A stretch of DNA of 64,000 nucleotides, from IMG/VR virus record IMGVR_UViG_3300020037_001525, positions 1 through 64,000 of that record, one strand, 5' to 3'. Shown here one piece after another: positions 1-64,000 of the stretch (positions within the stretch are counted from its first letter, which is position 1; every line of letters starts with the position of its first letter). The notes under the pieces were generated by a model, which worked only from the letters and a program-made list of their open reading frames with translations, had not been told where the DNA came from and did no database searches. The translations under genes and the position numbers were made by a program. The stretch comes from a virus (taxonomy: Duplodnaviria; Caudoviricetes).

Positions 1-1
1 T

Positions 2-160
2 AGTAATCCCATATAATTCTGTACAATCTTTGTAGGCATAGTATCCTGCAAAGTCTATTTGATTGAACGAAAAAATGACATAACCATCTATATACACTTT
101 TACTCTACCATTGTATATTTTAAAGTCGTACTTATGCTGTTTTGTTTTGTTGTTTTTCAT
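2..160 (-). CDS. hypothetical protein, partial (runs off the left edge)
   Basis: ATG at 160 after an A/C-rich leader (TTAAAAAACAAATAACC-ATG); frame stays open as MKNNKTKQHKYDFKIYNGRVKVYIDG... to the window end; not in the ORF track. Confidence 0.6.
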   Translation of the reverse strand, partial: MKNNKTKQHKYDFKIYNGRVKVYIDGYVIFSFNQIDFAGYYAYKDCTELYGIT

Positions 161-224
161 GGTTATTTGTTTTTTAACACATTATCTCGATTAGATACAA
201 ATTATTTGTATTTTATGTATTGGA

Positions 225-695
225 TTAGTATTCGATGTTTTCGTTCCAGCAGATGATTTGATAAGTACCCGCTTGCTTAAAGTCTTTAAACCATGCGATA
301 AAATCTTCTATTGACAACCCATCGTTTTTTGCAATATCTTGTAGAATTGTAGTCGCTTTAGCTTTGGGCATTTCGACTATTCCATATTCGTCAACGATTA
401 ACTCCCATACCTTTTTAATCTCAATATCTGGTGCAATGATGATTTGTTTTGAATTGTACGGTTTACCGCTCCATACTCTAGGACTGAATTTGTCACCTAC
501 CTTCCAATGGTTGCCTGCTCTGATGGTGTGGTGCTTCATGCCCTTAACAGTATCGTCAATATCTAAACCCAATGGATAATCCATTAGGTTATTTTTACTG
601 TAAAGCCCGTTGTAAATCTTCTCAACGAAGTTTGTCGGCTGTCCTTTCTTTGGATGGTATGCAGGAAATACCCTGCTAAATGTTAGTACTTTCAT
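225..695 (-). CDS. ASCH/PUA-like domain protein
   Basis: Motifs KHHTIR...WKVGD...W.G.P and IAKNDGLSIEDFIAWF are typical of ASCH domains; likely start is the ATG at 695 rather than the TTG at 731. Confidence 0.65.
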   Translation of the reverse strand: MKVLTFSRVFPAYHPKKGQPTNFVEKIYNGLYSKNNLMDYPLGLDIDDTVKGMKHHTIRAGNHWKVGDKFSPRVWSGKPYNSKQIIIAPDIEIKKVWELIVDEYGIVEMPKAKATTILQDIAKNDGLSIEDFIAWFKDFKQAGTYQIICWNENIEY

Positions 696-705
696 GGTGT
701 ATATT

Positions 706-939
706 TTAATTTGAATTATATTTAGTATCAATTTGTCGGTTAATAAAATCTAAGGCATATTTTATTGAAAAGTCAACACATTGGTCAATGGTGTAAAATT
801 TGCCACACCCTAAAAACATAAATGGGTAAATATTACCTATAAATAATTGATTTGTTTCTTTCATAAATAATGCTTCATTATATTTTAGCATTCTATTTTC
901 GTGTACGCTTACACCTGTTGAATTTAATAAATGATTCAT
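706..939 (-). CDS. hypothetical protein (77 aa)
   Basis: ATG ORF in the co-directional gene string with an A-rich leader. Confidence 0.6.
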   Translation of the reverse strand: MNHLLNSTGVSVHENRMLKYNEALFMKETNQLFIGNIYPFMFLGCGKFYTIDQCVDFSIKYALDFINRQIDTKYNSN

Positions 940-951
940 ATTATTTGTATT

Positions 952-1059
952 TTAATTGAGTGGTGGTTGGTGGGATACCTTCAATAGTAATACTAATCCC
1001 TGCGCATCATCTACAAACTGCCTTCGTCTCATTTCATTGTGAAACTCCTTACTACTCAT
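952..1059 (-). CDS. small hypothetical protein (35 aa)
   Basis: ATG overlaps the upstream stop (ATGAGTAG); fills the gap; MSSKEFHNEMRRRQFVDDAQGLVLLLKVSHQPPLN. Confidence 0.45.
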   Translation of the reverse strand: MSSKEFHNEMRRRQFVDDAQGLVLLLKVSHQPPLN

Positions 1060-1543
1060 CTCTACCCTCCTTTTCGATTAATACAAATCGTTTAACGAGT
1101 GATTGGGCTTCGTCCCATAAAATTATACTTCCTGCGTTTCTCGGCAACAATGTTTGTCTGTCATTTATTATATCCGCTTTTGGCTTTTCGCCTAGTTTAT
1201 TCCGCCATACAGCGCCAACAGAATCAAAGGCTGAGTGAAGTGCAGGCAACGCTTCCGAAAATCCAACGACTATTGACCGTTTCCCGTCTCCTTTTGTTTC
1301 TTTGCCACCGTTCACATAATCAACGTAATTTATCCAACCTTTAGGCTCTTCAAAACTTGGTAATATCCCCTTCGCTTGCTCCTCGGTAATGTTGGCAATG
1401 TTTGAGGAAATGAGGCGGTAATTGCCTTCAAGTACCTTAGTTACAATCGGTAATGAAATATGTATCTTTTTTGATACTTCTATCACTTTCGCATCCATCG
1501 GAACTTCGATTAAATAATTATTCGGTATTGGTAGTTTTATCAT
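1052..1543 (-). CDS. hypothetical protein (163 aa)
   Basis: ATG ORF in the co-directional gene string. Confidence 0.7.
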   Translation of the reverse strand: MIKLPIPNNYLIEVPMDAKVIEVSKKIHISLPIVTKVLEGNYRLISSNIANITEEQAKGILPSFEEPKGWINYVDYVNGGKETKGDGKRSIVVGFSEALPALHSAFDSVGAVWRNKLGEKPKADIINDRQTLLPRNAGSIILWDEAQSLVKRFVLIEKEGRDE

Positions 1544-1550
1544 ATTCTAT

Positions 1551-1646
1551 TTATTTAAAGTGTTTAAAATTGCTTTTATGCCGTTGGTGTAGGCGGTTAA
1601 GGTAAGGGCATCCAATGGGTAGGTGTATGGCAATTCCTATCGTCAT
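1551..1646 (-). CDS. possible small protein (31 aa)
   Basis: ATGA overlap with the upstream stop; fills the gap exactly; composition atypical. Confidence 0.3.
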   Translation of the reverse strand: MTIGIAIHLPIGCPYLNRLHQRHKSNFKHFK

Positions 1647-1882
1647 GGCTTCCATTCAAGGATGTGCTCTCCCTCCGAAATTTTACTACTCGTAATTCCG
1701 TTTATGCTTGTTTTGCCTAATTTGTAAGCCATAGCAACCATAGCTGAATTAATTAATGCTTTAGTAGTTTCCTCTGGTGTAGTTCCGTGAACAAACATCT
1801 TGTAATTTTTTGGACTGTCAATCCATGCCATGAAACCGCCAAGTCCGTTAGGTTCCATATAGGCTTTTAATACGATTTCCAT
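1643..1882 (-). CDS. HicB-like fold protein
   Basis: Pattern EPNGLGGFMAWIDSPKNYKMFVHGTTPEETTKALINS matches the HicB N-terminal consensus (ep..dGg..v.fp.....t.G.T.eEa..n). Confidence 0.5.
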   Translation of the reverse strand: MEIVLKAYMEPNGLGGFMAWIDSPKNYKMFVHGTTPEETTKALINSAMVAMAYKLGKTSINGITSSKISEGEHILEWKP

Positions 1883-1894
1883 TGTGTTTTATTT

Positions 1895-2140
1895 TTATTG
1901 ATTGTGATGATTTGTGTTAATTAATTTGGAGAAGCAATTAATTATTTGTAAAGTTCTGAACAAATATAGTATCGTTTCTTTGTTTTCTGTATATGCGAAA
2001 TGTCCATCACTTTTAATGTAGGCTTTCACCTCTACAACAAACCACTTATCAGCATATACATAAGTTACCTCACACCTTCTATTTTTCCACTTGCAAGATG
2101 CGGTTACTGCGTTTTTGTATGGTGTTATTGTTATTTCCAT
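1895..2140 (-). CDS. hypothetical protein (81 aa)
   Basis: ATG ORF in the gene string. Confidence 0.6.
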   Translation of the reverse strand: MEITITPYKNAVTASCKWKNRRCEVTYVYADKWFVVEVKAYIKSDGHFAYTENKETILYLFRTLQIINCFSKLINTNHHNQ

Positions 2141-2146
2141 AATTAT

Positions 2147-2536
2147 TTAGAAATCTATTTGAAACAATGTTGCTCCTTGTAATTCTCCTTGTGACTTCTT
2201 GACCTTCAAATGAATATTCTTACCAACAAGTTTCTCATACTTAATAGTCTTCACTATATGTGTTACAAGTTTAGTTGAATTGATAGTGTACGATGGTCGT
2301 TCTTTGTTCTTCCTTGAATCACATGTTAAGTTGAAGCCATTGCCATTCTTGGACTTATACATGTAAATCCTATCGCCTAATACATAGAACTCAATGCTAC
2401 ACCCTTTGTCTAAACCCATATCAATTGATAAATCAGGATTCAGTCTTATTCTCCTCAAATTTGATGAAATCATTATCTGTGGGTCTCCTGTATCAAACCT
2501 GTAGTTCTTGTCGATTATTATTCCACTGCCGTTCAT
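2147..2536 (-). CDS. hypothetical protein with AbrB/MazE-like segment
   Basis: RRIRLNPDLSIDMGLDKGCSIEFYVLGDRIYM resembles the swapped-hairpin DNA-binding motif. Confidence 0.45.
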   Translation of the reverse strand: MNGSGIIIDKNYRFDTGDPQIMISSNLRRIRLNPDLSIDMGLDKGCSIEFYVLGDRIYMYKSKNGNGFNLTCDSRKNKERPSYTINSTKLVTHIVKTIKYEKLVGKNIHLKVKKSQGELQGATLFQIDF

Positions 2537-2542
2537 ATTGTA

Positions 2543-2887
2543 TTATGATTTTATTTTTGCGAATGGAAATAATTTAAGGTCAACACCCTTTACGTTCAAA
2601 AGTGGTCTGTATAACGTGTCTGTGTTCTTGTCAGAACTTCTCCAAAGATACTTATTGTACATATTCTTACAATAGTAATTTATCAAGAAGAATATCAGAG
2701 TATTTCTATTGTGTCCTTTTATTGAACTATCAACGAATACAATTTCTTTACATAAAGATTTTATTTGTACATTCTTTTCTGTAATATCTATATCGAATAA
2801 CGTGAATTTTGTGTAAGCTAATGGCAAGATTTGTTCATATTTCTCATAAACATACGCTGTGCCGTCTTGTCTTATTTCTACTCTCAT
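2543..2887 (-). CDS. hypothetical protein (114 aa)
   Basis: ATG ORF in the gene string. Confidence 0.65.
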   Translation of the reverse strand: MRVEIRQDGTAYVYEKYEQILPLAYTKFTLFDIDITEKNVQIKSLCKEIVFVDSSIKGHNRNTLIFFLINYYCKNMYNKYLWRSSDKNTDTLYRPLLNVKGVDLKLFPFAKIKS

Positions 2888-2890
2888 TGT

Positions 2891-2911
2891 AGAGATAACT
2901 TTGTTATCTCT
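2891..2911. repeat. perfect 9-bp inverted repeat filling an intergenic gap
   Basis: AGAGATAAC-TTT-GTTATCTCT between the endolysin stop and the next ATG. Confidence 0.7.
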
Positions 2912-3588
2912 TAAACAATTGTTCTTGACAATTTACTGTAAGATTCTTTTCTTTCCTCAATTCCGTTCCAACCTCCATTGACCTTAAAAGATATACACAT
3001 AATTGGTTTATCTGTATAATTGTACCAACCAGTAGCTTTTTTGTATCTTTTGATTGTCACATTCTCATTGTCTGGTCTGCACAGAGTATTAAGGTCTTTA
3101 TTTGTCCAATATATCATCGCAGCAAGAGTCCCCCAAACTGGGTCTGCTAACAACTCTGGTCTCTTGAGTAAACCATCATTCACAAACAATGCTTTCTCTT
3201 CTGCTGTTAAAAATGGCAATTTAGATATCTCTCTTCCTGCTAACTTATAGTTTGCTCCACCTGTTGTTTGTATTGGACCACGTCCCTTGTATTTTCTGCC
3301 ATCTCCATCCCTTGCGGCAGTGTTGCCTAAATCAGTTCTTGTATCATACGCATCACCAGAAGCATATTCTTCGAAAGCATTGAATCTATCACTTTCTATA
3401 GATAATTGTGCTAAGAAATGTCTCAATTCCAATATTGTATCGATACCAAAATAATCAGCATACTTATTGTAAGTATAAACAAACCCAACGATATTGTTAT
3501 TCTTCTTTGTTCTCCCTATTTTTGGGTTAACTTGAGGAAATACTTCCCATAACATTTTTTCTGAAATCTGTATTTTAGCTTGGTGCAT
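2911..3588 (-). CDS. glycoside hydrolase family 19 endolysin
   Basis: HFLAQLSIES..F..FEEYASG.AY..R.DLGN...DG.KYKGRGPIQTTG..NY, the GH19 phage lysozyme signature. Confidence 0.9.
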   Translation of the reverse strand: MHQAKIQISEKMLWEVFPQVNPKIGRTKKNNNIVGFVYTYNKYADYFGIDTILELRHFLAQLSIESDRFNAFEEYASGDAYDTRTDLGNTAARDGDGRKYKGRGPIQTTGGANYKLAGREISKLPFLTAEEKALFVNDGLLKRPELLADPVWGTLAAMIYWTNKDLNTLCRPDNENVTIKRYKKATGWYNYTDKPIMCISFKVNGGWNGIEERKESYSKLSRTIV

Positions 3589-3610
3589 TTGTTATAAATT
3601 TGTTTCATCA

Positions 3611-3619
3611 TTATAACTG
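3611..3619 (-). promoter_or_regulatory. CAGNTATWA motif (candidate late promoter)
   Basis: CAGTTATAA 22 nt upstream of the endolysin ATG; recurs upstream of structural genes. Confidence 0.5.
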
Positions 3620-3684
3620 CACCATTCGACAAAGCTGCCAAGCTATACACATGATTTTGAGCAGCAGTGTAATTATCTTCCTGC

Positions 3685-4176
3685 CTACAGTTTTGATAAA
3701 GCTAATGTTTTTAATAATTTCGTTGATTTCTCAATGTTTGCTATTGATAATCCATAACTCCCAGGAATAGTGTGGTCAACGAGCAATTCATCCATATCAG
3801 AAACTCCTGCTCCACCTGTCGTAACAATCAATCCTCCTGAATTTCCGACAATCAAAGACACATTGTCAACAACTTTGACATCTTCTATATTGTGATTTGC
3901 TCCTACGCATTTTACTGTGTAAGAACCATCTTCGAAGTCAACAGTGTAACCATTTATAATCTCAATGCTTCTTGCATAAGTTACACCTGATAGAAGCACC
4001 TGCGCACTATGTCTGTGTGTAGCCTCAAAGACCATCCCTTCATCACTATCTTCAAGGTCTTTCAAATCAAGTCTGAATTGGTTGACATCTAATTCATAGA
4101 TGTCTCCACCTAAATTGGTTAAATAGGCTTGTGGTACTGTTATTATTCGTGTTGCCCAATCAATTGATATAGCCAT
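3685..4176 (-). CDS. putative virion structural protein (163 aa)
   Basis: Beta-rich (MAISIDWATRIITVPQ...); coupled to the upstream 1171-aa gene; in a structural-like cassette. Confidence 0.6.
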   Translation of the reverse strand: MAISIDWATRIITVPQAYLTNLGGDIYELDVNQFRLDLKDLEDSDEGMVFEATHRHSAQVLLSGVTYARSIEIINGYTVDFEDGSYTVKCVGANHNIEDVKVVDNVSLIVGNSGGLIVTTGGAGVSDMDELLVDHTIPGSYGLSIANIEKSTKLLKTLALSKL

Positions 4177-7100
4177 TATACGTCAGGTATTAAAAATACA
4201 GTTAAACTTAATCCATCTTTTGTAATTGTACCTACAATGGGTGATGTTTTGTAATAAGTAGCACTACTTGCTTTTCTGGCTCTCCCTGTTACAGCTTGAT
4301 TCACAGTGTAGGCATACTCTAAATTCTTGACCTGACCATTGACATCAGTCAAATTGTTGAAAATATCAACACCTCCAGAAACTGTTTCCAAGAACACTCT
4401 TGCGTTCTCAATTGGAAGTCCTGTGTTGATGTCTTTCACTGTTATTGTTAAAGGCACTGGGTCTAAAGAGTATTGATATGCTCTTGTGGTTTCTGTGGAG
4501 CCTGTGAAGAAATAAAGACTTGTTATAGCAGTTGCATTAGCAGTAATTGTAACAATTCTTACTTTTATTCTGACACCTGAAGAACCCACAACAGCCTCAT
4601 TTGGAAGCTGATTGAATCTTAAAGTACCTGATACGACACCAATATTAGCAATATTCACTACAATAGTCGTTCCATTTGTTATAGATGAGACCTTAGCATT
4701 TGGGGCAATATTGGTTCCCCAAACATAATCACCAACCCTCACTCCCTTTGTATCTGCCATTGTTACATTAGTGCTACCATTGGAACCACCCCCAGTTACA
4801 CGTGTATAATAAAGACTGTTAGACAATTCGATGCGCCCAGTTAAACAACTTGTTTCGTCAGCCATGTTACCATTAGGGTCATCTACTACCAATGTATCAT
4901 TCGCAACAGAATCTACTAAGAATTGTCCATTGTTAGAGGCATCATCGAATCCAGACATATACACAGTCTGTCCTGCAACAAACCCATCTGTTATGAACGA
5001 CCCACCATCGAGTCTTGTATAAGTTGCAGTCCCTAATTCAACATTCATTTCAATAACTCCACTATCCACGTACCCTGTTCCCAATCTGTCGAACGTGTAG
5101 AATATATCGTAATTAGCTATGGTACCACCTGCCATCACTGCTTCCGCAATTGGAAAAGATTCATGCCCTAAAAGCATGTAGGGACACTCAAATTTTATTC
5201 TATCACCTACAACAGCCATATATAGACCTCCTGCTGATGTAAACGCAGTACTTCCAGCTTCAATTTCATAAACATCTACAGTATCAACCGTTGCTTCATT
5301 CATTTGAATAGCCACTCTTCCAGTCATTGGCACAAATGTCAGAGTACCTGATGTGGCACCAGCATTTAAACAAGTGAAGCATATCACATTAGCTGGATTC
5401 GGTGGAGATGCACTGGCTACATTCTGAATAAGTGTTTTCTGACCTAAAATGATGGCTGCTGCATCGCTGGTGGTGATGACGTTTATGATGTCACCTATCT
5501 TTAACCCATGACCAGTACTTGTTATTCTTGCTTCTGTAGTGGTTCTTGCCCATGACACAGTAACAGTATTGGTTGGTATTGCTGTTGTAAAATAATCAAA
5601 CCAATGAGTTCCATAGCAAGCAGTCTGTGCTGTCAATGCAGGGCTAGAGCCTATCATCTTCATATATGTATTCAATTCAGGTACTAACTGAGCAGCCCAG
5701 TATGATGTGTATACTGATTCAAATACAATATTCTTTGAAGAATTATCTCCTGACAAAGGACCACCTCTTAAATTAGGTACATAACATCTTTGTACTTTCA
5801 CATCATCAGCTGCAGCACCTGCAGCCAGTACACATAAGAATCCAGCCACAGTTGGATAGTATGATAAGAACTGACCAGTAGTCTGCCCTGCATTGGTTAC
5901 AGTAACAGTGAAAGTATCAGCAGTTGGTGCTGCCAGAACTGTCCATAAAGTAGCAGTAGTAGTCGTATTGGCTTTTGGAGCCACATCAGAATTCTGAATA
6001 ACTGCTATTGTATCAGAAGCCTTCAATCCATGAGCTACTTTTGTTACTGTCATTGTAGTAGTAGAACGAGTCCAAGTAGCATTCACATACGCACCTCCCA
6101 TATTCAATGGAGATGCATAAGTGCCGATGTTACGTAATTTTGTGCCCGTGCAACCTGCGGATAAGATTGAGAGTATCCCTGAATATGGTTGCACCATTGT
6201 CAAACCTCCAAAAGTTAAGCCATCAAAAGTACACCTCACACATCCAGTTTGTATCTCAAAAGCATACATAGATATAGTAGAACTCGTTGTCAGTGCAGGA
6301 TGGTCATAATAAATGCTATCTATGAATGAAACATCTGTGCATGCGGTTAGGATGGCTCTTCCACCACCTAATACAGTATCAGTCCAGCTTGTATCAACTG
6401 TTCTGATTAAATTGTAAGAGCCTGCTGCAGCATTACTGGCTTTGGTGAAAGAAAAGCATCTCTCATTGGTGACAGTGAATCCTGCAACGTCTGTCATGTT
6501 AACAATATAACCACCACTTGCCTGCGCTGCCCTACTCCAAGTACACTTATCAAGAGTACCACCAGCGAAACATAAACTCATAGTAAGCGCAACATTTGCT
6601 AATGCAGCTTCTTGCCCAACATTAACATTATACCAAGTTATTGGTTGAGCAATCTCAGTAGCCACTATTCTACTCACCACTCCTATGTTGCTTAATGCAA
6701 TAGAGTATGGTTGGTTGATATTCATATACCAACTAATACTCGCTTTATCCATATCTAATACCCCACCTCCAGTTGTAGCAAACTCATATCTGGTTGCTAT
6801 TGTAGCATTTGGAAGTACATTTGCTGTTCTGGCTGCAGTGGTACAATTAGCTAAAAACACATTAGGTATTCTTATTCCAAGACCAGATATAGGCAAATAG
6901 CCACCTGTACTGTTAGTTCCATCATGGCCAAATCTTAATACACCTGCAGAAGATATCCAACATACTTTCCCCCTTACTGCATCTGTTGCAATATTGGCTA
7001 AAAGTGCAGACTGTGTACCAGCACAAGGATATGCTTCAAAAACACCACTTCCTACTGCTGTCTCGACTTCCACATAAGCATGATACTGTAACGTCCCACT

Positions 7101-7691
7101 TGAAGGTATTTGATAAGTGGTTGCCCGACTGCCACTTGTAGCACCTATAAGAAAGTAATCACCACGTATCTTGAAAGTGTTCAGTCTGTTTACTGTACAC
7201 AACGCAGATTCATCTGCTGCTATTTCCAGCCATCCAGGAGTTGATGTTGATGCAAGAGACATTGTAGCACCTATCCCTGTTAATGCACCTCCGCCAGTGT
7301 ACTCAACTGAGTTCCACTGTTTTATCTTGATGAATCCTGTTGCTGGCATTGCTGCTCCAGTAGCAGTAGAAGCTGCATTTAGTGCAGAATATACTCCTAT
7401 TAATTTTCCTGATGCACCACCAAGAGAAATGACTGTATTCCATGCAGGTACGTTACCAGTTCCAGTATCATAAGGTAACAATCTTACTAATGTAGAATTG
7501 ATTTCACATGTTCCACCTAATGTAGCTGATAAGGTCATTGCTCCTATAGAAGCACTTGTTGTTTGGTTTAAACCTACCCTACTATCTTGGTCAATTGTTA
7601 GATATCCTCCATTGATATTATAAGTGTCACCACCTGCTTTTGACGTAAGTGTATCTATATTGACTGGAGTTGTTATAGTAAAAGTTGCCAT
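4176..7691 (-). CDS. large tail-fibre/appendage-like protein with beta-helical core, inserted beta domains and C-terminal Ig-like domain
   Basis: 1171 aa, Thr/Ala/Gly-rich; two W.R.TT...T...HGLK..D.I repeats; C-terminal LTITVKD..TG.PIENARV...TD.NG.V (carboxypeptidase-regulatory/Ig-like). Confidence 0.6.
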   Translation of the reverse strand: MATFTITTPVNIDTLTSKAGGDTYNINGGYLTIDQDSRVGLNQTTSASIGAMTLSATLGGTCEINSTLVRLLPYDTGTGNVPAWNTVISLGGASGKLIGVYSALNAASTATGAAMPATGFIKIKQWNSVEYTGGGALTGIGATMSLASTSTPGWLEIAADESALCTVNRLNTFKIRGDYFLIGATSGSRATTYQIPSSGTLQYHAYVEVETAVGSGVFEAYPCAGTQSALLANIATDAVRGKVCWISSAGVLRFGHDGTNSTGGYLPISGLGIRIPNVFLANCTTAARTANVLPNATIATRYEFATTGGGVLDMDKASISWYMNINQPYSIALSNIGVVSRIVATEIAQPITWYNVNVGQEAALANVALTMSLCFAGGTLDKCTWSRAAQASGGYIVNMTDVAGFTVTNERCFSFTKASNAAAGSYNLIRTVDTSWTDTVLGGGRAILTACTDVSFIDSIYYDHPALTTSSTISMYAFEIQTGCVRCTFDGLTFGGLTMVQPYSGILSILSAGCTGTKLRNIGTYASPLNMGGAYVNATWTRSTTTMTVTKVAHGLKASDTIAVIQNSDVAPKANTTTTATLWTVLAAPTADTFTVTVTNAGQTTGQFLSYYPTVAGFLCVLAAGAAADDVKVQRCYVPNLRGGPLSGDNSSKNIVFESVYTSYWAAQLVPELNTYMKMIGSSPALTAQTACYGTHWFDYFTTAIPTNTVTVSWARTTTEARITSTGHGLKIGDIINVITTSDAAAIILGQKTLIQNVASASPPNPANVICFTCLNAGATSGTLTFVPMTGRVAIQMNEATVDTVDVYEIEAGSTAFTSAGGLYMAVVGDRIKFECPYMLLGHESFPIAEAVMAGGTIANYDIFYTFDRLGTGYVDSGVIEMNVELGTATYTRLDGGSFITDGFVAGQTVYMSGFDDASNNGQFLVDSVANDTLVVDDPNGNMADETSCLTGRIELSNSLYYTRVTGGGSNGSTNVTMADTKGVRVGDYVWGTNIAPNAKVSSITNGTTIVVNIANIGVVSGTLRFNQLPNEAVVGSSGVRIKVRIVTITANATAITSLYFFTGSTETTRAYQYSLDPVPLTITVKDINTGLPIENARVFLETVSGGVDIFNNLTDVNGQVKNLEYAYTVNQAVTGRARKASSATYYKTSPIVGTITKDGLSLTVFLIPDV

Positions 7692-7880
7692 TTATTCTAT
7701 TGCTTCGTAATTAATAATTAACTCATCCTGTTCTCCAACCTCTATCACTGCTCCATCCTCAATGAGTTGCGTAACTTCAGCATTCACCTCCCATTGATTT
7801 ATAACATTCGCCAATTCTTCCTCTGACAAGGTTGTATCTGTCGTTAAAAAGTGAGTCCCAAAATTATAGCAAATCGTCAT
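7692..7880 (-). CDS. small acidic protein (62 aa)
   Basis: ATG ORF abutting its neighbours in the cassette. Confidence 0.6.
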   Translation of the reverse strand: MTICYNFGTHFLTTDTTLSEEELANVINQWEVNAEVTQLIEDGAVIEVGEQDELIINYEAIE

Positions 7881-7891
7881 TGTTCCGAGTA

Positions 7892-9766
7892 TTAAAGGTC
7901 AGAAATTCTTGATGCAGTAATCGAGAAACCACCACTACCAAAGGTTGCTGTTGTCTCAAATGTCTTGATTGGTGCGGCACCACCATTTCTTACACGAGCA
8001 AACATTGCTCTTGCTGAGGTGTACACCATCGTAAAAGATTCAATAGCACTTGTAGCAACCTTATCTAAATAGCTTGTCCAACATTGTGTTCCATTGGGTG
8101 CTGTATTGACACTAAAGTCTGTTGCACCTATTGTAAAAGTAGAACCTGACCAAGAAGTGTATGGATGTTTTGTATATATTCCATTTGCTCTCTTAATACG
8201 AATAGTTCCTGTTACAGGTGTATCTGTAGCTATGGCTCCATTAACTACCACATGCACTACTGCTGCGCCATTCAAGAGACCATTTAATGTCATTTGTCTT
8301 GTATTGAAATAATTCGAAACAGCACCATCTACATTTGCTGTGGCACCAGAAGAACCTCCTGTTATAGTTGAGTTATCAGTTGGTGGTGAACCTGTTAAGG
8401 CTGCTCCGATAAACATTTTACCTGTTGTACCATTGTCGTATAAATCAGCCAATATTGCTGTTCCTGCAGGTGCGGTAAATGTAAGAGTTTCACCAATTGT
8501 GAATGGCCCACCTACCTCAGCGTCATAAAAAAACCAATATCCCAATGGTCCGACCAATACTGTATCGGCAGGTGCTGTTGTTTCTAAACCAGCCACAGAG
8601 CCTGTTTGGAAGTTAGGTGGTGAGAACTGTGTATTATCTAAATCAAATACTTTATCATTTGCTGTTAAGTCTGTTGCCTGAACCCCAAATCCATAAGCAC
8701 CTGTTATAGCAGTACCTGTTGACGTTCCGCAAAATGGTTGCGAAACGACACGTTCTGTCACTGTGACATTCACCTCACAAGTAGCACCACTTGTTGCACC
8801 TGTTATAACCTGATTATCAACAGGTGGAATACCTGTCAGCACTTGAATCCACATCTTAGTAGCCGCATTAACATCATTTATAGCCACCATTGCTCCAGTT
8901 CCACCAGACCAAGAAACCAATTCAGTAGTGCTGAAATTCGTAACAGATTGATTATCTACAACAACTTCATGAGTGATACCTCTGAAAAGCTGTCCTTGCA
9001 CTCCGTATAAAGTTGTCGTCTCTCCTCTTCGTGTAATATACTTCATTCTCTCATAAAACTGATTGATTGTATATGTATCTCTATCCCACTCTGAATAAAA
9101 GTATTCGTCAGTTGTATCGTTGTTAACATCAATACCATTATATAAGGCAGACGCATTAACTATTGTTACCCATGTAGCTACAGTTCCCGATGGCGTTTGA
9201 TTGTTAGGGTCAGCTGCATAGTTGAGTGCCATTACATTATTACCACGAGAAGTTCCGTTCACAGGAAATTCTGAGTAAGTATATCCAAATTCTCTTGTGG
9301 TTCCTCTTAAACGTCTTCCGTCTATATCTACTCCACCTGCTCTCACTTGTAATAGAAATCTATGAGATATACCATTTGCGCTATCCGCATTATAACCTGT
9401 AGTCCAGAAATTGGTAGCTAAAGCACCATTCTGTATAACATTGAGATACATGCCAGCATTAGCATATACTAAGATTCCATCATAAATAGTGTCTCCATCA
9501 TCTTGAATGATTGAACCATCGTAGAAATATTTGGATGCATCATAATCAATGTTAACTCCATTAATCAATGTAACAATGTTATCTGTACTTCTCTCAGAAG
9601 GTGTAGGGTCTGTAATATCGAGTTCATCATCGCCTGTATAAGAAGCATCATCAGCAAGGTCTTGTAACCATCTATGAAGTTCAATTACAGTATAGTGATT
9701 GGAGTTGGCTACATGACGTATATCGCCACTTGCTCTATCGAATGAAAAATCTGTTCCTATTGGCAT
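7892..9766 (-). CDS. putative virion structural protein (624 aa) with an internal duplicated domain
   Basis: Thr/Gly-rich; two copies of ...KM.I...TG.PP.DN..ITG..SGAT..V. Confidence 0.6.
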   Translation of the reverse strand: MPIGTDFSFDRASGDIRHVANSNHYTVIELHRWLQDLADDASYTGDDELDITDPTPSERSTDNIVTLINGVNIDYDASKYFYDGSIIQDDGDTIYDGILVYANAGMYLNVIQNGALATNFWTTGYNADSANGISHRFLLQVRAGGVDIDGRRLRGTTREFGYTYSEFPVNGTSRGNNVMALNYAADPNNQTPSGTVATWVTIVNASALYNGIDVNNDTTDEYFYSEWDRDTYTINQFYERMKYITRRGETTTLYGVQGQLFRGITHEVVVDNQSVTNFSTTELVSWSGGTGAMVAINDVNAATKMWIQVLTGIPPVDNQVITGATSGATCEVNVTVTERVVSQPFCGTSTGTAITGAYGFGVQATDLTANDKVFDLDNTQFSPPNFQTGSVAGLETTAPADTVLVGPLGYWFFYDAEVGGPFTIGETLTFTAPAGTAILADLYDNGTTGKMFIGAALTGSPPTDNSTITGGSSGATANVDGAVSNYFNTRQMTLNGLLNGAAVVHVVVNGAIATDTPVTGTIRIKRANGIYTKHPYTSWSGSTFTIGATDFSVNTAPNGTQCWTSYLDKVATSAIESFTMVYTSARAMFARVRNGGAAPIKTFETTATFGSGGFSITASRISDL

Positions 9767-9784
9767 TTCAAAATTTGTTTAACC

Positions 9785-9794
9785 TTAATATCTG
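9785..9794 (-). promoter_or_regulatory. CAGNTATWA motif (candidate late promoter)
   Basis: CAGATATTAA 18 nt upstream of the ATG at 9766. Confidence 0.45.
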
Positions 9795-9795
9795 A

Positions 9796-10617
9796 TTAAG
9801 AATAAGTGTATGTCAATATGTCATCCCAAACATTGACAAATTCTATTGTGCCATCAGCATATAGAACTGTAGCCTCAGTGGTAGTCTCATCAATACGTTT
9901 TATTTGCCAAACAGGGTCAGAATCTAAACTATTCGTTAATGCTTTGCCTATATAAGTTACGTTTGTCACGCTTGTGTCTATCTTTATAATGTAATCCATA
10001 TCATATGCTGTTGTGATGAATGCTGAAAGTCTTGAATATTCGTCATCTCTTTCTGTTGCATCGGCTAATATCCAAAAATTGGTCTGATATTCAAGGTCAT
10101 CTAATTCAATCTCTTGGTCATCCTCAATGTTGAATTTGAACACCAAATATTCATACAATACTTCGTACCAATTATATGTTCTCTTGACTATGGTCTTTAT
10201 AAGTGTTGTGTTGATATAATTGTTGAAGAACAAAAGTTCGACTGGTGTTGAGAGCACTCCACCTCCATTACCAGACAGCAATATACTTGCTGTAACCAAT
10301 GGACTTTTGAAATATATATTGCGGGATAATATGTTCGCTATTTCTGCATCCCTATCAATCTCTGACTCAAGAATCCAAATATCTGTTCTGTATTCTAAAT
10401 GGTCTGGTCTTGCAGGGTAAACTAAATTGTTGTAATTCTTGATGAATTCTATTGCATAGTATGTAACTCCTGCCCAATAATAAGGGTAAACCCTGATTGC
10501 TGTTACTGCGTCTGTGTCTATGCCATAATTTGTGAATGAGAGTTCATAGAGAACAGTAGTCCCACTCTCATCTCCACTCATGAGCACACTTGATATCAAA
10601 GGATTAACGAAATTCAT
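9796..10617 (-). CDS. putative virion structural protein (273 aa)
   Basis: C-terminal TYIGKA......DPVWQIKRID...LYADG..EF..VWDD is a motif seen in phage structural proteins; internal repeat. Confidence 0.55.
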   Translation of the reverse strand: MNFVNPLISSVLMSGDESGTTVLYELSFTNYGIDTDAVTAIRVYPYYWAGVTYYAIEFIKNYNNLVYPARPDHLEYRTDIWILESEIDRDAEIANILSRNIYFKSPLVTASILLSGNGGGVLSTPVELLFFNNYINTTLIKTIVKRTYNWYEVLYEYLVFKFNIEDDQEIELDDLEYQTNFWILADATERDDEYSRLSAFITTAYDMDYIIKIDTSVTNVTYIGKALTNSLDSDPVWQIKRIDETTTEATVLYADGTIEFVNVWDDILTYTYS

Positions 10618-10627
10618 ATTAACAAAA

Positions 10628-10637
10628 TTAATACCTG
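10628..10637 (-). promoter_or_regulatory. CAGNTATWA motif (candidate late promoter) heading the detached structural cassette
   Basis: CAGGTATTAA 10 nt upstream of the ATG at 10617. Confidence 0.5.
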
Positions 10638-10667
10638 AATATTAAACTTGATTTTGTATCAAATATC

Positions 10668-11138
10668 TTAATTTTTCCTTAAATTGTTCTTTGGCATTGA
10701 AATTCTGAAATTGCAGGCTGGAACCAATCCGTGTTCTTCCATGGTATCAAATACATAATAGTAGTTACCATCTATGAGTTTTGATTCCTTAAGAATGTAT
10801 TCGCAATCAACAACATAACCTTCCGTGTGTTCTTTGCACTTCATGATGAGTCTTCCATGACCTTCTGTCAAATCATGAACAAGCAATCTTCTTTCAAACT
10901 CCCCAGAGAAGAACTTCATTTGCTCAGCGTAAATTTCATCTCTCATCTTAGGGTCTATAATCAACACTCCATCGTTTGTTCTTGAATTTGTTGTTGATTT
11001 CACATGATTTTCTGATATCTGCAGGCTGTACACTAAATTGTATTCCTCCGCTATGTAGTTCAATAGTTCTTGTATTGTTTCTACTTTCTCTTTAAGCAGC
11101 AACTCATTAAACACTGATTCCTTCTCATCTTTCATCAT
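10668..11138 (-). CDS. hypothetical protein (156 aa)
   Basis: ATG ORF in the gene string. Confidence 0.7.
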   Translation of the reverse strand: MMKDEKESVFNELLLKEKVETIQELLNYIAEEYNLVYSLQISENHVKSTTNSRTNDGVLIIDPKMRDEIYAEQMKFFSGEFERRLLVHDLTEGHGRLIMKCKEHTEGYVVDCEYILKESKLIDGNYYYVFDTMEEHGLVPACNFRISMPKNNLRKN

Positions 11139-11152
11139 TCTTGATAACTGTT

Positions 11153-12610
11153 TTATTGTCCAAAATTTCTTATGTAAATCAATTCAGATTTTGCTCTTGT
11201 TATTGCTACATACTTTAAATTCTGCTCCTGCTGAAGTTCCTCTTCAGTTGAAGCATATTTTGAAGGTATTAACTCTGGATTCAAAATAGCTACTTTCTTG
11301 TTCTCTAATCCCTTTGATTTATGTATAGTCATCAGAATAATTCCCTGATTTGTTTCATCAACAAAAATCTGTTTTATCTGCTTCTTCATTTGTGCTGTAG
11401 ATATCGCTGATTGTGATAGTATCTTTATGATTTCAATCTTCTCAATGAAGTCCAACATTGACTGATGATTCTCTGGCTTAGACACACCCTTGTTCACCAA
11501 CTTTACTTTAAGCCTAAGTCTGTCAGACTCAAGATGCTTTATCATATCTGATATACTTGTTTGTCTCGTCTTGTCAATTACTCTGATTATGTTATCTCCT
11601 ATCTCCTTGCCCTTTATGTTGGCTTTCACACCATCTGTGAGCAACTCAAAGAATAATTGCACCAATGGTTTAGTGTTACGACAAACCACAATCATATCGC
11701 CAGATATGTCCTCTCTTATTCCGTCTCTTACAACTCCTTTCTCAGCAAATGATGAATGCTCAATATATGGCACTATGTTCTTTGCTTCATTTACTATGCT
11801 GATTCCGCAACGATACGACACTGATAACGGCAATTCTACAACCTTATTGCCTAATATAGAACCTAAATTGTAGAATGAATTGCTATCTGAACCTGCGAAT
11901 GAATATATAGCCTGTTTTGGGTCTCCAACATAAATGACTTTGGTATTATGGTTCATCATCTTCTTCACCATTGTCTGCTGCGCTTTTGATAAATCTTGAG
12001 CCTCATCAACGAATATGTAATCATACTTCTGCAACTTTATGTTTTTAGATGCAGGTATATGTATCATATCCACAAAATCAACACTATCAAACATCGACTT
12101 ATTGCTATAATTGAGTAACTCCTTAGCATTCTTCACCTCATCTTTGAATATTGATATTGAGTGTCTTGTTGCTATTTCAGCTATCTTAACATCATCTTCA
12201 TACTCCATGTAGATACGCATATAATCTACTATCTTTGATACTCTGTACACGTATGACGATTGGTTCTCCTCAATATTCCACTTCTTAAATAGCTTCAATC
12301 CAAGAAAAAACACCTTGCCCTCACTAAGTTTTATCTTGTTGCCATACCAACGCAACATAGTCTTAAACCCAAATCCATGGAGTGTTGATACTTCAACATT
12401 CGAAGGCACTTTCTTCTTTAATTCATCAACAATAGCAACATTGAATGCTAAGAATATGATTCTCTTATTCTTTGGTATCAACTCCAAGCAACTAACTATT
12501 GTCGTTGTCTTACCACTTCCAGCAACTGCATTAACTGCTATCGTATCTGTTCTTTGAGCAATTGTTTCGTCATATATATTCTTTTGATATTCTGATGGTC
12601 TGTGTTCCAT
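11153..12610 (-). CDS. uvrD: UvrD/Rep-like superfamily 1 helicase
   Basis: AVAGSGKTT Walker A; FVDEAQD; VGDPKQAIYSF.G; LSVSYRC; TIHKSKGLE; YVAITRAK. Confidence 0.92.
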   Translation of the reverse strand: MEHRPSEYQKNIYDETIAQRTDTIAVNAVAGSGKTTTIVSCLELIPKNKRIIFLAFNVAIVDELKKKVPSNVEVSTLHGFGFKTMLRWYGNKIKLSEGKVFFLGLKLFKKWNIEENQSSYVYRVSKIVDYMRIYMEYEDDVKIAEIATRHSISIFKDEVKNAKELLNYSNKSMFDSVDFVDMIHIPASKNIKLQKYDYIFVDEAQDLSKAQQTMVKKMMNHNTKVIYVGDPKQAIYSFAGSDSNSFYNLGSILGNKVVELPLSVSYRCGISIVNEAKNIVPYIEHSSFAEKGVVRDGIREDISGDMIVVCRNTKPLVQLFFELLTDGVKANIKGKEIGDNIIRVIDKTRQTSISDMIKHLESDRLRLKVKLVNKGVSKPENHQSMLDFIEKIEIIKILSQSAISTAQMKKQIKQIFVDETNQGIILMTIHKSKGLENKKVAILNPELIPSKYASTEEELQQEQNLKYVAITRAKSELIYIRNFGQ

Positions 12611-12966
12611 ATCTTGTCCACTGTTAATTTCTTTAGTCCTAATGCTATTTTGCTTTCGCTTATTAACGGTGGGTACATTGAGGAAGGTAATCTCAGGTCA
12701 GACCTGAATTCTACTCCATCAAAGCAAATCTCAAAGGAATTCATAGCTTCTTCATATTCTTCACTATTATACACATAGTAGTCTGAACATAATATGAATA
12801 TCATATTTATCTTGTAATAAATAAAACACTTGAATTTTTTATTTGGGATTATTGTTTGTATTGGTTTGTCGCCTATCCTCTTTATCACTAAAGAATCTGG
12901 AAACCACTGGTCTAACAATTCCAACGCAATTATTGCTACATTCAGCAATTCAGACAATCTGCTCAT
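12538..12966 (-). CDS. hypothetical protein (142 aa), 3' end overlaps the helicase start by 73 nt
   Basis: ATG ORF in the gene string. Confidence 0.55.
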   Translation of the reverse strand: MSRLSELLNVAIIALELLDQWFPDSLVIKRIGDKPIQTIIPNKKFKCFIYYKINMIFILCSDYYVYNSEEYEEAMNSFEICFDGVEFRSDLRLPSSMYPPLISESKIALGLKKLTVDKIWNTDHQNIKRIYMTKQLLKEQIR

Positions 12967-12977
12967 TTAAGCATTAA

Positions 12978-13307
12978 CTATGAAGTGAATGTTATCCAAC
13001 TACAATGTTCACTAAACTTGATATTCGATTCTTTACTATTCCTTGATAACAAATCTGTAAAGGATTGATTGAAGCCTATATCACTCATTGTATCAAGATG
13101 AATATTCTCAATCCATGTGGTAATTGGTCTTCCTTTTAATGTACAATAGTTCACAGATGTAGTGTTTGACTTCTCACTTGGCTGGAACAACGAGTATAGG
13201 AATATCTCAAGTTTACCTTGACAAATTTCTACAACTGCTAAATTGTGGCCAATAGCGTTCAACTTACAAATTTTCTTATATATGTCTTCAGATATATTGT
13301 TTACCAT
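12978..13307 (-). CDS. hypothetical protein (109 aa)
   Basis: ATG ORF overlapping the upstream stop. Confidence 0.6.
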   Translation of the reverse strand: MVNNISEDIYKKICKLNAIGHNLAVVEICQGKLEIFLYSLFQPSEKSNTTSVNYCTLKGRPITTWIENIHLDTMSDIGFNQSFTDLLSRNSKESNIKFSEHCSWITFTS

Positions 13308-13932
13308 AAATTTCCATTATTTTTTGTTTCAAAGATTCAAGATTCTCTGTATATTGGTTGTGTGATATTTTATTACTCTTCAAGAACTCCTGAAATCTCT
13401 GTCCTTCAACCTTCATAATCATTATGCCGTGCTCAATTTCATTCAAATTCATATTGCTTATATCAATATCTGTGAAATCTACATGGTGTAAGTACTTAGC
13501 TGATGACCTGACCCAAATTTCATTTTGTTCTGAATTATCGACAACTTGGTTGTGTTTCTTGTAATTCCTTTCATATATTCTATATACTATCTTGTTTAGT
13601 GCTGAATTCAGATAGAAGTGAAATTTCTTGAAATCTTTCATCTTCATATTAAGCACACAACGATGTAAACCGAAATAGCATTCTATTGTTATGTCTTCCT
13701 TTGTGTGTATAACTTTTAGCTTATCATAATTCTTTGTAAGATGGAAGAAATTATTGATAGCCTTCATGATTATTGTAGAACAACCAACGAACAATTCCAG
13801 CATCAACTCTTGTCTTTCCCTCTCTGACAAGTCTTGCTTTTTTCTCAGTAAAATGACACATTTCCGTACCAACTTATGATTCAAATTATAATTAGCATTC
13901 TTATCAATTAAGCTATACATATTGTTCTTCAT
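13288..13932 (-). CDS. RNA polymerase sigma-factor-like protein (1)
   Basis: Region-2-like KEDITIECYFGLHRCV...F.FYLNSALNKIV; C-terminal region-4-like LNEIEHGIMIMKVEG. Confidence 0.6.
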   Translation of the reverse strand: MKNNMYSLIDKNANYNLNHKLVRKCVILLRKKQDLSERERQELMLELFVGCSTIIMKAINNFFHLTKNYDKLKVIHTKEDITIECYFGLHRCVLNMKMKDFKKFHFYLNSALNKIVYRIYERNYKKHNQVVDNSEQNEIWVRSSAKYLHHVDFTDIDISNMNLNEIEHGIMIMKVEGQRFQEFLKSNKISHNQYTENLESLKQKIMEIYGKQYI

Positions 13933-14262
13933 CTACCTTGCGCCATATTTTTTTAATTTGTCCATCTTCTCATCTCTTCCATGCTTCTTGAAATTGTCTC
14001 TTGCTCTTTTATTGAAATATTCTGTACGCTGATTAGCATCCATGCCTGCTATCTTCATGATGTATAGTGGCTTATAGTCTTCTCCTTCTACATTTGCATC
14101 TATTGCTGTAAGAGGATGCTTCTTACATTGTTTGTTAGAACATGTTATTCTTACATTCATGTTCTTATTTGTAAAGTAAACCAATTCCTCACCTCTAACA
14201 GCTATCGTGAATTTAGCTATTATTGACTCCGTTTCACACTTATCACATTTAAAATTGTTCAT
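13933..14262 (-). CDS. zinc-ribbon protein (FmdB-like)
   Basis: N-terminal FKCDKC...CSNKQC. Confidence 0.55.
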   Translation of the reverse strand: MNNFKCDKCETESIIAKFTIAVRGEELVYFTNKNMNVRITCSNKQCKKHPLTAIDANVEGEDYKPLYIMKIAGMDANQRTEYFNKRARDNFKKHGRDEKMDKLKKYGAR

Positions 14263-14263
14263 A

Positions 14264-14599
14264 CTATAAAAAGTTTTTCAATTGTTCAACATCATCAATA
14301 TTAACAGCAATCCCTAAGCATCCATCTGCCATCGTCAATAGTGCCACTCTTATATCATCTAATTCATATATGCTTACATCTTCTGAAATCTCCTCAATCA
14401 TTATAGCTTCTCCTTGAACAAAGTAATACAATTCATGTATCTCATCCTTATTCTCACCATATTTATCAAAACAAAATAATATCTTATTGTAGTCTGATGC
14501 TATGTGTTTAAGCAAATCAACAAATATTGACTCCTTAAAGTCTTCTTCATTGAATATACCTTCTTCTTCACTAAAATGTGTTATCTTATTGAATTTCAT
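14264..14599 (-). CDS. hypothetical acidic protein (111 aa)
   Basis: ATG ORF with coupled overlap. Confidence 0.65.
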   Translation of the reverse strand: MKFNKITHFSEEEGIFNEEDFKESIFVDLLKHIASDYNKILFCFDKYGENKDEIHELYYFVQGEAIMIEEISEDVSIYELDDIRVALLTMADGCLGIAVNIDDVEQLKNFL

Positions 14600-15038
14600 T
14601 GTCTTCTATTGCTAATTTTAGTAAACAAATTGCGTCTGCGACGTTATCATCATTGCCTCTGTAACCGTATTTCTTGATTGCTGTCTTTATCATCTCTTTC
14701 TTACCACAATTCCCATTGCCTGTTGCATGCTTCTTTATGGTTTTAGCATGATATCCTTTGAATGGTATATCTCTCTCAGTGCATAGCAGTTCTATTACGC
14801 CTACATACTTTGCATGTGACATTATCGCTGCTGGCATTCTGCCTGACACTGCCTCGAAGAATATCATATCTATGGACTTCTCTTCTATTTTCTTGATAAG
14901 TTCGCTCCTGAACTTCAGCAATCGCATCCCGAAATTTTCATTCCTTGTAATTTTAAACGTCCATAACCCATGTGTTCCATCAGAGCATGCCCACCCTGTA
15001 AGCTCGGCAGGGTCAATTGCTAACACATTGTATTCCAT
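14586..15038 (-). CDS. ruvC: RuvC-like Holliday junction resolvase
   Basis: VLAIDP...TGW; IFFEAV; TIKKHATGNGNCGKKEM; DDNVADAI. Confidence 0.88.
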   Translation of the reverse strand: MEYNVLAIDPAELTGWACSDGTHGLWTFKITRNENFGMRLLKFRSELIKKIEEKSIDMIFFEAVSGRMPAAIMSHAKYVGVIELLCTERDIPFKGYHAKTIKKHATGNGNCGKKEMIKTAIKKYGYRGNDDNVADAICLLKLAIEDNEIQ

Positions 15039-15648
15039 TCTTTCTTAGTTTATTATTGATTTTCCTTCTTTTGTTCGATTGTCTAATTCTGTCTTTCATC
15101 TCTTCAGTCCAAATGAGATTCTTATTCTTGTTTACCATATACTCATTGAAGTGAGCAGGCATGTTATGTGGTTTACCTTTGTTTGCTTTAGATATGCTTA
15201 GCCTTGATTGTTCTGTATGTGATATTCCCAATCTTCTATTATTACCAATTAAAGAAGCTGTTATCTTAGCTTGAATATTTTCACTCCTTGATGGTTGAAT
15301 ACCTTTATCTTTCAATGTTTGGCTTATTCTTAAAGCTATCGATGGAATAGTTGATGGATTAACACAATTATGTCCAATTGCCGCTCCTTGTATAATATTG
15401 TATCCCACATCTGGGTTGCAAGAATTGAATTTCTTTATAAACAATTTCTCCCATATATTCAACATCTTTCTTGTACTGATATCGTCTTTCAATACCTCTT
15501 TTGTAAAATTTTCTTTGCCATACTTCTTGATAGCTACTGCTAATATTGTGCCTCCACCAATGTATTTCTTAGACTTTGATGATTCTTTGCAAGACTGTCC
15601 AATGTATATCTTGCCATTGACTAAGCAAAGTGTTTTATAGATATACAT
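15013..15648 (-). CDS. free-standing GIY-YIG homing endonuclease (Seg-like) with NUMOD3-like tail
   Basis: YIYKTLCLVNGKIYIGQ...AIKKYGKENF...E...I....GYN; HTEQSRLSISKANKGK. Confidence 0.88.
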   Translation of the reverse strand: MYIYKTLCLVNGKIYIGQSCKESSKSKKYIGGGTILAVAIKKYGKENFTKEVLKDDISTRKMLNIWEKLFIKKFNSCNPDVGYNIIQGAAIGHNCVNPSTIPSIALRISQTLKDKGIQPSRSENIQAKITASLIGNNRRLGISHTEQSRLSISKANKGKPHNMPAHFNEYMVNKNKNLIWTEEMKDRIRQSNKRRKINNKLRKNGIQCVSN

Positions 15649-15650
15649 TG

Positions 15651-17534
15651 TTATATGATATTTTCATAGTGTGTTTTTATAGTAGTATTCTTGTTCTTCT
15701 TTGTGAAAATCACTCTGTTCTTAATATGTATTCCATCAATCTGATGCATTACAACCATACAATTTATCCTCAACCGTTCCAATATCTTAATAGCCTCAAT
15801 CTGTCCAGAATTATCCAAGTACAATATGTTCTCATCAAACGCAAGGAAATTCAATCCCTTTCCATAATCACAGCTATTGTTTATCAAATCCCTAATTCCT
15901 ATTATACCTGACAACGACACTCTTGCTTTCTCACCACCAGAATATCTGTTGAACAACCCTGAATTCTTTCCGTCTTCAACAACAAATATCTCAATCTTGT
16001 CACGCACTGTCCCATCTTTGTTAATCTTATAACCATTGATTTGCGTCTCAAGATTAGAACCTATTTTGTTCAGATAAAAGTTTGTAACGTCTTGTATCTT
16101 CTTAATAGATAGATTCGCCAAATATGTCTTAAACCCAGTCTTGTCCATGTGGAACTTCAAATTGCTTATACTCTGTCTTTTGTTGTCGAGCAATTGAAAT
16201 TCATCAACTTTGTTAGTGAATTCAAGTTTTTTGTTTTTTAACTTTGTTTTCAACTGTGTAATTAACAACTTATTTGGGTTGGAAACATCTATGTCTTTGA
16301 GTTCTTGTATAGTCTTTGACAACTTGTTTTTGTAATTGTCAAGATTTGTTGACTCTTCCTCAATGCTTTCCTTCAAATTGCTTATCTTCCTGTTCGCAAC
16401 CTTTAGGTCAGTCTTCATTTCTTCAAAAACTGTTATCTGCTCATCAAGTTTAGCAATATCAGAATTCAAAGACACTAACTTCTCGTTGTTATTATCAATA
16501 GCTTTCTTATGTAATAATATAAAATTCTTCAATTGCTTCAGGGTGTACTCTGATTCTGGTAGAAACTCATTATCACACTTAGGACATTTAACTGCTCCAC
16601 CTGTAAGAACCTCATACCTTTTGATTTCCTTCTTCAATTTGTTGGTCTCTGTTTCTAAATTATCCGCATCGTCACTCATGTCGCTATGTTGTCTCTCTAC
16701 ATCTTCCATCTTTCTTTCATCAAGACCACTTTTCAATGCATCCCTATTAGATTCAAGCTTTCTCAATTTTGCATTAAGTGCTATGATGTTTAATTGTATT
16801 TCTTTTATCTTCTTCTGATATTTATCCTTATTAGATTCTGCTATCTGTTTATTTTCTTCTTCTGCAGCAGTTTCTTCCAATTCAGTAAGTTGTTCTCTGT
16901 ATGAATCCACAACTGCTTCAATAGAAGCTATATCAGACTTGACCTCTTGATATTCTTCATCCATCACCTTCAACTCCTTAGTTAATTCAATAATCACTGA
17001 ATCTATCATGTTAGAATTGCTGAAACGTGATATTATTTGCTTTTGTTCTGTATCCTTTGATGTAAAGAAATTGCTATCATTCCCCTGACCTAATAAGAAG
17101 AAATTCAATATATCCTCTGTCTTTATACCAATCTGCGATATTATTTCCTTGTTACCAACAGCTACAGATGTTTGGTCTTTCCAAAGCACTTTATCAAAAT
17201 AAATTTGTAGCTTAGATGATTTATTACCTCTGAACAATGTACGCACTATCTTCATTTCTCTGTTTAGTACACTGTTATGCATTGACAATGACACTTTGCA
17301 TTGATTCTCTCCGTTTGTTATGAAGTCTTCCTTATCAACACCCCTGTATACATCACCTGTGATGGCCAGTGTTATAGCTTCCAACAATGTTGACTTTCCA
17401 GCACCATTGGAATTAGCACTTTCTTTCTTATCAAGATTCTCTCCTAACATCACTACTAATTCATTGATGAAATCATAGCTTGTCTTTCTGTGGGTGAACA
17501 AGTTCTCCACCTCAATTTTACTTAGATTCCACAT
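15651..17534 (-). CDS. sbcC: SbcC/Rad50 (gp46-like) SMC ATPase
   Basis: NGAGKST Walker A; long coiled coil with CPKC hook; YSGGE signature; LAFDE Walker B. Confidence 0.93.
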   Translation of the reverse strand: MWNLSKIEVENLFTHRKTSYDFINELVVMLGENLDKKESANSNGAGKSTLLEAITLAITGDVYRGVDKEDFITNGENQCKVSLSMHNSVLNREMKIVRTLFRGNKSSKLQIYFDKVLWKDQTSVAVGNKEIISQIGIKTEDILNFFLLGQGNDSNFFTSKDTEQKQIISRFSNSNMIDSVIIELTKELKVMDEEYQEVKSDIASIEAVVDSYREQLTELEETAAEEENKQIAESNKDKYQKKIKEIQLNIIALNAKLRKLESNRDALKSGLDERKMEDVERQHSDMSDDADNLETETNKLKKEIKRYEVLTGGAVKCPKCDNEFLPESEYTLKQLKNFILLHKKAIDNNNEKLVSLNSDIAKLDEQITVFEEMKTDLKVANRKISNLKESIEEESTNLDNYKNKLSKTIQELKDIDVSNPNKLLITQLKTKLKNKKLEFTNKVDEFQLLDNKRQSISNLKFHMDKTGFKTYLANLSIKKIQDVTNFYLNKIGSNLETQINGYKINKDGTVRDKIEIFVVEDGKNSGLFNRYSGGEKARVSLSGIIGIRDLINNSCDYGKGLNFLAFDENILYLDNSGQIEAIKILERLRINCMVVMHQIDGIHIKNRVIFTKKNKNTTIKTHYENII

Positions 17535-18591
17535 GTAACTTTTGTATTTTAGTTAACCCCTTAGTGCGTAAATTATTGTCGGTGATGTAAAGTTTACAAT
17601 AGTCAATCCAATGTTTAGCCATATCTTTCTTAGTAAGAACCAAACTTCCCTTTTGTATCTGTCCAACTGACAACTCTAAATCACTGTAATCCTGCTTCAC
17701 CTCAATCCCAGCTAATTCGAATTTGTCTTTGTTGAAAGTTTGAACCTTGTCTTTATCACCAAGCAATGTTATCCTTACATTATCTTTCTTCAACTCTGAT
17801 ATAGAATTTGATAGTTCATCCAATTGTTCAGTATCTTCAACATTAACCTTATAATGTATATATTTAGGAAATTCTGTATGTACCTTGATTGTAGTATCGT
17901 CAGAGTATAAAAGTGTAAACCCCTTATCATCTATGTTTTCTCCATAGTTAGCCTGATATGCACTTCCTATGTAGTGTATTCTCTTCGTAACATGAGATTC
18001 ATCGTGATAATGACCAACAAATACCTTAGAGAATGGCTTAAACAAGTCTCTGCTTAAATCTCCTGAAACTACACTTCCATCATTGTTCTTAACACCATTT
18101 ATAGAATGATGTGTCATTAATATGTGTTTTGTGTCATCACCGTAATTTGACATATCTTCTATCACTGTCAGTAGATGTTCCAGATATTCTGCTTCTGAAA
18201 AGTATGGAAGCATATGTATGCAAGTGTCTTCTTCTTCAATTTCTATACAGCCTGTATTGTTGAATAAGTGAAAATACTTGCTTTTCCGTTTCTCAAATAT
18301 ACTTAGATAGCTTTTGTGTACCGATTGGTCTTTCTTGTCGTGATTGCCTGCGATTGCATATATGTGTATTCCATTCTTTTCAAACATAGATATACAATCA
18401 TCAATTAGCAATAAACATTCAAGAGACTGCTTGCTTCTGTCAGTAAACCAATCTCCCAAATGAAAGACTTTATCTATGTCATTTTCTAAACAATACTTGA
18501 CACATTGACTGAATATGCTGAGAACTAAGGGTATATTGTTCTCCTTAGCATGTGTGTCTGTAATCATGAGACCTAATAAGTTTCTACTCAT
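17518..18591 (-). CDS. sbcD: SbcD/Mre11 (gp47-like) metallophosphoesterase nuclease
   Basis: TDTH, LGDWF, AGNHD, THH, GHYH motifs; likely start is the ATG at 18591 overlapping the recA stop (ATGAGTAG). Confidence 0.92.
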   Translation of the reverse strand: MSRNLLGLMITDTHAKENNIPLVLSIFSQCVKYCLENDIDKVFHLGDWFTDRSKQSLECLLLIDDCISMFEKNGIHIYAIAGNHDKKDQSVHKSYLSIFEKRKSKYFHLFNNTGCIEIEEEDTCIHMLPYFSEAEYLEHLLTVIEDMSNYGDDTKHILMTHHSINGVKNNDGSVVSGDLSRDLFKPFSKVFVGHYHDESHVTKRIHYIGSAYQANYGENIDDKGFTLLYSDDTTIKVHTEFPKYIHYKVNVEDTEQLDELSNSISELKKDNVRITLLGDKDKVQTFNKDKFELAGIEVKQDYSDLELSVGQIQKGSLVLTKKDMAKHWIDYCKLYITDNNLRTKGLTKIQKLHVESK

Positions 18592-19681
18592 CTTCATCTT
18601 CATTGCCCTTTGATGCAATAATATCCTTGTGTCTTGCTGCTAATATCTTCTTTGTTAGAATTGGCAAAGCCTTGTTCCCATTTATGTAATTATCATAGAA
18701 TTGACGCTTACTTGACCACGCTAATTTGCCACCAAGGAATGATATCTTCTTAGCACCTTCCTGTTTCAATATACCTTTGTCAATAGCATACTTGATGTCC
18801 TCAGCACTTAAAACTATGCCTATGCCTAACAGCATTTCTACATCTGTTTTGCGACGACTACCAAAATCGTTCTTCACAATCTTGACTTCTGTTATCTGTC
18901 CAACCTCAATCTCATCAATCTTAACATGCTCCTTCAATTTTAAATCCACTCTTAATGTCGGCAAATACTCTTTCCATTCACCTCCACCAGAATTTCTTTG
19001 ACCAGTGTTAAAGTCAACTGCGGTGTGGTTGATGCCTAACATAACTATGTTTCTATCATAAATCTCGGTGAGCATTGCCTTCATCATCATCTTAGCATTC
19101 TTAGCAAATGCACCCATTACAGCATGTTTTAATTCCTTCTTTGTACCTTCCTCTGTATTCTTCTGAACAATCTTCACATTCTCTTTGAACGCTTCAACCT
19201 CTTGTCGACTAAGTGTTGCTCCTATACTATCCCACATGATAAATATGTTAGGCATTGTCTTAATCTTGTTTAACTCACAGAATTCGTCAAGTTTGTTCAA
19301 TTGAATCTGAAGTTTGTAGAATAAGTCTTCTACATACTTAGATTTTATTATGATTACATTTTCTATGTCTATACCCATCTTCTTGGCATATACTTTGTTA
19401 TCCCTGTTTTCTGAAGACAGTATTATGCATATTGGGTCTTCATACGTTTCCTGATACCATTTCATAGCATGCATTGCCATTGTTGTTTTACCACTTCTAC
19501 TTCTACCAGAAATTTCTGTTAATCCCACTGGCCAACCCAGTGTTCCTAAATTTGCTTCCAATGCAGGAACACCTGTTGGACACCAAACTTGATTCTCGGA
19601 AAAGTTGTCTTTGTCAGAGAACTTTATCATCCCCTCATCAGCTTTCTTGAGTAGGGATGTTATGAATTTATTTGTAGCCAT
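18584..19681 (-). CDS. recA: RecA/UvsX-like recombinase
   Basis: PTG...L...LG..GWP.G..EISGRSRSGKTT; WDSIGA; VKIVKNDFG. Confidence 0.88.
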   Translation of the reverse strand: MATNKFITSLLKKADEGMIKFSDKDNFSENQVWCPTGVPALEANLGTLGWPVGLTEISGRSRSGKTTMAMHAMKWYQETYEDPICIILSSENRDNKVYAKKMGIDIENVIIIKSKYVEDLFYKLQIQLNKLDEFCELNKIKTMPNIFIMWDSIGATLSRQEVEAFKENVKIVQKNTEEGTKKELKHAVMGAFAKNAKMMMKAMLTEIYDRNIVMLGINHTAVDFNTGQRNSGGGEWKEYLPTLRVDLKLKEHVKIDEIEVGQITEVKIVKNDFGSRRKTDVEMLLGIGIVLSAEDIKYAIDKGILKQEGAKKISFLGGKLAWSSKRQFYDNYINGNKALPILTKKILAARHKDIIASKGNEDEDE

Positions 19682-19704
19682 GTTTATTGTTTTTACTTTG
19701 TTAT

Positions 19705-19738
19705 TAAAAAAGCACCCAAATTATTACATTTGGGTGCT
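19705..19738 (-). terminator. rho-independent terminator after the SSB gene
   Basis: AGCACCCAAAT/ATTTGGGTGCT 11-bp stem followed by a U-run on the minus strand. Confidence 0.8.
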
Positions 19739-19760
19739 GCTGTTTGCTTCTATTACACTC

Positions 19761-21044
19761 CTATTTCTTCCCCATTTTAGCTTGGATTTTTGCCCTTATT
19801 TCTTCCTTTGTCATCTTTTTCTTTGGCTCCTCATCTTCTTCATCGTCTTCTTCTTCCTCAACAACTTTCTTTGGCAAAACTTTCTTCACAATCTTCTTTG
19901 GCTCCTCTTCCTCTTCCTCTTCCTCTTCTTCAGCTTCCTCATCATCCTCCTCTTCAACAACCTTCTTTGGTATGATTTTCTTCACAGCCTTCTTTGGTGC
20001 TTCTTCTTCCTCTTCTTCAGAGTCGTCTTCTTCCTCTACAGCTTTCTTGGATACAATTTTCTTTACAACCTTCTTTGGTACTTCTTCCTCTTCCTCATCA
20101 TCTTCATCTTCATCTTCTACAACTTTCTTGAAAGTTTTCTTGGTTGATGTTTTGGCTGGACTATCATCAGAATCATCAGATGATGTTACTGTTTTCTTAA
20201 GTGTCTTGTTAAGCTTCAATTGCAAAGACTCCACTATTTCTTGAAATTCATCAGTATCAAACAACCCTATTTCATGCTTCTCATCAAAGAACCTCAACCC
20301 TTCAAGTGATTTCTCAAAGTCATCCTTACTATACATCATGATATTCAACTGGGATAGTGGTTTCTTCTTGCAATATTCCTCAACCTCATCGTCTGTAAGT
20401 GGCAATGCATTCTTGCTCAACTTAACACTGTATGATGTCTTTGTAGTTTTGCCTTTTTTCTCCTTCTTAAGAGTTACAATAACAGGTATTCCGTCATCTG
20501 GGTCTGTGAATGGGTCAAAGTCTAATGCTTCTTCTTCATCCTCTACAATGGTTTCTCTGTTCATTTGGTCTCTTATGGTCTTCTTCATATCCATCAAACC
20601 AAATTTCTTATTGCCCTCTTTCACCTTATAAGCATAACAAATCCATGATGCTTGTCTTCCAAGACCACCATCCCAAGCAGTCAATGCTTTGATTTTCTCA
20701 GACTCATCAGCATCAGTTGAATCTAAATTAGCTTTCACAAAATCAATGTACTCTTCAATGATATCTTGCTTTTGACCACCATGAATTATAGCATTTTGTA
20801 CAGTTGCTCTTTTTTCCTTACCATCATCACCAATGATTGTAAGCCAGTGAATACATCTCATTCTGTAATAAGCTGGTTCTCCTGGCAATGCAGGTAATAT
20901 CCTGAATTTGTTTGTGCCTTCATCATATTGAAGGAAATCTGAATTGGAATTGCTTGGCATCTGAGAATCCTCTTCAGACACCAATTTCTTCAATACCTTA
21001 GTTGAAGTTGGTTTTAATTGCTCTCGCAATGATTTTTCTGCCAT
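19761..21044 (-). CDS. gp32-like single-stranded DNA-binding protein with a long charge-block C-terminal tail
   Basis: EGTNKFRILPA..G..YY...H...; DPFTDPDDG...VT.K; located next to recA and the UvsY-like gene; repeated PKK.VKK..PKK.V(E/D)n tail. Confidence 0.75.
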   Translation of the reverse strand: MAEKSLREQLKPTSTKVLKKLVSEEDSQMPSNSNSDFLQYDEGTNKFRILPALPGEPAYYRMRCIHWLTIIGDDGKEKRATVQNAIIHGGQKQDIIEEYIDFVKANLDSTDADESEKIKALTAWDGGLGRQASWICYAYKVKEGNKKFGLMDMKKTIRDQMNRETIVEDEEEALDFDPFTDPDDGIPVIVTLKKEKKGKTTKTSYSVKLSKNALPLTDDEVEEYCKKKPLSQLNIMMYSKDDFEKSLEGLRFFDEKHEIGLFDTDEFQEIVESLQLKLNKTLKKTVTSSDDSDDSPAKTSTKKTFKKVVEDEDEDDEEEEEVPKKVVKKIVSKKAVEEEDDSEEEEEEAPKKAVKKIIPKKVVEEEDDEEAEEEEEEEEEEPKKIVKKVLPKKVVEEEEDDEEDEEPKKKMTKEEIRAKIQAKMGKK

Positions 21045-21087
21045 TTTGTTTTATTTTTAATGTTTAACTATGAGTTTATTTAATCGA

Positions 21088-21606
21088 TTATCTAACAACT
21101 TTAATATCTACACAATTTATACGCTTGATTTGTGTCTCAACAAGTTGTTGTTCTATGTCTCCTGCTTGGATTGACATGCTAAGTTTGTTCAACTTATCAT
21201 CTTTTGATTTCAATGACCAATAAACAGAACTAACATATTCCATTTCTTTCTGTCTTCGGTACATCAATTTCTTGGTTGCTTGGAATCCTTTATCTGAGTC
21301 AATAAGTGCCTTCAAATCTTCCACTGTTGGCTTCTTCTTTTTCTCATCAATGTGTTCTGTAATGATGCGTTCTCTACACTTTGCTTCATGTGTATTAACA
21401 CTCAACTTAGATTCATTGTACATATTAGTGACATCAGCAAGCATAATACCGAAGTGATTCAATATTATAGGTATTGTCACTAATTCTGCTGCGAGATTTG
21501 CCACATCAATCCTTAGCAACTTCTCAAGTTGTATTTCCTCTTCATTTATATTGCTTTTCAGCAACAATAAACTTCCGTCTGGTAGTGTTACCTTACTTAT
21601 TGCCAT
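21088..21606 (-). CDS. UvsY-like recombination mediator
   Basis: All-helical 172 aa (L.ID..NL..EL..IP....; KKKKPTVEDLKA.I..D); position upstream of the SSB. Confidence 0.5.
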   Translation of the reverse strand: MAISKVTLPDGSLLLLKSNINEEEIQLEKLLRIDVANLAAELVTIPIILNHFGIMLADVTNMYNESKLSVNTHEAKCRERIITEHIDEKKKKPTVEDLKALIDSDKGFQATKKLMYRRQKEMEYVSSVYWSLKSKDDKLNKLSMSIQAGDIEQQLVETQIKRINCVDIKVVR

Positions 21607-21979
21607 CTTTTATTTGTTTTGTTAAGAAATTGTTTAATTGCTCCTTCACCATTGGTACTTTCTCACTAAGAAAGTATAAGTACATAACAGAATATATAGC
21701 ATTGTCGATGAATGTATCTGCTATGTTTTCATTTGATTCTTCCGTTATTGTGCCATTGTAGAACTGCTCTAATATCCTATCAACTTTCCTTTCAAAGTTC
21801 ATCTGTGATGACAATAAACCACGTTTTTGCCATGAACCTCCATAATTCTTGTCTTTTGATACAAACAATTCAATCATCTTTGGAAACATGTCCTGCATGA
21901 ACTTCTGTACATCCTCTGTTGAATAGTTTGCCAATGGATTCATCAAATCATACTTAATCACTAAGTCTTTATTCGTCAT
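21593..21979 (-). CDS. DUF1599 / nucleotide-modification-associated domain 1 protein
   Basis: SKDKNYGGSW...G.....RKVDRI...ENIADTFIDNAIYSV. Confidence 0.7.
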   Translation of the reverse strand: MTNKDLVIKYDLMNPLANYSTEDVQKFMQDMFPKMIELFVSKDKNYGGSWQKRGLLSSQMNFERKVDRILEQFYNGTITEESNENIADTFIDNAIYSVMYLYFLSEKVPMVKEQLNNFLTKQIKDGNK

Positions 21980-21985
21980 ATGTTT

Positions 21986-22660
21986 TTATATTTTTGCTTG
22001 TTTTAAATATTGTAATATCATGCCGCATTGTTCTCTGAATTTAGCAATTCTGTATGGTTCATAGAACAATGTCTGACTATAAGCATTAAGCACCCTTCCT
22101 ATTGTTTTATCCAATCCTACTATGCTTACTGAATATAATTCTACAAAATTCTTGTTCCCTAATGTTAGCTCATTCAACTCATATTTTATACAAGCTAACC
22201 AATCTGCCATCTTCAATATCGATTCTTCCAATTCTGTGTAATCACTTTGATTCTCACAAGAAACCATTGAATCATACAACAAATGTGCCAACAACGATGG
22301 GTTCACTGAAGTCGAACTTATGCCTGTCATTTCCTCCAACAATTTATTCTCAAAGGCAGATATCAATTTCTTGAGTTCTTCTCCATTGAACGAATTATGT
22401 TTAAGGTCATACAACACGTCTCCTGTTTTGCCTTCAAGAAAATCATGGAAAGTGCATCTATCCATTATTCTCAATGTGATGTTCAAATGGTCTACTGAAT
22501 TCTTGGTAAATAAATATTCACATATCATTCTGCCAAACGCTACGACCCACCAACTATGTTGTGACACTGTTTCACCTATCACAAATGGATGAGAATTGAA
22601 GCGAACAATGTTGTCAATTTTTCTGTGTTCTGGATTGCTTAGAAAATCAGCTATGTTCAT
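21986..22660 (-). CDS. HD-domain nucleotide hydrolase (YfbR/5'-deoxynucleotidase-like)
   Basis: IVRFN.....ETVSQHSW; FHDFLEGKTGDV; KMAD. Confidence 0.85.
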   Translation of the reverse strand: MNIADFLSNPEHRKIDNIVRFNSHPFVIGETVSQHSWWVVAFGRMICEYLFTKNSVDHLNITLRIMDRCTFHDFLEGKTGDVLYDLKHNSFNGEELKKLISAFENKLLEEMTGISSTSVNPSLLAHLLYDSMVSCENQSDYTELEESILKMADWLACIKYELNELTLGNKNFVELYSVSIVGLDKTIGRVLNAYSQTLFYEPYRIAKFREQCGMILQYLKQAKI

Positions 22661-22773
22661 TAGCTTTTAATTGTTTTTACAATCAAATATCCAGATGGAA
22701 TTCCTGTACTTGATTGCGGGTTATAAATTGGTACTATTTCCTGTTTAATTACTACTTGCTCTGTCCCAGCCAT
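22660..22773 (-). CDS. small protein (37 aa)
   Basis: ATG 7 nt after the dnaE stop; TAATG overlap with the HD gene; MAGTEQVVIKQEIVPIYNPQSSTGIPSGYLIVKTIKS. Confidence 0.55.
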   Translation of the reverse strand: MAGTEQVVIKQEIVPIYNPQSSTGIPSGYLIVKTIKS

Positions 22774-22780
22774 GTTTTTG

Positions 22781-24848
22781 TTATTTCGATAAATTTATGA
22801 TTTGTGTTTTGTCATACGAATATAGTGTATTACTGCCTGAATAATCCTCAAACTTTGTCTTACCTGTAATCGCTATTAACTTTCCCTTTAACTCTGGGAT
22901 GACGTCTCTAAATTCATCGAGAACATCTTCCCACAACATAACTCTTATTAAATCGCTGTTAGAAATCAACTCCATGGTGCAGTATTGAGAACCTTTCTTG
23001 GTAGTTTTCTCAATATAGAAGTTCAAAACACCGCAAATACAAACTTCTTTGTAATCTTTGCTTCTTTGAAACTCAATGTTATTGACATACATTGACTTCA
23101 AATTGTTAAGTCCTGAATTAGACAGCATTTGCTTATAGTCAACATCCCCATATCCTGTCAATTCCTTCTGTTTGAATATCCAAAAATAATCTTTGTATAT
23201 ATCTTCTGTTTGAAATTCTTCAGGGATATCCTCTTCAAATCTATCTAAGTGTTTTAAGACTAAAGATATACGTTCGCTTGGTTTGTTTATGTATTCTAAT
23301 TCATCGAAACAGCCTGACAATATCAAATTCATCAGTGTTTTCTTGTTGACATTCTTCTTAGGTATTCTGTTTGCAAAATCATTGTATGATTTAAATGGCT
23401 TTATTGTTCGTTCTGCTATTATGTGTCTAACATTAGCTTCGCCAACCCCTTTTATTTTAGTAAGAGACCAATATATGTTCTCATTATTGCACTCAAACTT
23501 ATTTGTAGATGTATTTATTGATGGTGGTTTCAATTGTATCTCCTTATGAGTCTTGCTCATCTCTGATATCCTATACATTATTTCGTCTTCAGAAGCATGC
23601 TGTAACGACGTTGTCCAAAACTCCAATGGATAATTAGCCTTAAACCACTGTGCCCAATACGCTATTATCGCATACGCTGATGCATGACTTTTATTGAATC
23701 CATAACCACCGAATGCAAGCAATTTATTCCATATCTTAATAGCATCGTGTTTATCACAACCTCTTTCCTCTGCCCCACTTATGAACTTTTGCTGATATGT
23801 AGCCATTATGTCTTTCTGGAACTTCTTCATATTTGTACGAAAACCATCAGACTCCACTAAAGTGAAACCACCTAATGTTACAACTGATTGCATGATTTGC
23901 TCTTGGTAGATTGTTAAACCATATGTGTTCTTAGTCACATCTTCTAACATATAATCATACTTCAACTTTCGTTTGCCATGCTTAATTTCTGCAAACTCTA
24001 TATGAGCATTGCTACTCATCGCTCCTGGTCGCCACAGCGCATTCATCGCTGTAAGTTCCTCTATGTTCTCTGGCTTAACTTTCGTACTGAAATTCTTCAT
24101 TCCAGATGAATTGAACTGAAATATGTCTTCATTGCAACCTCTTGCGAATAGTCTATAAGTCTTTTTGTCATCTAATCTTATATCATCAAGCACTATATCA
24201 TCACCCTTATTAACCTTTACCATATCTATTATGGACATAAACTTGTCTAATTGTGATAATCCTAATATATCTTCCTTCAGAAATCCTGCATTGTCTGTGT
24301 ACTTCCCTTCCCATTCAGCAACCAATAAACCATCTATCATTCTTACAGGCAACCAATCGTTAACATCGTATTCTTCACCGTGTTGATTCTGTTCTGGCAG
24401 AACTAATACTGCAGAAGCATGAACTGATGATGACCTTGGCTGTTCAAGACAGAACTTAATCATATTTATGATGTCAGGATATTGTTGACAAAAATTGTAC
24501 AATCCTTTGTTCTTAGTTGCATATTTGAATATATCTTCCCACTTATAGCTTACTTGATGTCCTATTGCTTTGGTTATCAAATTGCTGTATGTGAAGTCCA
24601 AATTTCTAACTTTAGCAAAGTCCTTCAACCCTGCTTTTATTTGCAATTTCGTGTATGTTCCTACTGAGCAAGTCTGAAACTCACCGAACCTTTCACGAAT
24701 GTATCCCTTCACAACGTCTCTGTATTCGCTTGGGAAATCCACATCGATATCTGGTATTTGCGCTCCCTTTATATTTCTACAAAGGGAGCAATTGAGGCAA
24801 AGAGTCCTTGCGCATCTCTTTGCTATATTCTATTTTTTTAATTTTCAT
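22781..24848 (-). CDS. dnaE: DNA polymerase III alpha, C-terminal half (predicted ATG at 24848, then a +1 skip over the 24752-24794 insert into the PDIDVDF frame)
   Basis: PDIDVDF, KEDILGL, NALWRPG, YQEQ, YGFNKSH, HhH and OB-fold motifs; the track ORF starts at GTG 24742, downstream of the catalytic PDID; no ATG in that frame back to the TAG at 24830-24832. Confidence 0.85.
24752..24794 (-). other. candidate ribosomal bypass (coding gap): stop-containing hairpin flanked by matched codons
   Basis: CCT-CAA-T[TGCTCCCTTTGTA GAAA TATAAAGGGAGCG]CAA-ATA-CCA-GAT; 13-bp stem (two G-U) with GAAA loop; in-frame TAG at 24777-24779. Confidence 0.6.
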
Positions 24849-25602
24849 TTAATATTGTTTTCTTTCTTGTCATACCTAATCTCCAACCTTCTGGTATTGG
24901 TTCCCCAATTCTTATTGCTGTATTTGTGACTCCGTTTGTTATCCTGACCTTCCCATACATTCCATTGTTTTCTCCCTTATTCAAATCGGACTCTAATAGT
25001 TTCTTGCTTAACTTTAACTTCATTTCTTCATTCCACTTATTTCCGAAGTTGGCATTCTTGTTGCCTTTTCGACTTCCATCTGAAAATTTCTTTGATAAAT
25101 GCGTCTTTTGTTCTTCACTCCAATTGTTTCCATAGTTTGGATTCTTATCTCCAATCAACTCCCTGCCTAAGATTGATAAATTCTCCTTGTATTCAGGATT
25201 ATTCTCATATCTTTCATTGATTATGGTTCTTAGCTTATTTCTAATTTCTGGTTTGCTCATTGCTTCTCTCATCCTTGGGAGCATATACTCCCTAATTCTT
25301 GGATTTTCTATTGGTGTTCCCTGACCAAAACAATTAGCAGTACCTTCAAGCAAATTATATCCTATTTCAATATTACAAGATTTGTATTTCTTTATATAAA
25401 CCATCTCAAATGCATCTAATTCTTTCTGAGTCTTGCATTCTCTCAACAATTCCTTGACGAAATTATGCAAACCGTGTTTCTTTATGGCTTTTCTTAACAG
25501 TGTACCACTTCCTATGTATTTATTTGATTTATCAAATGGATGCTTATGTTGACCAATATAAATCTTCCCATTGACTAAGCATGTTGTCTTGTATATATAC
25601 AT
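24838..25602 (-). mobile_element. GIY-YIG homing endonuclease with NUMOD3 repeats inserted within dnaE
   Basis: YIYKTTCLVNGKIYIGQH...YIGSG..L.KAIKKHG..NF; G..NP.YG..WSEE.K..LS repeats; lies between the two dnaE halves. Confidence 0.9.
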
Positions 25603-25608
25603 AAAGAA

Positions 25609-25618
25609 TTGATAACTG
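25609..25618 (-). promoter_or_regulatory. CAGTTATCAA variant of the candidate late promoter upstream of the endonuclease
   Basis: Fills most of the 16-nt gap between the dnaE-N stop and the endonuclease ATG. Confidence 0.35.
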
Positions 25619-27268
25619 TTAATCTAAGTCAATGTCATCGTCTTCTGTGAGTTCCTCAACCAAAACTTCACCTCTTTTTGTCTTAACCTTTGTGCCGTAT
25701 TGTATTTGCTTAGTTGAACCATTAGCTAATTGCAAATTAACATATTGTATAGGCAACACCCTTGTTGCATTCAAGAACCTCTCAAAAAGCAAATCATATT
25801 CTATTGGGTCAACATTTGTGATAAATAACAAATGACAAACCAAAGAACCAGCAGCAGAACCACGACCTGTTCCAACCATAATATCATTCTGACCACACCA
25901 ATTTATTATATCCCAAAGTATTAAGAAATAATCAACAATCTCTGCGCTCTCTATCAATTCCATCTCAATCTCTACACGCTTTCTGTATAAATCAACATCA
26001 AGACCTCTTTTCTCAACTTTCTCAACAAATCCATATTCTACCAACTCTCTAAAGTACTGTATGTTGCCCTTGCCTTTTGGTGCAAAATTATACTTTGGCA
26101 GTCTTGGTATACCAACTTCGATGCTAAAGTTGCAAGAATCAACAACCTGCTTCACACTATCAAGCATAGTATTGAACAAACGATTAAAGATATGCTTGTC
26201 TTTATACATCTTGGATGCTTGTTCTTCAATTTCGCTATATGGCTTGAAGTGTTCATCCTCACTGTAAGAGGTTATACGCTTGTCAACCTTATTGAGATAT
26301 TCCTTCAACTGAAAATACTCTTTTTCTATGTAATAACTATCTTGTATCAAGATTGGTTGAATGTGGTCTGTATATTGCTTAGTATAATTTCTTATGAATT
26401 CAAGATTGCTCATGTCAACCTTATCTTCATAGAATTCAGTGTAATCAACCTGTTGGTAAATCTGAGTGAAGTGTTTCTTGTAATTATCCACTGCTTTGAC
26501 AAATCCTTTTCTATCATTCTGCAAATGGCTTAATAATCCGAATTTACAAAATACCAATATCAAACCTTCGGAATGTTCAAACAGTATCTCTTCGGTGATG
26601 AACTCACCATCAAACATGGAATTAGAATAGTTATTGATTTTCAGTAGGTTCAACCAACCTTGCTTATCCTTGACATAAAGTTTTACATCAAATTTCTTTT
26701 GTAATTTTTCTTCTGGGTTGTAATCATAAGCAACTGGGACTGTTCTTCCAAGTATTGATTTTATACCTGCATCCCTGCATTCCATTTGAATGGCCATGGT
26801 TGCTGCTAATGTATTTTTATCACATATGCCTAATGCATTCATACCTAAAAACTTAGCTTTCTTGACCCAATTCTTTGGCTTACCACTTCCATTCAATAAT
26901 TCGTATTCTGAATGTACTCCCAAGTGTATATACCTATCATTGTTCTTAATCGCACAGTTGCCGACATACTTAAAATCATTGAATTCTGCTGAATATCTAA
27001 GGTATTCTGAATCTCCTGTATACTCCTTTAGTTTGGAATAATACCACCTTTTGCCAAATTCAAACAGGAAATAGTCTATCTCATATTCTTCCAGATGCTT
27101 TTGTTCGACTGAATTGAGAGTGAAACAGCAATCCTCATCAATTATCTTGTGTTTCTTTGGGTTCAAAAGCAACAACGTGCCTAAACCTTCAACAGTGTAT
27201 AATGATTCACTTGCTTCCTCAACTATCAATAAGTTTTCTGCTATCCATGATTTTAAACTATCAGACAT
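25619..27268 (-). CDS. dnaE: DNA polymerase III alpha, N-terminal half (PHP domain to FERFLN plus a beta-rich acidic tail)
   Basis: HLGVHSEY..L.G; YFLILWDII; GTGRGSAAGSLV..LL.IT.VDP..YDLLFERFLN. Confidence 0.92.
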   Translation of the reverse strand: MSDSLKSWIAENLLIVEEASESLYTVEGLGTLLLLNPKKHKIIDEDCCFTLNSVEQKHLEEYEIDYFLFEFGKRWYYSKLKEYTGDSEYLRYSAEFNDFKYVGNCAIKNNDRYIHLGVHSEYELLNGSGKPKNWVKKAKFLGMNALGICDKNTLAATMAIQMECRDAGIKSILGRTVPVAYDYNPEEKLQKKFDVKLYVKDKQGWLNLLKINNYSNSMFDGEFITEEILFEHSEGLILVFCKFGLLSHLQNDRKGFVKAVDNYKKHFTQIYQQVDYTEFYEDKVDMSNLEFIRNYTKQYTDHIQPILIQDSYYIEKEYFQLKEYLNKVDKRITSYSEDEHFKPYSEIEEQASKMYKDKHIFNRLFNTMLDSVKQVVDSCNFSIEVGIPRLPKYNFAPKGKGNIQYFRELVEYGFVEKVEKRGLDVDLYRKRVEIEMELIESAEIVDYFLILWDIINWCGQNDIMVGTGRGSAAGSLVCHLLFITNVDPIEYDLLFERFLNATRVLPIQYVNLQLANGSTKQIQYGTKVKTKRGEVLVEELTEDDDIDLD

Positions 27269-28454
27269 ATTGATATGTGTTAGTTGCTCCTGTTCTCTTT
27301 CCGAAGAATGCTTCTGCTAACATTAGATAGTCCCATACTACATAATCAGCTGGGTTCTCCTCATGTTCATGTTCATGAGCATGCTCAAAGAATGATTCAG
27401 CCTGAATTTCTTGTATCTCATCAAGTGCTTTTCGTTTGTTTTTGTTGAGTTTATATCGAACATATACTTCAAGTATTCTATAAACATCTGATAAATACTC
27501 ACTTGATGACCAAATCATTGTTAATATTTCATCTCTTTCACTTTCATACTTCTCAGAATCTGTAAACAGCGCAGTCAAACCATTTATCATAGCATTAATC
27601 ACTAAATCAATTTGCTTCAATCTTTCTGTTGCATCTGTGCTGCTATAATTGAAATCGAACTCTCTACTCTGCATATTGGTTCCATATTCGATAGTTTTAT
27701 GCTTATCTTCAGTTGTTAGTATCTTGTTGGTCAGTTCACCCATCTTGCCTTCTGTATACATATGGAGTGACTGCGAATTATGTACCTGACTTCCTAATTG
27801 CAATCCCAATATATTCGCACACAACTCTCCCATAAATGAGAATTGGAATATATTTGTAGGCAATCCCCAATTTATATCATTGCTTCTGTTGGCAATTGTA
27901 GTGTGTAGTTTTCCGTCTCTAACTTTCCACATCCACAAATCATTGCATGGAATATCTTTGCTTGTAGTACCTAAATCTAACTCATAATTCCATATTTGTA
28001 GAACAATCCTTCTATCATTAGGATTGTTTTCTGCCATTTGCAACGCTCTTTGCATCTGGTCGAATCCCATCTTAGCTTCATTCTGAACAAAAGAACTAAT
28101 ACCTGCATTTCTGATTCTGTATCCATATGGAGCATGAAAGTTCACGCCATCATCTGAATACTCCTTCATCTGAGAATTGAATATCTGCAAGAACGCCACA
28201 TCTTTTCTACCAGCGAATATCCATAGTGCTTCAGCAAGCAAAAAGAATATGTTGATATCTCTGCTTCTTCCAGCCACACATCTTTCGTATGGATTGGATA
28301 CCTCTGTTTTGAAGTTTAGAACTTCACAAGCATCACCATTCCTTGAATTATCGTTTTTACCAAACTTATACAGTAAGTCAACCATATCAAAGTAAATTCT
28401 ATTGAAGTTATCTGATTTTGCCACACCTAAATCAAAATGTATTTCTGAAACCAT
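27261..28454 (-). CDS. thymidylate-synthase-fold enzyme (dUMP-directed; thymidylate synthase or dUMP hydroxymethylase)
   Basis: SRNG; LAEALWIFAG; YGYR; DRR; DIPCN catalytic Cys; RSNDINWGLPTNIFQF; SLHMY; likely ATG at 28454. Confidence 0.85.
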   Translation of the reverse strand: MVSEIHFDLGVAKSDNFNRIYFDMVDLLYKFGKNDNSRNGDACEVLNFKTEVSNPYERCVAGRSRDINIFFLLAEALWIFAGRKDVAFLQIFNSQMKEYSDDGVNFHAPYGYRIRNAGISSFVQNEAKMGFDQMQRALQMAENNPNDRRIVLQIWNYELDLGTTSKDIPCNDLWMWKVRDGKLHTTIANRSNDINWGLPTNIFQFSFMGELCANILGLQLGSQVHNSQSLHMYTEGKMGELTNKILTTEDKHKTIEYGTNMQSREFDFNYSSTDATERLKQIDLVINAMINGLTALFTDSEKYESERDEILTMIWSSSEYLSDVYRILEVYVRYKLNKNKRKALDEIQEIQAESFFEHAHEHEHEENPADYVVWDYLMLAEAFFGKRTGATNTYQYV

Positions 28455-28541
28455 GTCTTTATATTGTTTTTTTATATAACTTTGAAAGAAATTCCCCCAA
28501 CGTATGTTGAGGGAATCCACTTAAATTTATGGGTTTATTGA

Positions 28542-29552
28542 TTATTTCTTCTTAATCGTTGTTACGATAGCTGTTTTCTTTGGTGCAGTTGTCTTATTTT
28601 CAAGACTCTCTTCCAATGCTTGCCTGTTTGCTCCCATTTTGGTATCTGTAGAAGATGAACGCTTTATGGTTTCTTCGTACACATCGCTCTCCATAATGGT
28701 CAACACATCTGTACTTGTAACCTTCTTAATACATGGATGAGATTCACCTCTGAACATACCAATCTCATGCTCCTGATATTCGTCAGGTAATAATTCTGTT
28801 AATTCCTCAACTGATTTGAATCTGTTCAGATAAAGATTGCCCAACAATTCACCATCAACTAATTTCAACTCATCAAAATTCATGACAGTAACCTTTGAAT
28901 TCTTACCTAATGCACGTATTGTGAAGCCTTGTTTCAATATATCATATTGGAACTTCTTCAAAGGAAAATGGTCATGCAAGAACTCCAAGTATTCCATGTG
29001 GTCTTTTTTGTTTCTTGCATCGAATATGTTTTCTGCCAATTTCTTTTGAACTGTGTTAGTTGCCTTACCACCAACAGGTTTTGCCTTCTTCACCTCTTGA
29101 GCCAATTCATCAAGTTCATCTTCTGTTTCTCTTGCAGGTGCTGATTTCTTCTTTATAGCAACAGTTGCTTTCTTTGGTGGTGCTTCAACTTCTTCCTCTT
29201 CTTCCTCAAATTCTTCATCATCTTCAAGTTCATCATCCTCTTCCTCTTCCTCTTCAACAACAGCTACTTTTGGTGCAGTTTTCTTCACTGGTTTCTTGGG
29301 TGCTTCTTCCTCTTCTTCCTCTTCTTCCTCAACTTCTTCAGACTCATCATCAATAACCTCATCATCATCATTGAATAATTCTGCCATGTCGATTAGGTCA
29401 TCTACACCTAAATCATCATCTAAGTCAGTGACTTCCTTGGATTCAAGAAATTCTACAAGTTTTACTGTTGCTTTTTCAGCTGTAACAGCTGTAATACCAA
29501 ATTGTTTCAGCCTTTGGATTTGTTTTGGCTTTAATTGTGTTGTCGTTGCCAT
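28542..29552 (-). CDS. hypothetical protein with an acidic/Lys charge-block disordered region
   Basis: Poly-E tracts alternating with APKK.VKK segments; folded C-terminal part. Confidence 0.75.
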   Translation of the reverse strand: MATTTQLKPKQIQRLKQFGITAVTAEKATVKLVEFLESKEVTDLDDDLGVDDLIDMAELFNDDDEVIDDESEEVEEEEEEEEEAPKKPVKKTAPKVAVVEEEEEEDDELEDDEEFEEEEEEVEAPPKKATVAIKKKSAPARETEDELDELAQEVKKAKPVGGKATNTVQKKLAENIFDARNKKDHMEYLEFLHDHFPLKKFQYDILKQGFTIRALGKNSKVTVMNFDELKLVDGELLGNLYLNRFKSVEELTELLPDEYQEHEIGMFRGESHPCIKKVTSTDVLTIMESDVYEETIKRSSSTDTKMGANRQALEESLENKTTAPKKTAIVTTIKKK

Positions 29553-29592
29553 TGTTATTGTTTTTATTTTTGAAATTAACTTTGTTGTTTAT

Positions 29593-30207
29593 TTATTCTT
29601 CCTCAGACCTCTTAAAAGTCTCAAAATGATTATTTGTGAAATCATACAATTCATTTCTTTTGCCTCTGAGAAGTTTACTGTGCTGCGATATCAAATTCTC
29701 TGCATTGATTTTTGGGAATTTGGTTGACAATTCCCTTATAGTATGCCCTTTCAGAAATAATGAAAAACATGTCTTTCTGTCATTCTTCAAGCCCGCAAGT
29801 ATATCAACATCATTAACTACACAAACCTCATTGTCTAAATCAATTTCTGATGCTACTGTACTGAAGAACCCTACATCTACTGTTTCCTCACCATTGCCTA
29901 TTGAAATCTTGTCTTTGTTGTTGACATTGTCAATATTGAATATTCGTATGTAATCTTTCACTTTATTAGCCAGTGTAAGACGTATCCATGACTCCATTGG
30001 TGCTGGTTTCCTCATCCCTGTTTCTCTGTAGTCTGCCCACGCTCTACCATACCCCATGATTGACATATAAATCTTTATACGCATCTCCTGTTGTATGTCT
30101 TCAAGTAGAAGACCTTGTCTTTCATAATTGAACACCTTCTTAGCATATTCTCTTGATAGATACTCATACTTGTTGTACAGGCTGTTGATAACTTTGTTGT
30201 TTTGCAT
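29593..30207 (-). CDS. RNA polymerase sigma-factor-like protein (2)
   Basis: LLLEDIQQEMRIKIY...ESWIRLTLANKVKDYIR (region 2); LKNDRKTCFSLFLKGHTIRELS (region-4 HTH). Confidence 0.65.
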   Translation of the reverse strand: MQNNKVINSLYNKYEYLSREYAKKVFNYERQGLLLEDIQQEMRIKIYMSIMGYGRAWADYRETGMRKPAPMESWIRLTLANKVKDYIRIFNIDNVNNKDKISIGNGEETVDVGFFSTVASEIDLDNEVCVVNDVDILAGLKNDRKTCFSLFLKGHTIRELSTKFPKINAENLISQHSKLLRGKRNELYDFTNNHFETFKRSEEE

Positions 30208-30234
30208 TTTGTATATTGGGTTTTAATTATTGTA

Positions 30235-31119
30235 CTATTTTGATTGAATTTTACTCACTTTAGATGCTACACGTTCATATATCTTGTTATTGTATTTGAT
30301 TACAATGTAACCATTGGGAGAATGGTTGTTCTTATGAAAATGAATGTATATACCCTTGTGTTTCTTGCCTTTAATGATGAAACTTACCAAATCACCCTTC
30401 TCATATCCTTCCAATTCTCCATTAACACCATGATTGCCAAATTGTTGGTAAGGTTTGAATTTGCCCGCATTGCTTGATGGTGCTTGTGTTAGTTTTGAAT
30501 CAACTTTTGACACCCTTTTAGGTAATTTGTCTGTATTGTCCCATATTACATATATTATGTCGACTTCAGTATCCTTCTCAACCAACCCTTTAGTTTGTAA
30601 TGACTCTACTATCTCTCTGGCTGCTTTCTTACTTATATTGAACTCCTTAGTAATATCTGATAAACCCACATTTGAATACGTTGGTTCCTCAATCTTCCAG
30701 TAGCTAATTGTATCCATCAGAAAATCCAATACTTTTACTTCATCCTTTGAAAGTTCGATTGGCTTAGGTTGATTCTCAACGTCTACAAGCCATTCATCAA
30801 CATTATCTGGTGCTATATTACGTTCTGCGAGTAATTGCTTACCAAATTCTGAAAAACTGTATGTGCCTGCAATGTCTCCTTTGTCCTTCTTTGTTACTAT
30901 GATTACATTCTTCTGTTCAAGTGATGAAATCACTCCAGAACGTATTCTGCCTTCATATGGAAGAAAATCATTCGCTGAATAATCCCATATGATGCTATCA
31001 ACTCCATCATCACAGAAATCAGATGCAAAGAACATCTGTATGAACTGTAGTTCCTTAAATGTTAGGTTTGTTTGTTGTGCTCCTGCTGTATTATCTGCAG
31101 TCTTTTTAGCTTTATTCAT
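30235..31119 (-). CDS. tandem winged-helix protein with C-terminal SH3/KOW-like domain
   Basis: LTFKELQFI...GVISSLEQKNVI...YSFSEFGKQLL and LSKDEVKVLDFL...LSDITKEFNISKKAAREIVESLQTKGLVE. Confidence 0.55.
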   Translation of the reverse strand: MNKAKKTADNTAGAQQTNLTFKELQFIQMFFASDFCDDGVDSIIWDYSANDFLPYEGRIRSGVISSLEQKNVIIVTKKDKGDIAGTYSFSEFGKQLLAERNIAPDNVDEWLVDVENQPKPIELSKDEVKVLDFLMDTISYWKIEEPTYSNVGLSDITKEFNISKKAAREIVESLQTKGLVEKDTEVDIIYVIWDNTDKLPKRVSKVDSKLTQAPSSNAGKFKPYQQFGNHGVNGELEGYEKGDLVSFIIKGKKHKGIYIHFHKNNHSPNGYIVIKYNNKIYERVASKVSKIQSK

Positions 31120-31143
31120 TTTTTTGAGGTTTTAATTACGATA

Positions 31144-31174
31144 CGAAGGTCTAAATTTTTTTTGAGATAACAAA
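31144..31174 (-). promoter_or_regulatory. Bacteroidota-type (-33/-7) promoter candidate
   Basis: TTTG, 19 nt, GACCTTCG (two mismatches to TAnnTTTG), within phased A-tracts upstream of the wHTH gene. Confidence 0.4.
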
Positions 31175-31240
31175 ATTTTTTTTGAAATATTTTACTTTGA
31201 GATGCTATATCATTGTCCTCCACCAAATCTTAAATTTGAC

Positions 31241-32200
31241 TCACTTTAGCTTCTGAACTTTGGAATAAAAGAATTCAAGATAATCTGTAGAGTCTGTTAA
31301 CGCTTTTGCTATAACATGAAAATCTGAACTTCCTGGGTCACCAGCATCAAGATAACACACATTAACATTACACCCCTTAAATTCATGTTTAAGTAATAGT
31401 GAATACTTCTTCATGATTTCTACACTATCTCTTGCATCATAAAACAAGAAGAAATTCTTTATATTCCTGTATTTCTTTATGATACGTATTTGATTCTTTG
31501 TCAACTTGTTGCCGAATGAACCTACACATTTCATTGTTGCATCATTGTACAACTCCATTTCATTTGTTATAGATATCTTATCGAATATGCCCTCACATAT
31601 TATCAATGTGTCTGTTCTATTGCTTAATTCATCTAAGCCAAATATCAAGTTAGCAAATTTTGTGCCTAAACTATTAGAATACCTATTCTCCATCTCATCA
31701 TATATTGCCCTTCCTACAAATCCCTTCAATTTATAATTGTTTATAATCTGTATAAGCGCATAATCTTTGTACTTAGACTTGAGTTCTGTATATCCAGGAA
31801 TGTATAAATCAAAATCATTTTTTGTGAATTTCCTGCTTTTGAGATAATTTGTGAAATCATCATCAGTATCATAATTGCATTTCTTGAATCCAATAGGCAA
31901 TCTGGTGACTTCATCTTTCTCAATATCTTCTATTGATATTTCCTCAAAATTGATATCAAGTACTGGATTGTTCAGTCTTATCACCTTCTCACCCTCAATC
32001 AAATAAAGTTTGCCAAGCTTACCAAGCAACTTCTTCACTGTTCCGTCTTCCTTACACTTTTTGCAATCCCAAGCCAATGTCTTCTTATTCAAGAAAAAGT
32101 GCTTAGTCTTGCCGCAAAATGGGCAATCTGATATAATCTGTGAACTGTGACTTTTATTCACATTGGTTAGGAATGGTATGATAGACTCAACTTTTATCAT
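31241..32200 (-). CDS. dnaG: DNA primase (zinc finger + TOPRIM)
   Basis: CPFCGK.....WDCKKC; GFVGR; IICEGIFD; YDARD; DPG. Confidence 0.9.
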   Translation of the reverse strand: MIKVESIIPFLTNVNKSHSSQIISDCPFCGKTKHFFLNKKTLAWDCKKCKEDGTVKKLLGKLGKLYLIEGEKVIRLNNPVLDINFEEISIEDIEKDEVTRLPIGFKKCNYDTDDDFTNYLKSRKFTKNDFDLYIPGYTELKSKYKDYALIQIINNYKLKGFVGRAIYDEMENRYSNSLGTKFANLIFGLDELSNRTDTLIICEGIFDKISITNEMELYNDATMKCVGSFGNKLTKNQIRIIKKYRNIKNFFLFYDARDSVEIMKKYSLLLKHEFKGCNVNVCYLDAGDPGSSDFHVIAKALTDSTDYLEFFYSKVQKLK

Positions 32201-33525
32201 GATAACATGTCTTGTTCAAAGAATTTTGTTAATGTGCCCTTCCTATCATAGAATCTACTTCTTTTCAAATTTGTCTTTATGTATATTGGCTCGTTGCCAC
32301 CCCAAACCTCTCTTGCTGCTACTATGTGTAGTCTTGCTATGCTTTCATGCTCCTCATCCTTTGTTCTATTGATTGAAATCATCATATCGACCACACGTAT
32401 CTTACCTTTTTCTTCTCCCAGATGTTCTCTATCTAATACAAATTCAGGGTCATTTATCAATTCTCTACTTAACACTCCAGTTTGAGTTGCTGTAACTATC
32501 AACACATCCTGTTCCATAGCTATCTCCTTCATTCTTCTTGCTGTCTTCTGTTGTTTAAACCTCTCATCGCTTGGTTTGTATGTTTGATTATCTGGAGCCA
32601 TTAACTCCAAGTAATCCACAACTACAAGTTTCAGATTAGGTCTCTTCTTCTTCATGTTTATTATACGTCTTTCAAGATTGTCTGCATTGAATGAATTGAA
32701 CTTTTCAGGAGCATATACGAAAATCTCTGAATTCATTGTCTCACGTATCTTCTTATATGCTTTCAATGATTTGTCACTAAACTCACCAACCTTAACATCT
32801 TGATACAAATTACCAGACCAATTAGCATCGTATCTATCCAAACATTCCTTCTTAGTTCCCTCAAGTTGTATATGTAAAACATCATACCCACTTCTTAATG
32901 TTGATATACCATAATGTGATAATGCAAATGACTTTCCACCCTTTGATTCTGCGACGAATATTACTAATTGACCTGTTTCATGTCCACCATTGGTTCTTCT
33001 GTCAAGTTCATCAATGTATGACGGCATCTTAGTGACATTCCCACCATTCAGACGTTCAACTTGTCTTTTTGCAAAATCACCAAATACTGCCGCATACTGC
33101 TCTGTATCGAGTGTGAAATTAGATATATCTTCAGCACCTGTTGAGTATATTGTATATGCTTCCTTTGTTTTGTCTTTATTGAACAACTCAGATGCCTTAT
33201 TGTAATTCTCAATAAACATACAGTTCTTGATGAAATCTTCCAAGCCATTGAGTATTGAATCAATATCGACTGGTTCCATCTCCTTTATCTCTTCCAACAT
33301 TTCAAGTGCGTCTTTGTTCTTCCTCATGGCTAACTTCATGGTGCCAATTGATGGTCGTATTTCACGTGTTTTATGCTGAAATACCAACTCATTAAATATA
33401 GCTTCTAAAGTCCCCTCTGGGATGTATGTCACTTTTATATTATCAATGACAATACCCAAGAAATCCTTACTTTGGAAACATCCCTTGAATATGTCGAATA
33501 TGAAATCACTATTTATTGTTTGCAT
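32197..33525 (-). CDS. dnaB: DnaB/gp41-like replicative helicase
   Basis: IDELDRRTNGG; AESKGGKS; QLEG; VVVDYLELM; TATQ. Confidence 0.88.
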   Translation of the reverse strand: MQTINSDFIFDIFKGCFQSKDFLGIVIDNIKVTYIPEGTLEAIFNELVFQHKTREIRPSIGTMKLAMRKNKDALEMLEEIKEMEPVDIDSILNGLEDFIKNCMFIENYNKASELFNKDKTKEAYTIYSTGAEDISNFTLDTEQYAAVFGDFAKRQVERLNGGNVTKMPSYIDELDRRTNGGHETGQLVIFVAESKGGKSFALSHYGISTLRSGYDVLHIQLEGTKKECLDRYDANWSGNLYQDVKVGEFSDKSLKAYKKIRETMNSEIFVYAPEKFNSFNADNLERRIINMKKKRPNLKLVVVDYLELMAPDNQTYKPSDERFKQQKTARRMKEIAMEQDVLIVTATQTGVLSRELINDPEFVLDREHLGEEKGKIRVVDMMISINRTKDEEHESIARLHIVAAREVWGGNEPIYIKTNLKRSRFYDRKGTLTKFFEQDMLS

Positions 33526-34141
33526 CTTGTATCTCTAATCTTCTTTTATATAATAATGGGAAATCAAATTCCAATCTCTTGTTACATTCTTCTTTGAATA
33601 TACACCCTCTACACCATTTAGACCTTGAATCATATAATGTTGTTGTTGTGTAACACCAAAGCAACCCCTCTTGTTTATTGTATCTAACCTGCTTCTGATT
33701 CTCTTCAACGACACTTAATCTGTCAAACAGAATCATTGTTTTGTTCTTTCTTGCAACACTATACTTATCTTTGAATGTTTTTGTAAGCCTTAAACAAACT
33801 TCATTGTCTAATTTCAACTTCACTAACCACTTCTTTGATATATTTCTATCATTCCATGCTGTAATAGCTTTTATACCAACAACCCAACTGAACATGATTT
33901 TATTCTTGCCATAGCCAGTAGAGTATGTTCCTGAATACCTTGAGAATTGAAATTCAAAGTATTGTATGAACAATGTAACGCTTAATTCATGTTTCTTGTA
34001 CTTGCCCTTCATGAATCTAACAAACTTCACCAACATCTTTGTTTCTGATAAATTTGGCTTAAATGTAAAAGAACTGTTAAGAGAGCATTGCCTGAACAAC
34101 TCTTGATATAATTCAATTGATAGATTCCATATATTCAGCAT
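33509..34141 (-). CDS. conserved-looking hypothetical protein with a C-terminal Cys cluster
   Basis: WCYTTTTLYDSRSKWCRGCIFKEEC; lies between two helicases. Confidence 0.7.
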   Translation of the reverse strand: MLNIWNLSIELYQELFRQCSLNSSFTFKPNLSETKMLVKFVRFMKGKYKKHELSVTLFIQYFEFQFSRYSGTYSTGYGKNKIMFSWVVGIKAITAWNDRNISKKWLVKLKLDNEVCLRLTKTFKDKYSVARKNKTMILFDRLSVVEENQKQVRYNKQEGLLWCYTTTTLYDSRSKWCRGCIFKEECNKRLEFDFPLLYKRRLEIQDANNK

Positions 34142-34143
34142 AA

Positions 34144-35676
34144 CTATAAATCAAACCAGTTTTCGATTATATCTCTGAACATAGGATAGAACTCCTTATC
34201 AGATGAATTCAATACGTGTATCTTATCCATACCCACAGATTCTATATAAACTTCTGCTCTATTAAGAGAATGTTCAGAGAAATACTTATAATTGTCTATG
34301 AAATCTATCATCAAAGCCTTTGTTTTTGTTTCCGTTACACCTAATACTCTACCTTTCTTCTGTATCACAGCAGTTTGTTCAAGACCACCACCTGCGTTCA
34401 CCATTATCTGAACCTCTGGCAATGTTATACCCTTCTTGAATACATCTGAAGCCAACAAGACACCACCTTTCTTCTTCAAGAAATTTGTACGAATGAATGT
34501 CCTGTCTTCTAATGCAGTGTCTCCTGATACGAAAGCATCACCTGTTATTGACTTAATGTAATAACCATGCTCTTTCCTTGAAAACAATATGAGAGTTTTC
34601 AACGAATATTTTCTTAGTATCTCAGCGAAATTTATTATTATTGTGTTCCTATAGAAATTATGTGTTATAATTTGCTTCAAATACTCATTGTAGTCGTCTA
34701 AACCTTCTTCCAAATTTATGTTCTTGTTATCTTCGTGGTCAATGTTTATCAAAAGAACAATATCCTCTGACAAATACCCTTGCTTCTTAAGGTCTGATTC
34801 TTTAATTTCATACACAATATCACCACAAACTGTACGGAGATTCAAATTATCCAACTCATTCTCTGATTTGAATGGTGTTGCTGATATGAACAATTTGAAT
34901 TCAGCAATTTTCAGAAACCTACCTATGAAGGATAATCTTGATTTTGATGAGTATTCATGACACTCATCCACTATCAACAGATGGATTGTTTTAACATAAT
35001 CTAACAACGTCTTCTTGCGCAAATTCTTGGCTTTAATAGTTTCCTTGGTCATTACCTTGTTTCCACGCTTTGCCCCAGAGGTTATTGACTGTAATGTCTG
35101 AATTGTTGATACTGTTATTTGTTGTATATTAAATACATCACCTCTTATCTCTCCTATGTTTGCTTCTGTAATGCCATTGATATGTGATGCGATATCCTTC
35201 TTAGCTTGTAACAACAAATCCAATGTATCAACAATGAACAACATGTTTCTACTGTTATCATGTTTTATGTGTCTGATTACTTCAGCAGCAATAAAGGTCT
35301 TCCCACCTCTGGTTGGTACTTTAATGATACCATGCTTTTCTTTGAAGAACTTCTGTATAGCTCTGTGTTGGTATTTCCTGCTTGAAATTTCTTTCGAAAA
35401 CTCCAATTTTGTTACAAACTCATCTTCTCTGTATAACTCCCACTGCATGTTGTTGCTTGATAATGCTTCTATGACAATACTTTTGAATCCTGAAGGAAAG
35501 TTTTGTTTTGTTTTATCATAGAATCTTACAATTCCATCCCATTTTTCTGCTTTGTAGGCTGGACTATATTCTTTGTCTGGATGCTCATATCTTAATGCCG
35601 CAAATATCACTTTCTTCTCTGAATATGATGCTTCAAAGTGTATGTATCCTTCATTATGTTGATATAATTCTACCAT
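34144..35676 (-). CDS. uvsW: UvsW-like superfamily 2 helicase
   Basis: PTRGGKT; VDECH; SATP; QKKGRVL. Confidence 0.88.
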   Translation of the reverse strand: MVELYQHNEGYIHFEASYSEKKVIFAALRYEHPDKEYSPAYKAEKWDGIVRFYDKTKQNFPSGFKSIVIEALSSNNMQWELYREDEFVTKLEFSKEISSRKYQHRAIQKFFKEKHGIIKVPTRGGKTFIAAEVIRHIKHDNSRNMLFIVDTLDLLLQAKKDIASHINGITEANIGEIRGDVFNIQQITVSTIQTLQSITSGAKRGNKVMTKETIKAKNLRKKTLLDYVKTIHLLIVDECHEYSSKSRLSFIGRFLKIAEFKLFISATPFKSENELDNLNLRTVCGDIVYEIKESDLKKQGYLSEDIVLLINIDHEDNKNINLEEGLDDYNEYLKQIITHNFYRNTIIINFAEILRKYSLKTLILFSRKEHGYYIKSITGDAFVSGDTALEDRTFIRTNFLKKKGGVLLASDVFKKGITLPEVQIMVNAGGGLEQTAVIQKKGRVLGVTETKTKALMIDFIDNYKYFSEHSLNRAEVYIESVGMDKIHVLNSSDKEFYPMFRDIIENWFDL

Positions 35677-35760
35677 TTTTTCAATTTTACTATTAACTCT
35701 GCGATGGGGATGATAGAAATTTCATTCTTTATGTATCCCTGTATACACCCTGTTATTATT

Positions 35761-35788
35761 GTCTTCGATAGATTTATCTATCGAAGAC
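35761..35788. repeat. perfect 13-bp inverted repeat at the structural/replication junction
   Basis: GTCTTCGATAGAT-TT-ATCTATCGAAGAC. Confidence 0.9.
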
Positions 35789-35866
35789 CAGTTGCAGGGA
35801 TGGATAAGAGAGAAGAAGGAAGAAGAGTTCAGAGAAGAAGGAAGGAGAGAGAACAGGAAGGGACAT

Positions 35867-37057
35867 TTATGCGACGCCACGTGTGCGCAAAATGCCTTTA
35901 TTGTGAATAGAACCAGAATCATATTCATTAACCACGTTGTCAACCAATATCTCATATTGTGCAGCAGAGAAATCAGTTGTTGTGCTTGCTGAATTGTTGT
36001 ACGATGTCTGATTTGTGTAAACTGAATTCTGTATTGTATTGTTAAACAATTTCATGAAACTTTCTTCAAACAAAGCACCATTTACACTGCATTCATCGGT
36101 CAGCAATATCGGATAATCAGGGTACAAACCGCATGTCAAAGTAACAGTTATGTTTGTTTTTCGCATCAACATCATCTTAGTTATCACACCTCCGTTAACT
36201 ATATACCAGAATTCACATTCAGAATTGCTATTCAATTCAATCACCTTGCCAATATAAGTGTTGTTTGCTAATAAGCTTACATCATGCAATACAAGTCCAG
36301 CCACTGTTATAAAGTCTGTTGTTGCGTCTCCCCAATTAATTGAGTATATTGGAGTTTGTGGTACAACATTTTCTAAATCAATAAATTGAGCAGCAACTAA
36401 TGTTAATGATAGAATTGGTGTCGTCACCCCTGTTAAGGTTATCTCATTTATCAGAGACATATATGACACTTCTCTACCATTTTGAAATCCTGGTTCACAG
36501 AAAACACCACTATCATATCTCATGATTAATTTGAATCCATCTTTTGTTTGTTCTGGTGCAACTGCTGGGTCTAATTCACACAAATCTTCTGGAGAGCCTA
36601 TTTCTTTGTTCAAATCTCTCTTCAGCCAAACTGCTATCAATTTATCTGAAGTCCTTGAACCGATATCAAACATATTAGCAGTATCATCATCATCAGCAGC
36701 ATATGTTTCAGCTTGAAATGTCACTTGATATGGCTCTGTGTACATATCAGGTATTTTTTCAACATAAAATGCTTCAGATACTTCTGAAAATCCTAAGAAT
36801 ATGCTGTAATTCGTATTCGCATTTAATTTCTCAACACCTATAAGAACATCTTCGATACTACCTGCAGGATATTTCAATATCAAACAAATATACTCACTTT
36901 TCTTTTCACTCAATGCTCTATATGTCTCTTGTTGAAATAATGTATGTAATTTGTTGTTCAAGACTTTACTGTTGCTCATAAACCCACCTAAACTCTTGTT
37001 TGCTTGAGTTTGTGGAGTATTGTAACTATCAGCACCTGTATAAAATATTTCTATCAT
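35867..37057 (-). CDS. baseplate/tail-associated structural protein (396 aa)
   Basis: Last gene of the baseplate string; N-terminal YTGA...Q....SLGGF.S..V.N motif. Confidence 0.55.
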   Translation of the reverse strand: MIEIFYTGADSYNTPQTQANKSLGGFMSNSKVLNNKLHTLFQQETYRALSEKKSEYICLILKYPAGSIEDVLIGVEKLNANTNYSIFLGFSEVSEAFYVEKIPDMYTEPYQVTFQAETYAADDDDTANMFDIGSRTSDKLIAVWLKRDLNKEIGSPEDLCELDPAVAPEQTKDGFKLIMRYDSGVFCEPGFQNGREVSYMSLINEITLTGVTTPILSLTLVAAQFIDLENVVPQTPIYSINWGDATTDFITVAGLVLHDVSLLANNTYIGKVIELNSNSECEFWYIVNGGVITKMMLMRKTNITVTLTCGLYPDYPILLTDECSVNGALFEESFMKLFNNTIQNSVYTNQTSYNNSASTTTDFSAAQYEILVDNVVNEYDSGSIHNKGILRTRGVA

Positions 37058-37070
37058 TTGTTTTGTTTTA

Positions 37071-39113
37071 CTATGCTATTCTCATAACATATAGAAGTGA
37101 ATAATATGGTATAAGATTGTTATGTTGAAGACCACCACCCTCAGAAGAAATAACATGAGTATGGTCTGGTTCTGCTGCTATTGATATTCCTGTAACGCTT
37201 GATTCAGTGCCAACGCTTGGTTCAGTGTTACCCTGTCCTGTCCTTGCTCGTTGTAGTCCACCGAAACCATTTTGTCCTAATATCTCATGTGTATGTCCTG
37301 GGTCTGTTATGCTATGAGTGTGACCACCACCTGCGCTTGTTGTTCCACCATGACTGTGGGCAGGGATTTGTGATGTTGTTAGAACTTCAGAAGATGACCC
37401 TCCAACGTCAGAAACAGAATAGTTTGGATTAGTACCACCAGGAAGTACATTAGACGCAAGTGCAGGTGCGCCAGTATTCGGCACATTATTAATAGCACCT
37501 ACAATGAATTGACCCCTTAAATCTGGTGTGCCGTTCAAACCATTGCAAACTGCCCATCCTAAGAATTCAGAAGATGTTCCTAATCCTGTCAAATCAAAAT
37601 TAGCATTAATTTCTGGTGTGTTAGCTGGATACCACGGAAGTGGGATTTTCTTTGGGACATTTACATTCACAGTACTATAAGCATTTTGTAAAATTGCATT
37701 AGCATCTGTTGTGACCTCCAATGGGTCAGTCAATGTGCCTAAGCTATCAAACGCAAGTTCATTATAATATGTGCTCGCATTGAAATTTAACACCTCTGTT
37801 CTCATGAAGTGATTCTTGTAACAAAATTTCAATTTAATTTCCTGATTAGCCACAAGCAAGTCTGTAACTCCAATTTGAATGCTTGGATTCTCCATAGCTA
37901 TACCAAACATATCCATTTTCTTATATATCTCTGCACCTACTGTATTCAAGAACACATGATATACTTCAATGTCTTCAGCATTCGGTGTAACACAAACTCC
38001 TGCCCCACTCCCAATTCTTACAGAATCAAGAGTCACTTTGATTGTTGTACCTATAATCACTGAAGTTAATATTGTACTGTAATTGCCATCAGCATAATAG
38101 TATCTCCATCCATCAAAATCACCATTCTGAAACGATGTTGTATTCAACCAAACACCACCGAGACCACCAGTTATGTCAACTTGACTTATACTATTGTTTT
38201 GAGATTCTGATGTGATACGAAATTTCCAGTCAAGTCCGAGAAGATAGAATCCCGCAGAATTCGCATTTGGAAGGATTTTCTTGATATATTCTAAGCCAAC
38301 AATTGGATTCGAAGGTTGAACTCGTGAGATGGAATCCACGTGTTCCCTGTCAGATGTATTGAAAATATAATCCCATCTGTAATCTTCTATCACTGTTCCT
38401 GCACCTGTATAGCTTACTTTTCCTATGATGAATTCCTTACCATCAATTAATGTAGGCACTGGTCCGACGTTGAGTACTAAGTCAACTTGGCATGAATCAT
38501 ATTGAAATATCTCTTTGTGCAATGTTGGTGGTTGATATCCATATGTGAATGTACCGACAACTGCATATTGTAAATCTGATTCTGATAAGTCAAATACACC
38601 TTGAAGTATCACAGTTGTATCACTAACTACCTCTAACACTTCATATTCAAGTGTATAATTGACACTATTCAGGAATTTTATCTTGGCTGGAAAGTTTGGT
38701 TGTCCTCTCAGAACTTCTGTAAATTTGGTTCCAACTCCTGTAAAAGTTCCCATGTTCACACCACCAATAGAGCCTGTCCCAACTTCTCTGGATTCATATA
38801 TGTGTGATATCTTCACCCAATATTCTGTGGCTATCAGTGGGATTGTTATGTCTTCGTCTTGATATTTATAATCAATGACAAGCCTGTCCTTATCATAAGC
38901 AAAGCCATTCTTGATTTTAAATTTATCAAAGGAGCCAGTACTTACTATCTTGAAATAGTCAAACAAAGAATCTAATTTCTTGTTTCTTATGATACCCCAT
39001 GTATTTGCATCTGTTTGCTTGTCGAACAAAAATCCTTTTTCTTCTATGCCTTTGATGACTCTTAACAATTCTGCTTTCTCAAGAAACAGTTCTTCATTTA
39101 TCTTTGTATACAT
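37071..39113 (-). CDS. baseplate wedge/tail-fibre protein with tail-collar domain
   Basis: GWAVCNGLNGTPDLRGQFIVGA collar motif; C-terminal GGGLQHNNLIPYYSLLYVMRI. Confidence 0.8.
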   Translation of the reverse strand: MYTKINEELFLEKAELLRVIKGIEEKGFLFDKQTDANTWGIIRNKKLDSLFDYFKIVSTGSFDKFKIKNGFAYDKDRLVIDYKYQDEDITIPLIATEYWVKISHIYESREVGTGSIGGVNMGTFTGVGTKFTEVLRGQPNFPAKIKFLNSVNYTLEYEVLEVVSDTTVILQGVFDLSESDLQYAVVGTFTYGYQPPTLHKEIFQYDSCQVDLVLNVGPVPTLIDGKEFIIGKVSYTGAGTVIEDYRWDYIFNTSDREHVDSISRVQPSNPIVGLEYIKKILPNANSAGFYLLGLDWKFRITSESQNNSISQVDITGGLGGVWLNTTSFQNGDFDGWRYYYADGNYSTILTSVIIGTTIKVTLDSVRIGSGAGVCVTPNAEDIEVYHVFLNTVGAEIYKKMDMFGIAMENPSIQIGVTDLLVANQEIKLKFCYKNHFMRTEVLNFNASTYYNELAFDSLGTLTDPLEVTTDANAILQNAYSTVNVNVPKKIPLPWYPANTPEINANFDLTGLGTSSEFLGWAVCNGLNGTPDLRGQFIVGAINNVPNTGAPALASNVLPGGTNPNYSVSDVGGSSSEVLTTSQIPAHSHGGTTSAGGGHTHSITDPGHTHEILGQNGFGGLQRARTGQGNTEPSVGTESSVTGISIAAEPDHTHVISSEGGGLQHNNLIPYYSLLYVMRIA

Positions 39114-39114
39114 A

Positions 39115-39837
39115 TTATAATTTTATTGTTATGTTTGACGTGTTGTATGGTAATAATAGCTGATTTGCAATCTTATCAGCAGAATCATCTGTTAATTTTG
39201 TGTTGTTATTCTTTCTCCAAATTTCAAGCATGTTAGTTCCTTGTACAAATCCAGTGCTAAACTGTGTTCTGAGTGGTTTCACTTTGAAATTCCAAACCCT
39301 TAGTTCATCATTAGTGCACAATAAATTCACAATTATCTTCGATGTTAGTTCTTCCATTATTAAATTTGTCCCCACTGCTAAACTTGTTATTGGTTGAACA
39401 GCTGGTTCCAATGGTTGTTGATAACCAAAGATTATATACCTTGCAAAGTGCCATACATCTGGAGTTGATGAAACTTTTTGTGAATCTGGTATGAATATTT
39501 TTTCAGGAGCACCTGCAGTTATGTCAACTGTTTGTAATTCTGTGTTGTCACACTTGAATGAATTCATACTTAATTCAAAGGATGGGTCAACTGTTGGTTG
39601 TTTAAACCAAAAACTAACTTCATAATCTAAATTGTGGTCTACCTTCATAAACCATTTACTTGAAACTTCCACGCTTGTGTATCCAAATCCAGAACCAGCA
39701 TCAATTAGCATAATTCTGCCGTTTGTTCCGTCTGGTCTTGTATCTGTTATTATACTGACGCCACCTATATGAAAGTGTGGTGACGGATTCACATATTTCT
39801 CTAATAAGTATGGTAGTGTTGTGTTATTATTGTTCAT
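39115..39837 (-). CDS. baseplate protein (240 aa)
   Basis: Position in the baseplate string; beta-rich. Confidence 0.55.
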   Translation of the reverse strand: MNNNNTTLPYLLEKYVNPSPHFHIGGVSIITDTRPDGTNGRIMLIDAGSGFGYTSVEVSSKWFMKVDHNLDYEVSFWFKQPTVDPSFELSMNSFKCDNTELQTVDITAGAPEKIFIPDSQKVSSTPDVWHFARYIIFGYQQPLEPAVQPITSLAVGTNLIMEELTSKIIVNLLCTNDELRVWNFKVKPLRTQFSTGFVQGTNMLEIWRKNNNTKLTDDSADKIANQLLLPYNTSNITIKL

Positions 39838-39846
39838 CTTTCATTA

Positions 39847-41322
39847 TTAAATTATTGGGTAATATCTCAAATCCCAGACATCCTCAGAAAATGTTTCATA
39901 CCCTTTTATTATAGTGTTGTTATTGTGATTTCTCAAAGACTTACATAATGGAGAAGCATTCCCTATATTCCAACCAGCATTTTCTTTGTTCACTATATTG
40001 AACATAAATTCATCACAATCGGAATCATAGCAGATAAGCCTTAAATACTCACCATCTTGTTGCTTTTTCACTGAGGTGTGATGAGTAGGTTCACAGACTA
40101 CTGTCAACCCCAAATCCACTCTCTCTAAATCATCAATACCGTCTTCAACAATAACTGGAACCAACAAAATTTCTACTTTGTAATAATTCTCATCTGGAGC
40201 AAAGAGGTGTATCCCATTATTGGTTGTACATGAAAGTGCCATCGCTGTTGGAACATATTCTGCTGCTGTAGCCTCATATCCATCATTACATGGTTTTATT
40301 AATCTTGCTAATAAGGATGAATATGACCAATCGAATGGTATTTCATCCATTAAGAAATTCACTGAACCGCCCATATAGTCGAAAGTGATTTGTATATCGG
40401 CTTGTATTCCTGGTGCTGAACCTACCTGAACCTCTTCAAAGCATAGCATGCTCCAACCATAAGGTAAATCAGAAGCACTTGTATATTTAACATCATTTAT
40501 CCAAATTGGGTTTATTGATGATATTGTGAATGGGTCTGGAAGTATGTATCTGTTTCTGTATCCAAACGGATACTCAAAATCCTTTGGTCTGAATATCTCT
40601 ATTGTTCCTCTTTGTCTGATTTCGTCATAATAATGACTGGCAATTCGTTGAAGCAATTCAAGGTCTGAACAATCACAAAATTGTATGGTTTTCTGCCTTA
40701 GATATTCACAAAGCAATTCCTTGTTCCAGTATATCATTGTGAACTTCAATGAGAATTTATACAGTATTGCAAACATCTTAGCCACTGAAGACCAAAAATC
40801 TATGTAATCTTTATCTTCAAATAAATCAAATTCTTTTTCATTTCTTACAAGATATGTAGGTATTATACCAACCTCATAAACTTTCTGCACTAAGTTAACC
40901 ATCAAATTAAACACATCATCATCATTCTCTATGTATTCTCTATATGTGTAATTAGTGATTCCTGTTGGGTACACTGGAGCTGCAGAATATGTTCCAGTAA
41001 CATCTGTTGAGACTATCTCAATCTGACCTGTTGGGTCTGTTCCTGTTCTTTTGTATGCTAATTCAATCAAACATATTGTCTTGTCAGTAAGATTAGGATT
41101 GATTTCAGCTATCAAATTTACTTGAGTTAGTGTATACCAATCTGTATAAACGACACCATCTAATGTATATCTAAATTTCTTTTCTACAGTCCTTGTACCA
41201 GTTATGCCTGTTATATTCTCTGTCAGAGTTGTCACTGCTGATAGAAACCATAGTGGTGTCGTTCTGAATACAACCTCTTCTCCTATACTTTCTAATATGT
41301 TATCATCGCTTGTGAATGCCAT
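39847..41322 (-). CDS. baseplate wedge protein (491 aa)
   Basis: Directly follows the baseplate J-like gene; contains FRYTLDG..Y.DW. Confidence 0.55.
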   Translation of the reverse strand: MAFTSDDNILESIGEEVVFRTTPLWFLSAVTTLTENITGITGTRTVEKKFRYTLDGVVYTDWYTLTQVNLIAEINPNLTDKTICLIELAYKRTGTDPTGQIEIVSTDVTGTYSAAPVYPTGITNYTYREYIENDDDVFNLMVNLVQKVYEVGIIPTYLVRNEKEFDLFEDKDYIDFWSSVAKMFAILYKFSLKFTMIYWNKELLCEYLRQKTIQFCDCSDLELLQRIASHYYDEIRQRGTIEIFRPKDFEYPFGYRNRYILPDPFTISSINPIWINDVKYTSASDLPYGWSMLCFEEVQVGSAPGIQADIQITFDYMGGSVNFLMDEIPFDWSYSSLLARLIKPCNDGYEATAAEYVPTAMALSCTTNNGIHLFAPDENYYKVEILLVPVIVEDGIDDLERVDLGLTVVCEPTHHTSVKKQQDGEYLRLICYDSDCDEFMFNIVNKENAGWNIGNASPLCKSLRNHNNNTIIKGYETFSEDVWDLRYYPII

Positions 41323-41325
41323 TTC

Positions 41326-42525
41326 TTATATGTTTTGTAGTACAGTTGCTTGAAATCCAAAGTCTTTTTCCTGTGGATAATATATTGGGTTCAAGTTTCC
41401 TTGTAAATCTTCCAATATATTGCCATCTAAATCAAGCATTTGAAATCCTCTAACTCTTGGTAATTTTAATACTTCTGTTTGTAAATCTACTGATGGAAAG
41501 AAATATGAATCACTTACATACCTAACACCATCTGTGTGTTTGACTATATCCAATAGATTATCCCACTCAACCTTGTTTCCTGCTCTCCAATATCTATAGT
41601 CAAGATACTTGTTTATCCTTATCTGTATCTCTTTCCTAACATCATCGGTTACAAATGCAGGGTCAATATCAACCCTCATGGAAATATCGATAGGCTGCCA
41701 TTGTACATTCTGTAGCACAACCCCATATCCATTGAAATTAGAAGGTCTGAATTCTGTCAACGAGAAGAATTTCTCTGCTCTCAACACAATATCATTTAAT
41801 TCTGATGTGTTTAAGTCTATGCCATTTTCAGTAAGTATGCTTAGAACAACTCTGCCCTGAGCATCTATGCCACCATAATACACTTTCAGAACATTTTCAT
41901 TAATCTTCATGAAAACTTGTTCTACCTGTGATATGGTTGAACGACTCAACAAATCTACACCTTCTTTTACACGTTTTCTGAATACATCATCGCTCTCTCT
42001 ATCATTGCCAAATTGAGCAGCATATTCATTTATAACATATTTGTGCCCTGATGGTGGAGTTGACATCTTATTGATTGACAAAGCATCTACATTCGTATTA
42101 GAACCAGTTGTTCTGCTTCTAATCTTTATGTATCCATATCCAAATGCTGAAATAGTGTAATTAGCATCAATATCGAACTCAACTCCAGAATTACTTTTCA
42201 ATACATGTGTTCCCACAATATATGTTGTTCCTGGGTCACCAACAACTCTGATGTACGTTGATGATTGTCTTGCACCAAATCTTTGATACACACCATATAG
42301 CATAGCAATGTTGTCAAGAGCCTTCCCAACAGCAGTATCTGGAAATATATTGCCTTCTAAGATAGCTATATCCTTGTTGATTTTCTGCGCTATTTTCGCA
42401 ATGCCATAGGCTATTGCATTAAGAACCCCTCCATCTGTAATTTTAGTTACATTGTTGGTCTTGTTGATGAGTATTTCTTGGAATATCTCTTTGTACTCTT
42501 CTGTTGTCGTTAATTTCGTGAACAT
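41326..42525 (-). CDS. baseplate J-like wedge protein
   Basis: FPDTAVGKALDNIA...R..A..S...RV.G..GT; GNDRESDDVFRKR; VDGV..V. Confidence 0.85.
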   Translation of the reverse strand: MFTKLTTTEEYKEIFQEILINKTNNVTKITDGGVLNAIAYGIAKIAQKINKDIAILEGNIFPDTAVGKALDNIAMLYGVYQRFGARQSSTYIRVVGDPGTTYIVGTHVLKSNSGVEFDIDANYTISAFGYGYIKIRSRTTGSNTNVDALSINKMSTPPSGHKYVINEYAAQFGNDRESDDVFRKRVKEGVDLLSRSTISQVEQVFMKINENVLKVYYGGIDAQGRVVLSILTENGIDLNTSELNDIVLRAEKFFSLTEFRPSNFNGYGVVLQNVQWQPIDISMRVDIDPAFVTDDVRKEIQIRINKYLDYRYWRAGNKVEWDNLLDIVKHTDGVRYVSDSYFFPSVDLQTEVLKLPRVRGFQMLDLDGNILEDLQGNLNPIYYPQEKDFGFQATVLQNI

Positions 42526-42531
42526 CTTTCT

Positions 42532-43485
42532 TTATACATTAAAATTGTTAAAAACCAAATTGTAGAAACTATTAGCTGAGTATTTGACGAAAACTGAACC
42601 ATTGTTATCATATAATAAGCTAACCACATTAAATTCTCTTATCGTGTCATCAGATGATATTGTATCTTGTAACTGAGACATTATTTTTCCGTATTCAAAT
42701 ACATTTATATTAGAACCAACGCCCAATCTTGGGTCAACACCCATTTCCTTGAATTCTGGTATATCCCCTTTCTTCAATAATACAAGTATTCCAACCGATT
42801 GCACAAACGTGTCTTTCGGTGACAGAACTTTAATCTCATCATCTTCAAATGTGAGTTTAGCATATATATCCTTCCCATAAACATTCTCACCAACTAATGT
42901 ATCTATAACACTATCAAGGAAATACTTCTTTCCATATTTAGTGTTCTTTGTAAGTTGAAGTTTAACCCCACCTTCTGGAGTGTAGTCTTCCTCAGTCAAT
43001 GAATTCTGTATGGCCAAGTCGACCCAATCCGCATCCTCATTTTGAGAATAAAGTTGTTTCCCTACAATGTCCTCTACAGTTTCGTTCTGAGCCATGACAT
43101 AATCATATGTTGGGTTTGTTGTTCTCCAACTATTTGATGTCTTTGAACTCCTTAGATACCTGCTTGAATTGTTGATTGATTCCAGTGATGTTCTTATGTT
43201 TTCAATGTAATCTAACAAATCCCAATCATCAATAGAATTCATATTCTCCTTATGTAATTTTATGAGATTGTCTATTCGAATAGCTTCCTTCAACATCTTC
43301 TCAAGATAATCAAAACTATCAGCATCTGGCTTCACATCTTGGTTCTGAAAATAGTCTGTTATCTTGTGTTTGTTGTTCTGTATGAAGAAACTATACAAGT
43401 CCATATATGTTGATACGTTGTATCCAATCTTCACAGAAAATCTTTCTATAGTTTGTTTTGTTATGTATGTATTAATTGAAATCAT
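42532..43485 (-). CDS. baseplate protein with C-terminal gp25/GpW-like domain
   Basis: LKKGDIPEF..MGVD...; SSDDTI.....V. Confidence 0.6.
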   Translation of the reverse strand: MISINTYITKQTIERFSVKIGYNVSTYMDLYSFFIQNNKHKITDYFQNQDVKPDADSFDYLEKMLKEAIRIDNLIKLHKENMNSIDDWDLLDYIENIRTSLESINNSSRYLRSSKTSNSWRTTNPTYDYVMAQNETVEDIVGKQLYSQNEDADWVDLAIQNSLTEEDYTPEGGVKLQLTKNTKYGKKYFLDSVIDTLVGENVYGKDIYAKLTFEDDEIKVLSPKDTFVQSVGILVLLKKGDIPEFKEMGVDPRLGVGSNINVFEYGKIMSQLQDTISSDDTIREFNVVSLLYDNNGSVFVKYSANSFYNLVFNNFNV

Positions 43486-43488
43486 CGA

Positions 43489-44553
43489 CTATATAAAATT
43501 TAAAAGATTTTCACCTACATTAACAATAAAATCATCTGCGTTGTTTGGATTGCTTGCCAATTGTTGTATTACTGTTATAGCACTTTTCCCTGTATCGTTT
43601 GTAAGTCCTAATGCTCTTGACTTCAATTGTTTCTCCATTATTCTTCTCATCTTCGTTGAATTCCTTCCGTTGATATCCAATAAAGACATTATACCCTCAG
43701 ACTGATTATTGAAGTCATTGTTCATTTTGTTGAAATTCAGTATATTCTTGATACTTGATTTCTTTCTGCTCTGTTTGAATATCGCATAATATGGAGCAAC
43801 TGCATTCAGTGATAATGAATAAGTCCATATAGCATTAGTCTCTCTTGATTGTGAAAACATTATATTCTCCATCTCAACCATATAGATGTGATTGAATGAT
43901 AGATTGTAGAACAAAAGTCTGTAAGGTCTTGAGTTGCTATCTAATTCCTTTGACTTTAATAGCAATTTCTCCATCAATTTCATATTGCCGTACCCAGTCT
44001 TATAGTCTGTTGAAAATGATGCATTCGCTGATATCTTAGCTTCGCTTAGTTGATTAGTGCCTGTCAGAGTGTTGCCTATGGGTTCAAAAGCATCCGATTT
44101 GCTCTCATTGACGACTTTCTTATCAAAAGCCATAATCTTTCTGAACCTTCTACCAAAATTTCCAGATAATTGTATTGGGAATGGATTAAATGTTGGATTG
44201 CTATGCACGACCACACCAGCCATTGTTTTCTGTATTGAGATATGACCTTCTTTATGTATGTTGATATTGCTTGGCATAACAGGGAAACTGAAGAAACTCT
44301 TTGTATCACCATTGCTATCAACAAGCTCAAGAGCACAAGCATAATATTCAATTTCATTAGGGTATTTATTGTGCACCTCTTCCTTACCAACACCCTTAAC
44401 CAATCCAGCTGTTATCCCAGCACCTGTCCCAAAGGTATTATTGAATGTAGTTCCGTTATCGACAGAATCATTGGTGAATACACCAATTCTTCCATGGATT
44501 TCTCCAAGCAAACGCTTTTCAAGGTCGATTATATTTGGGTCAATATTGCTCAT
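43489..44553 (-). CDS. tail tube initiator / baseplate hub-associated protein
   Basis: FSFPVMPSNI.I....ISIQKTMAG.V......F.P..IQLSGNFGR. Confidence 0.55.
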   Translation of the reverse strand: MSNIDPNIIDLEKRLLGEIHGRIGVFTNDSVDNGTTFNNTFGTGAGITAGLVKGVGKEEVHNKYPNEIEYYACALELVDSNGDTKSFFSFPVMPSNINIHKEGHISIQKTMAGVVVHSNPTFNPFPIQLSGNFGRRFRKIMAFDKKVVNESKSDAFEPIGNTLTGTNQLSEAKISANASFSTDYKTGYGNMKLMEKLLLKSKELDSNSRPYRLLFYNLSFNHIYMVEMENIMFSQSRETNAIWTYSLSLNAVAPYYAIFKQSRKKSSIKNILNFNKMNNDFNNQSEGIMSLLDINGRNSTKMRRIMEKQLKSRALGLTNDTGKSAITVIQQLASNPNNADDFIVNVGENLLNFI

Positions 44554-45659
44554 GTTAATTTCACTGTTTTAGATTTCATTTCTATCAAGTCAGCTTTTAA
44601 TAACTCAATACTTCCTTGCAACTGAACAAACATGGCTATTGTATCTGGAAACATCGGCATTGGAGAACCACCTAATGGACTTACAACTTTAGCTGTTTGT
44701 ATTTGTTGGCAGATATCTGACATCTTGTCTAATACGTTAGTAAGAGTGTCTTTTAGAGGAGTGTACAACACAGCGTCATCCTTATCATCTTTATATTGTT
44801 CATCGAACAATTCTATGTTGTCACCATCTTTTACAATCGCTCTTATTCCCTTGTCTTCTTTATCATCTTCATCATCTTTTATGCGTATTATTGAATTATT
44901 CCTTTCAATGTTTATACCTTCCTTGCTTGTTTGTACTTTATTTACAAATTTATCAAGAAAATCAAGTCCATCATCGTTTATATGCAAGGTATTATTGTAT
45001 TCATCTTCAAACTTGAACCCATGTTCGCCATTCATCTCTATCAAATTACCTCTGTTGTCGATGCTTTGGTCTCCAACCCATAGTTTTATTGAACTCTTGG
45101 CTTTAATCTGAACAGCATTTTCAGCATCGATATCAACTGTTCCCTGTATATACACTTTCAACATGCCTAATACATCAGAATTGAGTGCATTTATGAATAC
45201 ACCACCTTCTTCTCCCAGAGAATCAGACATAATCTTAACAGAACCATTCTCTCCATCAATCAAGACTGATGCTGATGACTGGGCAGTGCGCTTTTCTGAT
45301 AGGGACTGATTGTCTTTGAAGTTATTGTAATCATCTTTCTTGTTGAGAACACCAATTATGACACGTTTATTCAGTATAGGTATGTTTATCCACACTAAAC
45401 AACTGCCTCTTTCCTTAAAAGATGAAGGAAATTGTATTTCCTGCCATGCTGATTTTGTTACTAAGCAATTTCTTATCAGCTCACTCTTGTCAGTAATAAT
45501 TGTGATTGTGTTGTTTCTATAACAATTCTCTATGTATGTTTTTCTATCATATTCCCTTGACAGCACTACATACCCAACACCAGAGGAAAATGAGCCAGAA
45601 TTGTAGGTCATTGGGTTGACTCCACTCGCACTTTGTTCTATGTTAGCTGTGTTACTCAT
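44550..45659 (-). CDS. baseplate spike (gpV/gp5-like)
   Basis: N-terminal OB-like segment with RGSCLVW...VIIGVL, beta-repeat middle, tip motif VVSPLGGSP. Confidence 0.6.
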   Translation of the reverse strand: MSNTANIEQSASGVNPMTYNSGSFSSGVGYVVLSREYDRKTYIENCYRNNTITIITDKSELIRNCLVTKSAWQEIQFPSSFKERGSCLVWINIPILNKRVIIGVLNKKDDYNNFKDNQSLSEKRTAQSSASVLIDGENGSVKIMSDSLGEEGGVFINALNSDVLGMLKVYIQGTVDIDAENAVQIKAKSSIKLWVGDQSIDNRGNLIEMNGEHGFKFEDEYNNTLHINDDGLDFLDKFVNKVQTSKEGINIERNNSIIRIKDDEDDKEDKGIRAIVKDGDNIELFDEQYKDDKDDAVLYTPLKDTLTNVLDKMSDICQQIQTAKVVSPLGGSPMPMFPDTIAMFVQLQGSIELLKADLIEMKSKTVKLT

Positions 45660-48600
45660 TATTCTGGAACTGTTTTCTTTGTAATAAAAAATCGAAATTC
45701 ATTCTGTTGACTGTCCACGTGTCAGAATCCCACTTAGTTGAATTCTTGCTCTTTCTCAATAAATTCACTACATTGAAATACTTGTCTATGTGTTTTTCAA
45801 CCATGCCACGACTAACATGCAATGTTGTCACTTGGTCTGCTGAAGAGGTGAAGTTCTTTGAATTCGAAACACCATCTATGTGATAAATTTCACCTGTTGG
45901 CATATAGCGTATATTCATGCCTACCTTAATTCTCCTGTCAGGTTTTATGTTTATCGAACCCTGTCTAACGAATGGTAGGTATGCATTTGTTTCTATTAGC
46001 CAATCCAAATCTTGTCTTCCTTGTTCTTGTATGTTTTCTAAATTACTTTTTGATTGGTCTGATTCAACATGGTCAAAATCCAAGTACTGTGTTGTTACAT
46101 CTAATATCTTACTTCCCCAAATTTCCATATATTCTGGCAGCATTACTGCTGGGAGAATTATCAACGAACCACCACCTGTTGCGTCTATTATTGAGCCTGC
46201 AGGATTCAGTTTATACCATGTATAGAATTCATTCGTAAATGATAGGTTATCAGAGATAACATCATGAGCAAATACATTTATGCAGTAGTTTGTTTTGAAC
46301 GATTGTTCTGAATATGGTGGTTTTCTACATATAAAATAGAATTTATCACCATACGTATCCATGAAGAATTCAATGAAAGGTGGTTGACAAATCTTTCTTA
46401 TCAGGTTTAACAAGCTTCCCATTGCTGTTGTGAAGCTACTGTCAGCTATCTTGCGTTCACTTATTTCTGGGTCAACTGCGAGCCTCATTATCTGCCATAT
46501 TCCGTTCGCTTGAACACTCTTATAATCAAATCCATTCTCTGTTTGTTCCCTTGTTATTATGAACGCTTTTTCCTTGTAAGAATTGAATAGACTATCTGGG
46601 CAGATGTCAATATTGGAAAGTTGACTGAATATGAACGTCAACCACTCCATTATGGTTTGTGTCTTGTCAAAGTTGAATGTTATATCCCCTGCGAATCCCT
46701 GTATATTCTTCCTGATATTGCTCTCATACTCATTTTTATTAGTGTTTGAACTTGGTATTATCAAGCGATTGCCACACTTATTCTTTGTGCTGTTCTTGAT
46801 TATTTGTTCTCTGTCATCCGTTGCATATTCTACATCGAAGAAATAGACACCATCGTCTAACAATGTCTTGCTCAAGTCCTTGCCAGATATGTTAACATTG
46901 TATTCGTTGTTGGCTGAATTGTATGTTGTTGAAACATCATCAACCAACCCTATTAAATCAAATACTCCACCACCGAGTACGTCACTTGTCATAGATAAAT
47001 CTTGACTCATACGTTCATTGTCAATCTGTAGTTTCTCTAATTTGATGAATATCAGGTCATTGTTCTGTAAATACGTGTTAAAGAACGACTCATTCCTCTT
47101 ATAGAATCTGTATTCTTCGTTTTGAAACTCATTGTTATCATCATTGAAATTAACAAAAGTTCTTGATAAGTCAAACAGTTCTTCTCTCAATATAGATTCC
47201 TTATGTACAAAGTTATCTATATTGTATTGACTCCTCGTGCTGTACTCCATAACTCTAAGGTCATCATGATTGAGTTTGGTTGTATCTATACCATCCTTAT
47301 ATACAATATGCGGCAAACCTATGTTGAAGTTCCCACCATTCTTATTGACATTTATGTTTATTGTACTTATATACTTGCTGATGTCAACCACATAAGCACC
47401 TGTTTTGTCGAGTGCTTTACACCATATGAATACCTGTACTTGTTCTTCTCTTTTGTACAAATTCCCTTCTCTGCTGAATCCAGCATCCTTGTGAGATATC
47501 TTTTTGTAGTTAGGATTATTGAGAAGTGCTCTTATGTTCTTTTCAATGAAAGTATTATAAGCAACATTCTCAGCAATAGTTTGGTTGATAGAATAGATTG
47601 ACCTGTTTTTTATTGCTGAAAACGGCACTGCAATCTGCGCTCCGAACCCTATGAAGTTCTTTGTCGGTTTATTATTGTAAAGTTTCATTTTCTCATCATT
47701 GTATGATGAGAGTATTGAATTCTTGTTATCATACTTCTCATAATTGAACACTTGCTCGTCTGTGAGGTTGATGTGATAGAAGTCAATGAATTCTTGCAAA
47801 CTTGTTATTTTGCTGCTTATGTTAGTTATTACAGTATATTCTGGTTGTGCCTGCTTGTTTGTTTCCTTTTCATCTTTTTGAGTAGTTCTGTTTTCAGAAA
47901 CTAATGTATTTGAGTTGATTTGTTCTTGTAATAGATTCTGAACAATTATGAATCCATATATACTTGATATCCTTCTCCTTCTTCTGTACACCCCTTGGCC
48001 ATCTCTGCCACCCTCTGAATCAGTGTTACCTTCTATTGTGTTGACATATCCATCTTCTACACTCTCCACTATACCTGTGTGTCCCTTACCCTTTGTGAAC
48101 TTCATTATGAATATAGAACCCTTAACAATCAAGTGTGTTTCTTTGTTATCTGCCTTCACTGCGTTCTTTACAAGATTCCACTGCGACAGACACCCACCTG
48201 TAACTTGTAGTGGATTCTGTATCTTCATTCTCTTACATGTCTCATCATATACCCAAAATACAAACGCCATACACCAATAATTTCCTGGACGTAAACCAAC
48301 ACTTCTCAAATATGTATCAACCTCTTTACCAGAATTTGAGCCAAGTGGTTTCTCCTGCACTCCTATCTGACTTTTAGCTATCTCAACTATCGTATTACTG
48401 ATGAGGTTGCTGTCAGTCTTTGGCAATGCAATGTTCGTACTTGGTGCATTGCTATTTATAGAGCCTGAAGTGTAGAATTGGTATTCACGCTTTCTCCTTT
48501 CGTTTAATACAGGGTCATATTGAGAAACACCATCCTTCTTGGATTTGTTGTGCTTCATGAAAGCAGCCTTAATCTTCGTGTTATCCTTTGCTTCAATCGC

Positions 48601-48915
48601 TATCCTCATGTCTTTTGTTATGCTTCCAACATTGTAAGCAAAACTACATAATGCATCGAATTGGTTCTGTGTTAGTGTTGTGTTTATCAACTTGAACCAA
48701 TTATATACATTCTTTATGATATGAGAAGTAAGATATTTGCTTGCCTCTTGTGAATTTTCTTTGAAATCAACCTTATCACCGAACTGTACAGGTCTTCCAT
48801 CTGTATGGTAGTGATTCCCATAACATATAGCATAGCCATTCTTATCCCAATAAGCCTTGTTTCGGAAACCTTCCTCACGCTTCAGAAATTTTATGCCGTT
48901 TGCACTAATGACCAT
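45652..48915 (-). CDS. baseplate hub with N-terminal GH24 lysozyme and CHAP domains (tail-associated lysin)
   Basis: ISANGIKFLKREEGF...AY.D..G..ICYG; NQFDALCSFAYNVG; SQIGVQE...WCMAFV...GHTGIV...TIEGN; C-terminal hub (ISGKDLSK.LLDD; G.I.IKPDRRIKVG). Confidence 0.85.
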   Translation of the reverse strand: MVISANGIKFLKREEGFRNKAYWDKNGYAICYGNHYHTDGRPVQFGDKVDFKENSQEASKYLTSHIIKNVYNWFKLINTTLTQNQFDALCSFAYNVGSITKDMRIAIEAKDNTKIKAAFMKHNKSKKDGVSQYDPVLNERRKREYQFYTSGSINSNAPSTNIALPKTDSNLISNTIVEIAKSQIGVQEKPLGSNSGKEVDTYLRSVGLRPGNYWCMAFVFWVYDETCKRMKIQNPLQVTGGCLSQWNLVKNAVKADNKETHLIVKGSIFIMKFTKGKGHTGIVESVEDGYVNTIEGNTDSEGGRDGQGVYRRRRRISSIYGFIIVQNLLQEQINSNTLVSENRTTQKDEKETNKQAQPEYTVITNISSKITSLQEFIDFYHINLTDEQVFNYEKYDNKNSILSSYNDEKMKLYNNKPTKNFIGFGAQIAVPFSAIKNRSIYSINQTIAENVAYNTFIEKNIRALLNNPNYKKISHKDAGFSREGNLYKREEQVQVFIWCKALDKTGAYVVDISKYISTININVNKNGGNFNIGLPHIVYKDGIDTTKLNHDDLRVMEYSTRSQYNIDNFVHKESILREELFDLSRTFVNFNDDNNEFQNEEYRFYKRNESFFNTYLQNNDLIFIKLEKLQIDNERMSQDLSMTSDVLGGGVFDLIGLVDDVSTTYNSANNEYNVNISGKDLSKTLLDDGVYFFDVEYATDDREQIIKNSTKNKCGNRLIIPSSNTNKNEYESNIRKNIQGFAGDITFNFDKTQTIMEWLTFIFSQLSNIDICPDSLFNSYKEKAFIITREQTENGFDYKSVQANGIWQIMRLAVDPEISERKIADSSFTTAMGSLLNLIRKICQPPFIEFFMDTYGDKFYFICRKPPYSEQSFKTNYCINVFAHDVISDNLSFTNEFYTWYKLNPAGSIIDATGGGSLIILPAVMLPEYMEIWGSKILDVTTQYLDFDHVESDQSKSNLENIQEQGRQDLDWLIETNAYLPFVRQGSINIKPDRRIKVGMNIRYMPTGEIYHIDGVSNSKNFTSSADQVTTLHVSRGMVEKHIDKYFNVVNLLRKSKNSTKWDSDTWTVNRMNFDFLLQRKQFQNNE

Positions 48916-50563
48916 TTAAATTCGCTGGTTTTGTTGTGTTATTGAATCTATTTCCCATATTCTTATTTAATTGCCAATCTGTAGAACGACCTGTTTGTTG
49001 ACTTCCAGACACTCCCTTTAATGCACTGTCTAAGGCTGTCATTACATTACCCCAGAATGAACGCCATGCAGCCATAGCATTATCGACTATTTTATCCTGT
49101 TCTAATACAAAACTATCACTTCTGTCTCTTATTTTTTCATAAACATTATCATCCTTCGTCATCTTGCCTGTACCTTCAGTTGCTCCTAAAAATTTCTCAA
49201 GATTTCCATCAGAATCAAGCCTATTAGCATCCTGTTGTTTCATGCCTAATTGCTTTAACACCATTCTTCTCATTTCACCTTGTGGCATTCTCATGATGTC
49301 TGGCAATATAGCCTTCATATTTTCTGCTGAAGCACCATCTTCTTGTTTTGCAAGAATATCTGTATACGATGCATTTGGGTTTGCTCTCTTTAACATTTCG
49401 AATATGTAAGCCTTCATCCCACCATTTTGTGGACTTTGTATTCCTGCATTCATACCCTGCATAACACTGCCTAATCTATCATCTGCGAACCTTCCACCTA
49501 TACCCTGACCACTCAATAATAGATTTGCAGCATACCCTTCATCAACTTTCTCTGATGAATTTTTCTGCATCCCCATGATACCACTTACTGTTTGTAGAGC
49601 CTGTGGTATCCTTGCAAAATCTCCTTTGTTTACACCTAACAACCCTTTAGATTCGCTCCTTTTCAATATTTCAGCTATAATCACTGTTGGGTCTGAGCCA
49701 CCCTGAAAAGCGAATCTGTCAAACTGCTGTGTATCACCATCACTAACACCAAAAGCATTCTTTAAATATGCTCTTCGTATTGTTTCTTCACCTATGTTGT
49801 TTCCACTTCCACGACTTTGTGCTGTTTGTAGAGCAAATGCAGCATAATCATTAGAATCCATACCAGAAGAAGCATCATAACTTCCTCTATAAGCCTGTGA
49901 GAACACCGCATTATTCTTGTTATCTCTTCTTACTTGTTCCCAACCATCCACCATTCCTTTGCCGATGATTGCAGCAATGGCTAATGCTGTACTCGCTGCT
50001 GCTATAACACCACCTGCTACCCCACCTGCGCCTGTTGCAGAACCACCTACCAAACCACCTCTTGTCGCATTAATAACACTGCTTGCATTACCACCTCTCG
50101 CTAATGTTTGAAATCCTCTTTGTAAAGCAGTAGTTACGTTGTTGCCACCTGCATTCCCACCAACTCCTGGAACATTGTTAGAACGTGCATTCTGTACTTG
50201 TTTTCTTGCAATTTGAGAAGTCATGGTTTTAGAGAAATTCTCTAATGCTGTTGAAGCCTTATCGAATTTGTCTGTTGAAGCCTTGCGTAAACTTTCTATT
50301 TTGTTCTTGTAGGCATCATTACCTCTTTCAGCCATTGTGTCAAATGTAGAATTTGACTTGGCTCTTGCTGATTGAAGAGTGCTTTTTAATGTATTGATTT
50401 TATCGTTGACATTTGAAAACTGACTGTCTACACCTGATAGTGCGTCCCCTAAATTAATATTAGTGAAAGCATCCTTCAGGTTTTGTTTAGTTCTCTGTAT
50501 CTCTTTATTCAAATCAGAGGCATCACCTGAGATGGATATCCTAATCAGTTTTTCATCTTCCAT
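48905..50563 (-). CDS. tape measure protein-like (552 aa)
   Basis: Helical and Gly/Ala-rich with a central hydrophobic segment; canonical position after the chaperones. Confidence 0.65.
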   Translation of the reverse strand: MEDEKLIRISISGDASDLNKEIQRTKQNLKDAFTNINLGDALSGVDSQFSNVNDKINTLKSTLQSARAKSNSTFDTMAERGNDAYKNKIESLRKASTDKFDKASTALENFSKTMTSQIARKQVQNARSNNVPGVGGNAGGNNVTTALQRGFQTLARGGNASSVINATRGGLVGGSATGAGGVAGGVIAAASTALAIAAIIGKGMVDGWEQVRRDNKNNAVFSQAYRGSYDASSGMDSNDYAAFALQTAQSRGSGNNIGEETIRRAYLKNAFGVSDGDTQQFDRFAFQGGSDPTVIIAEILKRSESKGLLGVNKGDFARIPQALQTVSGIMGMQKNSSEKVDEGYAANLLLSGQGIGGRFADDRLGSVMQGMNAGIQSPQNGGMKAYIFEMLKRANPNASYTDILAKQEDGASAENMKAILPDIMRMPQGEMRRMVLKQLGMKQQDANRLDSDGNLEKFLGATEGTGKMTKDDNVYEKIRDRSDSFVLEQDKIVDNAMAAWRSFWGNVMTALDSALKGVSGSQQTGRSTDWQLNKNMGNRFNNTTKPANLNGH

Positions 50564-50566
50564 TTG

Positions 50567-50866
50567 TTAAAATTTTGTTATATCAATGCTATCAAATTCT
50601 TTGTCAACCTCTTTCTTGGACAATTTAATGACTTTATCTTTCTTGTTATCGCCAACAACAAAACTGTCTAATAACATATCATCCGTATCTTTTTTCTCTT
50701 CTATCTTGCTCTTTATATACTCCTCTTCAATTATATCAAAACACATATCAACATGAGAAGCATTCAAGTGTTCGGTCGAACCGAATGGTATCTTATACTT
50801 TTTTCTCCATAGATAATCATATGGATACTGGTTATTCCACTTTATTACTTTCTGCAGTATTGTCAT
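50567..50866 (-). CDS. tail assembly chaperone, downstream part
   Basis: WNNQYP.DY.WRKKY...FGS..H; position before the tape measure; ATG at 50866 inside the upstream gene. Confidence 0.55.
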   Translation of the reverse strand: MTILQKVIKWNNQYPYDYLWRKKYKIPFGSTEHLNASHVDMCFDIIEEEYIKSKIEEKKDTDDMLLDSFVVGDNKKDKVIKLSKKEVDKEFDSIDITKF

Positions 50867-51224
50867 CGGTCTTGTTTTCTTTGGTTCCCAATATTGCTTC
50901 AATTATGCTGTTGTCAATTTCTGTAAGCCAATTCACTATCTCATTTCTATATGCTATCACAAACGTCATCTCTAACACAGGTGTGAGATTAGCAAAATTT
51001 TCAATCTTCAAGCCTAAAGCAGGACATAGAACACTTAGATATGCATAAGCATCAATGATATCAAGCATTGCACTCGATTTTAGTGTTCCACTTTGTACAA
51101 GTTGCCCATATAAGTCCTTTGACAATATTATCTTTCTTGATTCGATTTCAAGTTTCTGTCCTACTGTTGGATATGATATCTGATGTTCTTCAGAACCAAT
51201 TTTGATTATCTTTGTTGTATTCAT
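50832..51224 (-). CDS. tail assembly chaperone
   Basis: YPTVGQ.LEIES.K; position between tube and tape measure. Confidence 0.6.
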   Translation of the reverse strand: MNTTKIIKIGSEEHQISYPTVGQKLEIESRKIILSKDLYGQLVQSGTLKSSAMLDIIDAYAYLSVLCPALGLKIENFANLTPVLEMTFVIAYRNEIVNWLTEIDNSIIEAILGTKENKTDDNTAESNKVE

Positions 51225-51245
51225 TTTGTTTGTTTTTTATTTTTT

Positions 51246-51288
51246 AAAAGAAAAATGCACAATAAAGCATGGAAGCTCATATTGTGCA
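51246..51288 (-). terminator. rho-independent terminator
   Basis: TGCACAATA...TATTGTGCA stem followed by TTTTTCTTTT on the minus strand. Confidence 0.7.
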
Positions 51289-51314
51289 CAATTCAAATAA
51301 TTAAACCTTGATTA

Positions 51315-51323
51315 TAATAACTG
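51315..51323 (-). promoter_or_regulatory. CAGNTATWA motif
   Basis: CAGTTATTA 6 nt after the membrane-protein stop and upstream of the terminator. Confidence 0.35.
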
Positions 51324-51329
51324 TGTTGG

Positions 51330-51608
51330 TTATTCCTTAGCTTCCAATCCAAAAGCCTTAGTGATGATTCGCATAGCACCAGTAACAAACACTATAATCT
51401 TATTCACAAGTGCTTCAGTGCCATCTGGTATCTCATCTGCAAACGTGGCTAATGCTAATGCTAAGATGGTGGCTAATGCTAACCAAATGTTAAATATTTG
51501 AGAAGCTATCTTTGGAGATGGAGCATGGAAATTCAAAACAACTTTCGTGTCCTTCAAATCAACTGCTTTGTTGCCTATTATAACCTTATCCATTTTTTGT
51601 TCGTTCAT
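51330..51608 (-). CDS. two-TM membrane protein, putative holin
   Basis: APSPK followed by two hydrophobic helices (IWLALATILALALATF; IIVFVTGAMRII). Confidence 0.45.
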   Translation of the reverse strand: MNEQKMDKVIIGNKAVDLKDTKVVLNFHAPSPKIASQIFNIWLALATILALALATFADEIPDGTEALVNKIIVFVTGAMRIITKAFGLEAKE

Positions 51609-51629
51609 GTTTTCTTGTTTAATTTGTTA

Positions 51630-52106
51630 TTAAATAGGGAATAGTATTGGTGTTGAGTAATCAAAGTCAACATCTCTTCCAGATATTTGTGACTCTGATA
51701 TGTCAAATGATTCTCTTGTTATGAAGCAACCTTTGATACTTGCAAATATTTCTAATTTTGGTACAATAACACCACTCGGCAAAACTGTGTCCTCAACTTT
51801 CCTCAGAATATCGATTTGAACTCCATTATTGCTAAGAAGAAGTGTGTCTTCCCATTCTTGGACAGTGTTCATTCTCCTTAGTAAAGCACCAGGAATCACT
51901 TCCTTGCTTAAATCTATGGCAAATGCACCACAATTTAATGTACCTGTCCAGTCCAATGGGGCATATTCCGATGCAACTAAAGCACCAATACCAACCACCT
52001 TTTGTAGTCTTATATTCTCGGTGCAACGTATTGATTTCATCTTCCCAATAGCAACTCCATTTACTTTTATGATTGCCAAGGGTGCTGTCATTACTCTATC
52101 TGCCAT
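51630..52106 (-). CDS. tail tube protein
   Basis: 158 aa directly after the sheath; GKMKSIR..E......V.GIG; GCF......I..SQISG....F.Y..P. Confidence 0.8.
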   Translation of the reverse strand: MADRVMTAPLAIIKVNGVAIGKMKSIRCTENIRLQKVVGIGALVASEYAPLDWTGTLNCGAFAIDLSKEVIPGALLRRMNTVQEWEDTLLLSNNGVQIDILRKVEDTVLPSGVIVPKLEIFASIKGCFITRESFDISESQISGRDVDFDYSTPILFPI

Positions 52107-52131
52107 GATTTGTTAGTTTTATGTTTGTTTT

Positions 52132-53817
52132 TTAAATACTTATGTTAGGGTCAATCACATAACCAGTGAAGAACAATCTGTTTATTGGTGAATTAGGTAC
52201 AAAGCAATATGAAATGTGCCAATCTGCTCCTTGTAATTCAACTTTCACGTTCTCATATCTGATTATGAGATTGTCAGCTAATGGTTGAGCAATTCGAGAT
52301 AGCAAGTATCCTTCAGTAAATGCTTTGATTTCAGCAGCAGATGCTGTGTTCAAGTTTCCTCCAACATATCTTGGTGTGGCATTTATAATCAATTCCTTAT
52401 TCAACTGATGTTTGATTCTCTTAATGGAGATTTCTGGTGTCGCTCCACTTGGATATACCAATGCACTGTTTGGATTCAATGTTGTAACTGCTTGATTACA
52501 AACATAACCCATATTCGATACATATCTCACATGGAATAATCCTACAAGCAAAGCTTGTTCTCTTTGTGATTTCTTCAATTCGTGTTTAACTCCAATAATT
52601 CTTACATCTTTATAAGTAGGAGATGTCTGAGGCTCAAGACCTGCTGTACGACCACACCATAAAGCAGCATGATATAAGCTATCTACAAATTTATATGGCA
52701 ATGCTGTATTGAAACTTGAAGGCACTTTTACTTGGCTATGTACAACAGCTACTGAATCATTATTGAAATATGCGCAAAGTTGTAAAGAACCATCTACACC
52801 ACCACCAGGAATATCATATTGTGCAGAATTTTGTCCTCCACCAATCCATAACAATTTATCTGTATAGGTTGATGTGTTATTAACATAAGCTAATAATTTG
52901 TCATTGAATGTCGATAGTGCACCTTTGTTTGCTCCTGCCAATATCTCTCCACCTGTCAATGCAGGTGAAGGTGTTATGCCATAATCCAAAGAAAGAATCA
53001 TACTATGGTCTAAATCCTCTATGCTTGATAGAACTGAGTCCATAGCTGTTGTGCTATAAGCTTCTGTACCTGATGCAAATAATTGGTGCGCAGAAAAGTT
53101 TGTCACATCAGCTGTAACAAGAGATATTGCTGATGCTGTGCTTGCAGATAAAGTGAAGTATGAATTGAATATCTCATCAGCTGCCATCCAAGCTATAATC
53201 TGATTAACATTAAGGATTTCTGGTGTTTGTGTCAATAGACGTTCTTTCACTAAAGTTTCTGCCATTTCATATTCTGTACCTGCACTGTCTGCACCTCTGT
53301 ATTGCCCTTCATAGAATTGCAATATGAATTTAGCAGAATCGATTGTACCTGCTTTTAATTTCATGGAATACCCTCTTGTTAAGACTGTTCCACCTGTTAA
53401 TACCCCATTGCCTCTTATTCCTTCGTTCTTAGCTTTAACAGTGATTGCACCATTTGAGAATGTTATCAATTTTAAAGCAGCAACTGTAGTCGCAGCACGA
53501 GCATATTGCAATTTGTTTATCCCTCTGCCGTTTCTTGAAGGATTCCATAGATAGTCCATCAAATCCCATAACAATCCGCCACCAAATGCTTTCTTACAAT
53601 CTTCTACAGAAGAGAATTCGTACACTGCTTGTGCATTTTGTGCAAGTTCACCTGTTATACCAGAGCCAAATCCATAGTTCTTGCCGAGACCAGTATCAAT
53701 CAATAACACTGTTCCAAAAGCACCTGTTACTGGTGGAATTGCTCCTAAACCTCTGATAGTTGAGTAACTTCCTGGTTCAACTATTTGTCTATTGTTAAAA
53801 TTTACAATTAAAGGCAT
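52132..53817 (-). CDS. contractile tail sheath protein
   Basis: N-terminal ..EPGSYS; C-terminal GRTAGL.PQ..PT.K.V; NQAV.T; EIS..RI....NKEL; P..PINR....G. Confidence 0.88.
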   Translation of the reverse strand: MPLIVNFNNRQIVEPGSYSTIRGLGAIPPVTGAFGTVLLIDTGLGKNYGFGSGITGELAQNAQAVYEFSSVEDCKKAFGGGLLWDLMDYLWNPSRNGRGINKLQYARAATTVAALKLITFSNGAITVKAKNEGIRGNGVLTGGTVLTRGYSMKLKAGTIDSAKFILQFYEGQYRGADSAGTEYEMAETLVKERLLTQTPEILNVNQIIAWMAADEIFNSYFTLSASTASAISLVTADVTNFSAHQLFASGTEAYSTTAMDSVLSSIEDLDHSMILSLDYGITPSPALTGGEILAGANKGALSTFNDKLLAYVNNTSTYTDKLLWIGGGQNSAQYDIPGGGVDGSLQLCAYFNNDSVAVVHSQVKVPSSFNTALPYKFVDSLYHAALWCGRTAGLEPQTSPTYKDVRIIGVKHELKKSQREQALLVGLFHVRYVSNMGYVCNQAVTTLNPNSALVYPSGATPEISIKRIKHQLNKELIINATPRYVGGNLNTASAAEIKAFTEGYLLSRIAQPLADNLIIRYENVKVELQGADWHISYCFVPNSPINRLFFTGYVIDPNISI

Positions 53818-53849
53818 AATTTATTGTTTTTCTTTGTTTATTGTTATTG

Positions 53850-54083
53850 TTACTTGTTCTTTGGAGTGTTTACCTTGACTTCTTTAACATCCTCTTTAGC
53901 ATCATCACCATTTGAGATGTTCTTCATCTCTCCTAAATCAAAGTCATTCTTTAGGAATGTGTACCACTCTGGGTATGTCTTCTCCATGTTAGCGTATTTC
54001 TTGTAAATGACGCTTAGATTAATCTCATTGATACCTCCATGGATATCACAAAATCTAACATTGTTTATTTTTCCTAAGCTCAT
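53850..54083 (-). CDS. small virion-associated hypothetical protein
   Basis: ATG ORF upstream of the sheath, preceded by CAGTTATAA. Confidence 0.55.
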   Translation of the reverse strand: MSLGKINNVRFCDIHGGINEINLSVIYKKYANMEKTYPEWYTFLKNDFDLGEMKNISNGDDAKEDVKEVKVNTPKNK

Positions 54084-54098
54084 ATTGTATTTTGATTT

Positions 54099-54107
54099 TT
54101 ATAACTG
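54099..54107 (-). promoter_or_regulatory. CAGNTATWA motif (candidate late promoter for the sheath/tube operon)
   Basis: CAGTTATAA 15 nt upstream of the ATG at 54083. Confidence 0.5.
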
Positions 54108-54110
54108 AAA

Positions 54111-54842
54111 CTAAGCCAAAGGTTTTGTTGCTATTGGTTTGGCATGATATTCTGCAACATCAATACTAAAATCATCACATATCTTAAACACCATTGCATC
54201 CATCTTTGAATATAGACTTCTGAATTCATAGGTATTTCCGTAATCAAATTGAATTGACAGATTCCTGTGGTAGATGTGCGGTGGTGTTAATTCTTGTTGC
54301 ATCGTAACATCCTGACCAGATACTGTAGCATTTAACATACCATGCAATCCAAGTGTATCACCGAATATGGTCAACATGGCTTTCAACCAGTAATATATTA
54401 TCAGAACCTCATGACTGTTGTCTGATGTAATCATTAGGTGATATACAGAATTTGATGAATTGCTTTTCTTTTGGAAGATTCCATCTCCGTTACAAGTATT
54501 TCTTAAATATGTGTCTGTTTCATCAACTGATATTGCGTCGAATTTGCCCTTGTTTTCTGTTGGCAGAAGTATGTGAATGCATGGTGATGATGCCTGTTCA
54601 AGATTGTACCCAACGAAATGTTTGAGTGTCCTTGAATTAGTGTTGTCTCTTAATAGAATTGATTTAGCCTGTTTCAAGAAATTGTATCTATCAAATTCTA
54701 TTGTGTTGTTGTTATCATCTTTATCAAACATCATACCAATCAGTGTACACTCTTCTTGTGTTCCATATGCGGCATAATCTTCTTGTATGATTCTTAAGAA
54801 ATTACCTATAAGATTGTATATTAAGACTTCTGGTATCAGCAT
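54111..54842 (-). CDS. tail terminator / head-tail completion protein
   Basis: PCIHILLP.E; Y.LMITSDN..EV..IYY.LKA; position upstream of the sheath. Confidence 0.55.
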   Translation of the reverse strand: MLIPEVLIYNLIGNFLRIIQEDYAAYGTQEECTLIGMMFDKDDNNNTIEFDRYNFLKQAKSILLRDNTNSRTLKHFVGYNLEQASSPCIHILLPTENKGKFDAISVDETDTYLRNTCNGDGIFQKKSNSSNSVYHLMITSDNSHEVLIIYYWLKAMLTIFGDTLGLHGMLNATVSGQDVTMQQELTPPHIYHRNLSIQFDYGNTYEFRSLYSKMDAMVFKICDDFSIDVAEYHAKPIATKPLA

Positions 54843-54849
54843 GATTGTA

Positions 54850-54858
54850 TAATAACTG
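54850..54858 (-). promoter_or_regulatory. CAGNTATWA motif just downstream of a terminator
   Basis: CAGTTATTA upstream of the ATG at 54842. Confidence 0.45.
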
Positions 54859-54861
54859 CTC

Positions 54862-54893
54862 TAAATAGAAACTGCCCACTTCGGTGGGCAGTT
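54862..54893 (-). terminator. rho-independent terminator
   Basis: Perfect 10-bp stem AACTGCCCAC/GTGGGCAGTT with a 4-nt loop, followed by TCTATTT on the minus strand. Confidence 0.8.
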
Positions 54894-54918
54894 CTTTATT
54901 TTGGTTGGCTTAATGATA

Positions 54919-55464
54919 CTATGAAGTGGTCTCAGTAGCAGTAGCAGAATTTGCGCCTGTTGTGTAATCTGTTGCTGTTGCTCTCACTCTGAACCAATAT
55001 TGTGTTGCGGTTGTTAAACCTGTAACCTGAAATACGCTTGCTGTTGATGTGAAGGCAACTACTCCTGTGGTGAATCCTACATTTGTTGCTCTTTCTATGA
55101 TATAGCCTGTTGCATTCACAACATCTGGCCAATCGCATGTTACTTTTGTTGCTGAATCAACTGTTGGTGTTACTGTTCCTACTGTTGGTAATGTCGGTGT
55201 ATATCGTGCAACTGCTGCTGGAACGGCTTCTGTGTTTGCAACAATTGATTTCAATACAAGCGAATTGTTAGTTGCAATTGTAACTAATTGTTGAAGAGTA
55301 CAAGTTAAACCTCTTCGCAAAGCCTGTGTTGCCATCTTCAACTCTTCATCAGTTCCCATGTCAATGATGTCAAGTATTGTGAAATTGTCAACACGCCCCA
55401 TCATTGCGTCTGTTCTCAATGTAAAGAGAACTGTTGTACTGTTTTTGAACTGAAAATCTGTCAT
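54919..55464 (-). CDS. fibronectin type III domain virion protein
   Basis: DWPDVVNATGYIIERAT...FQVTGLTTATQYWFRVRA. Confidence 0.8.
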   Translation of the reverse strand: MTDFQFKNSTTVLFTLRTDAMMGRVDNFTILDIIDMGTDEELKMATQALRRGLTCTLQQLVTIATNNSLVLKSIVANTEAVPAAVARYTPTLPTVGTVTPTVDSATKVTCDWPDVVNATGYIIERATNVGFTTGVVAFTSTASVFQVTGLTTATQYWFRVRATATDYTTGANSATATETTS

Positions 55465-55499
55465 TGTATTTGCTTTTTGTTTGTGATTAAAGTGATGTT

Positions 55500-55508
55500 T
55501 TATAACTG
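55500..55508 (-). promoter_or_regulatory. CAGNTATWA motif
   Basis: CAGTTATAA upstream of the Fn3 gene. Confidence 0.45.
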
Positions 55509-55522
55509 GGTTGCGGTTATCA

Positions 55523-57076
55523 TTACATGAAGCTTACTATGTCCCTCATGGATAATGTCGAATTATATAATACACGTCTTTTTACAGTAATTGGTTCTGT
55601 TTTCCATCCTACTTTCACCTTGAAGCTAATTTCTTCAACATCATACGATTTTGCCGCCATTTTATCATATATGTTGTTGCTTTTCACTTCTTCTTTGAAT
55701 GAACCAATTTTTTTAGTTGTTATATCAGTAGGTTCATAATTCTTATTGAAGAAGTTGTACAGATTGTTGTCATCTCCTATTGCCATAGCAAGATTCTTCA
55801 AATCTTCTTCATTGTACTTTGCATAGGAATATTCTGACTCCTTTTGTTTTTCTTTGAAAAACTTCTTTTTTGCATTGTCAGAACTAACTTTTGATAAAGA
55901 TTTTGAAAATTGTGACACTGAATATTCCCCACTTGGTTCTATTGGAACTTTTGTGTCATCCTCTGGCATCGTCTTTATTCTTGAGAATAAGCCTTGTTCG
56001 ATTGATTGCTTAGCAAAATCAATGTCAGAATCTGATAATACACTATCTCTTAATGTATACTCCTTGCCACCTATTGACATTGCTACCCTGCCGTATTCAT
56101 ATCTTTTATTGCCACTATGGTCATCTTTATTCAAATATCCATTGGCAATTCGGTCTGCCTCTACTTCTGTTGCCCCTTCTTCCAAAGCCTTAACATGAGC
56201 ATCCATTTGTTTGTTGCCTTGGCTATGTTGCAAGTTCCTCAATGACTTAGCATAGGTGTTCCCTGCTTCATCTTTGATATGAGCTGTACCAAATTTATCC
56301 CACTTAGCATCATGCTTTAAACCATGTATTTTGCCTGTTACCTGCTTACCTTTGTGTTCAAAGGATACATGGTCGCCATGTGTGAACTCATGCTTTGCTC
56401 CGTCATCATGATGTCGAACGTAAACTGTTTGTTGGACACCTGCTTTGTTTGTGATGATTTTCTTCTCTAAGTGACTAACATCTTTCATAGCTTTCTCAAA
56501 GTCATCTTCTGTGATTTCACCTGATTCTAATGCTTTGTTGATGTCTGTGTGAAACTGAAGTATTGAGTCTTCTGTGAAGACCTCATAATGTTCTGATTTG
56601 GATAACTTATCAATCATTTGCTCTACAGTGTGTTCTTCACTATCCTCACCTGTTTTGTCTTCAAATTCTCTTTTCAGAGCATCTTCAGTTAAATTTTCGT
56701 AATGCGATCTCTTATCATACCCTTCATCATCTTTGTTGTCTTCTTCGCTGTCCATCACATGAGCATCGTCGTACTCTTTATCATTGAGTTCTGATGCTTG
56801 TTCTCTTTGATATTTGCCATATTCTATGTGTCTGCCTACTTTATCATAATGCTTAGCTTTCTCTTCATGATCTTTCTTGGTCATGCCATGCTTGCTTACC
56901 TTCTGCCACTTGCCTTCAGCTACTTTCTTGTAGCCATTGTGGACTGTACCAATAGGGAATGATTTGCCCTTTTCCAAATCAGTTTCCACTGCCTTGTTCA
57001 TTTCTTCGGTTTGCTCTTCATCTTTGTTGATGAAATTGTTGAAAATTGCTTGTTTGCGGATATCGTTGATTGCCAT
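55523..57076 (-). CDS. modular putative head-cargo protein A (517 aa)
   Basis: Shared domain VFTED...TDINK|A...DDFEK|AMKDVSHLEKKIITNKAG...VYV, SH3-like module, unique C-terminus. Confidence 0.6.
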   Translation of the reverse strand: MAINDIRKQAIFNNFINKDEEQTEEMNKAVETDLEKGKSFPIGTVHNGYKKVAEGKWQKVSKHGMTKKDHEEKAKHYDKVGRHIEYGKYQREQASELNDKEYDDAHVMDSEEDNKDDEGYDKRSHYENLTEDALKREFEDKTGEDSEEHTVEQMIDKLSKSEHYEVFTEDSILQFHTDINKALESGEITEDDFEKAMKDVSHLEKKIITNKAGVQQTVYVRHHDDGAKHEFTHGDHVSFEHKGKQVTGKIHGLKHDAKWDKFGTAHIKDEAGNTYAKSLRNLQHSQGNKQMDAHVKALEEGATEVEADRIANGYLNKDDHSGNKRYEYGRVAMSIGGKEYTLRDSVLSDSDIDFAKQSIEQGLFSRIKTMPEDDTKVPIEPSGEYSVSQFSKSLSKVSSDNAKKKFFKEKQKESEYSYAKYNEEDLKNLAMAIGDDNNLYNFFNKNYEPTDITTKKIGSFKEEVKSNNIYDKMAAKSYDVEEISFKVKVGWKTEPITVKRRVLYNSTLSMRDIVSFM

Positions 57077-57096
57077 TGTTTCTTATTTTTGTTTTG

Positions 57097-57105
57097 TTAT
57101 ACCTG
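57097..57105 (-). promoter_or_regulatory. CAGNTATWA motif
   Basis: CAGGTATAA 20 nt upstream of the ATG at 57076. Confidence 0.45.
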
Positions 57106-57145
57106 TTTAAGATTAATGAGACTGTTTTCTCTTATCCATACCATC

Positions 57146-58582
57146 TTAATTGTTCTTGCTTGGTTTCTTAGCAAGTTTCTCTGCCATATCATAATGACCT
57201 TGAGCTGTTTCTGAATGTCTATTGGCTCTTTTAGGGTAATTGTTCATCATGGCTTTCACTGCATGTGCTGAATGAAATTGCGCTGCTTCTTTATGGTCTT
57301 GTGCTGTAAAACCATTGTAGTAATAATCATCTGCCTTGCGTTTCGCACTCACTCTCAATCCAGAAGTTGTTTCTCCTACATATCCTGGACCAGTTGGTAT
57401 AGGTTTTGATTCTGTATTCGTCCTCGTTGTACCCAACTTACCAGAACCTTTCAGGTTTGAAATTTGTCTGTTGGTTGCTTTCTCATTCTCCTCATTTTCT
57501 ATGCTATCACGCAATTCTTTTTGTGACTCTTCATGTGTTTGTGGTTTCTCCTTTGACAAATTATTCATGTGGGTTGTAGTCGTTGTCTTCAATCCATCAA
57601 GTCTAATTTTTCTCATGCTTCCCTTTAGTGCAGTAACCTTGCCTCTCCTTAGTTTACCACCATCATGCAACCAAACTTCTGAGCCAACTCCGTGTGGTAC
57701 ATCTGAATCTGGTTCATCATGCCCAGAAGCATCAAAGTCATGCTGTACAATAGCTTTCGATGGGTCAATTTTGTGCAATTCTTTTGTGGAAGGATGAACC
57801 CCCATCAAATTGCCTGTCTTCTTGTCATGACCAACAACATGAACTAAATCATGCTTGTAACCATTCACACTTTGTGGATGTTGCATCAATACTCTCTGAC
57901 CACGCTTCATCTGCACACCGAATTGGTCTTTTGTTCCTTGCTTCACATTATCGTGGTTGGCTGCGTGCTTTTTGATTTCTGATTTTAATTCTTCTGGCTT
58001 CATTTCTTCTTGTGTGTTTAATCTTGGTAAACCTCTGTCATCTTCAGAAGTATCTGGTGAAGAAGTTGCTGGTTTAGCTGTTTGCTCCAACTCCTTACCT
58101 TCTTCGTGGTGTTCTATACCTCTAAGAGACTTACTGTACGTATTGCCCTTGTCATCTTTGATGTGAGCTGTACCGAATTTATCATAAACCTCATGATGTT
58201 TGAGTTTCGTGATATGACCTACTTTCTTGATACCTTTATCTTCGAAAACAACTTTGTGTCCTTCGGAGAACTCATGCTTGTCACCGTTATCAGCATGTCT
58301 TGTATAGACTGTCTTCTGGTGACCATTTTTATCTGTAATGGTTTTCTTTTCTAAGTTCGCTATATTTCTCATACCTTTGTTGAACTCTGAAGCATCAATC
58401 AAATTATCCTGAAATGCTTTCGTAAGGTCTGTCTGGTATTGCTCCAAACCTTCTCTGGTATAGATTTCCACATGTTCATTTTGCTTTGAAACTTCTTTAT
58501 TTTCAACTGATTTCTCAAACTGGGATGCTATATTCTCAGCGATTTTCTGTCTTCTTTCTTGTAGTGATTGTGCTATGTTCAT
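57146..58582 (-). CDS. modular putative head-cargo protein B (478 aa)
   Basis: Shared domain IYTRE...TDLTK|A...SEFNK|GMRNIANLEKKTITDKNG...VYT; SH3-like modules; FTAQDH motif. Confidence 0.6.
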   Translation of the reverse strand: MNIAQSLQERRQKIAENIASQFEKSVENKEVSKQNEHVEIYTREGLEQYQTDLTKAFQDNLIDASEFNKGMRNIANLEKKTITDKNGHQKTVYTRHADNGDKHEFSEGHKVVFEDKGIKKVGHITKLKHHEVYDKFGTAHIKDDKGNTYSKSLRGIEHHEEGKELEQTAKPATSSPDTSEDDRGLPRLNTQEEMKPEELKSEIKKHAANHDNVKQGTKDQFGVQMKRGQRVLMQHPQSVNGYKHDLVHVVGHDKKTGNLMGVHPSTKELHKIDPSKAIVQHDFDASGHDEPDSDVPHGVGSEVWLHDGGKLRRGKVTALKGSMRKIRLDGLKTTTTTHMNNLSKEKPQTHEESQKELRDSIENEENEKATNRQISNLKGSGKLGTTRTNTESKPIPTGPGYVGETTSGLRVSAKRKADDYYYNGFTAQDHKEAAQFHSAHAVKAMMNNYPKRANRHSETAQGHYDMAEKLAKKPSKNN

Positions 58583-58615
58583 TGTATTTTGTTTTATTAT
58601 GATTGTTTATTTGTG

Positions 58616-59320
58616 TTAATTATAAACTCTTATTTCTATCATTGTTCTTGCAAGAATATCATCAGCTAATACATCTGATGAGTTGTATGTCTGTATTAGT
58701 AGAGCACTTGTTGATATGAATGTTATGTTAATAGTTGAGCCATCCATTGTTTTATAGATTGCATTGTTAGGAATAAACAAATTGTCCTCTATGAATTTGT
58801 TCGCTGAGTTCAATCTATACTCACCAACGTCATTTCTTGCGATACCTGTGATACCAATAGTATCTTCAAGAACCAATGCTGTTGGAGCAGCTGTTGCTGA
58901 TTGCGAGAGCATTGCTGTATAAGATTTGTATTGTACAGTATTAGCTATGTCAGCTAATATGATAGTCGCTATTTCTCTAATTGTGGTTGCTCCATAATCA
59001 CCACTATCAACTTCATCCAAATTCTCTTTTGTAAGATAATTCAACTCAAATACAACTCTGGTTGGATTTGGCATAGTTCTATCATTGTGCTTTATAATCA
59101 ATGAAGAGTTGAGATTGCCTTCGATTTCAGCTACGATATCTGTAAATGGCTGTATAAACGCTGCTAACACCAATGGCACATATGTTATCACCTGTGATGG
59201 TAGTATTGGATTGTGTGGTTCATATGAAATTGTTATATTCTCTAATGAATATACATTGATGACACCACTCCTATCAATTGTTATTGTTCTGTTCGTGTTA
59301 TTTACTGTTATACTTGACAT
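58616..59320 (-). CDS. putative virion structural protein (234 aa)
   Basis: C-terminal YKSYTAMLSQSATAAPTALVLEDTIG...IEIRVYN motif, of a type seen at phage fibre/appendage ends. Confidence 0.55.
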   Translation of the reverse strand: MSSITVNNTNRTITIDRSGVINVYSLENITISYEPHNPILPSQVITYVPLVLAAFIQPFTDIVAEIEGNLNSSLIIKHNDRTMPNPTRVVFELNYLTKENLDEVDSGDYGATTIREIATIILADIANTVQYKSYTAMLSQSATAAPTALVLEDTIGITGIARNDVGEYRLNSANKFIEDNLFIPNNAIYKTMDGSTINITFISTSALLIQTYNSSDVLADDILARTMIEIRVYN

Positions 59321-59345
59321 TTGTGAATTTTGTTTTTAGTATGTA

Positions 59346-61154
59346 TTAATCTTCTGTCTCGAATGCTTCTATGCCACCTAATCTTGTAAGCATCTTCTTA
59401 TATGTAGGTATAAGTGTTCCAATTTGTTTGTCCATGTGGCTATCTCCACCTACTTTCCACACATTGGTTGCCATATTATCCATGGCATGACGCCCAACTG
59501 AACTTATAAGGAATGCGCCTATCTCTCTGTCATTTAATCCTTTTTTACGGAGATAACCTTCTAATGCTGCATCACGCTCATCGTTTCTGTCATTGTGATA
59601 TATTGCACCATATCCACCTGCGTAATTTTGGAATGCTGGAGATTCAAACACTGCTTTGCTGTAACCGCCTTGTTGGATGCCGTCTCTGTGTTCCATTGTG
59701 GATTTGTTGTTCTCTGATGCAATTTTATCAATTTGTTGTTTATATGACAACCCTTCTTGATCGTCTAAATAAGAACCCTTGCCAACATGTCTTTCCCATC
59801 CAAGCTTATCTGCTGACTTATCGCCTATCAATTTTGCTCCCTTTAATCGGTCAACCAATTTAGCTTTAATAGAGCTTGCGTCTCTGTGGTCAGTGGCTGT
59901 GAAATCTTTGTGATTTTCATGATCAAATGCTATGTGAATGGGTTTACCAGAAGTTGTATTGCCTAACACTGCATCCCCACCCCTTTTCAGTGTTTTAGCA
60001 ATTTCAATATCATCATTTGCTGCCTTCATCTTAGCAGCTATTTCTGGAACTGCTGCCATTGGGTTTGTTTCTAATTTCACATCTTTCCACATTTTATCAA
60101 ATCTCACCCTGTTGATATGACTTAGTTGCGACACATGTTTAGCTACTTCAATCAGTTCATCATTTGATATATCCTTCTTCTGCATGATGCCGTTGGGATT
60201 GAATACTGTTGACTTTGCACTCCAACCTTCACCATCTTTCTTATATCCAAAGTGATTTGCTGCTTCTTCCCAATTATTCAACACCTTGCCATCGACCATG
60301 CTTCCGCTACTGTATCCGTGCTTCTCTGATATGTGATTCTTCATTTGGTGGTCAGACATCTTTGTATTGTTGCTTACATAGATTGTTCTCACAACACCGT
60401 TCTTGTCGGTCATTGTTTTCTTTGTAAGATGAGACAAATTCTTCATTCCTTTCTCAAAGTCTTCCTGAGATACTTCCTCAGACTCCATTGCTTTGTTGAG
60501 GTCTGTGATGTATTGTTGGATGGATTCTTCTGTGTAGAATTGGATGGATTTTTCAACTTTATTTCCTACGATGTTTGGTTGATTTGGTTTCTTTTTTATC
60601 AAGTGTATGTGAACTTCACCGTTGCTTCCAGAATCATCTCTTTTTGTTATGAGAGATTGATGGTCTGGGAACTTCTTACTGAATACGCTTCTTATGTTGT
60701 CATTATCTCCCACATTACCTTTTTTTGTCACTAATTTCAATTTATGACCACCGTGACCATCATGTTCGTGCGTATGAACTCCATACGAATGGAACTGGTC
60801 TCCATAATGGTCTTTATCTATGCTTTGAACAGCACGCTTTGCTTCATCTAAATTTCTGATATCTTTCTTTATAGGTTTTATGTTATCCGCATTGTGCACT
60901 TTTCCATTTGATGAATATCTTAAATCATTTGCTTCCTTATGTTCACCTCTTGTGAAATCTTTGTGCAAATCAGGAACAGCACTTTGATATATAGGCTTAC
61001 CACTTTTCGTATGTCCTATCACTTTACCACCTCTTGATCCCTCTGCTTTTTCAAGATCATTGTCTATACCAATAAATCTGTCTGCTATTCCTTTGCGAAA
61101 CGCTTGTTGTTTTGCTGCAATGGCTTGTTGCAATTGTTCTTGTATGTTTTTCAT
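59346..61154 (-). CDS. modular putative head-cargo protein C (602 aa)
   Basis: DLEK|AEGSRGGKVIGHTKSGKPIY, a second G.T.SGKPI copy, and the shared domain FYTEE...TDLNK|A...EDFEK|GMKNLSHL. Confidence 0.6.
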   Translation of the reverse strand: MKNIQEQLQQAIAAKQQAFRKGIADRFIGIDNDLEKAEGSRGGKVIGHTKSGKPIYQSAVPDLHKDFTRGEHKEANDLRYSSNGKVHNADNIKPIKKDIRNLDEAKRAVQSIDKDHYGDQFHSYGVHTHEHDGHGGHKLKLVTKKGNVGDNDNIRSVFSKKFPDHQSLITKRDDSGSNGEVHIHLIKKKPNQPNIVGNKVEKSIQFYTEESIQQYITDLNKAMESEEVSQEDFEKGMKNLSHLTKKTMTDKNGVVRTIYVSNNTKMSDHQMKNHISEKHGYSSGSMVDGKVLNNWEEAANHFGYKKDGEGWSAKSTVFNPNGIMQKKDISNDELIEVAKHVSQLSHINRVRFDKMWKDVKLETNPMAAVPEIAAKMKAANDDIEIAKTLKRGGDAVLGNTTSGKPIHIAFDHENHKDFTATDHRDASSIKAKLVDRLKGAKLIGDKSADKLGWERHVGKGSYLDDQEGLSYKQQIDKIASENNKSTMEHRDGIQQGGYSKAVFESPAFQNYAGGYGAIYHNDRNDERDAALEGYLRKKGLNDREIGAFLISSVGRHAMDNMATNVWKVGGDSHMDKQIGTLIPTYKKMLTRLGGIEAFETED

Positions 61155-61156
61155 CT

Positions 61157-63265
61157 TTATTGATTAAATTGTAATTTGTATTTTAATTTTGCTCCTATAC
61201 TGTACATCTCCTGTGCAAGATTTTCTACACCAATGAAACCCATCTCTTCAGCATAATTCTCAACGTCAAACGCTAAAACAATTATATGCTCAGCAACACC
61301 ATTTGGGTCTATACTATCACTGTAACTTTGTTTGTTATTCACCATAACAATCATGGTGTTGAACTTATCCTTGCCGACAAGCCCAAGAAGTTGTTCAGCT
61401 ATTGTATCTGTAAGAGAATCAAACTCTGATAGTGCCTCTCCAAATGCTTCATGTATCGGTTCACTTGCAGTCTTCAAGTGCACCCATTTAAGCCATACTT
61501 CCGTTTCATGCATTCTTGATATCAATGTAGACAATGTATAATCATCAGTGCTATCTCTTTCAACCTCTACTACTGGCATTTCTTTAATGTAATCTTCTCC
61601 ATTATCACCGACATCAACTCCTAAGTCTCCTAATGCTTTGATGATTTCATTGCTGTTAGATTTTGAAAATAACACCATGTCCTTAGCATCATGAACCCAA
61701 TCAACTCCATCTTCTTTGGCACCATGTATAATATCAAGAAGACTTCCAACTGTACGAATATTCAAATCATTCGTTTTGTTTTTATACTTGTCAAGGAAAT
61801 CAATGGCATCTTTCAAATCTGCTTGGTCGTACTTGATATCCTTGCCATCAGAGCCTTGAAACTTGATGTTATTGTATTCTTTGGTTTCAGGGTGTTGTGC
61901 TATATGTCGAATACGTTGTATTGTCTCGTCTGGAGTCATCGTCATATCAACCCTCAAAGACCTTGATTTCAATGGTTGTGGCACTTTATTCGGTGGTAGG
62001 TTTGATATAAAAACTGCTCTACCATTGAAATTAAACCTGTTTGGTATTGGTTGCCCAAAGCTATCTTTCAATGGTCTCTGTGACGCATAAGCCACTGTTC
62101 CATCTCCTGAAGTATCTAATGCACCTTTCCACAAACCTTCATCTGTGTCTGTTATGGCAGTATCACAGTCATCAATCATCAATATCTTACCATTGTGTTC
62201 ATACATTGCCTGATATAATCCAGCTGTAGTCGCTTTACCTGTTATCTTTACATAATCATAATCATCACTACCCACTTCCATACCTTCTTTGAATTCACGC
62301 TTACCAAGTTTCTTCAATTCTTGTTGAACAGTGTATGTCTTGCCAACCCCACCTGTTCCGTATGATATTACAGATTTCATGCCACCCTTGCCAGAAGCCA
62401 CAGAACGCACAAATCTTGCAAACGTATCAAAACGTCTGTTAATATCTCCTCTGCCTTCCTCTGCTTCATCTGCTTTCTTCTCACCAACTATCTTGTCTGC
62501 TGCTGCGTCTGCATCCAGTGGATTGTCCTTGTCTTTTTCTTCAGATTCTCCATCTTTCTTGTCACCTCTACTTTCAAGTTCCTTTTCAGCTATTTTCTTG
62601 ATGTTTTCATCTTTTGTGGTCTTGATAGTGTTCTCTAAGCCACCTCTCGATGCTTTCTTAGCGAAATTTTGTAAATCTTCTGGAGAGTGTTTTGGTTCTT
62701 CCTGTTTCTTACTACCTTCTCCATGAGGACTATCGAACTGATGTGGATGCTTGTTGATTGTCTGTCCACCATGTTCTTTATCAAGTTTAATTGCATATTC
62801 TCCTGTTTTGCCAACGCTACCAACAGTTCCTGTTACTTTGCTTCCCTTATGTTCAAGTTCTACCTTAGAACCATGTTCTGCGTGTTCTCGGTTGCCTTTG
62901 TTTGGGTCAACCCAACGATGCATCATCTTACCATTAACATTCACTTCTTTCAAGACAAGATGTGAAGTATTGAGTTTGCCACCTTTCTCAAAGTAATCAT
63001 CATCTTCAAATGATTTACTAACAATATCACACAAATCGTTGACTTGGTGCATGTGGTCTTCGTGGTAGTTCTGCATAAACTCCTTCACTGATTCTTTGCT
63101 ACCGTAATGGCTGTCTTTTTCTCCATCTTCTGTCATCCAATCATGATATTCCTTCTTCAATTGTTTAACATCAATATCTTCACCTTTTTGTAAATTATTA
63201 TCAATAAAAGATGACGCTATACGTTGCGCCTTACTGTCCCCAATATTAAAGTTTGTCAGATTCAT
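61157..63265 (-). CDS. modular putative head-cargo polyprotein D: SH3-like + AAA ATPase + Dps/ferritin-like domain
   Basis: YFEK|G...SHL; YGTGGVGKT Walker A, LMIDDCD Walker B, ISN, SRS; VHL...IHEAFGE....DSLTDTIAEQLLG. Confidence 0.75.
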   Translation of the reverse strand: MNLTNFNIGDSKAQRIASSFIDNNLQKGEDIDVKQLKKEYHDWMTEDGEKDSHYGSKESVKEFMQNYHEDHMHQVNDLCDIVSKSFEDDDYFEKGGKLNTSHLVLKEVNVNGKMMHRWVDPNKGNREHAEHGSKVELEHKGSKVTGTVGSVGKTGEYAIKLDKEHGGQTINKHPHQFDSPHGEGSKKQEEPKHSPEDLQNFAKKASRGGLENTIKTTKDENIKKIAEKELESRGDKKDGESEEKDKDNPLDADAAADKIVGEKKADEAEEGRGDINRRFDTFARFVRSVASGKGGMKSVISYGTGGVGKTYTVQQELKKLGKREFKEGMEVGSDDYDYVKITGKATTAGLYQAMYEHNGKILMIDDCDTAITDTDEGLWKGALDTSGDGTVAYASQRPLKDSFGQPIPNRFNFNGRAVFISNLPPNKVPQPLKSRSLRVDMTMTPDETIQRIRHIAQHPETKEYNNIKFQGSDGKDIKYDQADLKDAIDFLDKYKNKTNDLNIRTVGSLLDIIHGAKEDGVDWVHDAKDMVLFSKSNSNEIIKALGDLGVDVGDNGEDYIKEMPVVEVERDSTDDYTLSTLISRMHETEVWLKWVHLKTASEPIHEAFGEALSEFDSLTDTIAEQLLGLVGKDKFNTMIVMVNNKQSYSDSIDPNGVAEHIIVLAFDVENYAEEMGFIGVENLAQEMYSIGAKLKYKLQFNQ

Positions 63266-63521
63266 TGTTTAATTTTTGTATAAATACTGTGAATAATTTT
63301 ACTCCATGTTCATTTGTAACTACACTCTTGTTCATTCTATGACACTCTAACAAAGCTTCTCTGTATTCATTGCTATTAATCTCATCATCATCATACGATT
63401 TCTTCAAATCTTCATTGTATCTTGTCATATCCTTTTGAGTGAAAACAGCAATCTCACCAGCCTTCATCTGTTCATTGAGAAGATTGATGGTTATTTCTTT
63501 GCTATCACTTAATTCTGCCAT
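63246..63521 (-). CDS. stand-alone copy of the cargo-array shared domain (91 aa)
   Basis: VFTQKDMTRYNEDLKK|SYDDDEINSNEYREALLECHRMNKSVVTNEHG...VF. Confidence 0.6.
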   Translation of the reverse strand: MAELSDSKEITINLLNEQMKAGEIAVFTQKDMTRYNEDLKKSYDDDEINSNEYREALLECHRMNKSVVTNEHGVKLFTVFIQKLNNESDKL

Positions 63522-63538
63522 AGTTCAAATTTAAAGTC

Positions 63539-63548
63539 TTAATAGCTG
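63539..63548 (-). promoter_or_regulatory. CAGNTATWA motif heading the cargo array
   Basis: CAGCTATTAA 17 nt upstream of the ATG at 63521. Confidence 0.45.
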
Positions 63549-63553
63549 TTTCA

Positions 63554-64000
63554 TCAAAACACAAATTCTGATAAACTTCTATCAACGACATTGTTAACGA
63601 TTGTATCATCGTCTGTATTATCGATTGCTTGCTGTGCAAGGTTATGCATCTTTATACCTTTATGTATCCATGAACTTGGGTCAGATAAAGCACTTACTGT
63701 TCTGAAACTGTTGTACGTTGATTGTTGTGCTCCGCTTGGGAATGTCTTGAGACTTCTTACAATACCTTCATATATTGAAGACTTATGAACATAAGCATCA
63801 AAGGTCTTGCCTAAATTATTTGATGTTTCTGCTCTGGTCTTCTTTTGCAGAAATTCGACTGCCAAATCCTTGAAACCTATTCCTTCATTATTTCCTTTTG
63901 TCTTCAAAATCGCATAGATTTCTGGTGGAAGAACGCCAGAAAAAATCTCATTCTCACCGATTGCTCCTGTTGTTGCCCACCTGAATGGTATGCTTATGTA
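63554..64000 (-). CDS. virion morphogenesis / head-tail connector protein, partial (5' end beyond the window)
   Basis: Frame is open to the window edge: ISIPFRWAT.GA.GE.EIFSG..P..IY; C-terminal YNSFRTVS..SDP.SWIH.G. Confidence 0.6.
   Translation of the reverse strand, partial: YISIPFRWATTGAIGENEIFSGVLPPEIYAILKTKGNNEGIGFKDLAVEFLQKKTRAETSNNLGKTFDAYVHKSSIYEGIVRSLKTFPSGAQQSTYNSFRTVSALSDPSSWIHKGIKMHNLAQQAIDNTDDDTIVNNVVDRSLSEFVF

Follow-up and report, generated by a model that had tools for sequence, protein, structure and literature searches.

How does a phage make its DNA polymerase when the catalytic aspartates of the enzyme are encoded in a frame with no usual start codon ahead of them, beyond a stop that closes the frame in which translation of this part of the gene seems to begin? 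The question is raised by the window, a stretch of 64,000 nucleotides covering positions 1 to 64,000 of the IMG/VR record IMGVR_UViG_3300020037_001525, from a virus of the Caudoviricetes. The gene at stake, dnaE, is the only DNA polymerase gene found in this phage record and is presumably needed: neither a family A or B polymerase nor a second DnaE turned up in the 89.9 kb of the record, which is about 90% complete. It lies in pieces, as follows.

25619..27268, minus strand: DnaE N-fragment open reading frame, 549 aa, matching PHP and positions 1-99 of DNA_pol3_alpha (Pfam)
25759-25622, minus strand: cassette-borne C-terminal tail of the N-fragment, residues 504-549
24838..25602, minus strand: homing endonuclease gene of the GIY-YIG / NUMOD3 type, free-standing, 254 aa, set between the dnaE fragments
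24795..24848, minus strand: opening 18 codons of the C-fragment of DnaE (MKIKKIEYSKEMRKDSLP), the last being the proposed take-off codon CCT 24797-24795
24797..24823, minus strand: 5' stem-loop, 8 bp, its 3' arm ending at the first base of the take-off codon
24752..24794, minus strand: coding gap of 43 nt, beginning right after CCT and including, at its end, the proposed landing codon CCA (24754-24752)
24761..24790, minus strand: gap hairpin, 12 bp and a closing U.G, with a GAAA loop at 24777-24774
22781..24751, minus strand: remainder of the DnaE C-fragment, 656 codons and a stop, from the catalytic Asp-Ile-Asp

Because DnaE-N (27268-25619) stands upstream of the GIY-YIG endonuclease, dnaE is to be understood as a fractured gene. 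The N-fragment consists of 503 N-terminal DnaE residues and a tail of 46, the alignment of unsplit relatives to it ending at residue 503-504, and this tail is homologous to in-frame inserts of relatives. The locus comprises two open reading frames, two cassette-borne extensions and a free-standing endonuclease, and about 20 unsplit relatives have neither nuclease nor tails, whereas the loci L277 and L278 have the nuclease and both tails. The endonuclease (Pfam: GIY-YIG 3.6e-5, NUMOD3 2.4e-6) is represented by orthologues at the corresponding position of L255, L059, L286 and some ten other loci, with a dN/dS of 0.076 against L255. Its divergence keeps pace with that of the host gene (nucleotide identity 81% and 73%), from which it follows that the interrupted state of dnaE is old. 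Only 16 nt separate the stop of the N-fragment from the ATG of the nuclease. DnaE-N had been overlooked in the preliminary description of this DNA.

Two familiar identities for such an insert were rejected. A group I intron spanning the 1-kb insert would have neither an Rfam match nor a ribozyme core, and both the N-fragment tail and the 18 codons that follow the nuclease are coding and homologous to relatives; Rfam also returned no match on the probable intron-type loci L020, L024, L025 and L027. An intein or split intein would lack any Pfam Hint match: the tail begins V-L-P, with no Cys or Ser to open it, the 18-residue N-terminus does not end in Asn-Cys/Ser/Thr, and it is Asp that follows the junction. 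Split-intein versions of the same dnaE site do exist, in L022, L036, L038 and L039, and they look different.

We may now come to the start of the C-fragment. Its ATG (24848-24846, minus strand) overlaps the end of the endonuclease frame (TAA 24840-24838) and opens a frame that reads MKIKKIEYSKEMRKDSLPQLLPL and closes at TAG 24779-24777, while PDIDVDF lies in the +1 frame, all of this as the preliminary description had it. Traced upstream, the latter frame runs into a stop at TAG 24832-24830, and the first ATG, GTG or TTG in it is GTG 24742, itself inside D-V-D. Homology shows that the C-fragment truly begins with the 18 codons that start at ATG 24848: in more than 100 relatives it opens with the same pattern, 16-18 residues ahead of D-I/V-D, and comparison of these codons with L059 gives seven synonymous differences and one non-synonymous. 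This leader is A-rich, as are other genes of the phage. What follows the gap is recognizable as polymerase (Pfam: DNA_pol3_alpha positions 97-260, the finger domain and HHH_6), and its D-I-D aligns, through P0247, to D401/D403 of the E. coli alpha subunit. Gene callers shorten this polymerase in such a way that its catalytic aspartates are dropped, and cassettes of this kind therefore cause phage replication genes to be systematically mis-annotated.

The relatives tell what stands between the two parts. The allele L257/P0247, 90% identical and without the gap, reads KEMRKDSLPDIDVDF, and P0247/P0248, which is unsplit and 90% identical in the C-fragment, has the continuous KEMRKDSLPDIDVDFPSEYRD, with KEMRKDSLP joined directly to DIDVDF. 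It follows that the window has 43 extra bases (24794-24752) between Pro18 and Asp-Ile-Asp. An alignment of related DnaE proteins had been advised as the way to choose between the gaps first considered, and it gives a clear answer: removal of 43 nt, yielding DSLP-DIDVDF, restores exact collinearity with the uninterrupted allele and with more than 100 C-fragments. Comparable gaps are found in three further lineages.

The window: gap of 43 nt, frame +1, proposed take-off CCT and landing CCA
L255/L256: gap of 42 nt, frame 0, proposed take-off CCT and landing ACA
L059/L060: gap of 40 nt, frame +1, proposed take-off CCT and landing CCA
L286: gap of 39 nt, frame 0, proposed take-off CCT and landing CCT

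All four have the gap at the identical codon boundary, with a TAG in the upstream frame, a 5' stem-loop adjoining the Pro codon, and an 11-13-bp tetraloop hairpin placed 5 nt beyond that codon. The flanking codons can be read by the same tRNA in the window and L059 (CCT/CCA) and in L286 (CCT/CCT); in L255/L256 they are CCT and ACA. The window and L255 agree at each of the first 37 nucleotides of the gap, and their flanking coding DNA is only 82% identical. Since about ten related dnaE loci bear the endonuclease and have no gap, the cassette does not, as a rule, need it. Searches for further gap lineages gave chance matches only with a 16-mer pattern in viral contigs, no match with a 26-mer pattern in metagenome contigs, and gap-less or unsplit loci only in protein-based scans.

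The preliminary description had placed a stop-bearing hairpin in this insert, a second stem-loop ahead of it and matched codons around it, and each of these is present. The hairpin (24790-24761) has 13 pairs, 12 and the closing U.G, with one internal G.U, and carries the TAG at its apex (24779-24777); folding shows the 8-bp stem-loop at 24823-24797 to be real; and the matched codons are CCT 24797-24795 with CCA 24754-24752, or CAA 24794-24792 with CAA 24760-24758. The 3' arm of the gap hairpin contains the purine run GGGAG (24767-24763). This hairpin alone folds at -19.2 kcal/mol and the two together at -30.7 kcal/mol (z = -6.3), a value that none of 200 shuffles attains. No terminator-like site was seen at the gap hairpin, and no stem-loop downstream of the landing site could be distinguished from shuffles. 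The notion of a multi-copy mobile hairpin was rejected, as it occurs once in the window.

The conservation of this structure is that of an RNA. Across lineages, pairing is kept in both stems at 97.6-100%, with compensatory changes in 10 of 21 base pairs, and none of 500 shuffles reaches any of these measures; the L286 alignment behind the pair counts was fitted to the model, and an independent fold of L286 gives the same two stems. All 13 pairs of the gap hairpin are retained in the four lineages, with compensatory changes in seven, and the 5' stem-loop shows such changes in three of its eight pairs, by way of synonymous substitutions. Fold z-scores are -6.3, -6.2 and -5.2 with the gap, against +0.66 for the empty allele; the 5' stem-loop is missing from the uninterrupted allele L257, and in L061 and L286 a different stem, of 8 or 7 bp, occupies its position. 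Because of the G.U pairs, the structure is to be placed on the sense RNA strand. Comparison of these sequences shows, then, that the gap exists, that it is conserved as an mRNA structure, and that conventional decoding is impossible in all lineages.

The 43 nt after the Pro codon are untranslatable and structurally conserved, and for DSLP-DIDVDF to be made they must be skipped. The best reading, one that we hold to be probable though well short of assured, is a ribosomal hop from Pro to Pro, from CCT to CCA, analogous to that of T4 mobA/gene 60; we infer from sequence the hop itself, the identity of its take-off and landing codons, and the roles of both stem-loops. A mobile cassette would have invaded dnaE, bringing the tail of the N-fragment, the GIY-YIG gene, the 18 codons that newly begin the C-fragment and the structured gap of 43 nt, and the two fragments of dnaE would be translated separately. 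A ribosome starting on the C-fragment at ATG 24848 would decode 18 codons and hold peptidyl-tRNA(Pro) on CCT 24797-24795 when it meets the GAAA-capped hairpin, 5 nt downstream. Codon-anticodon pairing would be lost there and the ribosome would slide past the hairpin and its in-frame TAG, with the 5' stem-loop refolding behind it, until the tRNA pairs again on CCA 24754-24752 and decoding restarts at GAT 24751. The product, of roughly 77 kDa, would read ...KEMRKDSLP-DIDVDF..., matching the uninterrupted alleles, with DSLPDIDVDFPSEYR as the predicted junction peptide.

A gene 60-like bypass had been proposed at the outset. The skipped insert, the collinear product and the analogy have stood; two of its parts have not. 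A hop from CAA to CAA, which would give DSLPQIPDIDVDF, does not agree with L059, where the codon is CGA, nor with L255, where the second CAA is out of frame. The Lys-rich nascent-peptide signal finds no support either, the same N-terminal pattern being found in gap-less relatives, with only 18 residues made at take-off. Indeed, the nascent chain counts 18-21 residues at this point in the various lineages and has no gap-specific sequence, and for these reasons a signal of the gene 60 type is unlikely. Other features speak against the hop. The TAG is not adjacent to the take-off codon, a departure from gene 60 already remarked upon in the preliminary description: it comes five codons later in the window and in two other lineages and one codon later in L286. 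The codon after take-off is decodable, being CAA in the window and L255, CGA in L059 and TGT in L286, and it is rare only in L059 (CGA, 0.17% of codons). In L255/L256 the landing position is ACA, not Pro, so that no matched pair exists there, and the Pro codon that precedes GAT elsewhere could be a mere relic of the native one. Finally, the distance from the end of the purine run to the Pro codon is 8 nt in the window, 5 nt in L059 and 6 nt in L286, and the run doubles as the 3' arm of the gap hairpin; a role for GGGAG in landing is doubtful because the genes of this phage have no Shine-Dalgarno leaders and its nearest cultured relatives infect Bacteroidota.

Of the other ways to make the polymerase, the one that fares best, while improbable, is excision of the gap from the mRNA as a mini-intron of 39-43 nt, cut at the flanks of the hairpin and ligated by enzymes of the host. 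This process would be, like bypassing, indifferent to the length and frame of the gap; it would account for an RNA structure conserved on the sense strand, and it would explain the ACA lineage with no need for a landing codon. RtcB is present in the Bacteroides control genome. Against this, neither RtcB nor RNA_ligase was found in the phage (a search with the T4 Rnl1 family matched no control genome and is thus uninformative), no Rfam family or ribozyme motif was matched at E values up to 10, and the gap is much below the size of group I or II introns. Excision gives no reason, either, for the Pro codon kept in three of the four lineages or for the stop in the upstream frame. We know of no bacterial or phage precedent for splicing of such a mini-intron.

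It is harder still to believe that the 23-residue frame is a separate leader, with the C-fragment initiated, or re-initiated, within the gap at a non-canonical codon near Asp-Ile-Asp. The D-I-D frame does have ATA in the window and ATT in L255, two codons ahead of GAT and with the purine run 4-5 nt upstream, and in L059 gene callers begin at a GTG that lies in frame, 18 codons upstream. Yet the lineages share no start-like codon: from TAG to GAT L059 lacks any, and where it has GTG the window has AGG. Initiation of this kind would also sit badly with genes that do not use Shine-Dalgarno leaders, and with 18 upstream codons that are homologous to DnaE in all relatives and under purifying selection.

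We regard it as very unlikely that no C-fragment is made at all, the gene being dead or dying or the gap an artefact of assembly. All the sequences are metagenomic, and chimeras occur, as witnessed by the contig L003, which is the window up to 24828 and unrelated DNA thereafter; the gap, in contrast, is found in independent JGI, ENA and Logan assemblies, in four diverged lineages. As for a dying gene, the downstream frame of 656 codons is intact, and its dN/dS is 0.031 between the window and L255 (dS 1.9) and 0.097 between L255 and L059, in comparisons between gap-bearing lineages at saturated dS. Such ratios show dnaE around the gap to be under strong purifying selection, and no alternative polymerase that might relieve it was found in the record.

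Least credible of all is a translated gap, by +1 frameshifting in the window and L059, where the +1 frame is open throughout, and by TAG readthrough in L255 and L286, where the gap is in frame save for the TAG, to insert 13-14 residues before the aspartates: the gap frames are mixed (+1, 0, +1, 0), which excludes either process as a common mechanism, two mechanisms would be needed in sister lineages with identical hairpins (window and L255), no slippery +1 motif is conserved, gap substitutions track base pairing and not codon position, and TAG is an ordinary stop that ends 13 of 52 genes, its reassignment or suppression being rejected with Ala-UGC as the sole tRNA gene.

We therefore return to the hop. 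We put the chances at about even that these loci form an evolutionarily independent family of endonuclease-linked bypass elements, with a mechanism unlike that of gene 60. Such a family would take off from Pro 5 nt before the hairpin, with neither an adjacent stop nor a dedicated nascent-peptide signal, on ribosomes that do not rely on Shine-Dalgarno pairing. The gap itself may be a leftover copy of target sequence from the integration of the cassette. If this is true, selfish nuclease cassettes would have in long-range hopping a general means of occupying catalytic motifs. The four natural variants already make a ready mutational series, of 39-43 nt, in both frames, with two unrelated hairpin sequences and one mismatched landing codon.

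It remains to place the locus among known systems. The byp elements of Magnusiomyces mitochondria are reportedly hairpin inserts of 27-55 nt that are skipped in translation; they share with the present gap a hairpin-forming coding insert and matched take-off and landing codons (here proposed), whereas they are multi-copy, mobile, mitochondrial and not tied to an endonuclease, the gap being single-copy and fixed beside an endonuclease gene. The terminase of Streptomyces phage Hau3, with a bypass at a rare UUA codon and a junction peptide seen by MS/MS (PMC10732093), is likewise a phage gene that needs to bypass a short coding gap, through a hop that is short and triggered by a hungry or stop codon, with no endonuclease cassette or long hairpin. 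Nearer in genetic layout are the Aeh1 nrdA gene, fractured by MobE (PMC3045599), and the loci that combine split inteins with free-standing endonucleases, DnaE among them (Dassa et al. 2009, PMC2677866). There, too, a replication enzyme is broken into two open reading frames by a free-standing endonuclease, of GIY-YIG, HNH or Vsr-like type, and added tails or split-intein halves reassemble the protein; unlike here, the second frame has no untranslatable gap.

The closest parallel is T4 mobA/gene 60, where an HNH homing endonuclease and a 50-nt bypass accompany a split large subunit of topoisomerase II (bioRxiv 10.1101/2022.08.31.505936). In both cases a free-standing homing endonuclease breaks the gene of an essential enzyme at a catalytic metal-binding motif and gives each fragment a tail, and not far into the second frame there is a gap, some tens of nucleotides long, that contains a stop; in both, some relatives have the split and no gap, or a re-fused gene. 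The preliminary description had likened the two for their 5' stem-loop, a stem-loop with a stop in it and matched codons. The analogy holds for the upstream 5' stem-loop, for the stable tetraloop hairpin that bears the stop and for flanking codons that a single tRNA can read, the last with the exception of L255/L256 (CCT/ACA), and it extends to the endonuclease cassette; a purine run a few nucleotides before the landing codon may be a further likeness. The gap of MobA is reported to confer self-immunity. Some of the apparent oddities have counterparts among gene 60-type cassettes: the two codons of the hop need not agree at the wobble base, the loop can be of the GNRA kind, and in some of them no stop stands next to take-off (bioRxiv 10.1101/2022.08.31.505936). 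The differences run deeper. There is no sequence homology; the gene is dnaE and not Topo2L, the nuclease GIY-YIG and not HNH, and the likely host of Bacteroidota type, with no use of Shine-Dalgarno pairing. Take-off would be from a Pro codon that precedes the hairpin by 5 nt, where that of gene 60 lies within it, and no stop follows this codon directly; the nascent chain there has 18-21 residues (46 in gene 60), folding predicts no barrier stem-loop downstream, and the bypass is a proposed one. Gene 60-type cassettes have been reported only in Topo2L, and the authors of this largest survey call the cassette unique (Manning and Atkins, bioRxiv 10.1101/2022.08.31.505936); in the literature that we searched they are known from one family, the topoisomerase of T4-like phages, and bench proof of such bypass in phages comes mainly from T4 gene 60. 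If the hop proposed here is true, this cassette, which has no homology to that of T4 and lies in the catalytic motif of a replicative polymerase, would give a second natural system, differing in nuclease, take-off tRNA and host phylum and working with a very short nascent chain, and it would help tell the general needs of ribosome sliding from the idiosyncrasies of T4.

In this phage a free-standing homing endonuclease gene fractures dnaE, a point that the preliminary description overlooked. The features of the locus, lying like all genes of the window on the minus strand, are as follows:

27268-25619, minus: N-fragment of DnaE, a 549-codon ORF (Pfam: PHP domain and Pol III alpha core profile positions 1-99)
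25602-24838, minus: endonuclease, a 254-codon ORF (Pfam: GIY-YIG and NUMOD3)
ATG 24848 to TAG 24779-24777, minus: 23-codon ORF, from translation
24829 (after TAG 24832-24830) to 22781, minus: long +1-frame ORF, beginning ...IPDIDVDF (Pfam: Pol III alpha core positions 97-260, finger domain, HHH_6)
27261-28454, minus: thymidylate-synthase-fold gene, overlapping the dnaE start by 8 nt
21986-22660, minus: YfbR-like HD 5'-deoxynucleotidase gene, downstream of dnaE

Upstream of the GTG located inside D-V-D, the +1-frame ORF contains no ATG, GTG or TTG. According to gene calls, the order thymidylate-synthase-fold gene, dnaE, YfbR-like gene is repeated in L059 and L255, two lineages discussed below, and in L257, an uninterrupted (empty) allele. 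Neither a second DnaE nor a family A or B polymerase was found in the 89.9-kb record. The N-fragment tail (25759-25622), which displays an intein-like beta-strand pattern devoid of splicing residues, ends acidic, ...EELTEDDDIDLD, and the C-fragment start (24848-24795) is basic, MKIKK...; the two may form a charge-complementary zipper that joins both fragments.

A group I intron carrying the endonuclease, the initial hypothesis, was rejected: Rfam was empty at E up to 10, the N-fragment stop and the nuclease ATG are only 16 nt apart, and the closest full-length relatives hold an in-frame insert of ~50 residues. This insert sits after FERFLNxTR; its first part resembles the 46-residue N-fragment tail of the window and its last part is ...RKEMRKDSLPDIDVDF, which argues that tail and short ORF are both coding sequence, not intron. 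More than 100 proteins similar to the C-fragment open with MK(I/V)K.(I/V)K..., 16 or 18 residues ahead of D-(I/V)-D, a pattern that fits the window's MKIKKIEYSKEMRKDSLP followed by DIDVDF. Judged from these likenesses, the short ORF at ATG 24848 is the real start of the C-fragment. In the 90% cluster of that fragment, two unsplit 1211-residue polymerases (P0247 and P0248; 90-91% identity to the window in the C-part) read uninterrupted KEMRKDSLPDIDVDFPSEYRD, and the L257 DNA runs without interruption through ...CCT GAT ATC GAT.... Aligned via P0247, the D-I-D of the window corresponds to D401 and D403 of E. coli alpha, which are catalytic residues. As unsplit relatives are collinear across Pro-Asp, the 43 bases (24794-24752) that separate the Pro codon from the first catalytic Asp in the window, shifting the frame by +1 and enclosing a TAG, are extra. 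The preliminary description had proposed a programmed ribosomal bypass at this place, from CAA to CAA or from CCT to CCA. Re-reading of the sequence found its hairpins, stop and codon pairs correctly placed, and alignment with P0247, P0248 and L257 makes the 43-nt gap the one that restores collinearity; the CAA pair is not conserved in relatives, and that option falls.

Three more lineages possess a gap at exactly the same boundary, each directly after an orthologous endonuclease gene (amino acid identities are to the window):

L255/L256 (ENA and Logan assemblies): endonuclease 85%, C-fragment 90%; gap 42 nt, in frame; ACA before GAT/GAC
L059/L060 (Logan): endonuclease 72%, C-fragment 73%; gap 40 nt, +1; CCA before GAT/GAC
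L286 (Logan): endonuclease 44%; gap 39 nt, in frame; CCT before GAT/GAC

All four share a common order: a 5' stem-loop with its 3' arm directly against the Pro codon, that codon (CCT), a 5-nt spacer, an 11-13-bp stem capped by a GAAA or TAAA tetraloop, an A/U-rich spacer of 4-7 nt, and then the codon before GAT/GAC. The hairpins of the window and of L255/L256 are identical while the frame of the gap differs; the first 37 gap nucleotides are the same in window and L255 against 82% identity in the surrounding coding DNA, a coincidence with a chance of ~6e-4 were the sites free to vary. The L286 hairpin is G+C-rich and unrelated in sequence, with a TAG one codon past the first CCT. About ten related loci (L062, L179, L181, L258-L261, L277, L278) carry the endonuclease and lack the gap, so that self-immunity of the cassette is not the whole explanation.

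Two further loci vary at this site. In an endonuclease-bearing dnaE with a 53% identical C-fragment (L061:948-1025, a single Logan contig), six additional bases in frame, TAA CTT, separate the Pro codon from D-I-D-M-D-F; they directly follow a different 8-bp stem-loop, CCG-TAA being bracketed by CTT codons, and this looks like a putative miniature, stop-hopping version of the window's device. An unsplit dnaE of the RVSGER...PDVD type (L063:2420-2580) misses ~25 nt, leaving two overlapping ORFs that require a +1 shift, which could reflect scarring from repair after an endonuclease cut, a dead gene or faulty assembly.

Folding of both stems gave z-scores of -6.3, -6.2 and -5.2 for gap-bearing sequences and +0.66 for the uninterrupted allele. 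Across three sequences all 21 pairs are kept, four with compensatory and three with one-sided compatible changes; with L286, which was added through a covariance model and is thus aligned to fit it, compensatory changes reach 10 of 21 pairs and the paired fraction of cells is 97.6%. The four-lineage pairing was not approached in 500 shuffles or in any slid register, and L286 folded independently forms the same two stems. In the 5' stem-loop, the compensatory substitutions leave the encoded amino acids unchanged. Both stems include G.U pairs, which would turn into A.C mismatches on the complementary strand, so that selection acts on the structure of the sense RNA. A U-tract is missing from the hairpin, which does not resemble a terminator. 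In a repeat scan of the 64-kb window, a single further hairpin proved about as strong: a perfect inverted repeat of 13 bp spaced by 2 nt (35761-35788).

The sequences indicate that dnaE is alive. Over the 656 codons of the C-fragment after the gap, dN/dS is 0.031 between window and L255 (dS ~1.9), 0.097 between L255 and L059, and 0.044 between window and L257; for the endonuclease, window against L255, it is 0.076. The 18 upstream codons of window and L059 differ by seven synonymous and one non-synonymous codon changes. The endonuclease and its host gene have diverged to the same extent (81% and 73% nucleotide identity), which shows cassette and gap to have co-diverged with dnaE rather than to be recent arrivals.

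On this comparative evidence the observation in the preliminary description stands and its interpretation is supported in part: the element is real and conserved and must be skipped. Two uniform mechanisms remain, each serving +1 and in-frame gaps alike: either the ribosome skips the gap or the gap is taken out of the RNA. We favour skipping, because another endonuclease cassette provides a direct precedent, because a Pro codon directly precedes the resumption codon in three of the four lineages (differing from the take-off codon at the wobble base only in two, identical in one), and because the pair formed by 5' stem-loop and gap hairpin matches known bypass architecture. Excision, the main rival, is further disfavoured in that no RNA ligase was found in the phage and that we know of no splicing system for so small an element in bacteria or phages. 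A Pro-to-Pro hop is the best-supported mechanism, a reading we hold with moderate confidence. Against it, the stop is not adjacent to the take-off codon, as had already been remarked, the A-site codon is decodable, and the nascent chain is only 18-21 residues long and not gap-specific. In the L255 lineage the landing codon would be ACA; Herr et al. (J Biol Chem, 2004) reportedly found that minimal pairing can suffice for landing. Frameshifting would serve only +1 gaps and readthrough only in-frame ones, and both kinds occur. TAG is a normal stop in this phage, ending 13 of 52 genes, and the only tRNA gene of the record, tRNA-Ala (UGC), lies outside the window on the plus strand (G000:C1:87308-87381), opposite to the window genes. 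No start-like codon inside the gap is conserved across lineages, L059 having none whatever. The phage genes are without Shine-Dalgarno leaders, and the nearest cultured relatives infect Bacteroidota.

In unsplit relatives reading ...RVSGERAKSADSMPDID the endonuclease and both tails are all absent, and in split relatives all three are present; we infer from this joint presence or absence that N-fragment tail, nuclease gene and 18-codon C-fragment N-terminus act as a single mobile unit. Unsplit polymerases with the in-frame ~50-residue insert (P0004-P0009, P0247/8) appear to have lost the nuclease and fused again. By local alignment (score reached by 1 of 2000 shuffles), the 3' two-thirds of the window gap is similar to the native sequence that immediately precedes D-I-D in the empty allele, the likeness being weaker for L059. 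The gap may consequently be a leftover of the recipient's own copy, which, if true, would also account for the source of the matching Pro codon.

Other arrangements occur around this endonuclease. In L020, L024, L025 and L027 (~2660-3980 in L027) it lies within a ~1.2-kb insert with stop-rich flanks of 150-160 nt, between ...RFLNKERAELP and DIDIDL, the same Pro/Asp boundary as the window gap; the insert is probably a group I intron, with no Rfam match at these loci. The IMG/VR contig L003/L016 is identical to window 26026-24828 and then, 17 bases into the C-fragment ORF, at an A-run, passes over to an XRE-type HTH gene and DNA absent from this phage record, probably an assembly chimera at the A-run, with an alternative genomic context as the lesser possibility. 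A 211-codon ORF (15013-15648, minus) shares 81% identity over its first 53 nt with the beginning of the dnaE endonuclease gene and lies between genes for an SbcC/Rad50-like ATPase (17534-15651) and a RuvC-like protein (15038-14586). It gave no Pfam match at E up to 0.001 and likely encodes another free-standing endonuclease of the GIY-YIG type.

Bypassing in dnaE turned up in none of the literature text searches. In L022, L036, L038 and L039 (~2560-4000 in L022) the same dnaE site holds a split intein with an endonuclease of this family inside it; the intein's N-half opens with Cys after ...ER and its C-half ends ...IITKN before (S/C)DLPDID. The arrangement corresponds to the 'fractured gene' type of Dassa et al. 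(2009), who described DnaE genes fractured by split inteins and free-standing endonucleases, and no coding gap (PMC2677866). The tails of the window cassette are paralleled by extensions described for MobA and MobE elements (bioRxiv 10.1101/2022.08.31.505936; PMC3045599). Identical or wobble-different take-off and landing codons are reported for gene 60-type cassettes, which combine a homing endonuclease with translational bypass. The survey of Manning and Atkins, which calls that cassette unique, places it in a single gene, the topoisomerase gene of myoviruses (bioRxiv 10.1101/2022.08.31.505936); the window cassette resides in dnaE.

Follow-up and report, generated by a model that had tools for sequence, protein, structure and literature searches.

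How does a phage translate the catalytic half of its DNA polymerase when a hairpin-forming stretch of 43 nt stands between the head of that half and its catalytic codons, and did this stretch arrive together with the homing endonuclease gene that precedes it? Both questions are raised by a locus in the window, the 64,000-nt stretch of phage DNA analysed here. The whole locus lies on the minus strand, and from the ORFs and Pfam matches we observed that the phage dnaE is split into an N-half and a C-half, with the following features:

27268-25619, minus strand: dnaE N-half ORF (Pfam PHP and DNA_pol3_alpha, profile positions 1-99)
25757..27268, minus strand: core of the N-half, with the PHP domain and the beginning of the palm (Pfam; alignment with 15 relatives)
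25619..25756, minus strand: 45-aa in-frame C-terminal extension (tail) and stop codon (homology to the tails of relatives)
25603..25618, minus strand: 16-nt spacer from the N-half stop to the endonuclease start
24838..25602, minus strand: gene for a 254-aa GIY-YIG/NUMOD3 homing endonuclease (Pfam; homologues at the same junction)
24795..24848, minus strand: N-terminal extension of dnaE-C (head), 18 codons, ATG at 24848
24797..24823, minus strand: 5' stem-loop with an 8-bp stem (fold; compensatory pairs relative to L319)
24752..24794, minus strand: untranslated insert, 43 nt (fold, frame, comparison with L319)
22781..24751, minus strand: body of the dnaE C-half, open for ~656 codons (palm, finger and HhH domains)

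In the alignment with 15 relatives, the N-half core ends at Val504 of the conserved FERFLN..RV motif, and the body of the C-half begins with the codons of the catalytic Asp-x-Asp-x-Asp-Phe. Hundreds of related phages have dnaE split at this same point, with or without an endonuclease; relatives number more than 519 in IMG/VR and 217 in metagenomes. The initial annotation had placed the GIY-YIG gene inside dnaE; the gene is present at this junction, but it lies between the two halves of a split gene and not within an otherwise continuous one. The hairpin insert was found where it had been described, less than 100 nt past the endonuclease (86 nt from the endonuclease stop to the end of the insert) and in the SLP/DID codons.

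The endonuclease and the two extensions

The 254-aa ORF gave Pfam matches to GIY-YIG (24.4 bits; cut-off 22.6) and NUMOD3 (27.8 bits; cut-off 20.4), and with GIY-YIG at the N-terminus and NUMOD at the C-terminus it has the domain layout of GIY-YIG homing endonucleases of the I-TevI/Seg type. The Tyr, Gly, Arg, Glu and Asn columns are conserved in the endonuclease alignment. Homologues of 44-85% identity occupy the same dnaE junction, where relatives also carry endonucleases of a NUMOD4-HNH and an HNH-like type.

The tail, which without its stop codon spans 25756-25622, starts with Leu and ends before the endonuclease ORF begins. Hundreds of split dnaE N-halves bear homologous tails; the identity of the window's tail is 78-80% in P0005 and P0006, as against 56% over the whole of P0005, and the tblastn match of a Cellulophaga phage extends into it. 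On the other side, the ATG of the head lies inside the end of the endonuclease ORF, giving an 11-nt out-of-frame overlap, and is preceded by an A-rich leader typical for starts in this genome. The last codons of the head, for Lys-Asp-Ser-Leu-Pro, duplicate the host codons found ahead of the catalytic motif; the ..Asp-Ser-Leu-Pro of the head corresponds to the ..Ala-Asp-Ser-Met-Pro of element-free genes.

Phage group I introns often carry GIY-YIG genes, L277 and L283 have genuine split inteins with such a gene at precisely this position, and P0011 has an intein domain. We nevertheless give almost no credence to the reading that a group I intron or an intein bears the endonuclease here. The earlier judgement against a group I intron holds: the upstream flank is a conserved peptide, and the group I intron was rejected upon an Rfam scan without a match at E-values up to 10. 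A split intein was also rejected, since the lengths of the tail and the head are far below the ~130 aa of a Hint fold and both are devoid of a splicing nucleophile and a His-Asn end; Intein/Hint matches were weak and came from 4 of 23 tails of relatives.

The 43-nt insert and its folds

The last base of the Ser-Leu-Pro codons is 24795; those for Asp-Ile-Asp begin at 24751, 43 nt on and in the +1 frame. As uninterrupted relatives (P0046, L363/L364) read the head motif straight into the catalytic motif, with the very same head fused to it in P0046 and L363, these 43 nt are an insertion. In order, the insert comprises a 4-nt spacer, a 13-bp hairpin with a GAAA loop (24790-24761) and an A/U-rich tail, with an in-frame TAG at 24779-24777. 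The hairpin has a folding energy of -19.3 kcal/mol (z = -6.3), and none of 200 shuffled sequences folded as well.

We propose CCU (24797-24795) as the take-off codon and CCA (24754-24752) as the landing codon. The 3' arm of the 5' stem-loop terminates on the first base of CCU, and the GAAA hairpin begins 4 nt past it. The codon after CCU is CAA, neither a stop nor a rare codon, and TAG follows five codons later. In the C-half frame of the window there is no ATG, GTG or TTG upstream of the second catalytic Asp. A GGGAG in the stem ends 8 nt ahead of CCA, and no Shine-Dalgarno-like triplet is found 5-7 nt before the landing codon in the window. A Shine-Dalgarno-type motif precedes just one of the 58 genes in the window, and as this genome does not use such motifs, GGGAG is unlikely to aid landing. 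The 43-base hairpin insert is probably jumped over by ribosomes.

Conservation of the insert in the closest relatives

The closest relative with DNA is L319 (81% nucleotide identity), which carries both the insert and an endonuclease with 85% amino acid identity to that of the window. Its insert is 42 nt long, and the first 38 bases are identical (38/38) over this 81% background. Between the window and L319 the 5' stem-loop differs by two compensatory pairs, and all four changes are synonymous. The landing triplet in L319 is ACA rather than CCA (take-off/landing CCU/ACA, versus CCU/CCA in the window).

Endonuclease and insert also occur together in the contig with P0005, P0246 and P0125, where P0125 and the endonuclease P0246 (72%) have the same contig statistics. 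The predicted N-terminus of P0125 is the homologous insert read out of frame, and its Leu-to-Ser and Lys-to-Arg changes, seen at the protein level, would be compatible with a compensated stem. This contig measures 46,764 nt; the longest contig recorded for P0245 measures 120,945 nt. In the clade to which the window belongs, endonuclease and cassette are inherited together, both being present in each of its three members, and the cassette is conserved under selection.

No close DNA relative was found among cultured phages, and none of the protein-level matches has the cassette, their dnaE being split (Cellulophaga, Tenacibaculum) or fused (Bacteroides SJC03, Chryseobacterium MA9V-3). A scan of IMG/VR with a single protein gave no match, and an exact-pattern scan of metagenome contigs gave no hairpin of the window type. 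Among cultured phages, IMG/VR and metagenome contigs, we found no close relative of the window that lacks the element.

The comparison with L319 bears on whether the C-half is made in some other way, by a +1 frameshift, stop read-through, a start at a non-canonical codon of the downstream frame or excision of the 43 nt from the transcript. The gene call of P0125 does start at an ATG of the downstream frame; the window has no ATG, GTG or TTG in that frame. In L319, the same hairpin comes with a TAG in frame and with the other frame closed, and an insert of 42 nt is incompatible with one frameshift and with initiation in the other frame. There is therefore no one shift, alternative start or route free of read-through that fits both the 43 nt of the window and the 42 nt, TAG and closed frame of L319. 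We know of no bacterial system that excises 5-43 nt from an mRNA. Other lineages, described below, offer points on both sides, and overall we consider these routes improbable for the window.

Gaps at the same codons in other lineages

At this codon position, gaps given as 5-43 or 5-41 nt are found in about 25 further lineages, and their lengths fall in each of the three frames, a spread that also argues against a uniform shift or start. In most of them a stop follows directly after the take-off codon, and some of the cassettes form hairpins with a UUCG or UUUG tetraloop. Take-off and landing codons are cognate in L296 (GAC/GAC) and L107 (AUC/AUU) and only near-cognate in the other lineages. 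Over the 45 nt up to and including the Pro codon, the folding energy is -18.4 kcal/mol for loci with an insert versus -9.4 kcal/mol for intact loci (p = 7e-11). A 5' stem-loop is found in every insert-bearing lineage, and the stems upstream of the gap covary across lineages.

In many lineages the gap is very short, at 5-12 nt, and comes with the upstream hairpin only; gaps of 5-8 nt are similar to classical short hops or shifts. In L115, L111 and L063, a start codon follows a purine-rich stretch just ahead of the catalytic codons, so that a three-piece enzyme is possible there. Both observations speak for expression of the C-half by one of the other routes in these lineages.

Double-strand breaks made by an endonuclease at the site could leave small insertions, and all the data come from metagenomic contigs; the insert might then be a repair scar in a dead dnaE C-half. 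This is very improbable, as the C-half is open over its ~656 codons with strong Pfam domain scores, the cassette is invariant in a relative diverged by 19% with compensatory changes in its flank, and, beside the covarying stems, an identical 8-nt gap recurs in seven contigs from several samples.

Do the endonuclease and the cassette travel together?

The initial annotation regarded the endonuclease and the insert as one co-mobile cassette. A direct example of joint movement is offered by one related pair, in which L107 equals L110 plus a 1092-nt block consisting of tail, GIY-YIG gene, head and gap cassette. The flanks of this block, gained or lost as a unit, are 97-99.7% identical, and the re-encoded codon copy of L107 differs from the host codons of L110 at third positions. 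The position of the cassette at the 3' junction of element and host was confirmed by L107/L110 and L375/L341.

Joint occurrence in L319, in the P0005/P0246/P0125 contig and in the L107/L110 block supports the earlier claim, but elsewhere either part is found alone. Orthologous endonucleases stand at the same site without an insert in L024, L035, L044, L238-L266 and L332-L379, the element having been gained without a cassette in L375/L341; inserts are kept without an endonuclease in L063, L090, L091, L111 and L221. Independent carriage of either part by relatives had been named in advance as evidence against the pairing, and obligate pairing is accordingly unsupported. The endonuclease and the cassette are able to move as one block, yet they also occur apart.

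These data have to be weighed against the view that the GIY-YIG gene homed on its own into the spacer of an already split dnaE, the hairpin being a separate or older recoding or regulatory feature of the C-half that neither moves with the enzyme gene nor serves it. Besides the gain without a cassette and the cassettes remaining in endonuclease-free genomes, this view is favoured by L266 and L019, which are 98-100% identical and differ solely by an endonuclease in the spacer of the already split gene, with the target identical and uninterrupted. Such endonuclease-bearing genomes with an uninterrupted target mean that the cassette is unnecessary for coexistence. Genes for a helicase, a methylase and unknown products are likewise found in the gap between the dnaE halves. 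The cassette is present in about half of the endonuclease-bearing lineages versus a fifth to a third of the others. The raw counts are phylogenetically non-independent; after collapsing relatives, the association was modest (odds ratio 1.9-3.7; at 80%, 1.9 with p = 0.37), in counts that are still biased, one search having been sampled by endonuclease. The excess among endonuclease-bearing lineages, the inclusion of the cassette in the L107/L110 block, its invariable placement exactly at the 3' junction of such elements and the presence of both parts in 3/3 members of the window's clade speak against two separate arrivals, which we consider unlikely, though far from negligible, for the window.

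Proposed explanation

We propose, with a probability of roughly 0.6, that positions 25756-24752 of the window are a ~1-kb homing-endonuclease element of the MobA/gene 60 type with a bypass cassette in the catalytic codons of dnaE. The element would provide the upstream half with an in-frame tail, bring the GIY-YIG endonuclease and supply a short head for the downstream half. The head would re-encode the replaced host codons (..Asp-Ser-Leu-Pro), and the 43-nt untranslated cassette would be the fourth contribution of the element, placed at its 3' junction with host sequence. The two halves of the polymerase would be translated separately and probably be kept together by the tail and the head. 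The ribosome would initiate at the ATG at 24848, translate the 18 codons and depart from the mRNA at CCU, aided by refolding of the upstream stem-loop behind it and by the GAAA-capped hairpin ahead. It would then land at or beside CCA, joining Ser-Leu-Pro to Asp-Ile-Asp-Val-Asp-Phe.

The cassette is placed within the sequence presumably recognised by this endonuclease family; its most likely role is hence to disrupt this site in the genome that bears the element, as happens in T4. The hopping, the place of cleavage and the self-immunity are our inferences. On a wider scale, it seems an even bet that in phage dnaE the catalytic Pro-Asp-x-Asp-x-Asp codons harbour a large and hitherto undescribed family of programmed bypass cassettes of 5 to 43 nt, spread over the three frames, which ride on or were left by endonuclease elements whose extensions came from degenerate split inteins.

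To our knowledge, the 50-nt hop of T4 gene 60 has been the sole programmed long-range bypass known in bacteria and phages for more than thirty years. If true, the present proposal would add a second system with dozens of natural variants of 5 to 43 nt, in another host gene, with another endonuclease family and probably in another host phylum. It would then become testable which bypass signals are general (upstream refolding hairpin, decoding-site hairpin, stop codon, codon matching) and why endonucleases and bypass cassettes are associated. Bypassing would be a recurrent means for selfish endonucleases to break their own target in invariant codons and not an oddity of T4, and it would function even on the ribosomes of hosts without Shine-Dalgarno pairing. 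Such dnaE genes are now called truncated or as starting past the catalytic residues, so that the system would also provide genome annotators with a concrete rule.

Comparison with known systems

We found no published dnaE bypass in the literature. The mitochondrial 'byps' of Magnusiomyces capitatus, reportedly described by Lang et al. in 2014, are said to be many inserts of 27-55 nt that form hairpins, are hopped over and are apparently mobile. They resemble the present insert as short hairpin-forming sequences in coding regions, but they reside in a eukaryotic organelle, in dozens of genes and without an endonuclease gene.

In fractured genes, a free-standing endonuclease gene lies between the halves of a split intein, and three dnaE loci are among them (Dassa et al. 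2009, PMC2677866). The likeness is that a phage-type dnaE is in two pieces with a GIY-YIG or other endonuclease gene between them, that in L277 and L283 the genuine C-part of an intein sits at this very position, and that tails give weak Intein/Hint matches. The difference is that the tail and the head of the window are too short and lack splicing residues, so that no protein splicing is expected, and that no fractured gene was described with an untranslated cassette (PMC2677866). In Aeromonas phage Aeh1, MobE splits nrdA (as cited in bioRxiv 10.1101/2022.08.31.505936). As that case is cited, an endonuclease there also splits an enzyme gene and adds extensions required by the two-piece enzyme; it is presented without a bypass cassette, and the host gene and the endonuclease family are others.

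According to Manning and Atkins (bioRxiv 10.1101/2022.08.31.505936), the MobA element consists of a C-terminal extension, the endonuclease, an N-terminal extension copying host codons and, at the 3' junction, a cassette that is not translated. The window agrees with this architecture part for part, as the initial annotation had suspected. The T4 mobA/gene 60 pair is an HNH endonuclease and a 50-nt bypass in the gene of the topoisomerase II large subunit (Bonocora et al. 2011, as cited in bioRxiv 10.1101/2022.08.31.505936). In a later survey of bypassing, all the cases found were homologous and lay in that topoisomerase gene, and the cassette was called unique (bioRxiv 10.1101/2022.08.31.505936).

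The dnaE system differs from T4 mobA/gene 60 in its host gene (dnaE versus topoisomerase) and its endonuclease (GIY-YIG versus HNH); the hhalign probability of 25% between the dnaE tails and the T4 gp39 extension falls short of establishing homology. Unlike T4 gene 60, the window has no stop or rare codon after take-off, the take-off amino acid is Pro instead of Gly or Asp, the head has 18 codons against 46, and the host appears not to use Shine-Dalgarno motifs; many dnaE gaps are of 5-12 nt with an upstream hairpin only, and many elements are cassette-free. In both systems, a ~1-kb element divides an essential enzyme of replication within a catalytic motif that binds metal. ORF1 gains an in-frame C-terminal extension; ORF2 gains an N-terminal one, which has an out-of-frame overlap with the endonuclease ORF and whose last codons repeat the host codons that were replaced. 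Both have an untranslated hairpin cassette of 20-50 nt at the 3' junction and an upstream stem-loop that is stronger in element-bearing genomes, with UUCG, UUUG or GNRA loops. In both, genomes often keep the cassette after losing or exchanging the endonuclease; cassette-free split forms exist as well, and so do re-fused forms retaining both extensions. With these likenesses and differences, we favour the view that phage dnaE offers a second, independent example of the T4 gene 60 arrangement.

Organization of the split dnaE gene

The window derives from a 90-kb IMG/VR virus record, and its dnaE has its nearest counterparts in phages of Chryseobacterium, Cellulophaga and Bacteroides. By re-reading the minus strand, we found the coordinates and distances of the endonuclease/insert region in the initial annotation to be correct. 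The parts are as follows:

27268-25619, minus strand: dnaE N-half (PHP, plus positions 1-99 of the DNA_pol3_alpha domain profile)
16 nt, minus strand: spacer 3' of the N-half
25602-24838, minus strand: GIY-YIG/NUMOD3 gene, 254 aa
From ATG 24848, minus strand: head ORF of 18 codons, overlapping the end of the endonuclease gene and ending in Asp-Ser-Leu-Pro
43 nt past the head, minus strand, +1 frame: catalytic Asp-Ile-Asp-Val-Asp-Phe codons and ~650 further dnaE codons

No ATG, GTG or TTG lies upstream of the second aspartate in the C-half frame of the window; the sole canonical start there, GTG 24742, falls after the first catalytic aspartate and before the second, and automatic gene calling begins the C-half at this GTG (22781-24742). 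Database proteins of this dnaE family that have gap cassettes (P0124, P0125, P0126 and P0129) are likewise truncated or start with out-of-frame residues.

The gene is split by design. A homologous tail of 45-80 aa closes hundreds of metagenomic dnaE N-halves, each of ~550 aa, and in cultured Cellulophaga and Tenacibaculum phages the two halves are adjacent with nothing between them. Some relatives have an unsplit dnaE that either lacks additional residues or contains an in-frame fusion of tail and head. In one large clade (L064, L159-L172, L206-L235), a PIF1-like helicase gene, sometimes with a small Cys-rich ORF, is a stable resident between the halves. In some relatives (L060, L066, L067, L074, L077, L080, L239, L243, L248), the C-half is also interrupted by 400-830 nt at a second recurrent site, close to the position of window-protein residue 351; this interruption could be an endonuclease, an intein or an intron.

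An intron carrying the endonuclease was rejected since Rfam gave no group I intron match, in agreement with the initial annotation, which had argued against such an intron. An intein was also rejected: tail and head are too short and lack the intein catalytic residues. Nevertheless, the tails and heads may be degenerate split-intein halves descended from inteins, because two loci (L277 and L283) carry genuine split inteins, together with a GIY-YIG gene, at this dnaE position, Intein/Hint profiles match the tails weakly, and the first strand of the L277/L283 intein C-part resembles the short heads of non-intein forms. In these two loci (about 3800-3950), the C-part ends with Lys-Asn followed by Ser, and the GIY-YIG gene lies between the halves. 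In T4 (L237, minus strand, 3781-3960 and 2853-2990), the gp39 C-terminal extension and the first gp60 residues show a pattern like that of the dnaE tails and heads; a common origin is possible, the profile comparison having given a probability of only 25%.

The 43-nt insert and its relatives

Sequence comparison identifies the 43 nt as an inserted stretch that is under selection. In relatives P0046 and L363 the head motif runs straight into the catalytic motif. The insert forms a GAAA-capped hairpin of 13 bp (-19.3 kcal/mol, z = -6.3). Upstream of it lies a stem-loop of 8 bp, and the 3' arm of this stem-loop finishes on base 1 of the Pro codon. Among relatives represented by DNA, the best is L319 (ENA contig of 26,454 nt; 81.5% identity over 3.8 kb), which has the same part order and an 85% identical endonuclease. 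Insert bases 1-38 are identical in both. The 54-nt head differs at six positions; four of these changes are synonymous and, in the upstream stem-loop, make up two compensatory pairs. In L319 the insert is 42 nt long and ACA, instead of CCA, precedes the first Asp codon; the L319 head frame meets TAG, and the alternative frame closes upstream of the aspartates. A second relative is represented by proteins only (P0005, P0246 and P0125, with identical contig statistics). Its C-half, P0125, was called from an ATG in an out-of-frame reading of the homologous insert, in which we infer a compensated stem from the protein sequence; the Leu-to-Ser and Lys-to-Arg replacements are consistent with it.

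Among ~390 related loci, all metagenomic and non-randomly sampled, the motif is interrupted in ~25 distinct sequences by an untranslated gap lying directly 3' of its Pro, Asp or Ile codon. The gaps measure 5-8, 12, 19, 24, 37-41 or 43 nt and occur in all three frames, and in most of these lineages a stop codon immediately follows the take-off codon. Take-off and landing codons are cognate in several (GAC/GAC in ~10 contigs of the L296 group; AUC/AUU in L107), and other pairs are G-U wobble-compatible or mismatched at the third position. In every gap lineage a strong stem-loop terminates at the Pro codon, and these stems covary clearly among the insert loci. For the 45 nt that end with this codon, folding energy averaged -18.4 kcal/mol in insert loci versus -9.4 at 67 intact junctions (p = 7e-11, a statistic that ignores relatedness). 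In L115, L111 and L063, a three-piece enzyme is possible because a start codon is also present just upstream of the catalytic codons. The cleanest short-hop candidate is the L296 group (L296, L301, L305-L315; position ~3750 each), with the order Ser-Leu-Pro, GAC, TAA, two bases, GAC and catalytic codons, and a 9-bp hairpin and a GIY-YIG gene upstream.

A ribosomal hop over the gap is the only route that fits the window, with 43 nt and a +1 frame, L319, with 42 nt and in frame but with a stop, and the short gaps found in every frame; we give the hop a probability of about two in three. The likely signals would be refolding of the upstream hairpin and a hairpin that would fill the decoding site. 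Codon matching seems to be loose. The gene leaders of the window are A-rich, with a Shine-Dalgarno sequence in 1 of 58 genes, and Shine-Dalgarno aid to the hop is unlikely in this host.

Association of the endonuclease with the insert

The initial annotation had proposed that endonuclease and insert form a co-mobile cassette. Both are present in all three members of the window's clade, and L107 equals L110 plus one 1092-nt block (tail, GIY-YIG gene, head and, as its final part, the gap cassette) standing in place of seven codons of the unsplit gene, with flanks 96.7% and 99.7% identical. However, the link is not obligate. L375 corresponds to L341 with an added cassette-less element of 1009 nt, whose 3' junction is exactly before the Pro codon; the sole difference between L266 and L019, in both of which dnaE is already split, is an endonuclease in the spacer; and the cassette is kept with or without endonuclease in L219/L221, L085/L090 and L115/L111. 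The nearest IMG/VR homologues of the window enzyme (44-45% identity) are all at this dnaE junction, with intact heads.

Among 104 unique split junctions, 11 had both parts, 13 the endonuclease only, 14 the cassette only and 66 neither. With relatives collapsed at 95% identity the odds ratio was 3.7 (p = 0.025), but it weakened to 2.6 (p = 0.10) at 90% and 1.9 (p = 0.37) at 80%. Three endonuclease families are involved: GIY-YIG, NUMOD4-HNH and an HNH-like 246-aa type. These loci are best read as one element family, having forms with and without cassette and often losing the endonuclease.

A role of the cassette in immunity can be proposed tentatively, from position and analogy, because it lies at the element-host junction within invariant codons and because several endonuclease-bearing loci without cassette have Pro replaced by Ser, Ala or Gly, which may be another way to alter the target. 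This Pro, otherwise invariant before the catalytic aspartates, is so replaced in cassette-less loci that have an HNH endonuclease gene (L084, L173, L183, L200, L208, L236) or a DNA methylase gene (L080, L180, L186, L193, L197, L199) between the two halves.

The window has a second free-standing GIY-YIG gene (15013-15648, minus strand, 211 aa), neighboured by an SbcC-like ATPase gene (17534-15651) and a RuvC-like gene (15038-14586). Its product and the dnaE-associated enzyme have nearly the same first 18 residues, and the two genes share 81% DNA identity over a stretch of 53 nt.

Comparison with known systems

Full-text literature searches turned up bypass in T4-type topoisomerase genes alone and no example in dnaE. 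For dnaE, a fractured form with split inteins has been described, an untranslated cassette not being among its features (Dassa et al., PMC2677866). The T4-type element also occurs with or without its cassette and often loses its endonuclease (Manning and Atkins, bioRxiv 10.1101/2022.08.31.505936), and the dnaE element family resembles it in both respects. Some dnaE gaps have C-rich stems with UUCG or UUUG loops, which are like those of T4-type cassettes.

Follow-up and report, generated by a model that had tools for sequence, protein, structure and literature searches.

Genes A, B, D and E of an uncultured Caudoviricetes virus, known from an IMG/VR record, and probably the small gene F, appear to encode late head cargo that is trimmed by the capsid protease and delivered with the DNA, a reading to which we give a probability of about 55% on the sequence evidence. 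The proteins have in common an N-terminal leader, a domain of 59 aa and the cutting signal of the capsid protease, a combination that makes loading into the capsid, trimming and injection probable. What happens in the first minutes of an infection (anti-restriction, take-over, DNA protection) is determined by proteins that the phage packages and injects, and the locus is a compact, testable case, with a defined leader and a domain that matches nothing in Pfam or NCBIfam. The window referred to below is the whole 64,000-nucleotide stretch that was analysed, part of a genome of 89.9 kb. In site names a bar marks the predicted cut. The features are:

55500-55508, minus: CAGNTATWA promoter-like motif before a 181-aa gene
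55523-57076, minus: gene A, 517 aa
56411-56587, minus: shared domain copy in A, residues 164-222 (helix, helix, beta-hairpin)
56969-57076, minus: leader of A, residues 1-36, with candidate sites K28|A (score 10.0) and K36|G (9.2); leader-profile match at 3-32
57097-57105, minus: CAGNTATWA promoter-like motif before A
57146-58582, minus: gene B, 478 aa
58295-58471, minus: shared domain copy in B, residues 38-96
58511-58582, minus: leader of B, residues 1-24, with the candidate site FEK24|S (score 10.7) at its end
58616-59320, minus: gene C, 234 aa
59346-61154, minus: gene D, 602 aa
60369-60545, minus: shared domain copy in D, residues 204-262
61047-61154, minus: leader of D, residues 1-36, with candidate sites K21|G and K36|A; weak leader-profile match
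61157-63265, minus: gene E, 702 aa
62912-63004, minus: in E, a degenerate copy of the domain's second half, at about residues 88-118, from the uncorrected A-E alignment only
63185-63265, minus: leader of E, residues 1-27, with candidate site K27|G; weak leader-profile match
63246-63521, minus: gene F, 91 aa
63273-63452, minus: diverged domain copy in F, profile match at residues 24-83
63540-63548, minus: CAGNTATWA promoter-like motif upstream of F

The array lies between the head-completion and tail-sheath genes, where it separates two conserved neck/tail genes that adjoin each other in the nearest cultured relatives, Chryseobacterium phage MA9V-3 and Bacteroides phage DAC16; neither relative has the domain. 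Late-type motifs had been noticed earlier upstream of the array; CAGNTATWA copies lie at 63540 (upstream of F), 57097 and 55500 on the minus strand, and the motif, present 16 times in the window (6.8 expected), also precedes structural genes. The array occupies a hot spot for neck/tail insertions, and the adjacent FN3 and lectin-like genes appear to encode external proteins, both of which count against the cargo reading. A 243-aa gene downstream of the array is the one earlier proposed as the tail terminator.

The 59-aa domain is common to A, B, D and F, at coordinates within a few bases of those first proposed for it, and a profile of these four copies finds no further one in the 89.9-kb genome. 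BLASTP aligns A with B at 2e-36 over 150 aa, the SH3-like part included, with D at 2e-16 and with F at 8e-6, and B with D at 4e-13. In the AlphaFold model of B the domain comprises helices at 43-58 and 64-75 and a hairpin at 77-95 (pLDDT 84-95), the two-helix half being acidic and the hairpin basic. The paralogy claimed by the sequence-only reading thus stands for these four proteins, while E is attached to them less firmly. Its supposed half-domain is missed by the four-copy profile and appears as a weak half-copy in an A-E alignment (27% identity over 169 aa, made without composition correction and weak); E also matches as SH3-like at an expect value of 0.005. C, tried as an array member, was rejected: it lacks a leader, holds no copy of the motif, is acidic (pI 4.45) and is low in lysine. 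No family in Pfam, PHROG or NCBIfam matches C, for which phage proteins of a lectin or fibre-tip-like kind are a weak lead.

Around the shared unit the proteins are modular. A consists of its leader, a small N-terminal module, the site K160|S, the domain, an SH3-like barrel at 223-290 and an unrelated C-terminus, and its homologues P0002-P0010 carry the same modules in different orders. B has a leader helix at 3-27, the domain, three small SH3/KOW/Tudor-like barrels and a C-terminal G.T.SG / FT..DH..A module, joined in the AlphaFold model (mean pLDDT 73.6) by disordered linkers at 25-37, 166-192, 283-293 and 377-394. Foldseek matches the barrels to Spt5 KOW and SETDB1 Tudor repeats, so that the model bears out the SH3-like modules first read from the letters. 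In D the leader helix (1-36) precedes two copies of a G.T.SGKPI / FT..H module, the domain and an unrelated C-terminus; its AlphaFold model is poor overall (pLDDT 44.7), yet shows the leader helix at 2-34 and the domain at 206-261. The G.T.SG and FT..DH..A modules said to be shuffled among members were accordingly found in B and D, and a C-terminal comparison gave zero mutual similarity, as expected of ends described as unrelated. E has its leader, the half-domain with an SH3-like part at about 88-170, an AAA+ ATPase at 247-531, a linker and a Dps-like end of the DUF5856 type at 578-700. It matches phrog_1250 (AAA+ ATPase, 2.8e-34) and phrog_858 (Dps-like end, 7e-4), with Pfam AAA and DUF5856 matches below cutoff. 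F is a solo form, a short leader and the diverged domain with nothing more. High charge and long disordered linkers characterise the array proteins; their N-terminal pieces are acidic, and what remains of B and D is basic.

The cutting signal that ties these proteins to the head is [LIVMF]-x-K|[SGA], a credible candidate for the prohead-protease site. The phage has a Herelleviridae-type head module, its capsid protein belonging to phrog_752 (1.1e-74) and its protease to phrog_1028 (3.1e-44), and the capsid protein matches 750 phage records, mostly Herelleviridae. The motif lies where such a site would be expected from the sequence-only reading, in capsid and scaffold alike. The protease-scaffold protein has 21 copies, in its scaffold half, against 2.8 expected; [LIVMF]xK is followed there by S, G or A in 68% of cases, compared with 14% elsewhere in the proteome, and 11 scaffold sites score at least 9 in the site matrix. 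The enrichment recurs in MA9V-3, CampHawk, phage G1 and contigs L006, L012, L013, L022 and L024. At the capsid N-terminus K30|A31 scores 12.4, and this site is conserved. Genuine Herelleviridae have hxK|[SA] near capsid residue 23-30 and a scaffold that is likewise rich in sites. The chain in pdb:9row_B covers residues 25-463 of the Kayvirus capsid protein and starts at Ser25; the mature protein therefore begins after V-V-K24, which backs the Lys|Ser maturation named for this family in the sequence-only reading. In the present phage the capsid cut is predicted from the conserved K30|A31 motif. In every contig with a visible protease, that protease is related to phrog_1028 or phrog_3698.

All ten x-x-K|[ASG] motifs listed earlier for the array are present, after leaders and at module boundaries as described. 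The motif ends the leaders (A28, A36, B24, D36 and E27), directly precedes the domain (A160, D202) and marks module borders (E84/E94, A392 and, as K535|S and K543|A, E535/E543). The raw count is 23 against 12 expected, half of the excess falling inside the conserved domain, and about 14 against 11 outside it; such mild enrichment means that the motif evidence in the array is positional rather than numerical. With a matrix trained on other phages only, six strong sites occur outside the domain where 0.7 would be expected (B24, D36, A28, A36, E27 and E84; Poisson 9e-5), and the leaders of A, B, D and E end at sites scoring at least 9 (A28/36, B24, D36 and E27). Residues 1-32 of B match a leader profile built from other phages (1.8e-5) and are modelled as a helix followed by disorder. 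The two motif copies inside the domain fall in helices modelled with confidence and could be structural. The disordered inter-module linkers of B contain no site, so B is not a polyprotein. Among homologues the motif ends 72 of 86 leaders, just before the domain (about 7% expected), and lies upstream of hairpin-only units in 27 of 32, counts made up of homologous and hence non-independent sites; other modules, too, carry the motif just ahead of them in homologues.

A profile search for the domain, proposed as a check on payload diversity, recovered 222 protein clusters with very diverse payloads, the domain being placed for the most part 20-50 residues in from the N-terminus. Some members combine it in one chain with Phage_lysozyme, Topoisom_I (topoisomerase IB), ART-PolyVal, InPase, PBECR3, RadC, LPD1, zeta toxin, a methylase-helicase or a lambda-type portal. 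Domain-bearing genes of other phages adjoin portal, MuF or topoisomerase genes, and the AAA and zeta modules are ordinary small genes in DAC16, which weighs against the cargo reading. Solo domain proteins exist, F and many matches under 130 aa among them, which argues for a function of the domain itself.

Each protein would start with an amphipathic leader helix of 25-35 residues ending in [LIVMF]-x-K|[SGA]. The leader, the acidic two-helix half of the domain, or both, would co-assemble with the scaffold core, and the activated protease would then remove the leaders and cut some module borders, such as A160, D202, E84/94 and E535/543. Acidic peptides would be released, and the beta-hairpin and downstream modules, namely the SH3/KOW-like barrels, the AAA+ ATPase, the Dps-like domain and the uncharacterised ends, would stay inside the head, basic in B and D. 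The sequence-only reading had the domain as a common capsid-targeting and processing chassis. The domain search, the capsid and scaffold sites and the Kayvirus cut favour a chassis of this kind, but they do not single out the domain as the targeting element, and the conserved leader helix at the N-terminus is no worse a candidate for that element than the 57-aa domain of the proposal.

Entry into the prohead need not imply delivery. The proteins could be auxiliary core or scaffold-type components which, in the manner of minor components of the scaffold core, the protease breaks down once they are in the prohead, clearing space for the DNA; they would then have no host function after injection. 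The likeness of their sites to those of the scaffold speaks for this, as do one E linker, which has 41% identity to part of the scaffold across 39 aa, the acidic helical regions, the motif copies inside the domain and the existence of payload-free solo proteins. Homologues, however, carry enzymes that make sense only in a host (lysozyme, ART, topoisomerase, methylase-helicase, zeta toxin), B retains some 400 residues devoid of predicted sites, and the variable, shuffled content is typical of conflict genes; we consider such a purely structural role unlikely.

Two further explanations dispense with processing in the head, and both seem to us distinctly improbable. Unprocessed external accessory proteins of the neck or collar, of a decoration or whisker-like kind, with the shared domain as their attachment module, would suit the insertion between genes found side by side in MA9V-3 and DAC16, the FN3 and lectin-like neighbours and the tandem small beta-barrels. 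They would not suit the association of the domain elsewhere with portal, MuF or topoisomerase genes, or its fusion to a portal, nor the protease sites at leader ends, the intracellular enzymes among the payloads, or the high charge and long disordered linkers. Late proteins that never enter the virion but act in the producing cell, by binding nucleic acid or countering defences, could show K|[SGA] through a composition rich in Lys, Glu and Ser together with shared ancestry. The raw motif enrichment is indeed weak outside the domain, the KOW/Tudor-like barrels and basic hairpin could bind nucleic acid, and AAA homologues such as the T4-type nrdC.10 are not known as virion proteins. Against this, the positional signal at leader ends persists when sites are scored with the matrix derived from other phages, the domain has links to portal, MuF-type and polyvalent-protein domains, and array and structural genes have promoter-like motifs in common.

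If the proteins are processed head cargo, a broader and more tentative proposal is that a portable tag for loading and release is made up of three elements, namely the leader, the hxK|[SGA] site and the helix-plus-beta-hairpin unit, and that protease-scaffold proteins of the phrog_1028 type recognise it throughout a capsid lineage. Carriers of such a tag, from 60-aa solos to polyvalent giants of 2,000 aa and including a portal fusion, would be brought into the prohead and released there by cleavage, and the tag would explain how polyvalent proteins with no peptidase of their own are loaded and processed. For phages of this capsid lineage, cargo could then be recognised by its sequence, and chosen proteins could be loaded into phage heads by a transferable tag. 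The cutting motif is tied to one protease family, with the capsid site of the lineage backed by a solved structure, and the identified partners in the 222 related clusters span lysozyme, topoisomerase and methylase-helicase.

The general theme of head-packaged cargo is not new. The phage has the same capsid and protease families as the Herelleviridae, for which no such cargo array has, to our knowledge, been described. The internal proteins IPI-III and Alt of T4 have a capsid-targeting sequence that is removed by the prohead protease gp21, after which they are injected with the DNA (PMC9026906). As predicted here, their N-terminal address peptide ends in a head protease consensus also found in capsid and scaffold. 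The protease lineage differs, cutting after Glu in T4 and after Lys here, and the array proteins have a longer leader and an extra conserved domain; with no PHROG, Pfam or NCBIfam match of the T4 IP/Alt kind, the resemblance is one of mechanism only. Ejection or inner-body proteins of the phiKZ-like giant SPN3US lose propeptides at A-x-E, 14 sites in nine proteins having been identified by mass spectrometry (PMC10052503, PMC7411985). Both sets are paralogous proteins with N-terminal propeptides and several sites of one motif, head location and processing being predictions for ours, whereas motif and protease family differ and our genome, at about 90-100 kb, is not giant. The Dar system of phage P1 (DarA, DarB, DdrB) comprises antirestriction proteins that are packaged in the head, partly processed and delivered with the DNA (PMC9024508, PMC5512222), a course we predict for the array. 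Its capsid lineage is different and the window holds no Dar homologue; the hairpin unit does occur in DarB-like methylase-helicase giants of contigs L013, L011 and L022.

Another close parallel is offered by polyvalent proteins, a class found in phages and conjugative elements for which a role as packaged, injected cargo was predicted in 2017 (Iyer, Burroughs, Anand, de Souza, Aravind 2017, PMC5512222). Like the array proteins, they are modular and rapidly shuffled and have genes next to those of the head; packaging and injection are predictions for both groups, and the array too is phage-encoded among virion and packaging genes. The text of PMC5512222 makes no mention of such a leader or hairpin unit and favours a zincin MPTase for processing, where we predict the prohead protease acting at hxK|[SGA]. 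An AAA+ ATPase and, from a weak match, a Dps-like end are joined in E; A, B and D hold only barrels and uncharacterised modules. The signature domains (MuF, MPTase, ART-PolyVal, PBECR, LPDs) have no Pfam match in A, B, D, E or F at expect values up to 0.1 and appear only in remote relatives that share the 59-aa domain. The domain and its hairpin half sit inside ART-PolyVal, InPase, PBECR3, RadC, LPD1, methylase-helicase, zeta toxin and portal proteins. In the array the cargo is divided among five genes of medium size, every one of which has a leader, and the best explanation of its proteins is that they are small, split versions of phage polyvalent proteins.

The window covers bases 1-64000 of an IMG/VR virus record that is 89,937 bp long, and all genes of interest lie on its minus strand. 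The phage has a Herelleviridae-type capsid protein whose closest counterparts in cultured phages are those of Bacteroides phage DAC16 (44%) and of Chryseobacterium phage MA9V-3 (40%); the host is therefore probably a member of the Bacteroidota. In transcription order, the genes are arranged as follows (L004 denotes a stretch of this record):

Portal, record 75999-77663, minus strand, the first of the genes listed
MuF-like gene, 300 aa, minus strand
Topoisomerase-IB-like gene, 868 aa, record 71337-73943 (L004:8337-10943), outside the window, minus strand, after the MuF-like gene and before the protease
Protease-scaffold fusion, 568 aa, record 69600-71306, minus strand, phrog_1028 (3e-44), protease domain at residues 1 to about 165
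Capsid protein, 495 aa, record 68053-69540, minus strand, phrog_752 (1e-74)
Adaptor-like, NUDIX and virion genes, minus strand, between the capsid and neck genes
Neck gene, 626 aa, intein-split, window 63554-64000 and on to record 65434 (L004:554-2434), minus strand
Array genes F (91 aa), E (702 aa), D (602 aa), C (234 aa), B (478 aa) and A (517 aa), minus strand, directly after the neck gene
FN3 gene, 181 aa, window 54919-55464, followed by genes of 243 aa and 77 aa, minus strand
Tail sheath and tail tube, minus strand

Orthologues of the 626-aa and 243-aa genes are direct neighbours in MA9V-3 and DAC16, which makes the array an 8.6-kb insertion between them. In a related contig, L008, other genes of this kind occupy the same junction. 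Orthologues of the 626-aa neck protein in L008, MA9V-3 and DAC16 measure 243-270 aa; the intein in the 626-aa protein extends from about residues 95-110 to 461 and carries a DUF559/HNH-type endonuclease. Neither the region, by megablast, nor protein D, by tblastn, found a match among 50,697 phage records.

The sequence-only reading had proposed that five paralogous head-cargo proteins, processed by a protease and injected, are encoded at 55523-63521. The 59-aa domain that they were said to share is present where it had been placed in A, B, D and F (BLASTP A-B 2e-36, A-D 2e-16, B-D 4e-13 and A-F 8e-6), and a profile search found no further copies in the genome. E has just a weak half-copy of the domain, together with an SH3-like part. 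Gene C (window 58616-59320) does not belong to the family, being unrelated to the array proteins. It encodes an acidic, Asn/Thr/Ile-rich protein of 234 aa without a family match, for which the ESM Atlas yields just weak leads, to H-type lectin and to phage proteins resembling fibre tips. The 181-aa protein has an FN3-like domain at its C-terminus and an L008 orthologue of 46% identity, and may be a decoration on the exterior whose gene sits in this hot spot for insertions; both it and gene C, neighbours of the array proteins, look external. Searches of A, B, C, D and F against Pfam, PHROGs and NCBIfam gave nothing usable apart from a weak phrog_6449 match on the domain of D, and no usable lead for F came from the ESM Atlas. 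Gene F runs 20 bases into the start of E, in a different frame (window 63246-63265); as E has its own leader, a fusion of the two is not needed.

B was modelled with AlphaFold (mean pLDDT 73.6), and the model predicts a leader helix at residues 3-27 that ends at an FEK24|S site and is followed by disorder. The shared domain is modelled as two helices and a beta-hairpin (pLDDT 84-95), and beyond it lie three small barrels with disordered linkers between them and a C-terminal module of sheet plus helices. In a Foldseek search the barrels match KOW and Tudor repeats, confirming the earlier description of these modules as SH3-like. The model of D was too poor for mapping its modules.

A profile search with the domain, a check put forward in the sequence-only reading, showed it to be widespread. 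Word-based and exhaustive profile searches (E up to 1e-3) gave 222 clusters of relatives, spanning 61-2,258 aa and with diverse partner domains; proteins consisting of the domain alone also exist. The first domain begins at residue 20-50 in 89 of 155 cases. Among the 86 proteins with an N-terminal leader, the motif [LIVMF]-x-K|[SGA] ends no more than 16 residues before the domain in 72, against about 7% expected. Giant proteins contain two to four repeats of the second half of the domain, a helix and hairpin of pattern KK.ITNK.G..TVYV, and the motif stands just upstream of 27 of 32 such hairpin-only units, at variable spacing; it also immediately precedes other modules in homologues. Because the leader and hairpin features are homologous, these counts show conservation rather than independent events. 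The domain is absent from MA9V-3 and DAC16, and a tblastn search of cultured phages with two hairpin-bearing proteins matched payload domains only; no cultured domain carrier was found.

Several lines of evidence bear on this motif as a prohead-protease site. The capsid protein has K30|A31, a site kept in MA9V-3, DAC16, contigs L006, L008, L012 and L013 and the SPO1-like phage CampHawk. The protease-scaffold contains 21 motifs against 2.8 expected from shuffles, and S, G or A follows [LIVMF]xK in 68% of cases there versus 14% in the remaining proteome; control motifs (Glu, Asp or Arg variants, or reverse order) occur 0-3 times. Both head proteins carry the K|[ASG] site that the sequence-only reading had proposed to look for in them. 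The motif is likewise frequent in the MA9V-3 protease-scaffold (21 found, 2.6 expected), in the scaffold (11, 1.5) and protease (8, 1.7) of CampHawk, and in the scaffold (7, 1.4) and protease (6, 1.6) of Staphylococcus phage G1. On every contig with domain or hairpin units where a protease is visible, it is related to phrog_1028 or phrog_3698, and such proteases and scaffolds are motif-rich in this phage and in L006, L012, L013, L022 and L024. PHROGs alone recognises the protease; Pfam and PDB sequence searches do not. The Kayvirus capsid chain 9row_B (PDB, 439 residues) corresponds to positions 25-463 of the G1 protein; V-V-K|S occupies positions 22-25 there, and the chain begins right after its Lys. 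This is direct support from a solved structure for a cut after Lys in the Kayvirus capsid. The phi12 protease likewise cleaves after Lys or Arg (PMC8569155). No statement of the Herelleviridae capsid cleavage site was found in the open literature.

All the K|[ASG] motifs reported for the array exist, and their raw counts are only mildly raised. Two conserved copies within the domain make up half of the excess and counts outside it are near expectation, so raw counts alone as proof of processing were rejected. By a ten-position site matrix derived from 97 sites of other phages, the leader ends of the array proteins rank among the best sites of the genome. Strong sites (score >=9) number 8 in the 24,173 aa of the remaining proteome, from which 0.7 would be expected in the 2,122 aa of the array outside the domain; 6 are found (Poisson 9e-5). 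The motif sites within the domain sit in confidently predicted helices. A leader profile from which the proteins of the window were left out still finds the N-terminus of B (1.8e-5) and that of A (0.004), and gives weak matches at the start of D and E. The NUDIX hydrolase (record 66235-66723; L004:3235-3723), embedded among head-completion genes, was rejected as a carrier of an array-type leader, the profile being non-significant on this copy; its 328-aa L008 orthologue has a leader-like start ending in a Lys|Ala site.

Partners in domain-bearing proteins include Phage_lysozyme, ART-PolyVal, InPase, PBECR3, RadC, LPD1, zeta toxin, PIN, KorA and VapB-like domains, DUF5856, and N6_Mtase/Eco57I with an SNF2 helicase (DarB-like). 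Topoisom_I is the partner in three members, in one of which hairpin units flank both sides; relative P0056 is such a hairpin-topoisomerase-hairpin protein. Contig L011 carries four consecutive giant genes (L011:7348-23106; 1,919, 1,806, 711 and >675 aa), including ART-PolyVal/InPase/PBECR3 and DarB-like architectures, and in at least three a short leader comes first, followed by a Lys|Ala site and then a hairpin-like unit. Portal genes adjoin domain-bearing genes in relatives, and one relative is itself a lambda-type portal fusion. This 1,889-aa protein (L023:6060-11729) joins the portal domain to hairpin units without a preceding Lys site, and no phrog_1028-type protease is visible on its 14-kb contig. 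These hairpins may go with a different protease, but this is one case only, and the 380-aa gene next to the fusion gave no identifying match.

The 868-aa topoisomerase-IB-like protein has 9 motifs against 3.6 expected, five of them high-scoring (score >=9), and by eye its N-terminus resembles a degenerate hairpin unit; it is probably a further head cargo. Upstream of the MA9V-3 portal lie genes for a 148-aa protein (L009:5683-6129) with three hxK|S sites within its first 40 residues, and for a 545-aa AAA protein (L009:3379-5016), 49% identical to the ATPase of E, whose 7-residue leader ends in a Lys|Ala site.

The best reading of these sequence features is that the array proteins are probably head cargo, trimmed by the prohead protease and injected. 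Recruitment into the head would be via the leader, the acidic helical half of the domain, or both; the protease would then trim leader ends and some module borders, and the trimmed proteins would be injected. Cutting at the in-domain sites would give acidic N-terminal pieces (pI 4.1-4.8) and, for B and D, basic and His-rich remainders (pI 9.2-9.5), in line with the way propeptides are known to work in T4 and phiKZ-like phages (PMC9026906, PMC10052503). Several points temper this reading: the sites within the domain fall in well-predicted helices, B would shed its leader only, the domain also occurs by itself, and both C and the FN3 gene product look like external proteins. The relatives of the domain share their domain vocabulary and genomic context with the polyvalent proteins of Iyer et al. 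2017 (PMC5512222), for which processing was proposed mainly by zincin peptidases; no mention of the leader or hairpin was found in that text. The kind of system is already known, as polyvalent or internal head proteins with propeptides cut by a protease. What is new is the specific unannotated domain and leader and the wide distribution of both, their association with a single protease family whose cut has structural support, and the organisation as a split array at a hot spot in the neck module.
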